From NCBI GenBank assembly GCA_964035545.1, contig OZ037765.1, positions 28,953,504 through 29,017,503 on the forward strand: a stretch of DNA of 64,000 bases, given 5' to 3'. The DNA is from Bugula neritina. Taxonomy: Eukaryota > Animalia > Bryozoa. The notes under the pieces were generated by a model. It saw only the letters and a program-made list of their open reading frames with translations. It was not told where the DNA came from and searched no databases. Below are positions 1-64,000 of this stretch, piece after piece (the stretch's first letter is position 1; every line of letters begins with the position of its first letter). The position numbers were made by a program, and so were the translations under genes.

Positions 1-471
1 TGAAAGCTGTCGGGACAAGGTTCAAAGTTGTGGGCAACACCTCCCAGTCCATCATTCGAATGTATACTAGCACGAAGTGAGCTTCCCACCGTCAGGGGCT
101 TTGAACATCCACGGTAAACTGGAACCTACATAAAAACTCTAGCTAAATATCTCTAAAGTTCTACAAAACATCATGGAATCTACTGCTTCATGTGCATAAA
201 AAATCAAGAATAGTGTAAAGTTGCAATTTAAACTTTAACTTACACTTTGTTGAGAAACTTTGAGTGTGCGCAACACGTTTTGTACAGCAACATCAACTGG
301 ACAGTTACCACCAACACAGGTTATTGCAAGCAGGTCAATTTCTGAACAGATCTCCTTAGCATGCAACATCATGAGAATGGCCACAGCATCATCTACTCCA
401 CAGTTGCAATCAATTATAAACTTCTCCTTCTCTTTTGCAGAGTTATTCGCACTGTCACTACTGCTAGCCAT
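1..471 (-). CDS. Inosine-uridine preferring nucleoside hydrolase family, tandem copy A (5' part only, continues beyond window start; catalytic motif altered to DCNCGVDD)
   Basis: Exon 1 471-244 (MASSSD...KFIIDCNCGVDDAVAI...GGNCPVDVAVQN, donor GTAAGT) and exon 2 125-<1 (VPVYRGCSKPL...HSNDGLGG). Near-identical to the copy at 2359-5916. Confidence 0.9.
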
Positions 472-2118
472 CAGGGTAATAGTATATAATAGTTGATAAT
501 CTAATTATTGATCGTTATTGGGATGTTAATGTTTGGTAATGCCAAGTATCTGAAAAAAATTAATACAGAGTGAGTAAAATACTGATACAAAACAGTAACA
601 GTGAGTATAAGACCAAGTTCAAGTTGAAATATTGTTATATTAGATACTAGAGGCATTTAGATATGCCTAATGCAACGCAAAGTATGCATACAATTATATT
701 CTAGATATCTGCGTATATTATGATACAAGTATAATATATATTCTGCGTATGTCTATGTTGGTATTGTACTAACCAGTAATACTATTTATAGAAGCTTCTT
801 CTCTTTAGTCACACCTGATCAGGACAAATTCCAGTGCACAAGAGAGATTTTATTTCACAGTTACCACATCAGTTTAGAGGGCTCTCTCCTCAGTTACCAA
901 TCATAGCTAGAGCTCCAATATTTGATATAAAGGTAAGATTAACGAAAGTGTCAAGTATCATATAGCTGAAAAGTAAATGCTCTAACCCTTAGGCTAGAAG
1001 TCCATGTACGGAGGTTCATATGTTAACATATGTGGAAGATGTACTATGCTGCTATTAAATTAAATATATATAATTATATTATCTCCGGCAATTAAGTGAA
1101 TGTCCTGTGTCATGGTAGATAATGTCCATGTGTGTCTATTAGAAGCTGCTGTTATAGTATTATGGAAATAAAAGGTATCAATATGGAAAAAGATAGAATA
1201 CATGTAAGCATTCAATACAAGGACATTATTGAGCCCTAACAAACACTGCAGGAAAGTTGGTGCTGTATGTGTGTGCGTGCGTGTGTGGTGTGTGAGTGTG
1301 ATATATTAAGACTAGGATCTACGAGCATGAGTGCTGACTACCTTATATCAGTATAGGTCAACATATTGTCTTACGAGTTATGACATTGTTTATCACTATA
1401 GATTATAATTATCATCATAATAAAATAATGATCATCAAAATGATTTACCTTTAAGCAATGTCAAGTCCAATAAGTCCTAAGTAAAGATAACCTATTCAAA
1501 AAGTTCATTTGACAAAAAAGCCAACAAATTAGAAAAACTGAAAAGAGCTTCAACAAACATTCCTAAGAAAAAGCAAATGTCTAATCAAAATCAACAAACA
1601 CAGACACACCAACTCTCTCAAACAGCGACATCTCAGCCTTCTCAAGTTTCAAATTTTCCCGAATTTAATACTCAAATTACCCAGAATTTGCACCAGTCAT
1701 TAATGTACACCAACATTTTTCAAGAACTGCAGGAGAAACAACACTTGGCTCAATAATGATTGACAGCATTTTAATGAGGTCCATTTGAGAACATATCTTA
1801 AGTTAAAATAAGCTGAATACATCCTATGACAGAATCTTATGAAAAAATTCTCAGCATATAATAAATCTAGAAAGTAACAATAAAAGTGTAACTTAGTGTA
1901 TTATAAAAGTTTAATAAGCATAAAAGCTTTGCTGTACTTCAAAGACATGTAAAAGACAATTTTAGTTTGTAGATCTAACGTAAAGCTTACAACTAAAAGT
2001 AGTTAAATACATTTTAGTAGCACAAATTTATTAAAATTCTTGAATAAAAAAATTGGTCGTAATATAATGTACTGTACTCAAGAGTTATATCGGATAGGAT
2101 GTAAAAACCTAAGAACAA

Positions 2119-2296
2119 TAAATGTTGAGATGTCTGAAAATAATATTCTCAAATAACATTACTTCTTACACTCGGCTAACAAAAGCTAAAAAAGAATTAT
2201 ATGTCTGACTAAAAACAAAATAAATGCTGAGATTTCTCAAAATAATATTACTAATAAAATTCATTTACTTTTTGTACTCAGCTAATAAAAGTTAAT
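2119..2296. repeat. Diverged ~100-bp direct duplication downstream of nucleoside hydrolase copy B
   Basis: TAAATGTTGAGATGTCTGAAAATAATATT...CTCGGCTAACAAAAGCTAA (~2119-2189) versus TAAATGCTGAGATTTCTCAAAATAATATT...CTCAGCTAATAAAAGTTAA (~2221-2296). Confidence 0.6.
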
Positions 2297-2358
2297 AGCA
2301 AGAGAGTCACATGATGACTACTTGTGAGTCTAGTAGGTCATAGGAGACACTACATACA

Positions 2359-5300
2359 TTATGCACCCTGTGTCAGAGATTCAAGGAGAGATCTATGTTT
2401 CTCTTTGTCTACTTCTAGAATGAGTTCAGCAGGTTTCATGTCTCTGGGATGCTGGCCATCCCTCCATTCAATAACAAGCATTCCTACATAGGAAGGGTAA
2501 ATGTGACCACCCTTCAGAGTGTAATAAATGATAGCAAAAGCACAGGCTAACCAAACTCAAAAAACGCAAACCCAAAGTTTGAACTAATACCCAATAAAGT
2601 TAGAAATGAAAACTAAATTAATACTTTTGCTATTGTATCTCTAGTAGCAAACAGATTAACAACAGTCACCACATGTTGGATAAGTGGCTAAACATCTACA
2701 CTAAACAATGAAGTACTTATTTAAGAGTTGTGTTCTCCAGTAACATACTGAGAGAACATGTCAGAAGAAAAATTTTCTTGCACCATATAATGAGTGAATA
2801 GCTAGAAGTTGATAGCTACTGAGTGATGCAGAGTTTGGTAATAATTACTAATTACACTTATTTACTACATAATGATGGAACATAATATTTTGAAGGAACT
2901 ATGCAGTCAAGCTCAAATAAGCATTTTTGATTAAAACTTAGTATTTGTACTACTACCTACACAGCAGTTATTAAAAGCTGCAGGTTTTAGCTTTCAAATA
3001 GTATATTATGTTAATTAAAATCTTATTTTTTTTTACGAATTAATTCCATAACCCTCACAAACTATTATATAACATACCTCTAGTACTGTGGCCTGCTGTT
3101 TCTACGGTCACTTTTTTGTGGATAGATTTTAAAACAATGTCAGGATGCAACGCCACACTTATTGCAAAGGGGTCACATAGAGAAAAACCGGCGCCATGAA
3201 AATGTTCTCGTCTATATTTAGTAAACGCTTTTAGCATACTCTTCATGAAGTGCCCCCTCACATTCATGGGCTCAGCCAGCCACTTATCAAACCATTCCTA
3301 GAATTAAGTACCATTCTAGTCTATAACGGATTTTGGACTTTCAAATGTCAAAAAATTTACACAAAAAAATATTTTGGCAAAAAGAATTGGCAAGTCCACA
3401 AGTACTCATTTTTATTCCACAAGGTTAGTTATAGACAAGCATTGTATTGGTTTCAGAAGTACCAACACACATGTTGGGAACCAAGTGCCTTGTCAGAAAA
3501 AGAGAAATAATTTAAATAACTTTCAATACATAATTTAAAATGTTACCCAAAATAAACTTTTGATGGGCCGAATATTTATAAAGGGAACTGCCAATTTCGG
3601 AAACACCCAATGTACAGCTCCAGGGTTTCACAAACTGCTTTTTGTTTTGATAAAAAATTAGAAATCACAGATTGTAATTGCAGTCTCAAGCACAGTGCTT
3701 TATAATGAAATGGCTTAAATACTCATCATTGTAAGAGAAATTGCGATACAGCATGAAAATTCAATTCAATATTTGAGATGAAACACAAGGATGTTGATGA
3801 GGAGTTGTTACACATAGCTAGCTGGAAACTAACTGACAACTAACTGGCAACTGATTGGCAACTAACTAGCAACTAGCTGGCAAGTAACTAGTGGCTAACT
3901 AATGATTAATGGCAAAATCTCCAGATTAAAATACAATATTAAAATGAAATTGATTACCCATGAAAACGAATTGTCCAGTCCACACAACTCCCACCCACAA
4001 ATCTGCAACGGGCACACAGTTTCTTCAACAACAATTTTCGCTGATTCTGGATCCACATGGAAATTAAACTCTGCGGCCAATTGTACATTACCCTTGCCTA
4101 CAGTATGTACATTAATATTAGTGTGAGTGTATGTGTGCGTGCGTGTGTGCATGATAGTGTGCCCATGTTCTTGTGTGTTGAATAAGAGAGAAAGACAAAA
4201 TTATATGCAGACATTAGATACTGCTATTAGGTGTCATCGGAGTTAGACGCTAGGCTAAATTTCTCACTTGGACACTTCCCACATGACGATTCCCAGTTAG
4301 ACGCTATTCATCTATTTTGGTACAATACCTGTATTTTATGTGCAATTTATTTGAATATCATTGAAATATATGTATATTTAAATAAATATTTTGGATCAAT
4401 TGTTTGTTATTTAGCACATAAAGGAATTCCTTTGAACTGCATTAACTTATTAACTTTGCATTTTCTATAATTCTAGCTGTCTGAAAAAATATTTCATTAA
4501 TAAGCATTCATTAAAGATAGTGTCTATTATTAATGTATTACTGGTTTTTTTTGGTTCAACACAAATCAATGAAAATTGAAATGTTATGCTAGATAATTTA
4601 TATTAACTATTATTTCATATTTAGCAGTCAATACAACAGTTACATAGGCATATATAGGTATATTACTATATATATAATGTACCAAAATAAAAATAGCGTC
4701 CAACTGGGAAGCATTTAACTGAGAAGCGTCCATCTGGGATGAAACTTGCAACTATACTATTTATAGAGAGATTAACCTTGAGTATTTCCTCCCATAACAA
4801 CCAATTTCTTGAGTTTCAAAGAGAAACTTTCATCTAGCCTGTAGGCTATGGCGAGGTTTGTGAGGGGACCAAGTGCCACCACCGTAATCTCACCTACAGT
4901 GACATGGATTTCAAGTCAAAAATATTTAAACAGAAAATTTAATTTAAAGTAATTGCGATGTGAAAAGTAGAAAGTTTTAGAGTTTTCACCTACTTTCTCC
5001 GTGAATGAATGCATTTTTAAACTTTAGAGTTTAAACTTTAGACTGATAAATAACTGAAGAAATAGCATACGCCCTTACAACACCTTCTCACTCAGCAGTG
5101 TGGAGTGAGGCCACATCCTTCCCAACAAAAACAACAAGGCCAAGAAATGAGCTTACTGAGAGCACACACAACATAGGACAAACTTAAGAAAATATACTAA
5201 ACAGATAGTTATTTTACAGAATCTAAAAAATTATAAGTTCTTTTATGAGAAAAATTATACCAACATATCATTTTTAATGTAAAAATTAATTTAGAAGACA

Positions 5301-5916
5301 GTATTCTACTATAAACTAACACATTGCAGCAATAGATAATCTGTACAAGCTGACCAGGAAAATAATATAATATTGTTCCTTTGCTCACCAGGATGCTCGT
5401 TAACCATTTGAATAAGTTTTGTAACTGCATGGTCAGGTTGAAAGCTGTCGGGACATGGTTCAAAGTTGTGTGCAACACCCCCCAGTCCATCATTCGAATG
5501 TATACTAGCACGAAGTGAGCTTCCCACCGTCAGGGGCTTTGAGCATCCACGATAAACTGGAACCTACATACAGACTCTAGCTAAATATCTCTAAAATTCT
5601 ACAAAACATCAGGTGACCTCCTGTCTCATGCGCATAAAGCATCAAAAATAGTGTAAAGCAGAAAGCTACAATTCAAACTTTAACTTACACTTTGTTGAGA
5701 AACTTTGAGTGTGCGCAACACGTTTTGCACAGCAACATCAACTGGACAGTTACCACCAACACAGGTTATTGCAAGCAGGTCAATTTCTGAACAGATCTCC
5801 TTAGCATGCAACATCATGAGAATGGCCACAGCATCATCTACTCCACAGTCGCAATCAATTATAAACTTCTCCTTCTCGTTTGCAGAGTTATTCGCACTGT
5901 CACTACTGCTAGCCAT
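2359..5916 (-). CDS. Nucleoside hydrolase (IU-NH family, Cys-type 'xCDx' subgroup), complete copy B, 334 aa
   Basis: Six phase-compatible GT-AG exons: 5916-5689, 5563-5389, 4893-4777, 4097-3958, 3297-3078, 2483-2359 (1005 nt, ends TAA). Motifs DCDCGVDD (DxDxxxDD), HSNDGLG, LGPLTNLA, MGG, AEFNFHVDPESA, LCDP, TRGMLVIEW. Confidence 0.95.
3821..3900. repeat. Degenerate 11-bp tandem repeat (CTGGCAACTAA), about 7 copies, intronic
   Basis: gctggaaactaactgacaactaactggcaactgattggcaactaactagcaactagctggcaagtaact. Confidence 0.75.
4230..4746. mobile_element. MITE-like non-autonomous DNA transposon in hydrolase intron 3
   Basis: Inverted termini GTGTCATCGGAGTTAGACGCT (4231) / AGCGTCCATCTGGGATGAAAC (to 4745). 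Subterminal inverted repeat TTCCCAGTTAGACGCTATT (4290) / AATAGCGTCCAACTGGGAA (4692). AT-rich core. TSD only degenerate (TGCTATTA/TGCAACTA). Confidence 0.65.
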
Positions 5917-6401
5917 CTCAATAATGGTATATAACAGCTGATAATCCAATTATTAATCGTTCTGTGGTGTTAATGTTTGGTAATGCTAAGAATCACCATC
6001 TCAATCTGTATAAAATTAATATAGTGTAATTAGAGTCTATCAGTATCAGTAGAGTATAAATAGAATACCGCATACCGATACAAGACGGTAATAGTCACAG
6101 TGAGTACAAGACCAAGTTGAAGTTCAAGTTGAATTATCACTTTAACTATCAGGTTGAATATAATTATATCAATATAAAAACTAATTAATTTTAACTGTAA
6201 CTACTAGCAATGCCAAGCCTAAGGCCATTGGTTAATGGGTGTGTGAAAATAAAATTAAAAGCAAATAAAATTTACCAACAATCTGAACCAACAATGATAA
6301 TCACAATCACAATGTGAATGACAATAACAAAATAAAAATTAATAATTATTCAATGTAAATTAAAATTGATATCAAATTATTAAAAATTCAATAACCTTTA
6401 C

Positions 6402-7033
6402 CTTAAAAGTCGAGCCTGATGTTCACCAGTTCAGCTCCATGACACTTCACAGCTATAACTTATATTCAAGTAACAAGAATGTTCACTGTGATTATTTATT
6501 ATTATAAATATCAAATATGACCACGCAGTAACTTAACCGCATGAGCAACTTTGACTTCAGGACATTGCATACAATTTACAAAGGGTTAAAGGGTATTTAG
6601 TTATACTTAAAATTAATACATCACGCTGATGGTAGGCGTGGGACTATAATTCCAATAATATCTTTTTCATGTTCTAATTATAACTCAATACCACATTAGA
6701 CAGTACTACTCAAGAGATAAAAGCTTCCTGCAACAATGTCAATGCTGTAGCATCGGTTCTTCAAATAAATATTGACGGTAGTAATGTTCAATCGCTCGAA
6801 CCTAATTTTAATGGTATTATAATTTTGAGTAAAACAGCAACTACAGTTTTTTCTGTCATCAATTGCTAAGCCAAAACACTATGTCTATGATGATGAGATG
6901 AGTAATGATCCATATGACCTGTGCAATCACCTTTGTAGTCGATAAATTGAAGATATTGCGATTATGGCAAAATTTAACTAAATAAATATACTAGACTAAG
7001 TTTTTATATTAGTCTGCTTATCTTGATATTAAT
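6402..7033. promoter_or_regulatory. Putative bidirectional promoter between nucleoside hydrolase B (-) and ATP9 (+)
   Basis: Head-to-head starts (ATG 5916 on -, ATG 7034 on +). Candidate minus-strand 5'UTR donor near 6401 (AG|GTAAAG). Contains GGACTATAATTCCAA at 6641-6655. Confidence 0.5.
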
Positions 7034-10000
7034 ATGGCTTTCTTCAAAAATAATAAAAATGGTGAAAGGCAAAGCATTTCCTCTCGTCTACAACCTCATA
7101 GCATGCGGTAAGACTACTCGAATACTAATCTAAGTAAATTACATTTACTATTAGCATTAGTATTGCTATTAGTATTAGATTTTTATGATTTAGTTTTACT
7201 CCAAGTAAGGTAATTTCGATAGTCCTAGTTTTGCTCTTGCCTCGTGGCTCGTAGTCTTAAAGTTAAAGTTTAGTTAATATAAAATATAAATAATTATAAT
7301 ATTAATTATTATTGATAATAGTATTTTAATCTATATCACTATTATTTAAATTATTACTATTAGCAACTGACTAACTCAGTATCAATTACTGAGACTGAGA
7401 GTCAGAGTGAGTTTCAATATAATGAAATTAAATATAATAATTAGTATTACTGTTTTAATTATTATTACTATTAGTATTAGTATTACTATGTAATACCAAT
7501 AGTTGATTGAGTTTATCAGACATTCAATCACTGTAATTGAGACATAGTGATGGTAATACTAATACTAATAGTTCCTTAGTACTTGTAATATTGCAAATAC
7601 TTTCACCATCAGTTGTAGAATTTAAACATATCTATACTAAAAGGCTGACTGGTATTACTATTTATACATTATATGTTTTACCAGCCAGCTCCAAATTTCA
7701 CATTATAAACTATGTATTTTATGCAATGTCTAACGTGACACTATATTCTGTTTAGCCTACTAAATCTTATAATATTAATTCATATAGTTCAATAAGCAGT
7801 GCTTGTATAGCTTTTATATGATTTTGTTGTAGGAAAAAGTTTCTCACACCTGCTATGGTTAATCACATTATTTTAGGTGGTGATTTTGAATTTTTTGAGA
7901 CTCGTAATTTATTGCCTTTTTATTGTCTTACTTTATGTGAGATTATATTTGAGAATGTTCTAGCCATTGCATCACTTGGTCCATGCTTGTAATTGTTTGT
8001 TTCAGTTATGGGGCAGACAATCACAGCATTGAAACTGATGATTCTTCCAGTGTAGGTGAAACTATTGACTTAGATCTTGACTCTCAGCTAATCTCAAGAA
8101 AAAAGAAATCTAAATGGGACTCTTTTACTGACTGTATTTGTGTTGATTGGAGGGAAGCTTTATCTAGGTATTATGCTAGAGCTAGACGATTTTAGCTTCT
8201 TTATCAAACAAGCTTTTGCGTTACTTGATAATTTGCTCGCTTAAAAATATTAAAGCTGGCTCTTGGAGAAATGCAAATTTTAAGAAATTGAGAACACAAA
8301 AATAAAGTTTTATTTATTGACATTGGTTATAAAATACAAGTCCTAATAGTTTAAAGCTGCCAAACTTTTATTGCTGCCAGCTTTTACTTGAATAACATAC
8401 ATAGCTTGTAAGAATTGTTTTTTCTAGGATTTTTTTTACAATTTTGACACACAATTTATTATTTCTTTAGAATCCAGTATTTAGCTCAAGGACTATACAT
8501 ATATTTTAAAATATACTTGGTTTCAGTTTTATTCTCAAGATCCCACGTTCACTAAATTAACTACTATTTATAGAGCTTATGAATAACTATGACAATCTTG
8601 CAGTAGCTTTCATTTATTGTCTATTGTTGTCAATTTCTTGCTCAGTGAATTCTGCTCTTTAAAGGTGCTGTGATGGTTTGTGGAGAAAGTGTAGAAAGCA
8701 GGTTGAGTATCACCCCAGAACGATCAATGTAGGCAAACTTCCTGTCTATCACCAGGAGATGCAATCTGCAGTCTATCCTCCTAATGTTATACGCAATCAA
8801 AAGTATAGCATCATTTCTTTTGTGCCAAAGGTAATGTTACATTCAATAGACTACACTCTGCAGTGAAGAATGCAGTTGTAAATGCTTACAGTAATTTATA
8901 TGGCCAGGTAAACTGCTATACTTATACAAGTCATATTTTGCTTTCTTCTTGTAGGTTTTATTTGAGCAATTCAAATATTTCTTAAATCTTTACTTTCTCA
9001 TCATGTCCTGCTCCCAGTTTGTACCTGAAGTAAGAATTGGTCAACTCTATACGTACTGGGCACCTCTGGTAAGATGTATGAATAGGCACATGATACTTTT
9101 ACAGCTTTTATCTTTTGCTGTTTGCAAACAGGGAATTATGATTTGTCTCCCTTTTTTAGTTTAGCCATGCATATTCTGCTCTACCTGGCTCGCACAGTTT
9201 CATCAATTCAATTTTATTGAATTATCATTGACTTGCTAACTGCCATCCATGTAATTCCCAAGTTTTTAAATAATGCTTTAGCAACATGTATGTATTCTAC
9301 TGCTCACATCTCAATTTAAAAATATAACGGGACACTCTGGTTTGAACTTGTTTTGTTGCTATTCTGTCATGCATACCAAAATTGTGTTGAATTAATTTTG
9401 TATTTTGATAAACACGACTTTCAAGATTTGTTTCAACCAATTTCTTATGTGGTGCGTATGTTGTTTTATTATTCCACATCGTAGGGGTTTGTGATAGCCG
9501 TGACGATGTTAAGGGAACTGTTGGATGACATTCGGAGATACCGGCGAGATAAGGAAGTAAACTCCCAATCTTACAAGAAGTTGACATCCCGAGGGGAAAC
9601 CTTTGTTCCAAGTAGTGATATTCACGTGGGAGACATTATCATTGTTGAAAAGGTAGATTCCTTTACATACGTGTTTCATTTACGTTCTTACATGCAGTTG
9701 GCAGCTAAGTTTAGTTTCAACTGTTAATTGTAGCAATTATCACTTCATCATTTAAAAAGTTAGGAAGCTGTTGAAATTATTCTGCATTCATTGAAAGAGT
9801 TTTAACTGAAATTTGAAGCTACTTTTTTATAGCGAGTCTGTATTTCAGTGTATGTTTTAGGAGTTTCTTTTTTGTAGAACCAGCGAGTGCCGGCAGATAT
9901 GGTCTTTCTCCGGACATCTGAGAAATCTGGCTCTTGCTTCATCAGAACAGATCAGTTGGATGGTGAAACTGACTGGAAACTGAAGCTGGCTGTTGCTACC

Positions 10001-13000
10001 ACACAGAGACTACCAGCAGACCTGGTGAACAGTTATACTGTGTTATGTTCACTGTCACCTTGGGGCACCTGCATGTTCACTGTCACCTTGGGGCACCTGC
10101 ATATTCACTGTCACCTTGGGGCACCTGCATATTCACTGTCACCTTGGGGAACCTGCATGTTCACTGTCACCTTGGAGCACCTGCATATTCACTGTCACCT
10201 TGGGGAACCTGCATCTTCACTGTCACCTTTCATCACCTGCATGTCTAATTTTATGAGAATATAATATTTTTATTGTGTTGGCAGGCGTTGTTTGATATAT
10301 CAGCTCAAGTCTATGCGGAGAAGCCCCAGAAAGATATACACAACTTCATTGGCACATTCACAATGGTCAGTTCCATAAGATTGTTAATGAAGCAGTGATT
10401 TTAGATAAAATTGTTTTTATTCATTATCGGCTTTGTTTTAATTATTGTTAAATTAGAAGAAGTTATGCAATCCTTACATCATTGCTGTTGTAATGCTTAT
10501 TATTGGTTTGTATGTAGATGGATGACTCAGAGGAAAGAATGTCTCTCAACCTAGACAACTCAATATGGGCCAACAGCATCATAGCCTCAGGAACTGCCCT
10601 TGGTGTTGTGATATATACGGGTTCTGAGACAAGAAGTGTGATGAACACATCCCAACCTCCAACTAAAGTGTGTCATCATCTTATCATGTTATAATTATTT
10701 GCTACTTCGTTTACACACTTATATATATATATATATATATATCTGTTTTAGCTATAATTTTTTTGAAAAGTTCTGTTTGTGGTGAAAGTTTTAAATTAAT
10801 GCTGGGACTCTGAAATTTTTTTTAGAAAATACTGACAGAAAAACCTGATGTTTTCCTATTGAATGTATATCTAGCTGCCAACTTTATATGTTACATGTTT
10901 ACATTGTTAGTCCGTAATTTTCTAGGCTGGACTAGTTGATTTAGAGATTAACTTTCTGACAAAAATTCTCTTCCTGGGAGTTCTTGCCCTCTCCCTGGTC
11001 ATGATGGCTATAAAGGTAAGAGCTGCCACTACTATCACGCTTGTAAACAATCTCCAGTTTCATTTTAGTGACATCTAATTTTTTTGTATATATTTCATCA
11101 GAACTATAGCAAGTTTTAGTTACTCCAAGTACTAAAAGTTTTCAATAATAAGGAAAGTTATTTTGGTAAATGCTTTGAATGATTTTCTTACATATGTATG
11201 AATTCTGTATTGATGTTAAAAATATTTCATCGTTGGGATTTTTAGTATTTATATATTCTACTGATCTAGCCCGTGTCTCATAGTAGTTTCAATGTTCCTC
11301 TGTTGTGTTGTGATGTCATATCCTGTATTGTTGACAGGGGTTTGGTGGACCCTGGTACAGGTACCTCATGAGGTTTATTCTCATCTTCTCCTACATCATA
11401 CCAATCAGTCTGAGGGTTAACTTAGATATGGGTAAAGCTGCCTATAGTCTCATGATGATGAGTGATAAGGAAATAGAAGGGACGGTTGTACGGAGCACCA
11501 CAATACCAGAAGAACTTGGTGAGTCCTCAGGCTATTTATAATGCAGTCATCTTAGTAATTTAGCTGTTTATTTTTTACGTCCAGTAGTATTTTTGTGATT
11601 AGAGGTTTGCTTAAATCGCAGTAACTTTCAGCAATGTGTTTCAATATGAAGAAGTAATATATCATCCTATATTAGGATTTGAAGGTGAATCTTTGAATAC
11701 TCTGAATTTGTAGGACGAATTGAGTATCTACTTTCTGATAAAACTGGCACACTGACACAAAACGAGATGATATTTAAGAAGTTGCATTTGGGTTCCGTCT
11801 CGTACACTGCAGAAACCATGGACGAGGTGAGAGAAGTACCATTGTTCATCTGGTCAATCTAGATTTCAGAGTATGTAGATCAGTCTTTCTGGAGAGCTGC
11901 ATGCTATTCTATAACTCATCATATGCCTAATTTTAGTAGTGTTGAAAAATGATTCTTTTCCCAAGTAGTGGGGAAATTGTTGATGAATAAAAAGGTCCTT
12001 GTTCATTGGGAGTTATTCCTTCTAATACTGCTTAATACTAGTCTTGTATTTAAATTTTTATTTACTAAATATTTATTTACTTTGAAAAATTGTAGTATTT
12101 GTAGTGTGTTTAAATTTACAATACTATGAGTTATGTAATTGTTTGAAAGAATTAGAGGCCCAGCTGAAAATATATTCTAAATGGAATATATAGACTATTG
12201 TTCAGTAAGCACTGGATAGTTGAACTGAGCTCTTGTACACTGCATTTATGGCATGTTAGTATTTTAGGAGTAATCTGTTCAATGGACACAGTATTTTATT
12301 CAATTCTTTCAACACAAATTACTTGTAAGTTTAAAACCAAAGGGTAGAAGATTTAAAATATAATTTCAGGTAGTTGCTCACCTGCGAACACCGTATTTGA
12401 GCGACTCTATACCACAACAGATGTCACACCAGAGAATAAGAAAGACTGCTGTCACTAAGGTACACGAGGCTGTCAAAGCTATTGCTCTATGTCACAATGT
12501 CACTCCGGTGTTTGAAGTGGAAGGAGATTTCGACACCATGACGTACCAGGCATCAAGTCCAGACGAGGTACCAGAGTGTGCATTACGCAATGTTTTTAAA
12601 GAATAGATTACTTATTTGAGTGATACGCTAACCAATATGGAAATTGCTTGGTAACACAGTTACCTGGCAACATGTAACATAAAGATTGCTGGTGAGTTGA
12701 CTGTGGCTTGTGCAAAAATTCTGGTGACCAAGGATTGTTCAGATAATATGAGTTAAGTTATAAGTTTCCCTTGCTGTATATTATGTGAGGTTTTGTCTTG
12801 TTGAACTTTTTTCTTCAACAGTCTGTTTTGATACGTAAACTATTAGTTACAATGAGGAAATCACTTGGAGTGTGGTGTGAGTATATGTGGTTGTTGCAGG
12901 TAGCTCTTGTCAAGTGGACAGAGAGTGTTGGACTAACTCTCATTCACAGAGATCTGAGTAGCATGACACTCCGGACACCTGTGACAGGTGCCACTGTCAA

Positions 13001-16000
13001 ATATGGCATCTTGCAGACATTCCCTTTCACTTCTGAAACCAAGAGAATGGGCATTATAGTTAAGGTAATTTTGAACAGTTCCATTTACACTTCTAAAAAT
13101 TATTTATTGTGCAATTATGTGTGTCTATTTATTTATTCTGCTTAGGTCAGCTTTAATGTAGAATAATATTTATTTGATGTGTCAAAAATGTTAACCAGTG
13201 CAGAAAAATAAAACAATAGCTGTTATAAGTTATATCTTTTTGCCTAGCCTTATATATTTATCGTTTATAGTTTTACTCTTTGATGTTAACATTTTTGGCA
13301 CATCAAAGAAATACCAGACCTATATACATATAGCTAAAACATGTGTAAGGGTACAGTAAACATATGCTTGTGTAAATATTATGTCGTAGTTATTGATTGA
13401 GGAAATGTATCCGACATTGTTACAGGACAGCAATGGCGTCATAACTTTCTACATGAAAGGTGCTGATGTGGTCATGAGCTCCATTGTTCAGTATAATGAC
13501 TGGCTGGATGAAGAGGTACTAAACTACTTGTACAGCTATCTTGTACAACTGTGACAGTTTTGGCGTTGCTGTATTTCTCATGTTGAACTAAGGCTAATTT
13601 GCAGTGAACTTTATACTGTCTTCTGGTTTGGAACATTAGAATAGAACACTTTCGGAATAGTTTTTATGTCTACTTTGGTTTTCGCGTTGTATAACATAAG
13701 ACGAATCTCTCATATTGTATAAAATCTAGAATACTAAATAAAAGGTTAATGACTTTTAAAGTAAATAGTATTTGCTTCAAAAACTTGAAAAAAGTTTCTT
13801 TAATCAAAGTTTTTTTTTCTTCAAACTTCGTAAAAGTATTTCCAGTTGTGAGTGTGTGGATGATGTTACTGCATTTACCTTGTTAGACTGACAACATGGC
13901 ACGGGAAGGGTTGAGGACTCTAGTTGTGGCTAAGAAACAGCTCACTGAAGACCAATACAGAGATTTTGAGGTGAATAGCTCAACCAGAATTAAAATTCTT
14001 GTTTTTTGATACTCGAAAGTAAATTTATGGTGCATTATGTAGATTATGCTATGCTATGGCTGGTCAAATTTTGTTGGACTTGATGTTATTTTATGCTTAT
14101 TGATGGCAAATGTTTTCGAAAATTTCATTGCGCATTTGTGCTTAACCAAAAGGCAAATAATGCTGCGAAAAACTTTTGTGTCATGAATAGGTTGTACACT
14201 ATTGGTGTTGAGATTTACATAATTTGCTGACACGGAATCATTTTATGTTGTATTTGAGTTTTTTTTTGTTTCTCTCAAGTTGACATGATTTTAATAACAT
14301 TAAAATGATTACAACCATAAATATCTTTACATTCTATTCTGTATTTCACAGCAGCAATAGCATAGATGTCATATTTGCCAATAAAACATAGGGATTATGT
14401 GTTGAATATTATAAGGCAGCATATTATACATGGTTACTTGGCGTATGAAGCTGTGGAGTTGTTCTCTCTAGGCTAGGTACAGCCAGGCTAAGCTCAGCAC
14501 GGAGGACAGGTCTACTAAGATACGAGCTGTTGTTGAGAGCCTGGAGAGAGACCTTGAACTTCTCTGTCTCACGGGAGTGGAGGATAAGCTGCAGGAGAAT
14601 GTGCGGCCGACACTAGAACTCCTCAGAAATGCTGGTATTAAGGTACTTTCACATGACGCCCCTCACTAAATATGGCGAATTTATTAGAAATTAATCTATT
14701 TTCTTTCTTTCTTTGTACTGATGCTATGGTGTCTTCTAGATTTGGATGCTGACGGGTGATAAGTTGGAAACTGCCATATGTATCGGGAAAAGTTCGAAAC
14801 TAGTCGCTAAGACGCAAGAAGTGTTTGTGTTTAAACAAGTCTATTCTCGTGTGGATGTGCATGCAGAGCTCAATGCTTTCAGAAGGAAGAATGACTCAGC
14901 GCTTGTCATACGTGGTGATACATTAGAGGTCAGTGTAGATGCTAGAAATCATTGTACAGGGCTGTCCACACTTCAGCATTTTTGCTAGGGAAAGTTTTTC
15001 ATTTTGTTGTGTGCTAAATTTGTTTGCAAATTTTATACAAAGGAAATTTTTCATTGCACTCATTAATTTTTTTGACAGTAAATCTTGTGGTCAAATATAC
15101 TTGTTTAAAAATTGCCTGTTTAGCTTGGTGTTGCTGAATTGATGAGAATATGCTTGTATTAATACTGAAAAGGCAATTGTGGACAAGCCTTCAGCTGGAA
15201 AACTCTCTGTACTTAAAAACCTATTACAGGTTTTGCTTGTCAAAATGATATGTATATGCACAAACATTCGTATAAATCTAATGCTAACTGTAAATGTTTA
15301 TTTTCAAAAAGAAAATGGTAGAATTGTAACTGTCATTATTATCAATACTGGTGACTGACTTTATATATAAAAAATATTTTTTGACACTTTAAGGGTATTT
15401 TTTAAAATAAATCCTGTAGGGTAAAGGCAAAACGCTTTTGTTACCTTCTACTGCACTATTACCTTGTCACCTCATCATGTAATACCTAATGAAGAGTTAA
15501 TCTATTGGGTAGGTGTGTCTAAGTTTCTATGAAGATGAGTTTGTGGAGTTGGCCTGCCACAGTCCCACTGTCATTGTGTGCCGATGCTCTCCCACTCAGA
15601 AAGCTGACATTGTTCATTTAATCAAGAAACATACCAAAAAGAAAATCTGTGCTATTGGTAAGGGGATGCTTCATTTCTGTTTGTGTGTTTTATCAAGAAA
15701 AGTTCAATATTTGTCAATTTAAACTACAGGGTATTGCTTATGAATCATTCTATAGGCAGCTCGGAGTTTGGGGTGACTGAGTGTAATAGTTTAGGATTGT
15801 CGAGTTTGGCGTTTCAAAATCCTACTTAAACCCCAACTCCAATCTCGAAAACCATAAACTACTGCATTCCTCCACCTCCAACTGGAGCTGCTTCTAGAAC
15901 CATTCATTGCTTATACCCAATCAATTTCAATACAGTTATCGACAACTAAAGTGCCTTTGTGATGGAAGTTTTTAGCTGTTCCCATGTCACCATGCTGTTT

Positions 16001-18444
16001 GAGTTTTGAGTTATTCACACCTTTACTGATTTTATTGCCTTATTCAAACCTTGTATATGTGTATCTTTTCTATGTCATCTGGACTGTGTTTAGGTGACGG
16101 TGGCAATGATGTCTCCATGATACAAGCAGCAGACACCGGAGTTGGAATTGTGGGTAAAGAAGGAAAACAAGCATCTCTAGCAGCAGACTTCTCTATCAAC
16201 CAGTTTAGTTATATTGGTAAACTTGTGATAGTTCACGGCAGGAACAGGTAAATTCACTTTTAAGGCTGACCTTCTTGTTATATTTTACTAGTTTAATCTT
16301 GTTCGACCTTTAAGTTTTATATTTAATATTTGTGTTTAGCTGTGATTTAAAGACTTCTGAGATGATTAACTTATAACTATAAACTACATACCTTCAACTT
16401 TTATACCTGCTACTCCTGTCCCACTTAGTTGATAGTCAGCCAAGTAGTTGGTGCATGTGTATGTTTTTAATATTTCTGTAGAAGCACTGAATAACTTTCC
16501 TAAGTATAGCTATCTTTACAGAGTGGTTTAGACTATGAGCTTACAACATTTAGTGCAGCGTATAGTTAGACTCAGTTGAGTTTGTACTGAGTAACTCATG
16601 TTGTGTTGATTTGTCTAGTTACAAGAGGTCTGCAGCCTTGAGTCAGTTTGTCATGCACAGAGGCCTGATTATTACTACTATGCAAGCTGTTTTCTGCTCA
16701 ATCTTTTATCTGGCATCAGTTGAACTCTTCCCTGGGTTTCTCATGATAGGGTGAGTATGATGTACACTATGTGTAATATGAACACTTATACACACTTATC
16801 ATCTTACAAATGAATACACATGCAGTCATAGATAACATCTAACCGATGTGTATAGTTGGCTTGTTGTTGCTGTCACAGTTGAAGCTGCTGTTTGTGTTGA
16901 GCCATGGACAGTTGTATTACACATCAACGGCATCTCAAGTTTTACAGTAAAATATTATTAGTACATTCAGTGTTACTAAAGCTAGAATAAGTTTTTAAAT
17001 ATAGAAATCTACCACAAAATGCTACTACATTGTTTCTATCAGCACAGTAGTCTTTGTGTCTTGGAGAAATATACCCTTCATTTATTGTCACACAGGTATG
17101 GTACTGTGTTTACAATGTTTCCCGTCTTTTCTTTGGTGCTCGATAAAGACGTTACGTCTACAGTGGCTCTCACATACCCAGAGCTTTATAAAGAACTAAC
17201 CAAGGTAATAGCATCATGGCATGATATAATTTGAAATATGCATTCTTGTTGACAGGGTTAGACAACTCTTACATATTTCATTTGTTATATAGGGGAGATC
17301 TCTTAGTTTAAAGACCTTCTTCATATGGGTTCTCATTTCATTATACCAAGGTAATGCGTAATACTTTTAATTTTCTCATCCTGCAAGCTAATGCTAACTG
17401 CAGTTTATTGGAAGCTGTATGAAATTTAAATGAGAATCAATGTGCTCTGACCCTTTTTCAGCATAATCTAAAATCCTTATGGGCATGTGTTCTAATTGCT
17501 TTTATTTTTATTTTATGGGTTACTATTCTAGTAACTGCAGAAGAGCATGCTTTAGCAGCCTAAGTTGTTATCTAATACCTGAATAGCAAAAAATATTCAC
17601 TATTTAAATGTTTAATGTGTTGAATTTAAAGTAAAAAAATGAGTTGAAGACTTGTTTATTATACATTTGCTAAGACTAAAATCTAATCCAGTAAGTTGAC
17701 AACATTATGGCAACCATGTAATGCCGACTTGTTGCTATACACGATAGCATTATCTCAATTACTATTATTCTCCTGGTGGTGTGGTTTCTAGGCGGCATTA
17801 TCATGTATGGAGCCCTGCTGCTGTTTGACCAGGATTTCATCCATATTGTGTCCATCACATTCACTGCTGTTTTACTCACTGAACTGTTGATGGTAGCTCT
17901 AACAATAAGAACGTGGCACTGGCTTATGATAATTGCCGAAATTATCTCCCTTGCTTCTTACATTGTTACCTTGGTGATATTCAAAGACTTCTTCGGTAAG
18001 TTTTCACTTAACATATTCACAGTTCGTTAGATTAATTTGAAGGACTCTTGAAAAGCTGAACTCATATCTTGTTATTTGGAATTCCTCAAGAAGAGCAGTG
18101 TTGTTATGCATAATTATTATTGAAAAATGAATGAAGTGAGAATTTACAGCTATGTGTACTTTTGGCGTGGTATAAGTTTGAGCCGAAGTGATAATTTTCT
18201 CTGCATGTATGCTCTTTTCAATCTCGAAAATCAACACTGAACTTTGTGAAGAGCTGCTGTAGCCAGTGCAATCTGTACAATTCATATAATGTTTTGTATT
18301 TTAGACCCCAAATTTCTACAGACTTGGAACTTTATTTGGAAAACAGTAGTTATAACGGGCATTAGCTGTATCCCCCTATACATTATCAAGTTTCTACAAA
18401 GAAAATTTTCTCCTGCTACACATGCCAAACTAGTCGGCTTATGA
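7034..18444 (+). CDS. ATP9: P4-ATPase phospholipid flippase, ATP9A/ATP9B (Neo1/TAT-5) class, about 1094 aa
   Basis: 24 GT-AG exons, 3285 nt in frame: 7034-7107, 8006-8167, 8665-8830, 8955-9068, 9485-9652, 9878-10024, 10285-10365, 10518-10667, 10926-11015, 11338-11518, 11714-11826, 12370-12567, 12900-13064, 13426-13515, 13887-13970, 14472-14642, 14740-14928, 15513-15657, 16094-16247, 16619-16750, 17096-17204, 17293-17350, 17792-17995, 18305-18444. Motifs [13 protein letters not shown] (ATP9-type), [50 protein letters not shown]. Confidence 0.97.
10046..10241. repeat. 28-bp minisatellite, 7 copies, ATP9 intron 6
   Basis: Unit TRTTCACTGTCACCTTGGGGCACCTGCA. Explains the repetitive ORF 10045-10248 and the repetitive tail of ORF 9887-10264. 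Confidence 0.95.
10720..10742. repeat. (TA)n microsatellite
   Basis: tatatatatatatatatatatat in ATP9 intron 8. Confidence 0.9.
15742..15905. mobile_element. Mutator (MULE)-type MITE, 164 bp, ATP9 intron 18
   Basis: TIRs GAATCATTCTATAGGCAGCTC / GAGCTGCTTCTAGAACCATTC with G...C termini, flanked by a perfect 9-bp direct repeat ATTGCTTAT (15733-15741 and 15906-15914). Confidence 0.8.
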
Positions 18445-18902
18445 TCAGCGAATCATAGACTATATTTTTGAAATCTCTGCAATTAATATATTTATTGACT
18501 ACAAATGTGCATCTATTCCATATTTCCAAGTTCCAGAGCTATTCTTGCACTTGCCAGACATACTGTGGTGTATTTGTTTCTAACATTATGGCTAGGTTTA
18601 CATTAGCATTACATTTAGTTATCAACGTACCAGTAATCCTTGAAAATAGTGCTGCTAATCACATTTTGTAACTAATGATTGTTTTGTCTACTAACTTTAT
18701 TGGCTTAAACTAAAATATTAATAAGTATGATGGATATGTTTAATAATAACTGGTTATTTAAATATGATATTATCATGAAAATAAAATGGTAAGTATTAGA
18801 CATATAAAACATGAACTAATTCATTTTAAAGTTATTTGTACTTTTTTGTATGGAATCCTTTTGATTTAAAAAAAAATTTCTGATAATTTACAAGTGAATG
18901 GA

Positions 18903-21248
18903 TTAATCTTGTGCAGCATGAGCTCTGTTACTCTGAGGAGGGTGCACAAAGTGCTTGAGGGATCTGCCAGAACCTCCAGCTATATTATACGCCCATAAAG
19001 CCATTGCCACCAGGCTAATAAACAACAGAGTAATACTCCCTGCATAGTTGGGCTTTTTATCATCATAGCTGTAGTTTAGTATGGTCTACAATAAAATATT
19101 CCAAGATGAAAGGGTACTTTTATTATAATTCATAATTTAATTATTAATCAGTAGAAAATTGAAACATGAACACAACCAACAGTACAGCCAACTTTGATCA
19201 CTATATATTAAATTGCAAGCTTTTTCATTCAAATGCATTAATTTTTTAAAGTATAGCGATATTTACCAGCCCAGATACGAGCAGGTGGGATACGATAACT
19301 CCAATAACACCAGTGACATTTCGCCACAAAACATCAGAGTCCAAAGAGCCCATGAACACAATTCCCCAACACACGTGCAACAAGATGAAAGCTAGGGCCA
19401 TAAATGCTGCAATGAGAAAATATTGTTTGATAGACACAATTGAAAATATATTAATATTTGCAGATAAACCTATAGATGTTCAAAGTTTTGTATCCAACAT
19501 GTATACACTTGTGCCTAAATGTGTTTCAGATTGCCACACTTCCGTCATGTTTAATGCATGTAAAGGGTTACTCTGTGTAGTAACAATATTTACATGACTG
19601 TTACAACAACAAAACTGATAAAACAACTAAAATAATCCTATCTACAAAGTCACAGCCCATACTTGTAATGTTTAGACTTTAGAAGCTCATGAGTTCAACT
19701 AGAAAAATCTCAGAGTATCGTAATTTCACTACACATTGAAAATTTATAGGTATGAGCAGACAATTTCAAACAGATCAGTTGCTCTTGCCAACAACTTGAA
19801 TAATAACTACAATACGTATTCTAACAGGAGAGGGAAACAGGTATATTTGCTGACCTTGACACACAGGAGAGGCTGGTAAAACAGCGAGCAAAGGTAGTAC
19901 TGTGAAGTAGGACTGAGTAGTTGATAGCAATTGCTACTTACATGAAATAATAAAGAAATACTGTGACTGTCCAGCAATACCGACAGTACCAGGGCCACTG
20001 AGGTCTCTGAAGATGTTCACAGTGGCAAACGCTCCACTCACCAAACCATAGCCCAGTCCGGCAGCTGAAGACACAAATTAGCTGACTATTTGCAACATAA
20101 ATCAAGTTACTACCTTACAGAACTTCCACCATAACAACACAGATTTTAGAATTCTCAACACGTGTCTGTTAGAAGTATGTAAATTGATAGTTTTTATGTC
20201 TTTAGAATAGAACTTTTTATCAAGGACAAAAGAAAAATAACCAACAGTCCGCATGAAATACCATAGTTACTTTCAACATTTGACAAAACATGGAAACAAA
20301 TTAATGAAAAAATACAGCAGCTGAAGTTGTGATAATTCTTTATAAATTCTTTTTCAAATCAATACTGTAGCTACTTTCAACATTTAACTATGGAAACAAA
20401 TAAATGAAAAAATACAGCAGATGAAGTTTTGACATTTGTAAAATATCTTCCAGTGTCGAAATATCAAAAATATTAGATTGAAAGTAGTTTGTAACTTGCA
20501 GCAAAAAAGGTGTTTGAACATTCTATAACTATATTTTTAGAGACACTCTTCTACACAAACATGTTCAATAATTATTCCATATAATCGGATTTACTCACAA
20601 TAATATATTGCCAACATGTTTAATGGCTTCCTCTCTTGCTTTCCCTGATTGTGCACAGCTTCCAGACCAAGTCTTGCCTTGCTGTAGAATCAAAAGCCGA
20701 AATTCAAATAATAATCAATCTAAACTGTCCTCTAACAGAAATCTTACAGTAAGCCTTAACTTTGCTATAATACCAGTATTAACTGGGAGAAATGTACATA
20801 ATAGAAAATATAATAGATGTAATAGCAAAACCATAAAACAAAAACTGTAAATACCAGAGAACATAGTAGAATAGGAATCTGAACAGTTCTTGAAACAGGA
20901 CGGAGACAACAACTCCCATCACAAATTTACCAACACCCATCTGTACAGGTATGAGCCATATTAAAGAGCTGAACAAGAGGCTTAGCAGCCAAAAGAAGGC
21001 ACTACAAAGAAAAACCAAAAGTTTAAAACATCAAGTTGACTAATACACATAATCATACTGTTTGATTAGGTTATTGTTTAGTTGCTGTGATATCTTTCTG
21101 TTATGAAATATACCAAACAAGACAGATGCACATACCTTGCCATTAACATTATTACATGAAGAGGCTTTCGGGCAACAGTGACAACAAACATGGAAGCTGG
21201 GGCTCCAAATGTCACTAAGAGACATCCAAGCATTTCAACCACCGTCAT
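18903..21248 (-). CDS. APH1: Gamma-secretase subunit APH-1, 262 aa
   Basis: Six exons 21248-21136, 21001-20855, 20681-20599, 20064-19942, 19406-19267, 19085-18903 (789 nt). Motifs MTVVEMLGCLLVTFGAP, SAFFWLLSLL, SVLFQELFR, GLGYGLVSG (GxxxG), GPGTVG, LLHVCWG, SHLLVSGL. Confidence 0.96.
20268..20430. repeat. Tandem duplication (~104-bp spacing) in APH1 intron 3
   Basis: TACTTTCAACATTT...ATGGAAACAAAT.AATGAAAAAATACAGCAG.TGAAGTT at about 20268 and about 20372. Confidence 0.75.
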
Positions 21249-22399
21249 GATGGTAGCTATTGCTAAGAATGCTCTGGTTGAATATTTAAAACATGTAGAC
21301 TGTTTTAATTATTGAAACCTGAAACAAAAAATTCCATCAGTTGATATTGGTTATGACTTAACAAATCAAAATTGAATTAAAAGCTAAATTTTTTCAACAT
21401 ATCATTTAATTTTTTTTTATTGTTATTGATGTATTTTTATAGCTTTCTTTTGAAATTGCACAACTTTTACAAATATTTGAAAAATAAAAAGCTGTACTAT
21501 TTGTAGGTTATAAAATAAATTTACCAAAATTATAAAAACTAGTGTTTATCTGATAACTAAATACAGTTCAATAACAGCAATGCAAAAAATCATTATGGAA
21601 ACCTATGTTTTTTGACCAAGAGTTTACTAAAAAGGAAAAAAATAACAATATTTACTTATTTGGCTTTATTTCTCAACACATAATTATTTTTAGGCAAAAA
21701 GCAGATATATAAGCAGCTAAGATTTCATAAAATAGACGGAAATAAAGATATTCAGTTTGTGCTGAAAAGTAAAGTGATTCATATAATATTGAGTTCAATT
21801 AAAATGCCAACTAAAAGTAAAATACAAAAAATATAGAATTAAATCCGCTAAACATCATTTATTTAAAATTGACATGAGTGTATAGTGTTGAAGAAAATTA
21901 AATTTTTATTCTTGTTACCCAGAACTATGTGGCATGTATATGATAAAAATTCAAAGTGTAAGAATAGTTAGCTTGATGATGGTTATATTTATATAGTAAT
22001 AAACAGACTTGAGTAGAGATAAAATTACTAACTTCACTTGACGCTGGGCATTTAGTGATTTAGCAAATGATAATCATATTATTAGTCATAGTTTTATTGA
22101 CAGCTATATTTTTATAACTTCGAGTCACTGGTAGTGGTATTCATAATGATAATATCAATAATAAATTACTTACAGTTGATCTTTCAAATAATTTTTTTTA
22201 TTCCTAAATTAACATTAGGCTAAATTTATTACGTTTCGGGTTTCATTGAATTTTGTTGTTGTGACTGTGATTATCGACATTAACATAAAACTAAATTTTA
22301 TTGTCATACTTGAAGTTAATTAATCTAAATCTTATAGCTATAGTTGTTGTGATCAAGACGCACTCCTCCTCAAGGTCATGTTTCATGACTTATCAATTT

Positions 22400-23157
22400 G
22401 AGTCTTATCATAATTACATTCACTGTGCTACTTCTAACTTCTAGTTTGTCTTCAATGTTTACCTTAATTTCTAGTGTTAGAATAGCTTAGACTTACATTA
22501 TGATCAATTTTAAATCAAAGTGATTAATTTTAAATTAAAATTATGATCCTAATAAAAAATTACATTGTTATATTTAATAAATATAAATCTAAAATTAATA
22601 TAATTAAAATTTTACTCATTATAATTATCGTAATGAAAATCAGATTTAAAGTAATTAAATTTAATAATAATTTCAAATAATAAATTGAAACTACTCTGCG
22701 TCTGAGATCCAAGAACTAGAATTTCTATTTTTAACGCACTTGACCTTGTAACTGCACTAAAAGTAAAAGCAAAATTGCTGTAGGCCTAAGTGTAAAGACT
22801 AAAGTTAATATACAGTCCAACATTCATATTATTCTAATTATTTATTCAATTTTATATTCATATGGACTACGTTTCCTAGTTCTTAGTGCGAGTTTTCAGG
22901 ATGAGTTTGCCTTAAGCTTAAAAACATTTTTATTGATACTGCTACTAGTTCCGTATTCATTTTGCATTGTAATATGAAAATCAAAGTAAAATTGTATTTT
23001 ACTACAAGCCCAAGTACATATTGATATTGATATTAACATTAAAATTACACTTTTAGTGCATAGTATATACAATATCAAATGAGTAACCATTTATGAACCT
23101 GACTCTGAGACATTGTAAAATCTGATGAGTGCTGGTAACATCAACCTTAGATAATAG
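22400..23157. promoter_or_regulatory. Putative bidirectional promoter APH1 (-) / TAO (+), with untranslated first exons
   Basis: APH1 5'UTR acceptor at 21319-21320 (- strand). Strong + strand donor AG|GTAAGT at 23157/23158. GGACTACGTTTCCTA at 22864-22878. Boundaries approximate. Confidence 0.4.
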
Positions 23158-26100
23158 GTAAGTATTTATTCAATTGAAAAAAGTTTGAGCTTAGAGAAAT
23201 ATTCTAATGATGCATGTTTATGTTGTTTATTTTCATTAAAATTTTGCTGTTTGTTTCTATACTTATAATTTATGGCAAACGCTATTAAGGACAAAAACTA
23301 TCAAATTTTAATTATAAAATTATTACAGTAGGATAACTCTAGAGCTTTAAAACTGGTTTCGGAGAATTTTACCGGAACAACTGCTTTCAAGCGCAAGCGC
23401 ATCAAACCTATAGTGGGACTAAGAAGTCTATTATTTTGTTACACTTTGACATGGATTTGATAAGTCTGGTGGTCTTAATAATTTTAATTACAATGAAAAT
23501 ATATACGTATTCATATTAATTATACATGCTATAACTGATAATTTCAATTAATTTTTTTTCTTTTATTAAATTGTCAGCAATAAGAATATCCTTATGATTA
23601 TGAAAATGAATATGAATAATCATTATCAAAATGAATAAAATTAAATTAAAATAAAATTTATTATAATTATTAAATTTAAATAACAAAATATTGGATTAAA
23701 TATCAATTGCACTTAGAGTTTTTGTTACTGTCAGTTAGTTTTTAGTTGAACTTATGTTATTAAATGTGAATATTTATATTGTACTAAGACTTACAGTTAC
23801 AGTTACACTTGCTGTTGGTGTTATACTTATCACTTATCAGTTATTGTAATTCAAATTGTTACTGTAGTGTTAGTGTTACCCTTGAGGCTTGAAGTTATAG
23901 ACACACTGACAGTGACACTTAGTCTAATTTACTCTTAGTCTTTAGAGTTACTGTTAAAGTTAGTTTAAGATTGAGTTTCACTGCACTGGAAAGTTGCTAT
24001 AAACTTAAGTATACTGATACTCATACTATGTAGTGTGTAGTCCAACTCTATGAGCAAAGTGAATAGTCATTTTGATTATGATTATCCTAGCTCCTAGGCC
24101 TTATGATTGGGAATTTTTAGATTAAAGGTTGAACTCTTATCTTTACTTTTGACTTTTAGTTTTAGTGATACTTTTTCATTTTAGCTTAGTATTATTGTTA
24201 TTATAATGATTATCATTATGATGAGCCATAACATTAGTATAACGGTTAGGATGGACCTAAGAGTATGATTATGAATAGTTATAGTAACAATAACAGTAAC
24301 TGGAATAAATAACAGCTACGTTTTCACTTTTTAGTTGGAGTTCCTTTGAGTTTATTACATGTCGTTTTAAATTAAATTTTATGATCATACTTTTACAATT
24401 GCAGTAATGATGATTATGGATGAATGACAATCTTTCAATTTGAATTTTATATAAGTAACAACTACTGTTACTACTTCTACTATAAGTCTATACTCTACTA
24501 ATAGTACTCTATTTCTAGTACTACTGCCTGTAGTACATCTGGTACTATTACCATTATTTCGAATGTTCTTCATATTTTTATCTGAAAATTGGCCTTTGTG
24601 TTAGGTTTGAAGTTGAAAAAACACTATTTTCTTTTATTTTTACATTTTATTTTTATTCTTACTGAAAGTGAGTAGTTTTATTTACAGAAATAAACACTTG
24701 CCAGGTATTAAACAAAGAGCAGGTGCTGTGTTCTGAACTTTAACATGTGGATATGCTACATGTGTGAGTGTAGTAGTAAATGTGACGGCTTTTTGCTACT
24801 AATACTCTGCTAGTAGTTGTCAGGAGGTTACCTATGGAACTAGGTCTTGACTCTAGAACTAGTACTATGGGTGTGAGTGGGACTATCAGTCCAAATACAT
24901 GAATATATGTTCCTGTTCTTCTGTTAATAATTGCAGAGTAGAGTCATACCACATACACCCAACTTGCATCTGCTTTAATCACTTTCATTCTGATTATCAA
25001 CCCAGTACGAGTTACATTATAGCTATGTCTGTGTAAGTATTAGTGTGGATATTTCACAGCTTATAGTTTTGTTTTTTATGTTGTAGAATGTATTTTTGCA
25101 AACACTAAAACTAGTAAGTCTTGCTCAAAACTTAATATGTTATTTGAGATACGTTAAGTTGGTCATTTTTAGTGAACATGAAAAGTATTTATAACAGTTT
25201 TGAAAGCCTGAAACCACTGTAATTATTTCAATTTGCATTCTTAATTGTTGACTAGAATATACACGTTCAAAATAGAAGTTATAGTGACAGTTATAAATTT
25301 AAGTTCATATATTCTTTTCAATTATAATCACAGTCAATTCAAGTCTCAGTTTAATGGTTAGAATTGACTCGCTAATAATTTCGGATGTTAGGGCGCACAT
25401 TGCCACGTAGTCATTTGACGCTGGTAATATTAGCGAAGGGTCAACTTTATGCCTTGCTGTTTAAATTTATTGTTCAGTGCTTTGGAAAAGCAATGCTAAT
25501 CTAAGATTCTGAGTTGCTAATTGATTATGGTCATATCATGTGTGGTTTGAATTTCCACAAACTTATGTATGTGTGTTGCATTGCTCACTTGAATCTTGGT
25601 GAAAACTGGTGCAAGTGGCCATAATATATTGAATCGGTGAAATTTAAGTTTCTTGGAAAAAAATCTAAATAATTTATGAAAAACGGTGTTGAACATTTAA
25701 ATTTTAATGTCCTACGGTGAAGCAATACCGTCACAGCAGCTTTTTTTGGTAAGGATTTTGACTTACTAGAACAACTGTCTAGACTGTCCAGTCCTTTACT
25801 TGTCCAAATGTATGGTTTATGGTCTTTATATCCACTATATATGGCTATCTACTGCAGCTGTTGCCTATTTAAATACTAGCTGGTGTTGTAGAAATGGGCA
25901 TCTGGCTGGAAATTTACCATTTGTATTATAAGTGCGTTCAAGGCCCAACTGATGGTATAGTAAGTTGAAGTGAGTAGTTGTGGCTTGTTTACGTGGCAGC
26001 CTTCTTGAAGTTGAGTGAGTCAGTTTTAGTTATTAAGTTACTGCTCACAGATTCCAAGACTCAAGTGAACAACTAATTGTTTTACACAGTAATCACTGTT

Positions 26101-27638
26101 TTTGACCTTCAATAGAATGACACTGTTGTGGTTTGTTCTTTTGTGTGGAAGACTGAATAGCTATGAAGAAAGACAAAGGTTGAATCTATCTCCCCACTAT
26201 CCTATTTTATCTATGTGCCCATCTACATATCTTCTGTAACATCTAGTCAGATTTCTACTCTTCTGAGGGCAGTTCTCTGTTTGATGACTCATCGTCTAGT
26301 AAAGTGCTACCCCATCAATTATTTGTGAACTTGATTTTTCATTTATAGCTCTTTTGCTGCAAGAATATTAACTTAAGAAGTAAACATAAGTTCAGAAAAC
26401 AGAAACTTCATGTTAATTAAATGCTGAAACTAAAGTGTATAGGGAAGATAATTTCTGAACTCGCCCAAGTAAAACACACTGTAGGAAGCTTTCTCAAGAC
26501 ATGGGCAAATTAGAGCAAAAAAGTTAGGAGAAAACAAAGAAAGCAAATACTTTTGTTTGATTTTGATTAATTTTGACAGTTTAATTGCTGCAGCACTACA
26601 CAACAAAGCAAATCTGGGTTTTTTTGTTTGAGTTTTAGTCCATTGGAATGAGTAATAATATATTAGTGGTGCCCCCCAAATGGAGCCAGTCTAGCCTGTC
26701 AGTTATGTAACATTATTCAGTCCAACAGACATGCTGGCTCTTCGAGCCATCATGTTGATTTTGCTGCAAAACATATCAAAACATCTCAATTTCGTTAGAA
26801 AAAGTTTCATTATTGTTTTTTTTGCCAGCCTTCAAAGTTATTAACTCTCAGCTGAATGTTGCGCTTGTTTTGATCCTACAAATTTGCTAAGCTATCATTT
26901 TTGGGAAGATTATACTGGCACTACTTCAAGTATGTCCTAGTTTGGCTAGGCTAGTAGTATTAGAAGCTCACCAATTATAAGATAATTTCAAGTTTTGACT
27001 TCTAACCTTGTAGTTAACACTGTTGGTCTACTTTGGAGTGGTTTTGCTAATGACTATTGCAAGCATTCTTTACTAGGAGTGGCGATAACTTTCGCTACAA
27101 ATGTTTGACCTAATTAATTATTAGTGTGATTAACTTATTGATAATAATTTATCAGAAATGATTAGTTTTATTATTAGTTAGTCCACATCTTGCGAGTAAA
27201 GTGAGCTAAGCAGAAAGACTATTGTCAGTTACTGCATCTCTCACCACCACCTCTCACCCAGTGACTAAAGTAGCTTACAGACTCTGTCGTTGACCTCGTT
27301 GTGCACATCACCAAGTAGATAAACTGCGTGTAGCACATGTTGTATATTATGTCAGTTATATCTCAGCATTACTGTTCATGTAATCGTTATAATACTTGAT
27401 AATCTCAACCAGTTTGGGCTGTAGAATGTAACGTAAAACTTACTTACTGTATGAAAACAGCATAATTGAAGGTGGTGTAGTTACTATGCATTGGTTACAC
27501 TGGTATGAACTAGCAGGGAGTCTACAGGATTAGCTAGCCATCGTGATCACGTGGTGTTTCATTGCATCACTCCTTCTGAACATGAAGTTTCTTGTTTAGA
27601 TGCCAGCACAGTTGACAGATTGAGCTGCTGACTACTGC

Positions 27639-30600
27639 ATGATGCCTACAGTATCTCCCATCGGCACAAGAGACCCAGAGGCAGCTAACTACTTCACAAC
27701 AGAAGATCCTGAGAAATTATTTGAAGATCTGAGAGAGATAGGACATGGCAGTTTTGGTGCTGTGTATTATGTAAGTAGTGCTCTCCGTTGTTCTTCTACA
27801 GCTCACTCCATTTCATGAGTTGAGCTGGACCAGCAGCTACTTGACATCAGCTCTTTCAGTGCTGTCAGCAGTGGTTCTAAATACCCCCAACACAGCATGT
27901 AGTAGAACAAGTTTTTTTTGTTTTTGTTATTGTAAATTACTGTTGTTTTTTGTTAGAGCACAAATTTGATTGTTAATTGCCCAAGGTTTCTATGGGGTTG
28001 GTTGGAAACAAAGAAGTTTGTGTGTAACTGGTAGGTGACCTGGTCATAAAGGTGGTGAGTCATCCCACCTGCTCGCTACTTGAACTTCCAGTCACTGCAT
28101 TTCACTGGAACTTGGTAATTTCAATGAGGAGACAATCAGTTTCAGGGACCCTGTATACTAGTTTACATTTTAGGAAACTATTATGGCTACAATATTCTGT
28201 TGGGTGCAAAAATGTAGATTTTATCCGGCCTGGGTTTATAATTTTTGGAACCCGGTACTTTATTTTATAGTCTCCTACTGCAGGGTTTCACCAGAACTAC
28301 ACTATAAATAGCAAATAAAAGAAATTTGACTTCCTCTCATTATAATGTGTTACGATTATATTATTATTATGATATGATGTACTATTATAAATGTCATCAT
28401 GCTCAGTCTATCAACTATTTACTTGGAAAGCTACAGTGAAGAGAAGTAAGTCTATGCGTGTGTATTGCAGGCTAGAGAAGTGACCAGCAAGGAGATAGTA
28501 GCCATAAAGCAGATGAGCTATGGAGGCAAGAAGTCTCTAGAGGTGATACACCACTACCTTACATCTGTATTCATTATAGAGACTCATTAGATCTGTGTTA
28601 TTCTCCAATGGAGTCAAAGTGTCCTGTAAGACATGGCTTCTGTCTGTCCTTCCCCCTGGCCTTACGCTTTCGCTAATTCATGTCTCTAATTTTCCTTGAA
28701 GCTGTAAAAAATGGGGTTCTATTTAAAAAGAAATCACTTTTAAAAGTTTATTGGTTGCCTTCCTCTTTTCTAAGTTTTGGAATTAGCATTAATCAGCATT
28801 TTTTAAAGCTAAACTATATTTCTGTGAGCTATAAGCTATGTTCTACACTCAATACAAACACCAAAGTACTCGAGGTAGTTGGGAGTAACCAGTTGTATAT
28901 AATGTACTTACTGAATACTGAAACAAGAACACAGTTCTCTCATGAAATCAAATTATCCTGGCGCACCCCTATGACACCCCTGTGACACAGTGGTGTATTA
29001 TTTGTTGACTGCCTGCTCTTATCTCAACACAATTGTTTCAACACACTAATGAGCGTAGCAGGTCTTTTTGGAATGTTGATGCAGCTTAAAAATTGATTTA
29101 CCAGTGTATTTCGTGACAAGAATGCCTACTCTGCCTTTTGTTTAACATCAAAAAATGTGTTGTCATATCAACTGAAATTCTTGTAGTTTTCCTGACCACT
29201 ACTTCCCATTTAGAGATAGGATTGGAATACAGAGTGTTATGTTACAGTTTGTTGCCTGGTAACCAACTGTTCTCATGCCTCTGTAGTAACAAAAAGCCCA
29301 TCTAAACTTTACAAAGCTATTCTAAAGAATATAATTATTGGTTTTGTAAAAATACACTTTTGGCAGGGAACCTATTTTTAGTAGCACATAAGTAGACAGG
29401 GTGAACTGGTATAAGTTGTGTAAGCTATAATTACCAGGTTACTGAGATGTCGGGTCATTGTTCACTCATAGCAACTCACTTTCTAGATATTTGGCAGCTG
29501 AGGATTTCTTGATAGAGTTTTAGGGCCAAAGATGGTGTTTGAAACTGTTTTTTTAACCCGTAAGATGCTGCTTTTAAAGTTGACATTTGTTGTTAACTGT
29601 TTCTTCAGCTTTTCTTATGCTGTTGTGGAATTCATCTTCTTACCACACAGATTTGTTCTAATGCTGGTCAACTGTTGTGATGTAGAAATGGCAAGATATA
29701 GTGAGAGAAGTGAAGGTGCTGTGTAACCTGAAACATAGGAACACTATACATTACAGAGCATGCTACCTAACTGATCACACAGCTTGGCTAGTCATGGAAT
29801 ACTGTCTAGGTTCTGCATCTGATGTAGTAGAGGTGAGTGGGGTGATAGATACGCCACCCTCAGGCAGATATTAGATTGAGTAAGAACGTGGGTTTTGGGA
29901 GTTATCTTATTCTAAGCAACTCGTTGAAAATTATCCTTTGAAACATGTTGAAAAAAATCATTGGCTGTAACACTGATGAAATAAGTACTGTGTAAAATAT
30001 TGTTGACCATATATATGTTGAAATTGATGCTTTATGTGTCTGCCAAGTCTGCTGTTTGTATCACAGGTAGATTTACAGGTAAATTTGTAATAAAAGGTTT
30101 TCTACGACAATAAAGCTCACAGCATGTTACACGAGAATGAATAGCCATGCCTTTGTCTAGGTACACAAATGTGCCCTGAGGGAGGAGGAAATATCAGTTA
30201 TATGTAGAGACACTCTGGCTGCCCTGGAGTACCTCCACGCTATGAACTACATCCACAGGGATGTGAAGGCAGGGAATATCCTTCTCACAGATAATGGCAT
30301 TGTGAAACTTGGTTAGTGAGAGAGGATAATACAAATATATAGTGTTGTATACATGTGTGTATATATTATAATGTTGTGTGTATATGCATGTGTATATCAT
30401 AGTATTGTGTGTATGTAATGTACATATTATAGTATTGTGTTTGTGTGTTTATTTATTTCTCTACACTAATCGATTTAATATATGCATATGGTATACATGT
30501 TTACTATTACCCTTCTAACAGTATCGGTACACAAATTAACTCACAGTATCATATTCTTTATTGTAAACGACAATAAATAAAATTTCCTATTTTATATTTA

Positions 30601-33600
30601 CTGAAATTTTGGTTTCATTGCAGGTCAATATAACCAACATTGGAAATTATTGCAGTTTAAAAATTTTGTTCTCACTTTTATTTAGTTGCAAGTCTGCTGT
30701 AGCCACAGTAGGTTCAGACGCCTTGTGTGGGTATAGTAGGTGGTGCTGTGTGTATAGAGCCAGTCAACCCATATAATGCATATGTATGAATACTTGAATT
30801 CATTGTCACTTTGGTTTGCAGCTGACTTTGGGTCGGCATCATTGTCGTGTCCCGCCAACTCCTTTGTCGGTACGCCATACTGGATGGCACCGGAGGTCAT
30901 CCTAGCTATGGATGACGGAGAATATTCTGGAAACTCTGATATCTGGTCTTTAGGTATTACCTGCATTGAGTTGGGTAAGTATTACAGTATACTATATTAT
31001 ATATACGTGTATTGTATTGTTTCAATAGTATGCAAGTATATATGTGTACATCAATCTGTGTACCACAGCTATTTCAGGGTTTGTCCCCTCATCATCACAG
31101 AACAGAGTTCCCTGTTCCACACCTACCTGTATACATGTACCTGTATATATATTGTTTCTATTTCATTGTTTAGCTTCTTGTATCTACTTGAGTTTTGCTA
31201 TATTTTAGCTGAAGGTAAGCCACCTCTATTCAACATGAATGCAATGGCGGCACTCTACCACATACCTCAGAATGAGGCTCCCACTCTCGCTGACCCCAAT
31301 TGGTCAGCTGAGTTCAACAGCTTTGTACAAACTTGTCTGACTAAGTCACCTGAAGACCGGCCTGGTGCTGCCGTCGCGATGACGGTGAGTCATTCAGCTC
31401 CTGCTCTACTTCTGTCAGCTATGTCAGCTCTCTGTGCGGTGTCTTGTGTTATAACTCTTCTTGATGTTTTGCAGCACACCTTCATCACGATGCACGCGGC
31501 GAGGTCGTACGATATTATAAGAGATTTGATTACTCGCACTAAAGCGGTTGTAAGGGAAATGGATAAAAGAAATGCCAGAAAAATAAAGAAGTTTTTAATG
31601 GAGGAGTACACGGAAGATAGCGTTAGTCTGACGGAGTCAAATGGAAGTCTGCCTCACACCGACAGCATATCTTTACCTGACGAGTCCTCCCAGGTATACC
31701 TGCTTGTCTTATACCCATAAATACCAGACTGTTGTCGCTTTACCTTCACCCCAATATTTTAATAGATAAGTTTCACCCTTTACTGTATAATACACTTAAT
31801 TGGTGCATTATACTCTAGCATACTACCAGTGCCAGCTGCTCGTGCTCAGTTTAATCTTGCTTCTGTTTAGATTCTACTTACCTGTCATATTTACACACTG
31901 GAGTTGTTTCCTCTCATACCTTAGAAGCGTTGCTGAATAGCTTTTCGTGCAGCTTCATGCATCAGTATAGCCACTTGCAATGTTAAACATAGCAGGCAGA
32001 AACTTCAGGCTGATGATTGCTGCACCATTTAGATTAAACCTACTAGTTGCTTGCTTGTAGTAGTTATTTGTTAACAAATTAATATACGGCTGTGACAGGA
32101 CGAGTACAGTAGTATGGGCGGTGGCAGCACTACTAACAGCGTGTGTAGCTCTGATATGAATCCCGACCCTACGTCAGATAACCTAGACAGTGATCATACA
32201 GAACGTCTTGACCTCACCCCTATGGCCACCCAACCTTTCTCTATTCACCGGGTAAGATACTCTGCTACTAACTACTCTATAAACAGTACTACTCTACATA
32301 CAGTACTATACTACATACAGTACTACTCTACACACAGTACTACTCTACATACAGTACTACTCTACATACAGTACTACTCTACATACAGTACTACTCTACC
32401 TACAGTACTACTCTACATACAGTACTACTCTACATACAGTACTACTCTACATACAGTACTACTCTACACACAGTACTACTCTACACACAGTACTACTCTA
32501 CACACAGTACTACTCTACACACAGTACTACTCTACATACAGTACTACTCTACATACAGTACTACTCTACATACAGTACTACTCTACACACAGTACTACTC
32601 TACCTACAGTACTACTCTACAAAAGATATCTTCTCTACAAACATGTATATTTCTTTTGCACATAGTTTGGTAGAAGTTTAACATCTATGGGTTTACTGGT
32701 CTCGTGCTTTTATGTAATTAAATTTAACTCCACAATATTAACAAATAATTGAAGTTTTCTTTAAAAATTTTGTCTGTAATACATCAACAGTTGTCCGTCT
32801 ACCCATCTATGATATCCAATATGTCAGAAGTATAGTACAACACATATTAGTATGTGTATAACAACACAGATTAGTATGTATATAACAACACAGATTAGTA
32901 TGGATGCCATCTAAAGATTAACTTATGATACTTCAGTCTGACTCTAATAGTCTCAGTTGTAAACACCTAAATCATTTATGTTATTGATAGATTAAACTTC
33001 ACCTTACTCTCATGTGTACAACCTTGTTGGTTTGATTAGCACATTATAGACAATTAACATTAGGTCCTGGACTACAACGCATAAGTGAAACCTCAATTTC
33101 ATCGCTCAGTTTTGCAGCAGAAAAGTTAAAGGCTGCCACATGTTCATCACCCTTGGTGTATTACAGCTAAACTTAGTAAATAAAACACACCTATAGATTT
33201 GTATTCAACCAATATTTGATGATATCCCGCTGGTATTTTTAATTATGTGTGTAATGATAACATTTCTATGCTTCTGTTAACATTGTGAATAGTTACAGTT
33301 TTTACTTGTGATGTGCTTTAGTAGAGTATCTTATACTCAGCCTTCATTCTTACAGCCGGCTTATAGTAACGGTGACGTGTTTATGTCTAATGGTAACACT
33401 CCTGTTATACACAACACCTTGCATGCCGACGCCTACATTCGGCAGCCAGGTCACGCTGCTGCCGGCCTACCCTACGCGCACGGGCGCAGTCGGAGATTTG
33501 TAAGTGTGGGTTGTTGTCGCATGCTCTCCCTTGTATACTGTTAACATTGTTTTGCGCTGCTAATGGTTCAACGACTCTTACTGCTTGCACCTCTTAATGC

Positions 33601-36600
33601 TGTGTTTTGGAGTGAAATACTCAACTTTATCTGGCTGTCTGTCGCCCTTTTGTGTTGTCGCTTTATTTTCTTCTGTTGAAGCTTGGTTTTGTGTCTGCTC
33701 GTCTCCAAGGGAGATAACTCCAATGTAATTTGCCCGGCTGACAACTCGAACTTAATTTAGAAGTTTGGGTTGCTTCAGTTATTGTGGGAAAGTTTTGTTT
33801 CCCCAAACATGTTAACTGACACAAGTTACATAAGTATGCTGTGTGCAACTCAGTACACAGCATACTTATGTGTTCACCTTTCAAAGTAAAGGAGTGTAGA
33901 GTCATTGTTTTATCGTGCATTGTATTGTATGTCGCATGATCTGGAGCAACTGGTTGGTTGTCTTTGCTACTTGGAGAAGTTTATTGTATGAATTTGTTGA
34001 TTCAGTGACTTCTGTTCAACACCAACTTTGTTTTATGCATTTGTCAGTATTAGGATTGGTGAGATAGTACATATAAATGTTGTTAGCTGTTATCTTTTGC
34101 CTACTGGCTGTTCATTTTCTATACATGCGCAAATTTCAAATTTATCATTTCGTATTAAACCACTCCTTGCCCACAAGTTGATTTGTTACTTGTGAATGTA
34201 ATATATGGTTGAATGAACCAGTGGCATGATAGTAAACAGTATGCATTTCTCACATTTCAGAACAATGTGGCCGGACAGGAAAGTAGTCCATATGGTAAGA
34301 ATGGTGATTTCTCAACCATCCGCACACCTTCTATTGTGAAGAAGCAGAAGGTGGAGCAGGCTCAAGATGATCACTTTAAGGAGCAAATGAATGGATACAA
34401 GAGGATGAGAAAGCAGCACCAGAAAGAGTTGCAGCAGGTTGCTATGTTCTTGTACATGTGTCACTACAGCTTCTATACATATGTCACTACAGGCTATATA
34501 CATGTGTCGCAACAGTTACACTGCGTACTCTGTAGTATGTATGTAAATATTTTATTTGGTTTTAATATATGTAGACTTTCTCTTTGTTAAACATATTAGT
34601 ATGGTTTCTGTGATATGCTTCTACAGCTGGAGGAAAAGCTGAAGAGCACTTTAGAAGCACACGAGTCCAAACTGTCCAGAGACTATGAGAATTGCATGAC
34701 TAACTGCTACAGAGAATTGGAGAAAGTTAAAAGGCAGCATCAGCAAAACAAAGACAAATCAGTAAGTGGCTGTTGTGTAGTATACTGTTGATACTACAGT
34801 ATGATATACTGTTGATACTACAGTATGATATACTGTTGATACTACAATATGATATACTGTTGATACTACAATATGATATACTGTTGATACTACAGTATGA
34901 TATGCTGTTGATATTACAATATGATATACTGTTGATACTACAATATGATATACTGTTGATACTACAATATGTTATACTGTTGATACTACAGTCTGTTATA
35001 ACACACCTCACGTGTCTGCGTTACAGTTGAGTGCGGCGCAAGCTGACGAGGATCATCTACATAAACATCTGCTGAAACAGCACAAGGTAGAGTTAGACAA
35101 ATTCAAGAAGGATCTGGCAAAGGAGAAGAAACAGAAGAATGAGTCTATGAAAAGAGTAGGTAGCTCTGCGTGTACTGGAGATGTCACCGTTACTTTGTGG
35201 TTATACTGTTGTATCTCTTACCATCACTTGTTGTAGTCGCTGAGTGCAACACCAAAAAGAGATAAAGAGGAACCGATAAAAAGCTTCAAGCAGACGCTGG
35301 ACCAGGAGCTCAACCAAGCCTTAACAGATAAGGTGAACAGTCAGGAGCGCATAACCAAATTGCAGATTAGAAAGTTCAAGCGTCAGAAAGTCATCGGGTT
35401 ACATCAGCTGGAGCAAAAGCAGCTTCGAGAGGTTTGCATCTCGTTTCATATGACTCGTTACAGCTAGTGTATGGTATTAATAGTTGTCTGCCCACCAGAG
35501 TCTTGTACTTGATACGTTATCAATTATTGCTGCAACCATCAGTATTCCATTGTAGATTCTGTTTTCAAAAGGAAATCTTATTTTATATGCTTTCTAATTT
35601 TTGCTTTAGAAATGCTTGATTTTTCACTTCCGGCATTAGGTTTTCTGATCTGAAAAAAAGTTTATTTAGTTGATTAGAAGTTGGTGAGTCATCATAAAGT
35701 GCTGACTAATCTGTACAATGTCTGACAGGAGTTGAACAAGAAAGAAGTGCATATGACGGCAGCACACAGCATGCTGGGTAGACACCACGATGAGATTCAG
35801 GACATGGAGTACAAGAACCTGGCAGCAATACACAAGCTGAGAGATGAGCAGCTGCGTAAGCAGCACAGCACCGAGATACAGAACCAGGAAGAGTACACAG
35901 ATCGGCAGCAGAAAGAGCTGCGCAAGAAACACGCCTTGCAGACAAAGCAATTACCTAAAAGTATTAATGTGAGTGTTGCGGGGTGGGATGTGATGTCTGA
36001 AATGTGTATGGCGTGAGCTGATTTAGTTGGAAATTGTGTGAATGTGATCTGTACTCGTCTTCTTTGCAGCTGACTTTATCCATGCTTAGCATCTTATCTT
36101 TTAGTTGAGTAGCAAAAGAAGTTATGTTCAAAATTTCAACCCTCGCCTCAAACCAAAATTTATAAAGAAATTTAAAGAATTTAGGCTATCTCAATTTCTC
36201 TACTACTACTCCTAAATGCTTACTTCTGAGCTGAGTTCCGTTTCATTGTAGGAAAGTCGAGCTCGAGTAAAGAAGCAGCTACGAGAAGCCTTGGACACTC
36301 AGAGCAGACAGTTTAAAGCTCGAAAAGAGGAGGAGTTGTCCCGGGCACCCCGTAACGAACACCAAAACGTGAAAAAGCGTCTAAAGGATGAACAAGACTT
36401 CAAGAGTGCCGAGTTATACGAGATGTACAGACAGATCCTGGACGACTTGGTCACTCAGCAAAATGTGAGTCTCAACTTGACGCAGTGTTCTGTGAGTGTT
36501 TATTGTGTGCAGTTCAGCAACGAAACTTAGTTCTTCATTGTATTCTATTTTGGGTTCTTAGCATATAAGTGCTCTACTTGAGTCATGTTTCATATTGGTC

Positions 36601-38550
36601 TCCCTCTTGCTTTCGTACTGCTCTCTGTACTTTCCTTAGTTGAAACTGTGATTTAGTTTTCTTCACTAAACTTTTTGGATATAATTGTGATTTATTAATT
36701 AAACTAGTTTTGAACTAAATGCTGAGACACACGATTATTTCATAAGCTGAAACAAGACAGCGGTAAAACTCATATTAAATGAGTAAACAATAACACTGCT
36801 GACGTAGAGGTTAAAGTCAAACTTAGTTCATTTTGAGATATTTTTAAGAAAATAGCCTATTGCCTAAGTTCTTGTACTTTTGTTTATTGGCTCCATATTG
36901 GTTGTTGAGGTGAAAAGAAGATAAAGTAACTAATGAATCTAATTCCTATGTTGTTATAACAAGTTCACTGAGCAACTTGCTTAACGTCTGCAGCTAGTCT
37001 AGAGTCGGTGTGTTAGTCATTATTCTAGTCAGCGTGTCATGTGGCAGTCAGTCAAGTGTTCCGCAGCTGCCGGCCACTTGGCTTGTCAAGGTTGATTGCA
37101 CTGCTCCTGCACTGAGCAGACATCCTAATCCAGTGCTGCCACTCGTGCTGCCTCTTACCTAGTATTGATCCCAGGAGCTGCTAGGGATGTGCTACACTTC
37201 TTGACCTAATGATGATCCTTACAGCAAACAAGGCGTGTCACCTCTTGCATAATTAATGTATTATACCACCCCTTGCTTCTTCTACTCTCACTAACAACTG
37301 TACAAACACTAGACTACACTTCAGTTGTATTTACATCTCCTTACAGCATCGAGTGTTGTAACTGTTTTGTATTACAGCATTAATCACACCTTCTCTATCT
37401 AGTCTTTGTGTTAACCACATGTAATACTACATTTATTAGCATACTAGCCATTAGCTCACAGATAATCCGATTTAGGTAGCAATATGTGCACCCCCTCCTA
37501 CCATTTGCACCTTCTCATCATCTAAGGAGTTTGTGGTTATGTCACCCTGACATCCTTGGGAACTAGTATAGCAGTTGCAGATAAATCCAGTGACTATACA
37601 GTCTGTCTGCTTACCTGTAACAGTACACTAGCCTACTACCTATTTAACACTGTTTGTTTGTCATAATGTCACAATAATTAAAGAGCTTAGGCTATCTCAA
37701 TTTCTCCATGACTGCTCCTATATGGTGTTACTCTGGTGTAGAGTGTCTGCTTAGTTGATATTTCATTGCAATAAAACTTATTAGCAGTGGTTTGACAAGG
37801 TGGACGGATATTTTTATGTTGCCCTTAACCTGTAAGTAGAGTCACAGTGTCTGCATGCTGTGCCACCAGGTGACGCTAGACGAGTCAAAGGAGGCGGAGA
37901 CCGTGGAACTGAAGAAGAAGCTGGTGCAGGAGACAGAGCTGCTCATGGCCTACCAGTCTAAGATCAGAATGCAGACAGACGGTCTGCACAGCAGAGAGAA
38001 GAAAGAGCTGCAAGACAGAGTCTCTCTTCGACGTGCTGAGCTCGAACAAAAGGTTGTCTTGCAGTGAAACGAAAAGTTTTAATTCAAACTAGGAATACTA
38101 TTTTAAATATGTGTTTATATTGTTATGTCAACTGAAAATTTAATTGTAACTGTAGTTAGTATATGTTAGTATATAAAAGTGTGATTGGGTGTTGGTAATT
38201 GAGTAGTAGCTCTGATTACAGGAATATTTAGAAGTTGCTTTAAGAGCATTTCATTGGAGCTGTTTGTCTCATGACTCTCTGATATTCTGTAGATTGAAGA
38301 CGAACTGCATAAGTTCAGTAATGAAAGGGCAACTTCTCAGCGTAAGTTGTATGAAGGACAAGCCAAAGAAATAGAACTGTTTGACAGTGAAACGAGATCT
38401 GCCGGTATAGATCCAGTAGACATTTACACAGCTGACGATGACTTTACTAGAATACTAGATGATGGTGATGGGTGCAGTGTTTCTAGTGCCACTCCATCCA
38501 ACGGTCTTAGCACCAGTAGCAGTATGACTTCATTTAACACCCAGCTTTAG
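27639..38550 (+). CDS. TAO: Ste20-family TAO kinase (TAOK1/2/3 orthologue), about 958 aa
   Basis: 17 exons, 2877 nt: 27639-27770, 28471-28542, 29686-29832, 30161-30311, 30822-30974, 31209-31384, 31475-31693, 32099-32251, 33356-33499, 34261-34437, 34627-34761, 35027-35155, 35237-35431, 35729-35968, 36252-36464, 37870-38052, 38293-38550. Motifs [66 protein letters not shown]...[16 protein letters not shown]-terminal coiled coil. Confidence 0.97.
32283..32621. repeat. 17-bp minisatellite, about 20 copies, TAO intron 8
   Basis: Unit ACAGTACTACTCTACAY. Explains the repetitive tail of ORF 32114-32665. Confidence 0.95.
32837..32902. repeat. 24-bp tandem repeat, about 2.7 copies
   Basis: Unit ACAACACAKATTAGTATGTRTATA. 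Confidence 0.75.
34781..34992. repeat. 24-bp minisatellite, about 9 copies, TAO intron 11
   Basis: Unit TATACTGTTGATACTACARTATGA with internal inverted repeat ATACTGT/ACAGTAT. Explains ORFs 34727-35011 and 34773-35030. Confidence 0.95.
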
Positions 38551-40879
38551 TCCTTGCCAGATACACTCTCCGCTGGCACCAGTCAGGCATAATACTATTG
38601 AAATTATTACATTGTATATCTTTTTAATAAAAATGAAAATTTTTTAGTGTACAAAATAATTGTTGTTGAACTGTTCAATTTTGATAACACTGCATGCTAA
38701 AGTAAAGTTGGTTCTATTATACATATATTTCGTTGATTGGTATTAATTAAATACCATACTGATGGTGCTTGTGATGGTGTAGTAGTTCTGTACTATTGGG
38801 AACTCTGCGTTCTACATAATGTGTATGATACTGCCCTCTGTATGTTGGAGTTATACTCTCATGTTCTGTCTAGCACACTTGTATTATATTAGATGTCACT
38901 GTATTGCATCTATTTAGTCACCTTGTATTTACTCGCCTTTCTTTCAATCACTCACTCAGGCGCAGTACCTTCTACTGTAGACAGTTGTACTCACACTGGA
39001 TATACGTTGCCCTGAACTATTTCACTATTAGTAAATTTTAATTCTATAATTATGGTAATAACTATATTATCTTAAATAAATTATTGACAACAAACAACAA
39101 AAATTGTTGAAAATTATTTAATGCTTACTAGACATTGTATTAGATTTTTTAGTGCACCTTCAAACATAACAAAAATGATTGTTAAGAAAAATTATCAATT
39201 TCAAAGACCTTGCAAGAACTGCCTTAGTATTGTATATTAAGTCAGAGCTGTAAACTAATGCTAGGATTAAAAAGATGGTCACATAAAGTGCATGAACTGG
39301 ATCTTTGGTTTTCTGCAATACTCACAACTGGTCCACTGCTACACAGCTTGTACATGGAAGAAATTATTAATGCAATAAAATTGTGGGTGGCGTGCAGCTA
39401 CATAAACTTGAGCTAAAGTTTCTGAAGAAATTGGCATAAAGTTTATCCGTCTCTGCATTCAATTATAGTTACACACAAATATTTATGTAATATGTTTTAC
39501 TGTTACAGATGCAGAGCAGCTTGTATATTATGTTCAATTATTGTGTAAAATATACACACTGCACACATATTTATGAGTATGTGCACTTTAATGGAGGCAT
39601 CTACCTATAGGTTATGTTAGTTTCTGCATCACTGGCCTCAGTCATTGCGATCTCCTGCAATACTGAAATATAGAAAACTATATCAACTGTTTACTCAGCT
39701 AGAATATGATCCTTTTACACCTTAGCTTTTTATTTCATATACCTGAAAAGTTATAGAACTGTCCTAGCAGTTGAATAACATTTTTTAAGTATACGGATGC
39801 TTTGAAATAAAAAATTAAGATGTAAAATAATCGTCTTATTCTAGCAGTTAAATGACTTTCTGTAACTCTGCTAGTGATAGCAACAAGAAATGTTTGTTAC
39901 CATTGAACTATAATATAGTTTCAGTTCAGTGTTTGTTACCTTTAGTTGACATCTCCTTTTAAACTTGCAACCTTCAAAGATGTCACAAGCTTTTGATTTG
40001 CTCTGATTTGCTACTGAAATGTAAATATATGTGAAACATAAATGCCACCAAAACCAGTTTTACATAAACAAGATTATTGTGTCAATGTGTTAAACTTACA
40101 TATGGGCAAATTTAACTTTGGTTAAGTGTTTAAATTGTATACACAATATATGAACTGTAGTGCATAAGTGCTCCCTTAGTCCTAAAAACGCTGGAGGTTA
40201 TTGGCAATATTATTGGCACTCTAGGTTACTGACATTGAACTGAGTGTTGTGTTACTTTCTATTGAGCAGTAAATATAGATGCTTTAATGTGAAACAAGTA
40301 AACCACCCATCTTTGTATGCTGTTAATGGGGTTGCTATAGGTTTGTTTACCTATTGAAGCAGGTGAACGTCTTTGGTTAGGTCATTGAATGAATAGCAGC
40401 TTTATAAATCTATTATTCAAATTGTATTATTCAATATTAAGTAAACTATGAAGTGAAGCTTTTTTTATTAGGAAACTTTGATTTTAATGACGTTTACACT
40501 TTCTAGCAGCATTCCATTGTATGAATCAGAATTATGAATAATAATGGTATGACTATTATGAACTTGTGTGTTCATACGTTTAGCGTATCACAAATACTAC
40601 AGAGCTGTTTAATTAGCCAATCCAGTTCCTTATAGTTACCCGACATCTTATACATATATAGTAAGCAGCGCTAATGTTGATAGTCAGTTTATAAATGCAC
40701 AAACTAAAGTGGAGCTGTGCGTTGCATTTATTAGAAAACTCAAATAGAGGGTTATGCACAGACTTGAAAAACTTCAACCTTGATTAATAACCCCTCTACA
40801 AAACAAGCTAGCTTTTAGTGGGACAAGAAAGCAACATACTGGACCCTGTTTTTTTATTACCAACAGGTAGATCTGTTAA

Positions 40880-43800
40880 ATGGGCTCAAATCTAGAACAA
40901 GGTAAGATTGAAGTAATGTTGTCGATGATTAGTGGCGTTGTGTATATAAACATTTTAAAACCTGTATACCTGTATCTATCCAGCTAACTGTCTGTCAGTA
41001 AAAAATCTTGGTCGACAAGCTATAAAACAGTTTATAGGCTATACAATTTAATAGTTGTTATTACAGTGTAGTCACAGCCTAAGATTGAGGGTTAGTTTAT
41101 CTTTAACTAATATATTTTCCCCTTAGTGTAGTACCACATGTTATGTGGTGTGCTTCATAAACTATTTTTCTTAATGTTCTACTTCTAAACTCATTCTAGT
41201 ATTTGGAGCTATTTATGTCAAAGGAATGAAATTTGTTTAAATCCAGGTTAAATACCATGCATGCAGTTTGAATCAATTTAAATAAAAAGTGAATAATTTT
41301 CATGAGCTATAAGTGAGTACTATTTTTTCAAAACCTCCAAGTTTAGAATTGTTTTTTATAATCTCCAATATATTTGGTATTTTTCTCATGTAAGAGTTTA
41401 CTATACACAGTGAAGTAAAATTATAGCTTATGCTTTCTTTAATTGCACTGCAGTGCTTACAGTAAACTATTGTTATGTATTGTGGTATTAAAATAGCAAA
41501 TATTACAGTAGCTTATTTAAACATAGCAAAACAAAATGACATGTCACAAGCAGTTTGTCCTAGAAAAGGCCTTCTACTACTTCGGTTGAACTAAAAAGTT
41601 TAAAACTTGTTGATTATGAATCCTTACTTCCATTATCATGATTCATAATATAAATTTGGAGCTGCTAATTGTAAAGAAAATTTTAATAAGGAGTAATGCA
41701 ATTAAACTGTTGCTAACAGGTATAGGTGTATTTACTTTAGCTATTAAAGTTTACTATTAACTTAGTTTCTTTTTTAACCATTTTTGTACAACTAAAATCA
41801 AATGATCCATCTTCAAATAATTTAGTATAGATATGTGCAACTTGTTTGCAAGACATGTAAATTGCAGTCAACTTAAATATTATTTATCCATTAAATAATA
41901 TGCAAAAAGAATGTTGTATATAGTTATATATATGTGCAGCTATTAAAGATGTTTTGTGAATAAAAAATTAATCTTAAATGTGACTAAGTTAATAATGACA
42001 CCCACACACATGCTCATGCATCTTTGGTGCAAACTGTTTTAACAAATCAATAAATCAATCTTTAAAAAATGATATCATTGTCGCTTTTAAGTTAGTTGCC
42101 ATTGCAGCTGATAAACTATATTATATCCGTGCATAGTATTTGCTTATTACTATTTCAAACCTATCAAAAGTATTTGAAACATTTGATTTTATGCATTATT
42201 GGGCTTTAAAAAAGAGCAGGCATTTAACACGTCTGCGCCTAGTTAAATCTAAGATATTTAAAGCTAGAACAGCTGCATATGCTTTATAGCAGCAAGTCTT
42301 TATTTCTACAATCTATGTAATTGAATTGTTATAGTATTTTAGCTATAAAATACTGACAGAGGGGAAACTAGACATTTATATACAAGATAAAATGGCACAC
42401 AACAGATTGTGGATGCCACCAACTTGGCTAATGTGCATTTTCTTTTGGTCTGGAACTGTTCTTGTATCCACTGGGGCAATTCTCTTTATTAGAGAGCATC
42501 ATGAAGGAGAAGCAACTAAGCAGTAAGTAGAAATGTTCACATTGTTCTACACACAAACACATATACAAATATTTATAAATGCTATATATAATATAATGTT
42601 ATTATTTAACTAAAGTGTTCAGCAACAATTTTTTTTAAGATCTTATATGTTAATCCAGCACTACTTTGTTGAATTGTCAACTAGATGTCTTGCCATGTTG
42701 TAATGATATGTATACGCTAAAACAATATTACACTCAAAAACTTTGAATTTACATTATTTAGTACTCAGAAAGTTTAACTTTAGTTTGGCTGTACAGCGAG
42801 ATAAAAATTAACTTTCTTTCTGGATTTTTATTTAGAAATTCACATGAACTTAAACTATTATGTGATATTTTGAAACATTATAAGAGTATCAAGCATTAAT
42901 ATGATTTTGTTTTATATTATTTTCTAATTTGTAAATATAACTAGTGAATGACTATGAGCAATAGTCAATACTTTGCAAATAGCTAAAGATTCAATGATAG
43001 CAATTATTTCCTATATTATGTTGTTGAAGGTTATATATGTAGCAAAGTACATAATGCAAGGTATGGCAACTAATTACGCATAGCTACATAGTTGCCAAGT
43101 TTATGCTACGCTGTTATAAGCTAGATGAAGTGCTGCCTTTCATACAGCATGTAGATGTAAACAGAGCAAAGTTTAATAACTGCCATTAGCATAATTGTTA
43201 TGGCACTAATGAGCAGAAGAAAGCATTTGTATGCATAAAGAAGGAATTATTTGTATGCATACATGCCATTCCATGTATACAATGTGTAGCACATACTGTG
43301 TACCATTTTTATAGCACAATAAAGATTCAAGTTGCTATCAACTTACAGCTAAACCATCTATGAACTTGTAATCAAAGATTTATATTTATAAATTAGAATC
43401 TTTATAACCTAAAAAAGCAAAATGGTATATTATACAGTAGTAGTCAACAACAACTAAAGTGTACAATTTCTAGCCTAGAAAACTTCTATAGTATATTCTA
43501 CATTTCTTTATGATTATTGACAACAGCTAAAATTGAGTTGATCATTTCAAAAACTGGGGCCCTTCTGTAACAAAATGGTCTTGTTAGCTGGTTTTATTTG
43601 TTATAGAGTTGTATGTGCAACTATTCAATATAATTATATGTATTGCCTATTTGATTTCCTTGCAAGGTGGGTTTAAATTAGTTCAGTACTGCTGTTGGAT
43701 TTATCTAATTTTCTATAATGAGTAGAATTTAAGCAAAACTGTATTTATTTTGTAGAGCTTTTTTCATATGTGCAGTGGTATCAACAATTATTGGAGTTAT

Positions 43801-43903
43801 ACTCCTCATGGTATACTTCATTTTCTGTACCATTTCCTTTGTCTGCTACTGTGGCTATGAGGTTCAGCAAGATACAAGACTAAAGAATTCTTTTGATGCC
43901 TAG
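40880..43903 (+). CDS. Unrecognised small two-pass membrane protein, 110 aa (92 aa if started at ATG 42392)
   Basis: Three phase-compatible exons: 40880-40901 (donor GTAAGA), 42360-42522 (acceptor GACAG, donor GTAAGT), 43756-43903 (acceptor TTTTGTAG, TAG); 333 nt. Translation MGSNLEQEGKLDIYIQDKMAHNRLWMPPTWLMCIFFWSGTVLVSTGAILFIREHHEGEATKQAFFICAVVSTIIGVILLMVYFIFCTISFVCYCGYEVQQDTRLKNSFDA. In-frame TAA immediately precedes the first ATG. AATAAA at 44365. Confidence 0.75.
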
Positions 43904-45667
43904 AGAAGTATTTGTGTAATTTGTAAAAATGATATGTATGAACATTAATCTGCCTAGCAGCAGTTGCCATGTAATGTATTATAATATTTTTGCAACTCAA
44001 GTTGTATAGTCAGTTTTTCAATAATTTGGGTGAAGTTGTTAATTTAAGGAAAACCATGTGTAACATGCAAAAACTGTTCTTAGATAAGTGTGTAACATAT
44101 TCAGCATATTGTACAAAGCAGTGGAGGAATTCTACTAATTATGCTATACATACTTAGATGATTGTGTTATATTATGACTATCTTGTTACATTGCATTTAT
44201 CGGCTTTTACATTCAGTTTTATTCTTATACCATACATTAATTATTAAGTCATGATTGAGGTTACAACACTTGACTTAAATACATACTCTATGAACCTATA
44301 ATCTTTTTATTCATATGTATTATATTAACACAATGCATTGAGATATTTCCTATTTTACTTGGTCAATAAATAGCTGTTAATCAATTGAGAGGTTTAAAGC
44401 AAGAAAAAGTATAGCAGTGACTGTTAACAAAAGAATGATCGGAAACAACCATTATTTTTAGCTTTCAAGGTTTAAAAAACTGTCTATGTCATCTACACTC
44501 AACTTAGTTTCTGGAAGTTCAATTATTTCACACTAGCTTGGATCAAGTACAATTTAATGGATGAATTATCCCCTTTCCTTATATAATCTATTGAGCCTAA
44601 TAAAACTCTACCAATGAAGACTTACACTCAGTTAACCAAACTACACATTTCAAAAACCTTGAGTTATCACGACAGTCAAGTGCTTTCATTAGTAAATTTG
44701 CATTTAAGTGTACAGCTCTATTTACAACAATCCCAGCTGCAAAAATGACATATTCATACCACTTCAAGTAAAGTAAACGACTATTGCTTGGTTACTTCTG
44801 TATTTTTGATAATAATTTGTATTTTGAAAATGACCATCTCACTAAAGGCCATAATTGCTGATAAATTATCAAAGTACTACTCAATGCACGAGTATAGAGT
44901 TGTCTACACATTGTTGGAGTTGCCATATTTATTTTCACCCTAGATATCCTTTCTATTATTTTATTTCTGAAAGTTATTTATAAGTAATGGTTCCATCACA
45001 CTAGTAATTAATTTAGTTCCTCATACCGACAAAGATGTCTACAAGTACATCTACCAACTTATTAAATTTGCTATAAGAATATTGATGAAGTGCAGAGATG
45101 CAAGTTTTCAATTAAGGCTCACCTATTTGATAGAAGTAAATACTGTGAAGATATTGAATGCTAAACATATAAAAAGCCAACATATGAATCCTGATTCTAA
45201 ATATCAATATATTTATATGAACAAACAGTAGGAATAAGTGAGCACTTTTATTACGTTATTAAAAAATAGTACAAATGCATGCATCTGGCCATAATAATCT
45301 GTACCTAGTTGGTGATAACCAACCAGCGAGAAGAAAAGCTGTTCTACCATCACCACAATGGCCAATAATCATTATACTTTCATGATAGTGTAAACAGAGG
45401 AGTATTATGGAACAGGGTCACACAAATCCTAAAGATTATATAATAATAACCTTACATTGTAAGTAAACAAATTGTGTAAAAGTGATAGTGCACTAGCAAA
45501 CACTATTCAATACTATATCCTAGAAAATCCGATGGAGCTATGAGCTGCACAAAATGACCTTACAGTCTTCAATGTCGCCTTCTAACCATCTCTCAGCCAA
45601 ACCATTGCTCACAAGTAGTTATAAATACAAGCTCAAAAATACAATAACTAGTGTGAAAAGCTAAGCA

Positions 45668-48600
45668 TCAAGGTTGGGGGTGTGGAGGGGCTCCCCCAAA
45701 GTTAAAAGAATTTGGTACACTAACATTCTGAAACTGGTAACCTCCCAGCATCTCAATCTTCTTTGACTCTAAAAGTAAAAAGACTGGCATATAAAAAGGC
45801 CAAATAGCACTTCTCTCAAGAACAAATTGATTACGGAACATGGTTATGTAAAACATTTCAAACTCGTATATGCATTTGTCAATCAGAAAATCTCAACACC
45901 ATTATTCAGTGGAGTAGCCAAGGTGCAAGAGAAACTGCTACATGACGCCTGCACTTTCTCACACTGATAGACCAGATACCGTAAGGGGATACGGCACAAA
46001 GGGAGGGAGGGAGGGAGGGGAGCTCACCTTCTACTGCCCTGCGCTGATCAGCCATTGTAATTATCTCCTGCACTTCTTTTTGCTGGTCTTTGTCCAAATG
46101 ACCAGTTAAGGAGGAATACCATCCAGGGTCTTCTGTGTGCAGACCTGCAGAATTACAGAGTCTATCTATGGGAACACAAGTTATAATGAAGGAAGGTGAA
46201 ACAAAGTGCTAGCAAGTATCCTGTAGGAGTCCATTCACGGGTGACACTGGCAAAGTGTCACCCCGGACAAGTTCTCCAAGTTAATATAGCCCAAAGGCAG
46301 ACCACAATGACAGCTAGAAAGTCTGTCGTGTGACATGAATACACCCGGGCACATACTCTACACATAGCAGATCCTACACGCAGTAGACACAAAGAGAGAT
46401 ACATGTAGAGATACCTACTCGACAAGACCTCTTTGAATATTACATATTCATCAACATCACAGGACGCTGACTCCAGAACAGACTCGTACATCTCCAACGC
46501 TGTCTCGTATTCATCCTCGTCACCTTCACTGTCCTCGTCACTGTCATCATCATCCTAGAATAAGGTGTATAGTCAGCTGCTAAGAGAACTGTACACAGCG
46601 TGCTACATAAGCCTGCATGCATTTGTTTAGTGGTAAGACAATAACTACTATATACAACAAATCTATATAAATTCACACAACTTCCAGCTGGCAGTTATTG
46701 TACAAATATTGCCTTGTCGAAAGTCTTCCAGTGGATAAAGGCATTTGTCCCACCAGCAGATGGTCAACACATGGGACACTCTCCATACCTGGAAGAACTT
46801 CTTACAAAAAGTTTTTTTTATAAGGCAGCTAATGACTGTGTATCTGAAGCATAGGAACAATTATGACAGGTTGCTCTTGCTGACAACACCAATAGCCCTG
46901 GCTGGGACTAGGACTGCTGCCGCAGACCAACACGAGCAACCTACCCCGTTATTCAGGCCGTCAACGTAATCGGCATCCTCGTTGACATCATCTTCGTCAT
47001 CCTCCAGCTCGTCGGGCACAAAGTCGTCTCCACCTTCGTCCTCGTCGTCGTCCTCATTGTCTAGCGTCTTGTTCACGTCAGCCCGGCCTATTACAAACAA
47101 CCAAACAGAAAATAGAGCACGAAACTCTAGAGCCGCAAGTCTTCAATTACGCGGTGGATATCAAGAAACAACTTTACAATATCCAGCACACCCTACAGTC
47201 TACACGGACAACATTCAAACAGGAGGAACCAAAGTAAATCACACAAATGAGAAACAATCACTTTACTTACAGGAAGTGTTTGAATTGATATCTGCGTGAA
47301 GTAAAGAGTAAGACAAGGTGAAATGAGACGATACGTGATAAAGACACCTGCAATTTACAGATGAGTGGCTGATGCACAGAATATATAAATGAAGACATCT
47401 TACTTTGATAAGCTTTCTTCAGGCCCCTGAATATGAGGAGAGCGGCAGGCAGTATCTGACTGGCCACCTGTGTGACAATCTCTGGCCGGTTGTGAGGAGT
47501 ATTCATGAGACAGCACAGCCCCAGCACACACATCTTCCTGTCGTGCAACCTGTGACAGACAAGGTAAGGTGCTTGTGACAGGTGCTTACCAACTGTCAAC
47601 ACATTCAAACATGGCAGAGGCAGGTATCGTGTAGCAGACTATTCACGGGTGAAACTGACAAGAGTGCCACCTCGGACAATTCATCTTCCGTTAGTATAGC
47701 CCAGAGTACTGAGTGAGACAACTAAAGTTACCTCACAGAACAGAGATTCGGGCTGATTGTGTATGGCTGAATTGATGGTAAAGTAATGTCGCACATACCC
47801 CAGGAAGACGTCGCAGTCGTGTAGCCACTGCTTAATAAACTGTTCAGTCACAGACTGCTCTGATATCTGCAGACTATTGAGCATTTCAAAGAGCATTGGA
47901 GGGTTATAGTAGAGGGCAGCAATCACCACCTGCAGGCACATAGCCCGCAGTTCTGCAGTCTTTACTTCTCTCGTGAGACGCTCTAAGGCTAAGCTGATGA
48001 ACAGAGATACCGCCTACAACACGCACAGAGTGGAACCCATCATTTGCTACATACATCAGCTAACGCCAGACAAGTCACATCAGTTACATGAGAGAGGGAG
48101 GGAGGGAGAGAGGAAAACTCACGCTGTCTATCTGGCCTTTATACTGCAGCAAGAGTATTTCTATTAGCTTGGCAGCATGACATTCTGCATCTTCACCGCT
48201 GTCGGTGGTGAGAATTGTCTTACACATGTTGTAGATGATTTCCAGGTGCTTGGGATCCGAGGAGAACTTCTCCGGATCCACTGTGACATAGTTGTGAAGG
48301 CAGGGCATCATTTCTACAATCATATACAGTAGTATATACATACTGCACACATATACAGTAGTATACACATACTATACACATATACAGTAGTATATACATA
48401 CTATACACATATACAGTAGTATACACATATTATACACATATACAGTAGTATACACATACTATACATATATACAGTAGTATATACATACTATACACATATA
48501 CAGTAGTATACACATACTATACACATATACAGTAGTATACACATACTATACATATATACAGTAGTATACACATACTATACACTGTATACAACACGAATAT

Positions 48601-51600
48601 CTACACTAATTTAGCCAGGAAGAGGCTAACTCACCTGTGAAGTAATCATAGCCATCATTCTTAAACATCTCATACAGCGAGTCAAATATTCTCCACATGG
48701 CATCACTGATGGTGATGCTAGTCAGCACGTGGATATGCGACAGGATTTCTTCATAGTATTCTAGAATGAGAGACCACAGCATAGACATCATACAACTGTG
48801 TGAGTATGGAAACAGAGTTGTATCACATCAGCATAGCATGTAGCTATTGAGTACTAGTTACTTGAACATGCATATACCAAACAAGAGCACACAACTACTA
48901 GCTAAATCTTCATTAATGTTCAAATGTACTAACCCATGCTTTGTGTGGTTATAATAAATCCTATAATTTGCAATATGATTGGTTCGACTTGAGCAAGCAC
49001 TTCTTTAGATTCGTCAATGACTGTGAGAATTGACTCGATTGTGTTCAACACTCCCATAGCTACAATCACTTTGTCATCACTGTCACCAGAATCATCATCA
49101 CTCTCAACAACCTGTTACATAATAGCATATATTTGCATACTCAAAATCAATACTTGGTAAAAGTATTGATAGAAGGTATTTTGTGTATCATGATTCATTG
49201 TGTAAACAGAATTCTAAAGATCACATGTGCTAATTATATACGTAGTAGGACCAAGTAAATCAAGAAATGGCCTGTGTTTATATATAAACACTACCTTCAA
49301 AGTGAATAGTTATATGAAACAGGTGCTTGTGTATTAGAGAAACCTCTTTTTGCCTAAGAAAATGTGGTTTTGTGAAAAATAAAATGCTCATACAACAATC
49401 AACTAACAATATTTTCAAAGTGACTTTAAAGAGGTGACCAAATGAATGGTTTTTACTCTTTTTTCATCATGTTATTTTTTTCTAAAAAAGTTCATAATAT
49501 AAAAAAGATGCCTTTTGCCCGTCAATTAGTACAATAAACCCCCTAGTAACCCAAACCCTGCCGCCACACAACACATTTCCAAATGATAAAACCAGAGCAC
49601 CTGCTGAAAAATGCCAGCAAGATGAGTGACCATGTCGACAGCGATTGGCAGCACCTCGTCTTGATACTTGATAACCAGCTTCTGTATGACCGCCGTCAGC
49701 TCATCATTCTCCGTCTGCTTCATCAGGTTGAGTAATTCTGTAAATCAGAAGTCCGTAAGAGAATCTAAGAACTGTAGTGTTACTCAGAAGTGTTTGAGGA
49801 GGGCACACACACGCATGCTCACATAGAACATACCGAGCAGAATTGGCTTTATATTGGTTTGAATGTACTGGTAAGCGGCGGTGTGATATTCTATGAGCAT
49901 CTGAAGAGCGATTGCAGCCTCCACTTTAACCGGCAACTCCTTGTCATCACAGAGACACTGCCTTACCATCTCCACGGCCGTGCCAAGGTTACTCATGTCC
50001 GAGAACTTCGTATTCACAAAATGTTGCAGTGCCCAGCACGCCTACGGAAGAGAAAGATATTAACTGTGGTGGGTCAAATCAAGAGAATTAGCTGTCAAAT
50101 CAGAGAAATGACTAAATTATGCCGACAAAGCAAAGCTCGGGCTAAGCTGTACTAACCCTGGCTCTAAGGAATCCATGCTCACTCTTGAACTCTGGGTACA
50201 CGTAATTAACCAGTAGATTTTCAACTTGTGCTTTATAGAGATCTTTCTACAATGTACACGCAACCAGTGCTTTCATATAGAAGAGGATACAATGAACAAG
50301 TGCTGATCGACAACACAGAAAACTGAACCTTCAATATTAGTGCAAATTATACCTTGAGTAGAATGGTACTGAGTGCCCCCAACATGTGAAGAATGCCATC
50401 CTTCTGTCTACCAGTGACAGCTCCCTTCTGACCAGTGAGCACCTGCATACAGAACTCAACAGTGTTGTTGAGCACCTGCTGTCTCTTGCCAGCCGAGTTG
50501 TGAAGCAGAGTCTGAGCTGCCATGGCAGGTGACAGGTACTCCTCAAACACATCTAATAATAAACTGATCACATGACATGTGCACAGATATAAGTAGATAT
50601 AATAATAACCTGCATTGCTGGTGGTGTAATAACAGCTAACATAGGATATTACAAGGCACTTTCCCTCTTCCTGACTATATGGCCGGGTGATAGTAAGTAC
50701 TGTATAGATAAGTAACTAAGTAACCGTTACTTTAGTTCATACAGTAGGAGAATCATCCATAAAGGTAGATAGAAAGTCTGCCAGATGACATATTAATAAC
50801 AGGGCAAGAGAAACTTACCATACTTAGTTCGGATGTACTCAATAGGATCTGATTCCCACATTTCCTGATCATCATCACTGTGACAGAGGAGAGGGAAAAT
50901 CACATCAACTATGACAGTCTGCGAGAATACAATACAATACAGGTGAGGAGATATGTGCAATGAGTAGAGCTTGGTATAGTTCAGCAAGAGTGATGATATA
51001 AGACAATCCTACCTGTATGTGTGGCTTTATCACCTTCCACGATGAAGCATGGTCTACCCTACAGCACCAGGAAAGACAAGTTTAGACAGAGAAATAATAG
51101 AAATGGTGAAAACTCATGCTACAGTCTAGCAGTTGATTATAAGACAAGAGAGGAAAGAAAGAAGACCCACGAGTGGTTGAGGTAGTTGAGACTTTGCTGG
51201 AGAACCCGGGGAGCTACAAACTGCTGCTGTCTGTACGAGTCCAACAACTTCATTATCAGCGCCAGAGTAGTAGCTACAGAAAACACAATAATTATGCAAC
51301 TTTGTCCTCTAAGGTGAGCAGAACTAATAGACCAGAAATAGATGAGATTATCTTACCTGGGAATGTTCTCAAATACCATTCAGCAAACTTGTTATATGTT
51401 TTACCCACACTCCCTGGACTACCATACCTGTGAATAGAGGTGAACACAATGATCTTCTGCCACTGCTACCACTACTACCGCTACTACTACTACTGCTAGT
51501 CATCAGTGATATCTTTAGTATTACTCAATACTAGAGCTACAAGTGCTGGTAAATATCAGTCATTAGTGCTCACATTTACTACTAGAAAAGACCTGAAAAG

Positions 51601-53284
51601 CCACAGAAGATAAGTAATGTCAACTATGCATGTTCATCTTTGTGGAGGAAAAAACCAGACAACAATAAATGAGTCCAATATATGCACAGTATGCACACCG
51701 ACCTTTCAAAGGTTCGCACCATAATGTGGAGACACCACTTTTTAGCTTTCCACCAAATTGTTTCAGGCAGGTCATCTGGATCTACCTGCGCTAGTTCAGC
51801 AGGTAGAGGTTTGGCTAGTATCTCCTTTGTGACTTCCATCCATTGTGCGAAAGAGTCCCGAGTGATAAGATCAAGCGATAGACAGAATTGTATCAGGGAA
51901 TAGAAGCATTTGAGAATCTGAAATGAAAACAACATATTCACAATGCATAGAATATTATTGAAACTAAGAAGCTGATTAATATGCATATTGCTTATTAAAT
52001 AACCTGCTTTTGAAGAGTAACTGAAGCTTCTGAGTTATCAGCACTGGCAAGCTGTTTGCATCGTGTCAATATAAGAGGTAAAATGTGTGTCATTGCGGCG
52101 TTTAAAGCACCTCGCTCTGAATTCGTTTTATACCTACAACAGAATCAGTGTTTTAGGTGCCCAAAAAGCATATTGTAAAATATATTTCTATATAGACACA
52201 AATATATAAAATATGTAAACAGATAAACGTACTCATAATATTTGATTAGCTGGTGCAAGCAAACTAGAGCACCGAGCCAGGTACTAGTGTTATCAGACTG
52301 AAGATGGTGTATGATATGCTCCACTATTTCAGGCCATCGGTCAGGGAAATCATGCTTGATCATCCCGGATATGACAAGAGAGAGCTGTGTTCTAAAAAGA
52401 TATTTACAGAATGTTGTACTTCCAAAGATGAAGCTAATGCTAACCACATTAAAACTTAACTAAATAGCTAACATTGCGTACCTTATAGGCAAGGGTGATG
52501 CTATGACAGCATTGACCACATTCTGTCGAAGTACAGCTTTGTCCATCTCATGTATGCAGAAAGGTATAGGATCATTCAGATTTTCTCTTTCCCTAACCTC
52601 CCAGGAGCTGATGATTAGATTCTTTAAATAAATGCTACCTGCAAGTGATGCAAATGTGTAGTGAGGCTACGCTATTGTGAAATGCTCCCTAATGAATTCA
52701 CCAATAACAGACACCTTAGCAAAACTTACCTGCTTGTCGTACAGGCATTGGAAGCTGATCTGATCCAACAATTTGCAGCAGAACTGGAGAAAATCCAATT
52801 ATTTTATGCATCTGTAAGCAAATAAAACACATTATTGGTACACTTATGATAATGATGAACTAATAATAAATATATAGTCAACCGCTAACAGTAACTTTAT
52901 TTTGGAAGTCCAAATTAAATAGTAACTGATAATATTAATTGCAACACGTCTTAAAATTAGGTCACTTCAAAATAGATATATCTATAATTAAAATGAAAAA
53001 TAAAGGTTAAACAGTTACTTTAACTATAAGTGAAGAGTAAACAAAAATATTATCTACGATTACTGAGAGTTTCAGTTACTGGTTAGTCAAAAGTGTAAAC
53101 AGACTTTCAATTTTATCAAACACGTGCTCCGCTTTGGATTTTTTTCATTACAAATTTTGACTAGTTCAATTTTTGATTACATAGTGACAGCACTACATAC
53201 TTCGTCAAGTTTTTTACCAGCCGCCTCTTGGAGAGCTGGATCCAATGTGGCTGTCAGTATCTCGATGACATGCCCAAACTCCAT
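45668..53284 (-). CDS. IPO7: Importin-7 (IPO7/IPO8, Drosophila moleskin orthologue), about 1044 aa
   Basis: 23 exons, 3135 nt: 53284-53201, 52811-52730, 52638-52482, 52391-52233, 52133-52004, 51917-51703, 51427-51357, 51273-51171, 51058-51013, 50918-50819, 50552-50353, 50246-50157, 50041-49834, 49737-49601, 49111-48934, 48760-48635, 48313-48123, 48013-47799, 47549-47404, 47087-46945, 46554-46419, 46144-46028, 45768-45668. Motifs [12 protein letters not shown] (IBN_N), [52 protein letters not shown], acidic stretch, [13 protein letters not shown]. Confidence 0.97.
46219..46350 (-). ncRNA. Intronic H/ACA box snoRNA candidate A (IPO7 intron 21, sense to host)
   Basis: On - strand: hairpin GCCC...GGGC, H box AUAUUA (plus 46282-46287), hairpin GGAG-[UUGUCCG]-GGGUGACACU/AGUGUCACCC-[GUGAAU]-CUCC, then ACA plus 3 nt (plus 46222-46224). 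132 nt long; upper stems end 15 nt before the H box and 14 nt before ACA. Confidence 0.8.
47627..47754 (-). ncRNA. Intronic H/ACA box snoRNA candidate B (IPO7 intron 18, sense to host), paralogue of A
   Basis: On - strand: hairpin AGCCC...GGGCU with upper stem GUGAGGUAAC/GUUGUCUCAC, H box AUACUA (plus 47692-47697), second hairpin with the same pocket UUGUCCG / CCCGUGAAU, then ACA plus 3 nt (plus 47630-47632). 128 nt long; same 15/14-nt spacing. Confidence 0.78.
48321..48581. repeat. 29-bp minisatellite, 9 copies, IPO7 intron 16
   Basis: Unit CATATACAGTAGTATAYACATACTATACA. Confidence 0.95.
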
Positions 53285-53664
53285 CTTTTTTATTACTAAA
53301 AAGGCTTTCACTTTGAATGAATTTCTTCTCGTAAGATGGAGTGTGACAAAGGCAGTACCTAATGATGGTAAGCTCAAGTTCTATAGTTATTAGTTTTTTA
53401 AAGACAACATAACCTATATTCTTGGTTCTAACGGGGTATTTATAAAGCAAAGGCTAGGTAAACGTCGCATTAGCGGAAACAGGTTTAGCGCATAATCGCG
53501 CTCCAGTTTCAATTTCCTATGCGCCTGCAGACTATAGTATCATTTTATATTAACTTTCGCTTTGAGTTGTAGAAGTCGTAGTAAACATTATTTATTATTT
53601 TATCACATTTCCAATCCATGTTTTACTAATTTAGTTATTGTTGTGTTTTTGTAAACTTCAAGAA
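53285..53664. promoter_or_regulatory. Compact bidirectional promoter IPO7 (-) / PLEKHA-like (+)
   Basis: Start codons only 380 bp apart (53284 on -, 53665 on +). Local CpG cluster at 53461-53530 with GCGGAAAC (ETS-like) and TGCGCCTGCA (NRF1-like). Confidence 0.7.
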
Positions 53665-56600
53665 ATGGCAGCAGATATATATGGTGTGCTGAATAGCACT
53701 GAATTACCTTATGGTTGGGACTATGCTGTTACATCAGATGGCAGGGTGTTCTTTATAAAGTAAGTCAAACTCAAAGTAAAAAGAAGCATTGTGTATTATG
53801 TCATTTTGATTTTGATTGTGAAAGCAGAGTAACTACATAACGTTTGTGCAAGTGTTGCCATAACGTAAATAATTATGCTTATCAGATGAAATGAACTGAT
53901 TAACTTGTAGAGTTCTAGTTAATGACAACGAATCAATCATAACATTAACTGACTATAACTGAATCACTAAAACTAAAAGTAAGATAATAACTTATTATTC
54001 ATTCACACACATCAAAATATTATGTGTTGAGATTAATATATGATATTGAAATACATTTGAGTGTTGAGTACCTGTAGCCTAAGACCCGTTCTTATAATTC
54101 AATTTTAATTATTTTGTAAGTATGATCAATTAAAAGTTTGCCTTTACTTGCAATTGTCTCACTAATGTTTTGTTACTAGCACTTATACTATTTACTATTA
54201 TACCTCGTAGCAATACTGTAAAAAAAACTTTCAGCACATTTAAATATATTATTTATCAAAACTAATATAGACTAGGGCATGTGTTTCAACTAGAAACACA
54301 CATAGCAGAAGCTTTATGATATTTTGATTTAAAATATTTTCTGTTAGAATTAAATCGAGTAAAACGGTATAAAATATGTCAATATTTATATTTCAGCTAA
54401 CACCATAGCCATTTATCGAGTGATAAACTAAACTTTGGCTAATACTTTCATGTTGTTTCACACAAATTTTTTAGTCAACAGAATGGCATAAAAGTCAGCA
54501 ATATACTTGCATGGTTTAATGATCTGCTAAACTAAAAAAATAGCTATATATAACTGTGTGCGTGACCTATATTTTTCTGCTATCATTCCCAATAATATTG
54601 ATTATGTGGTCAAGATGCTATTTATTTCAATGTTCATTGACTTTTATGAATAAACAAAACATAAATTCTAAGAAATAAATTGTTATAATTGCACCTTTAA
54701 AGTCAATTATTAATCTCTGACACTTGAATAAAATAGACCCTGCAACTTATCACTGTTCAGATCATTGACTGTGCTATTATTAGTAAATATATCAATTTAC
54801 TGGAAATCAAGTATAATTATGCATAGTAATCAATATGAACTGCGAAATCATGGCCACTGAAAATGATAATCAGCCATTCACATTGAGCTTAGCCGTTGTG
54901 AATGTGATTAAGAAACCAAAATACAAAGAGGATAAAGATTATAAACCTTTATGTGTATATATAGAAAGCGTGTTAGTACTGTTCTAAAATGTTTTTTATT
55001 TGCCCTGGGTATCTCCGAAAATTGATTCATGAATATATATATTCATTTTTGAAGGACAAAATGTGATAAACAGTAAAGTGATGCCAGCATTATATATAGT
55101 TAAAATGATGTGATACTTAACAATTTCAGTAGTTATACTATTTCATCAATATATTTTTGTACATCATTATATCAGCTGTTTACACTTGCAACTTTTTATT
55201 TTTAATTTATTGGAATATTTTCAAGTCTACATGTTTCTAAAGTATCATTACCATCGCTAGGGCTGCCAACAATATAACATGCTTCACTTTGAATTGTTGT
55301 TTTATGTACCACAGCTGCTGTGCAGATACAAGTAAACATGTCTAATGTGCTAGTTAAAACATTTTGCTATCAGGATCAATATACGCAATTAGAAATTTTT
55401 TGTTTAAGCACATTTTTAGCTGCCAAATAACCAGTTTTTCTATTGATTTTGTTTCAGCGATTACGATAAAATAACAACATGGATTAGTCCAGTAACAGGT
55501 GAGCCCATTCAGAGTGGGCATTCTACAAATTTAGGTAAGTTATTCTTAGCATTAATCTTTTTATAGCTGTTTGAGTATAAATGCTTTATGGTGATACTAA
55601 TTTTAGCTTTTATATTAATGTGGATCTTTAGAGGTTTGTGAAGAATTTAGGCAATATGTCAAGTCTTTGGCAATCCAAAAATATAACAAGCTTAATGCTA
55701 CATGCAGCCTTGAGCTATACAAAAACTACCTCAAAGTTCATTAATGTGACCGGATAGGCAAAGCTCACGCACTTGGTCACCTTAGCTATCACATTGATCA
55801 GGTGGTTTTTCAACTACTAATTCCATTTGCTTTGTGATTACTCCAGGCTGAAGTTATGTGACTGCTAATGACTCTATGAGTGACCACAAAACAATTATAT
55901 TTTACACTGGAAATGTTGGATTAAAAAATAATAGGCTTTGTTTCATTCATTAAATACTGAACATTCCTTTACTGACCCACATAGCTGAAAGTTATAATAG
56001 AAGCTCTTGTCAGCCTGTACTTCTCAAGCTCAGCACTATACCCAGCTGATTTGACCTCAATTTTTCATTTACAATCTATATGTCAATAGATCACCCCATA
56101 ACTGCTAAAACATACGCACATTATCAGTTTGGTGCAACTAAAATTTTATGCTGAAGTTTCGTTTTACTGCTTTTCTATCTGACCAGTTTTCAACACATCT
56201 ACTCTGCTCTATCCACAACAACCTCTCCAGTATCACATGACTCACGTTAGATAAGTTAGTAATGTTGCTAAGTAGCAGATGTCAAGTTGACATGAATCAG
56301 TTTCTTGCCTACACACTTCTCCCTGACAAGTTGCATTAATTAAATTTGTAAAAACTTTATTTCACCAACATTTGTGATTTCAGTTTTTTGCTCCAGCTCC
56401 ACTCACTGAGCTGATTTATTTCTTTTGGTAACTTTGAGTCAAGTTTATGGTGAAGATGTTACTTTATCAACGTGGGGCATGCATGCATTAAAGCTAAGGA
56501 AACCTAGCGTTAACTGATGTCCATAGTATCTACATGATCAGCAGTATTAATTAATTACAATATGAATTTATAACATGCCTATTGACAGGGTTACCTAGAG

Positions 56601-59600
56601 GCTGGGAGGTGGGATACACTCCGGATGCTATCAAATACTTCATCAAGTAAGTGGATTTTTAAAATTATATATATATTTCTTTTTATTATAAGTATTTTTT
56701 ATGTTAATGGCGTGTTTAATTTAAAAACAAGGGCTTTCTTATTTTATGCTAAAAGTTAGTTGAATAGACACAGCAGTGACGAGAAGAAAATTGGCGGGAC
56801 CAAATTTCTCAGCTGATTTTGTAGACTATTTTATGTACTTGATATATTGTTTTTTTAATTTTCTAATCATCCAATTAGTGTGAAACTGAAGGTTTTTGTA
56901 GGAAATTTATGAAACCAGGGTTCTTACAAATTTCCTAAAAATTTTAAGGAATTCACAAAGAATGGGTTGTCACTTTAAAAGAGTGATTTTACATCCATTG
57001 GGTACTGAGTTTTCTCATTTCAGTGATGATTAATTAGGGTGGAGTTACGTTTATTTGATCATAAATGAGAAATGTAGTAATATATACATATATGCGATGT
57101 GTAGAATCCTCCACAAAATTCTATTAATCCAACACCTTTATGTAGCATTTGTAGCACTCATGCTACCATAGTCCACACTGCTACTGGGTTTATTTTAGAC
57201 GCTGAAATTTGGTTGGCTGCCCAGATATTATAGTTTCGCCTTTAGTTTTCTCTTGCTTCGTATACTTTGCAGTTACACTAGCCTAGCTGATTTTTTTTCT
57301 AAATAAAATGCATTATTTTATTTGAATGACTTTACAATTTCAATATGCAAAATGTAACAGATAGCCTGGTTTGAATATTTATTTACTGAATTATGTAATC
57401 ATGAATGAATCATGTAGAAGAACTTTGGCCACACCTACCCGTATCAATTACTTCATTTTTTAAATAAATTTGTTTGCCATGAATGTAGGTCATAGGGCAT
57501 ACTTTGCAACTAGCTGCTGGTATTTGTCTAGCTACTGGATGCCATCTTGGGGAGGGGTTTAGTTTTCTAGCCAATATTATTGGTCAATTTTCTTTGCCTG
57601 TTATACTGGTTGCTTGCAAATCCAACTTGCTATTTGTATGCTTGCTTTAAGACATATTGGTTAGAATTCTCCAACATCAGGTGTGTTTAATTTTCACTTT
57701 ATATAATATCATGATTTTAAGTTCTAAAAAAGATTTATTTATCTGGGTTTTGCATGATTAATTTCACAACTTAGCAGGTTGTTGTGTTGTATTTGTTCTA
57801 TCATTGCAAGGCAGATGGAATCATTATATAGCAACACCATTATTCTAATGCATGAAAAATATTATTAGATACTATAAAGTCTATTTATTACTCAAAATAT
57901 TCTGCAATACTTTTAAACTAGTTTTCAATTGGTCAAAGTTTTGTTAAGTGCCTGTGTATAACCCTGGGGAGATTATAGACATATTGCAGGTGGGTGACTA
58001 ACTTAGTAAGTAGTATAGCATTGTTATTCTATATCTCATAGTCCCTAGTGCATTACTTTCATCTACTTTCAACTGTTTTAGTCACAATGAGCGTCTTACT
58101 ACTTTTACTAATCCGATGACAGGAAAACAAGAAGCTATTAAGAATACCAGGTATTTTATGTTATAAGTTTCATTTGATTTATTTCTAAATTTATGATGCA
58201 AGATAATATTTTCGAACACAAATTATTCTCTCAAAGGTATGGCAAAAAATTGCTGAGATGACTATTAAAATTTTATTAAATGGTATAAAATGCTATACAA
58301 TAATGATCATAGCTATTTTTTGCGTTAAATTTTTTATTTTGAGTCAACTAATAGTTTGTAGACGACTAAAAGGAACCGCATTGTCAAATGCTAAAGTGCG
58401 TGTTCTAAGAATTTGTGCTGTAATGCATGCATAACAGTTGGAGTTGCTCTGTCAGTGAATTTTCCTCTCTAACTTAGATGTCACATTGTTGTGCTGCCAA
58501 GCCACTAACCTACTCTGCATTGTATGTGATGCTCTACTAACATTAAGATGTGTGTTGTATCAGGCTAAAAGGAGAGGGGGAGGGGCTTACACGCCCCTTC
58601 AAATCACGTATTGGTTCTGGGCACCAGTCTACATCTAACTCTGCTGATTCCCCTGCAGAGTTAAGTTTTAGCTCGAGTTCCAGGTAACATAGCTCTGCCC
58701 TGGTTGTGCTAGTGTAGAACTGACCCTGGAGTAGCCATTACTTAGTGAGAGGATATTATGACCCTCCATCTGACTTCTTGTAATGATATTGTCCTTGTTT
58801 CCATGTTCCTTGCCCTCGCCACTGTGTATAGTAGTGGCTAGTTAGAAGCTAGTACTGATAGTTGCTACTGCTGCTTGCACTGGTGTAGCTGGTGTTTCTG
58901 TTAGTAAATGGTTGTGGGCTGCAACATGATTTCTCCACCTTTTTAGTCTAATTTTCACATCTGTTCAGTATCCAATATTACTCAGTCTTTTCTAAATAAT
59001 GAGTATACTTTTAGGGAGTGTTTGTGAATACTTAAACCTGCTCAAGCTTATTGTCAAGTAAATTAAAAGCTATTTAGATATTCTCCTGCATTTAGCAAGG
59101 GTACAAAGTCATTAATTCATAGCTTTATTGAGATAAATATTTTTAGAGTTATCCATCTTGTTTAGATTGTAACCCAATTTATAACCTCCGTTGGTAAAAT
59201 TCAGCAATTTCCTTCCCCAGAAAGGGGTTGAAAGAAGTCTGAATCAACTGCTAATAGAGTTGAAGTATTACAACGCGCTTGATGCATATATATATTGTAC
59301 TACAGACTATAGACTCTTGCTGAACACTGTGGCATTGCAGTACTTATACTAGAGAGTACTATAAATCTGCCATGAGCTGAAAATTCTGCTAGTGGCAGTC
59401 AATCAAGCTATTTCTCTTTTATCTCTGTGTTATATGCTGTCACTATATTATATATTATATTTTATGCTTAACATTTTATGTGGTATCTGGGATGCTTAGC
59501 TTCCTCCCTATATGTGTAACCTTGACTTGCCATTTCAGACCTGCTGGGTACGAGGCCCCCTCAATGTCATCTGCTACGCCCCTCACAGTTGAGCATTCTA

Positions 59601-62600
59601 GCTTGGATCCCACTCACACTTACAAACCTGAAGAACTAACTTCTGCTGGTAAACCTATAACCACCAGCCCTAGTCGGTCTGGTGGCGAGCAGAGAAATGT
59701 AACTGATTATCCGTCAGCTACTGCTGCCCCTGACAATTCCCAGCGGCAGCAAGGTCGTCAAGCTGTTGGGTTGGTGTACGGCAGCAACTTGAATGAGTCG
59801 GACCCCCTGACAGAGTGAGCTGACACTACTACTACTACATGAGTGACTTCTGTGTTGCTGCATGGCTCTTTGTTTACAATGTACACTTGTTGCTGTTTAC
59901 TTTACCAGTTACCTGGTATTGCTGTTACATATTGTGTAATCCTGCAGTCAGCATACTTCTGTATAGCAGGTAAACCAACACAGCCTATTAAAAATTAGTT
60001 CCGAGTGGAGGGTTTGGAATTCTGAAACAGTTGAAAATTTAGTCACAGTCTCTCATTAAAATCATGTTTTATGAAAATTAAGAGTGGGTAGGATATAGAA
60101 GTCAAACGTAGACGCACTTAATTTTTTTCCTATCTAAAAATTAGGAGTACAAATTGTACTGACATATGCAGGATTACACTATGTGACGGAGGTGGTGCAT
60201 GAGGTGATAGAGTGGCTGTGTTTCATCGGTCTAAGTTGCTGCTTCACTGCTAGTATTTAACTTGCAAACATGAGATGATGCTATGAGCTGCTGTCAGGTT
60301 ATATCCCACAGGAAACTATGCTTCATATGCTGCTCAGTCAAATTTACAAATATTTAATGTATTTTTTTCCCTTTGAAAGTTGTATTGACTGCTGTTACAG
60401 GTGGTGGTGTTTTTAATATGTTGAGTTCAACGCTGCTTTGCACGGTCTCTGCTGCTTTAAACTGGAACATCTCTATATTTTACTTGCTTTGCATTTAGTT
60501 AGCTTTACTTTAGCTTCAGAACCTAAGTTGTCATGTAACCATGGACTCTGTTACAGCAACCCTTACAGCCCACAAGCTGCACAGTACAAGGCTAGCAAGC
60601 TAGATTCACAAGCTAATCCTAAGTTTCTTACAAATTCCCCAATCACTAGTAAATCAAAGTCAATGTAAGTGTGATTCAGTCAAGGACTGTTTGGGTCAGC
60701 TGATTATATGCACACACCTCCAAACACCTTCCTCTTTTGTGGAATTCATTTTGCATGTTTGTGTCATGAATCATAGCTTTAATAACACTGCATTGTTTAG
60801 TTACTTTTACCATAACATTCATCAGGAATTAGATTTACAGTAGTATTTACTGCATGTTGTAAAAGGTTTGGGGGTTTGGATTCTTCTGCACCTTGCAGCC
60901 TAATACTATGGTGTGAACATTTACCAGTACCAATAGTCCAGTAAATGTTCAAACTCTGTTGCAGGCAATTCTTCTTAGTATTGGAGTATTATATGCAAAT
61001 CAACATCTCTGTGTTTAAGGAAGCTTACCCTGGTATTTTCTATTATATAATACTGGACACCCAGTATAAAAAATGTTTCTCAGCGACAAGAATAATTGAT
61101 TGCATTAAAATTGTTTGAAATTATTATGTGGCACATAGTAGCCATTTTAATTATTGAATTAAATAAGAAATTGTGATTTTGTCTTGTTCAGAAATTTGAC
61201 AATGTATAAACTATGACGTAGAAGTTGGTAGAGGTGTTTGGTAGTTGTGCTCTCTTTTCACAGCTTATTAAGTAGTCATGAATAAATATGTAATCCATTA
61301 TATATTCCATAAACACCCACAGCATTGGAAAGCCAACTGTAAAAAGGAACTCAATAAAGCGCCAACCAACCAAGAAGAAGATGAGTGGGCCTCAGATACG
61401 GACACGCCCTTTGGATTCTCCAGTGTCAATGAAAGGATGGCTGTATAAGTTTGTGAGTCATTGTAGCTTGTAACGGTGTCAGCTAGTTGACCCAGTTTTA
61501 CTTAACCACCTGTTGTACTGTGTTTGCTAATTATTATATGACAGGTTGTTTCAGGTTTCCTAGCAAAAGTCACCAGCTGACTAATAAAACGCTATATTGA
61601 TTTTTATGGCATAATAATAGCAATGCTATCCTTGTTTTACTCATTATTTTCTCTTTATCTCAGTTGTTGTAAACAGACTTGGTTTATACTAAGTGATATA
61701 AAGTTACTAATAACAATTGCTTTATAATGTAATGTGATGCTTAGCCTTAGGGTTTGTATTTCTTTAACTGTTTGTATAGGAAAGCAATGCTGCTGGAGTG
61801 AGAAAGTGGAAACACAGGTTCTTTGTACTCCAAAACTTCTGTCTCTACACCTACAAAGGTTGGTCTACCTGCTCATATTAGCTACACAGGTCCTTTTTAT
61901 TGGTGTAGGATCAAGTTACTGTGTGTTCTAGTCTATCTGACTCATTCATTGCAAGCTCCGACAAGCATAAAATGTTTTTGTAGATTATAGAGTTATCTCA
62001 TCACTGTACTGTCTAGCTTGTCATATAATGTTATAGTTGATTGTTAAGTTTAATGCATGCCTCTTATGAAAATGTGTGGCATTATATCTCAAGTTATCTG
62101 CCAGAGAAGGGGGTGTGCCAGCTGGTTTGGATTTTGGCGCCTCCCTTGAAAATGATCACTGTATGAAGCATTCCATATTAATGCTGGGTTGAATGTGAAA
62201 CTTTGGCTTTTTCATCTGTATCAAATGTTATTGAATATCTTTGTCTGAAGTTGACAGTTATTAACTTTTTTCTTCTAGCACGTGTCAGCTTTGACCCTCA
62301 TATGTGTTAACTTTGATTCTCATATGTGTCAGCTTTGGCCCTCATGTGATTTGAGTTCTTTTGATGAGCTGATTGTGTATTCATTTGAAAAGTAGATATT
62401 TTATCACTGTCACTGATTATTACAATAAATTATTAGTAAGTGAGAGATTTATTTGTATTGCATCACATACATGTGAGAATGATAATAGTATGTTGATGTA
62501 GTGAAATAGAAATGTGATAGCAAAAGCATGTGGAGGGGTATTTGAACTAAGATATTAAGTAGTTAGTAGTTATTGGTTCACTATAATATTTAATTATGAA

Positions 62601-64000
62601 AAAACTAATATTGCAGCAATATGCAGTAGCATAATAATAGACTGCCTGTAAACTAACCAATGGCACGAGAGTATTGAAAAATTTGCTTTGCTTATCATTT
62701 ATTTATCATGTAAACAAAAAGTTGTTTGTAAGGTTAAGTTGCTATTGTTTCTTATTCTTTGACTTTTGGGTTGTTATAAATAGGATTGTTATCATAGAGA
62801 TGTCTGTCAATATTGGAGTTATGTTATCTTGACAAGATGACACATTGGAGTTATGCTATCATGTTGTATATTAATTTCCATATAACTGTTGATATGTTTA
62901 CCAGATGTAACGGAATCTGAGATTCTCGACTCCATCTTGCTGCCCAGCTACAAGATATCTCTGGACGCCAAGTACAACAAGGAGTTTGGGTTCAAGGCCG
63001 AACATGAGAATATGAAGACACACTACTTTGCTGCCGGTCACCTCGACAGCCTCAACTGCTGGGTCTCTGCTCTAAGGCTGGCATCTGCTATGCAGCGGGA
63101 CATCTAGTAGGTGTTTCATTTCTCATTCTCCATGTTATGGATACTCACTACTTTGTTCCTCTGCAGGGCTCGGCTACCTACAGTACTGTTGTGTCATCGG
63201 CATTAATACTTACTATATATCTTGCTGTGTATTAAAATAAATTAAGCTAAAAGAAAAAAAATGTCTCATGAAATATATCTATCTAAGTTATAATTATATA
63301 AGTTATATAATGATAGGCTGAGTAGTTTTTAAGTTGATGGAATACTTTGTAGTGCTGAACAAGAATATAACAGAACAGAAGGGGACGGCACCGACTCCCC
63401 CGCAGTCAGCTCCCCGTATCATGATTGTGGCTCCAGAAACAAGGTTCCCACTTCACCACTTTCTCAGCAGACTAAAGGCAGACCCTCGTCACTAGGTTAC
63501 CGCCAGCCTTCCTCTAACACTCGTCAGGCTGAGCCATCTTGGCAGGTCTCCAGTCCCAGTCGCTATGACGCTGACTGGAAGGTGAGAGATGAGCATGATG
63601 CATGGAATAGTAGTGGTTATGTAGAGAGGTCCTATACCCCACCCTTACCAACGTCGTATAACCCTCACTATAACAACTATGACTATCAAGACCAGTCCCT
63701 CAATATTCCTCAGTCACCACCTCCACCTGCCTCGCACTATAGAACTAACAACTATGACTACCACGAGAATGTCGAGTATACCGACTCGTACCACCAATCT
63801 GCTGCTCCCCAAGTCTCCTACCAATCTGACTATGTCAGGGCTAACGGCAGCTCTATGGACTACACTCACCAACCACCATTTGAACCTCCAGCTGTTAGGG
63901 GTCACTCAGTGCTGATGCCGCCATACAATGCTGCCTCTCCACCTGTACATGCATCTGTAGGCAGTAGTGTAGTGCATAGAAATGCTCACCACTATAGTGA
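53665..64000 (+). CDS. WW-WW-PH domain protein, PLEKHA5/6/7 family (5' part, continues beyond window)
   Basis: Exons 53665-53759, 55458-55534, 56589-56646, 58082-58150, 58564-58683, 59539-59814, 60557-60664, 61323-61452, 61780-61858, 62905-63106, 63353->64000. WW1: MAAD...LPYGWDYAVTSDGRVFFIN...TTWISPVTG. WW2: LPRGWEVGYTPDAIKYFINHNERLTTFTNPMTG. PH: VSMKGWLYK...WKHRFFVLQNFCLYTYK...ILDSILLPSYKI...FKAEHENMKTHYFAA...W. Confidence 0.92.

Follow-up and report, generated by a model that had tools for sequence, protein, structure and literature searches.

A spliced, single-copy gene for a constrained 92-residue protein with two predicted membrane helices, lying between TAO kinase and importin-7 in Bugula neritina

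Small proteins that cross the membrane as two helices are known from several unrelated settings. TMEM100, PIRT and barttin belong to vertebrate families with longer cytoplasmic tails. The dispanins (CD225, IFITM-like proteins) are small, combine two hydrophobic segments with conserved palmitoylatable cysteines, and have gone through many lineage-specific expansions. Subunit c of the ATP synthase and the proteolipids of the V-ATPase are helical hairpins with an essential carboxylate in the second transmembrane helix (TM2). Finally, in under-sampled phyla it is common to find small membrane proteins that are orphans.

The gene described here, from the bryozoan Bugula neritina, encodes a 92-amino-acid protein that resembles each of these in part. 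With TMEM100, PIRT and barttin it has in common its small size, two membrane helices, a short loop and membrane-adjacent cysteines that are possibly acylated. The original prediction had drawn this comparison; read as family membership it fails, since none of the three appears among the Pfam matches of the exon peptides or of a full-length orthologue, even at E values up to 10. The dispanins are likewise small and have two hydrophobic segments and conserved cysteines, but the protein has no CD225 match in Pfam, its gene is single-copy, and its WMPPTW and CYCG motifs are its own. The ATP synthase c subunits and V-ATPase proteolipids form hairpins of similar length and are the nearest structural neighbours, although at insignificant scores (Foldseek E > 1). 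In place of their TM2 carboxylate, all five available sequences lack any D or E within TM2, and Pfam returned no ATP-synt_C row for the 92-aa protein. The closest likeness in kind is to orphan microprotein genes, which also have exons below the usual length cut-off, no homologues beyond their clade, transcription and purifying selection. By contrast, young de novo genes differ from this one, which is old within its clade, as its saturated synonymous sites indicate, and strongly constrained.

The window, that is the whole stretch of 64,000 nucleotides that we analyzed, has the composition of AT-rich animal DNA. TAO kinase exons run along its plus strand and end at 38550, and exons of importin-7 (IPO7) occupy the minus strand from about 45906. 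Long tandem repeats at 32114-32665 and 34727-35030, in introns of the TAO kinase gene, give rise to spurious long ORFs on both strands. Near the start of the window, an inosine-uridine nucleoside hydrolase-like gene has two first exons that are almost identical (235-471 and 5680-5949, both on the minus strand); they lie ~5.4 kb apart and look like a recent tandem duplication. ORFs at 20779-21248 on the minus strand are presumably exons of the gamma-secretase subunit APH-1, which they resemble by eye.

It was in the gap between TAO and IPO7 that a hidden gene, spliced and encoding a small two-TM protein, had been proposed, and contig joints, orthologues and constraint now bear this proposal out. 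We are confident that positions 40723-44370 on the plus strand hold a single-copy, transcribed and spliced protein-coding gene with a 92-aa product (Table 1).

Table 1. Features of the gene and of its predicted protein, in window coordinates (gene) or residue numbers (protein).
Feature	Position	Strand	Remarks
Exon 1, non-coding 5' UTR	40723-40901	+	contig cover (run X1 record 1); 40723 is the leftmost contig-covered base of the exon, not a mapped transcription start
uORF start	40880-40901	+	ends in exon 2, at TAG 42338-42340 (9 codons) or TGA 42354-42356 (11 codons)
Intron 1, GT..AG	40902-42342	+	two alternative acceptors 8 bases apart; last base 42334 or 42342
Exon 2	42343-42522	+	other isoform begins at 42335; 5' UTR through 42391; run X2 record 20 covers 42341-42522
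CDS part 1	42392-42522	+	residues 1-43 and two bases of codon 44; WMPPTW motif, TM1, RE-x-HE loop
Intron 2, GT..AG, phase 2	42523-43755	+	joint 42522 to 43756 in RNA-like contigs
CDS part 2	43756-43903	+	third base of codon 44, residues 45-92, stop; TM2, CYCG motif, acidic/basic tail
3' UTR	43904-44370	+	X3 and X10 contigs cover 43904-44332; AATAAA at 44365-44370
N-terminus	residues 1-12		net positive; invariant W7, P9-P10-T11-W12
TM1	residues 13-33		near-invariant in four species; rich in small/polar residues (G21, T22, S26, T27, G28, A29)
Loop	residues 34-44		11 residues, net negative; R34, E35, H37, E38 invariant
TM2	residues 45 to ~76		invariant C49, A50, T54, G57, C68, C74, Y75, C76
Tail	residues 77-92		G77, then mixed charge

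In an index search of sequencing data, 12 runs belonging to four studies contained 5-13% of the words of 40300-44700, the amount expected from the exons alone. A thirteenth run, from a fifth study, contained 97% of them and probably stems from the genome sample itself. When contigs from four of the runs (X1, X2, X3 and X10, one per study) were aligned to these 4401 bases, their cover was confined to three islands: 40723-40901, ~42335-42522, and 43756 to ~44332. The polyadenylation-type signal AATAAA at 44365 is consistent with where this cover ends. The contigs skip the introns between the islands at joints with GT..AG ends. Position 42522 is joined to 43756 in X1, X2 and X3, and in X10 a loose end reads the end of exon 2 before 43756. 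Exon 1 is joined from 40901 to 42335 in X1, X2 and X3, and from 40901 to 42343 in X2, X3 and X10, the latter joint backed by loose ends that read CTATAAAA after 40901. Both acceptors are thus in use in several studies. That the runs are RNA is a guess from the search tool, for which the splice joints argue. Each coding exon has exactly one match in the species' own 216-Mb assembly, at this locus, so the genome holds no intron-less DNA copy that could mimic splicing, and the joints therefore favour RNA. Searches with both coding exons likewise found no paralogues in the own genome.

A search with the exon-2 peptide returned two database proteins. One (P0001) is the exon-2 ORF on a 14-kb metagenome contig; the other (P0002), 79 aa long, crosses the join of exons 2 and 3 exactly as expected from the gene model. 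P0002 is encoded by cDNA-like contigs (L003 and L004, also L008 and L011). L003, from a second species (species B), reads straight across the position of intron 2 and contains an ORF of 92 aa (291-569) that begins Met-Ala; L008 has the same ORF. In L011, from a metatranscriptome of species B, the corresponding frame (219-521) changes near the C-terminus relative to L003 and L008 and ends in EDKK followed by 15 other residues, which may reflect a variant allele or a mistake in assembly. Genomic contigs add the surroundings of the gene. L005 (species C) contains both coding exons with the position and phase of intron 2 identical. They are preceded by TAO exons on their own strand and followed by IPO7 exons on the other one, and L009 and L010 (species D) agree with L005 in intron position and phase and in the order of TAO, gene and IPO7. 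L006 and L007 contribute exon 3 from a close relative of species B. In the adjacent TAO and IPO7 exons, identity to the other species is 55-87%, which, together with the saturation of silent sites described below, indicates that the other three species are not close relatives. The gene thus has orthologues in no fewer than three further species, all deeply diverged, with its intron position and its TAO and IPO7 neighbours kept. It had been called an orphan, a term that fits in the lineage-restricted sense only, given these clear orthologues with the same neighbours.

The start of the protein differs from the one first put forward. The original prediction read a protein of 110 aa from the ATG at 40880, with a Met-Gly start and three coding exons, the second entered through an acceptor at 42360. 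All the sequence signals cited for this model are present: ATG 40880, the donor AAG/GTAAGA at 40901, an AG directly before 42360, the donor GCA/GTAAGT at 42522, an AG directly before 43756 and the stop codon at 43901-43903. Joined on paper, the three pieces do give a frame of 333 nt free of stops, and the context of ATG 40880 is strong, with A at -3 and G at +4. The contigs confirm both donors and the acceptor 43756. The acceptor 42360, in contrast, is used by no contig of the four runs and four studies, and the frame of ATG 40880 stays open only through it. The acceptors that are in use, 42335 and 42343, lengthen exon 2 by 17 or 25 bases, and the added bases stop that frame after 9 or 11 codons. 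Moreover, run X2 has a 1-base deletion at 42365, within the stretch taken as coding; the orthologous cDNA L003 has an in-frame stop four codons before its ATG; the four variants in exon 1 fall at no regular codon position; and the exon 2 DNA alignment shows no cross-species conservation upstream of 42392. We therefore regard the 110-aa protein as very improbable.

Rather, ATG 40880 is the start of a short uORF and not the protein start. In both isoforms, the ATG at 42392 is the first that follows the last upstream stop in the main reading frame. The 5' UTR therefore comprises exon 1 and the initial 49-57 bases of exon 2. The two parts in exons 2 and 3 make up the coding sequence, whose start methionine is aligned in four species. 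The 18 N-terminal residues that bring the predicted 110 aa above the actual 92 are consequently false, exon 1 is non-coding apart from its uORF, and the Met-Gly start with its suggested myristoylation lies outside the real protein. Because 42335 and 42343 both fall within the 5' UTR, the choice between them alters the end of the uORF only. The context of the uORF ATG, with its A at -3 and G at +4, is as strong as that of the main ATG at 42392. The L003 cDNA has short uORFs too (ATGs at 48 and 147), whose peptides are unrelated to that of the window's uORF. This suggests translational control through the presence of a uORF rather than through its sequence, and a uORF in so strong a context could limit translation of the main ORF.

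The pattern of substitution bears directly on whether the reading frame is used. Between species and summed over the two coding exons (Nei-Gojobori), pS is ~0.83, which is saturated, against a pN of 0.14-0.18 (about 0.15). Differences at codon positions 1/2/3 number 17/11/53, 22/11/48 and 23/15/50 in the between-species comparisons, and protein identity within the clade is 66-84% despite the saturated synonymous sites. In the exon 2 DNA alignment, conservation begins exactly at ATG 42392 and stops at the donor. The same holds on a shorter time scale: among contigs of the window's own species or species complex, seven of seven CDS variants are synonymous changes at third positions, and indels and the remaining variants are confined to the UTRs. 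The gene is under strong purifying selection on its reading frame. A spliced non-coding RNA or a 3' extension of TAO with a fortuitous ORF could accommodate the uORF upstream of the main ORF, as well as the fact that the product is known here from sequence and RNA-like contigs alone. It would leave unexplained the three-periodic substitutions and the pN far below pS in four species, as well as the purely synonymous variation within the species. In addition, no contig joins the gene to TAO, 40300-40593 is empty of contig cover except for one spurious 22-base match, and Rfam has no family in 38500-46200. A non-coding origin of the transcript is in our view barely credible.

To place the protein, we searched with the exon peptides singly and with the orthologous cDNA ORF (L003:291-566) as a full-length proxy. 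In Pfam, both exon peptides and the full-length orthologue, at E values up to 10, matched only generic transmembrane families below threshold. The best of these weak rows were CD20/MS4A (16.4 bits, cut-off 27.9) and tetraspanin (14.4 bits, cut-off 32.1); we rejected membership in either, since the scores lie below the curated cut-offs and the protein has two helices rather than four. Sequence searches of NCBIfam and PDB gave no match, and searches of the ESM Atlas by features, over all clusters or named ones only, gave no usable match. Foldseek against PDB returned generic hairpins with E above 1 throughout, and the ESM Atlas shape search again generic hairpins. Word-index protein searches found no relatives outside the gene's own orthologues. 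An exhaustive phmmer (HMMER) search of 1.84 billion cluster representatives, a single-sequence search with low reach for a short TM protein, retrieved only P0001-P0003, which are own orthologues. The earlier statement that no family could be recognized agrees with these results across Pfam, NCBIfam, PDB, ESM Atlas and Foldseek.

One reading of these results is that the protein is a highly diverged orthologue of a widespread small hairpin subunit, such as those of ER, Golgi, V-ATPase or mitochondrial complexes. Short TM proteins quickly lose detectable similarity, and the transcript is readily assembled from many small runs, as expected of a housekeeping subunit, although read depth cannot be ranked. 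Against this stand the slow evolution within the clade (66-84% identity at saturated synonymous sites), the failure of the Pfam models of known small subunits to match, and the yield of the exhaustive phmmer search, which was orthologues only. We consider such an origin improbable. Rather, this seems to be a lineage-restricted orphan microprotein gene, apparently confined to bryozoans as far as the protein, family and structure databases searched here can tell.

The two hydrophobic helices, the loop and the cysteines of the original prediction all lie within the real exons 2 and 3 and so carry over to the 92-aa protein. The juxtamembrane cysteines are conserved: C68, C74 and C76 are invariant in five of five exon-3 sequences (those of four species and of species B's close relative), and C15 is so in each of the four species for which exon 2 is available. 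Of the His-His-Glu cluster noted in the loop, H37 and E38 are invariant, as are R34 and E35, whereas position 36 varies (H, E, F or H across the four species). An AlphaFold2 model, computed from the single orthologue sequence that served as full-length proxy, is a helical hairpin with helices at 10-39 and 43-91 and a mean pLDDT of 75.7. A misaligned MAFFT alignment had hinted at an internal duplication relating TM1 to TM2; we discarded this idea, as BLASTP found no alignment between them at E values up to 100.

How might such a protein act? The predicted product is a two-helix membrane hairpin. The N-terminus carries a net positive charge and the 11-residue loop a net negative one in four of four species, so that both ends would be cytoplasmic and the acidic, His-containing loop outside or luminal; this charge bias is weak, since the C-terminal tail is about neutral. 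In that orientation C15, C68, C74 and C76 would sit at the cytoplasmic membrane edge, which is the usual setting for S-acylation of cysteines, and they are putative S-acylation sites. The extreme conservation of the helices and the spacing of their small residues lead us to propose specific helix packing: the near-invariant helices, rich in small residues, may pack against copies of the same protein or against a partner membrane protein, and the protein would then serve as an accessory or scaffolding subunit rather than as an enzyme or receptor. We offer this mode of action, a palmitoylated hairpin working by helix packing, tentatively and at somewhat less than even odds, judging from sequence features.

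The same residues could be read as the lining of a homo-oligomeric pore or ion-conducting ring, after the manner of viroporins or proteolipid rings. The small and polar residues of the near-invariant TM1 (Table 1), together with A50, T54 and G57 in TM2, would suit such an assembly, and most of the weak structural neighbours are hairpins from c-rings and V-ATPases. Those structural matches are to generic hairpins, all at E above 1. Acidic or other ion-binding residues are absent from the membrane-embedded parts of both helices, and a pore helix would not fit in so short a loop. These points make a pore as improbable as the diverged subunit considered above. The wider proposal that a bryozoan-specific, ancient and constrained hairpin has become part of a membrane complex, as its obligatory subunit or as a pore-forming oligomer, we consider unlikely, if less so than either of these. 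Taken as a whole, the gene model combined with a constrained hairpin that may act by packing is the explanation that probably accounts best for the observations.

The locus is a clean case of a real gene overlooked by ORF-length filters. It also holds a lesson for annotation, in that a plausible splice model drawn from sequence alone, off by a single acceptor, produced 18 false residues. The gene shows no sign of an unusual mechanism, and its interest is therefore modest. If the protein were indeed an obligatory subunit or a pore, it would represent a phylum-restricted microprotein recruited into otherwise conserved membrane machinery. That TM1 stays nearly invariant over a divergence great enough to saturate silent sites suggests an interaction in the membrane that is specific and probably important. 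With this gene, a poorly studied phylum gains a strongly conserved family without detectable relatives.
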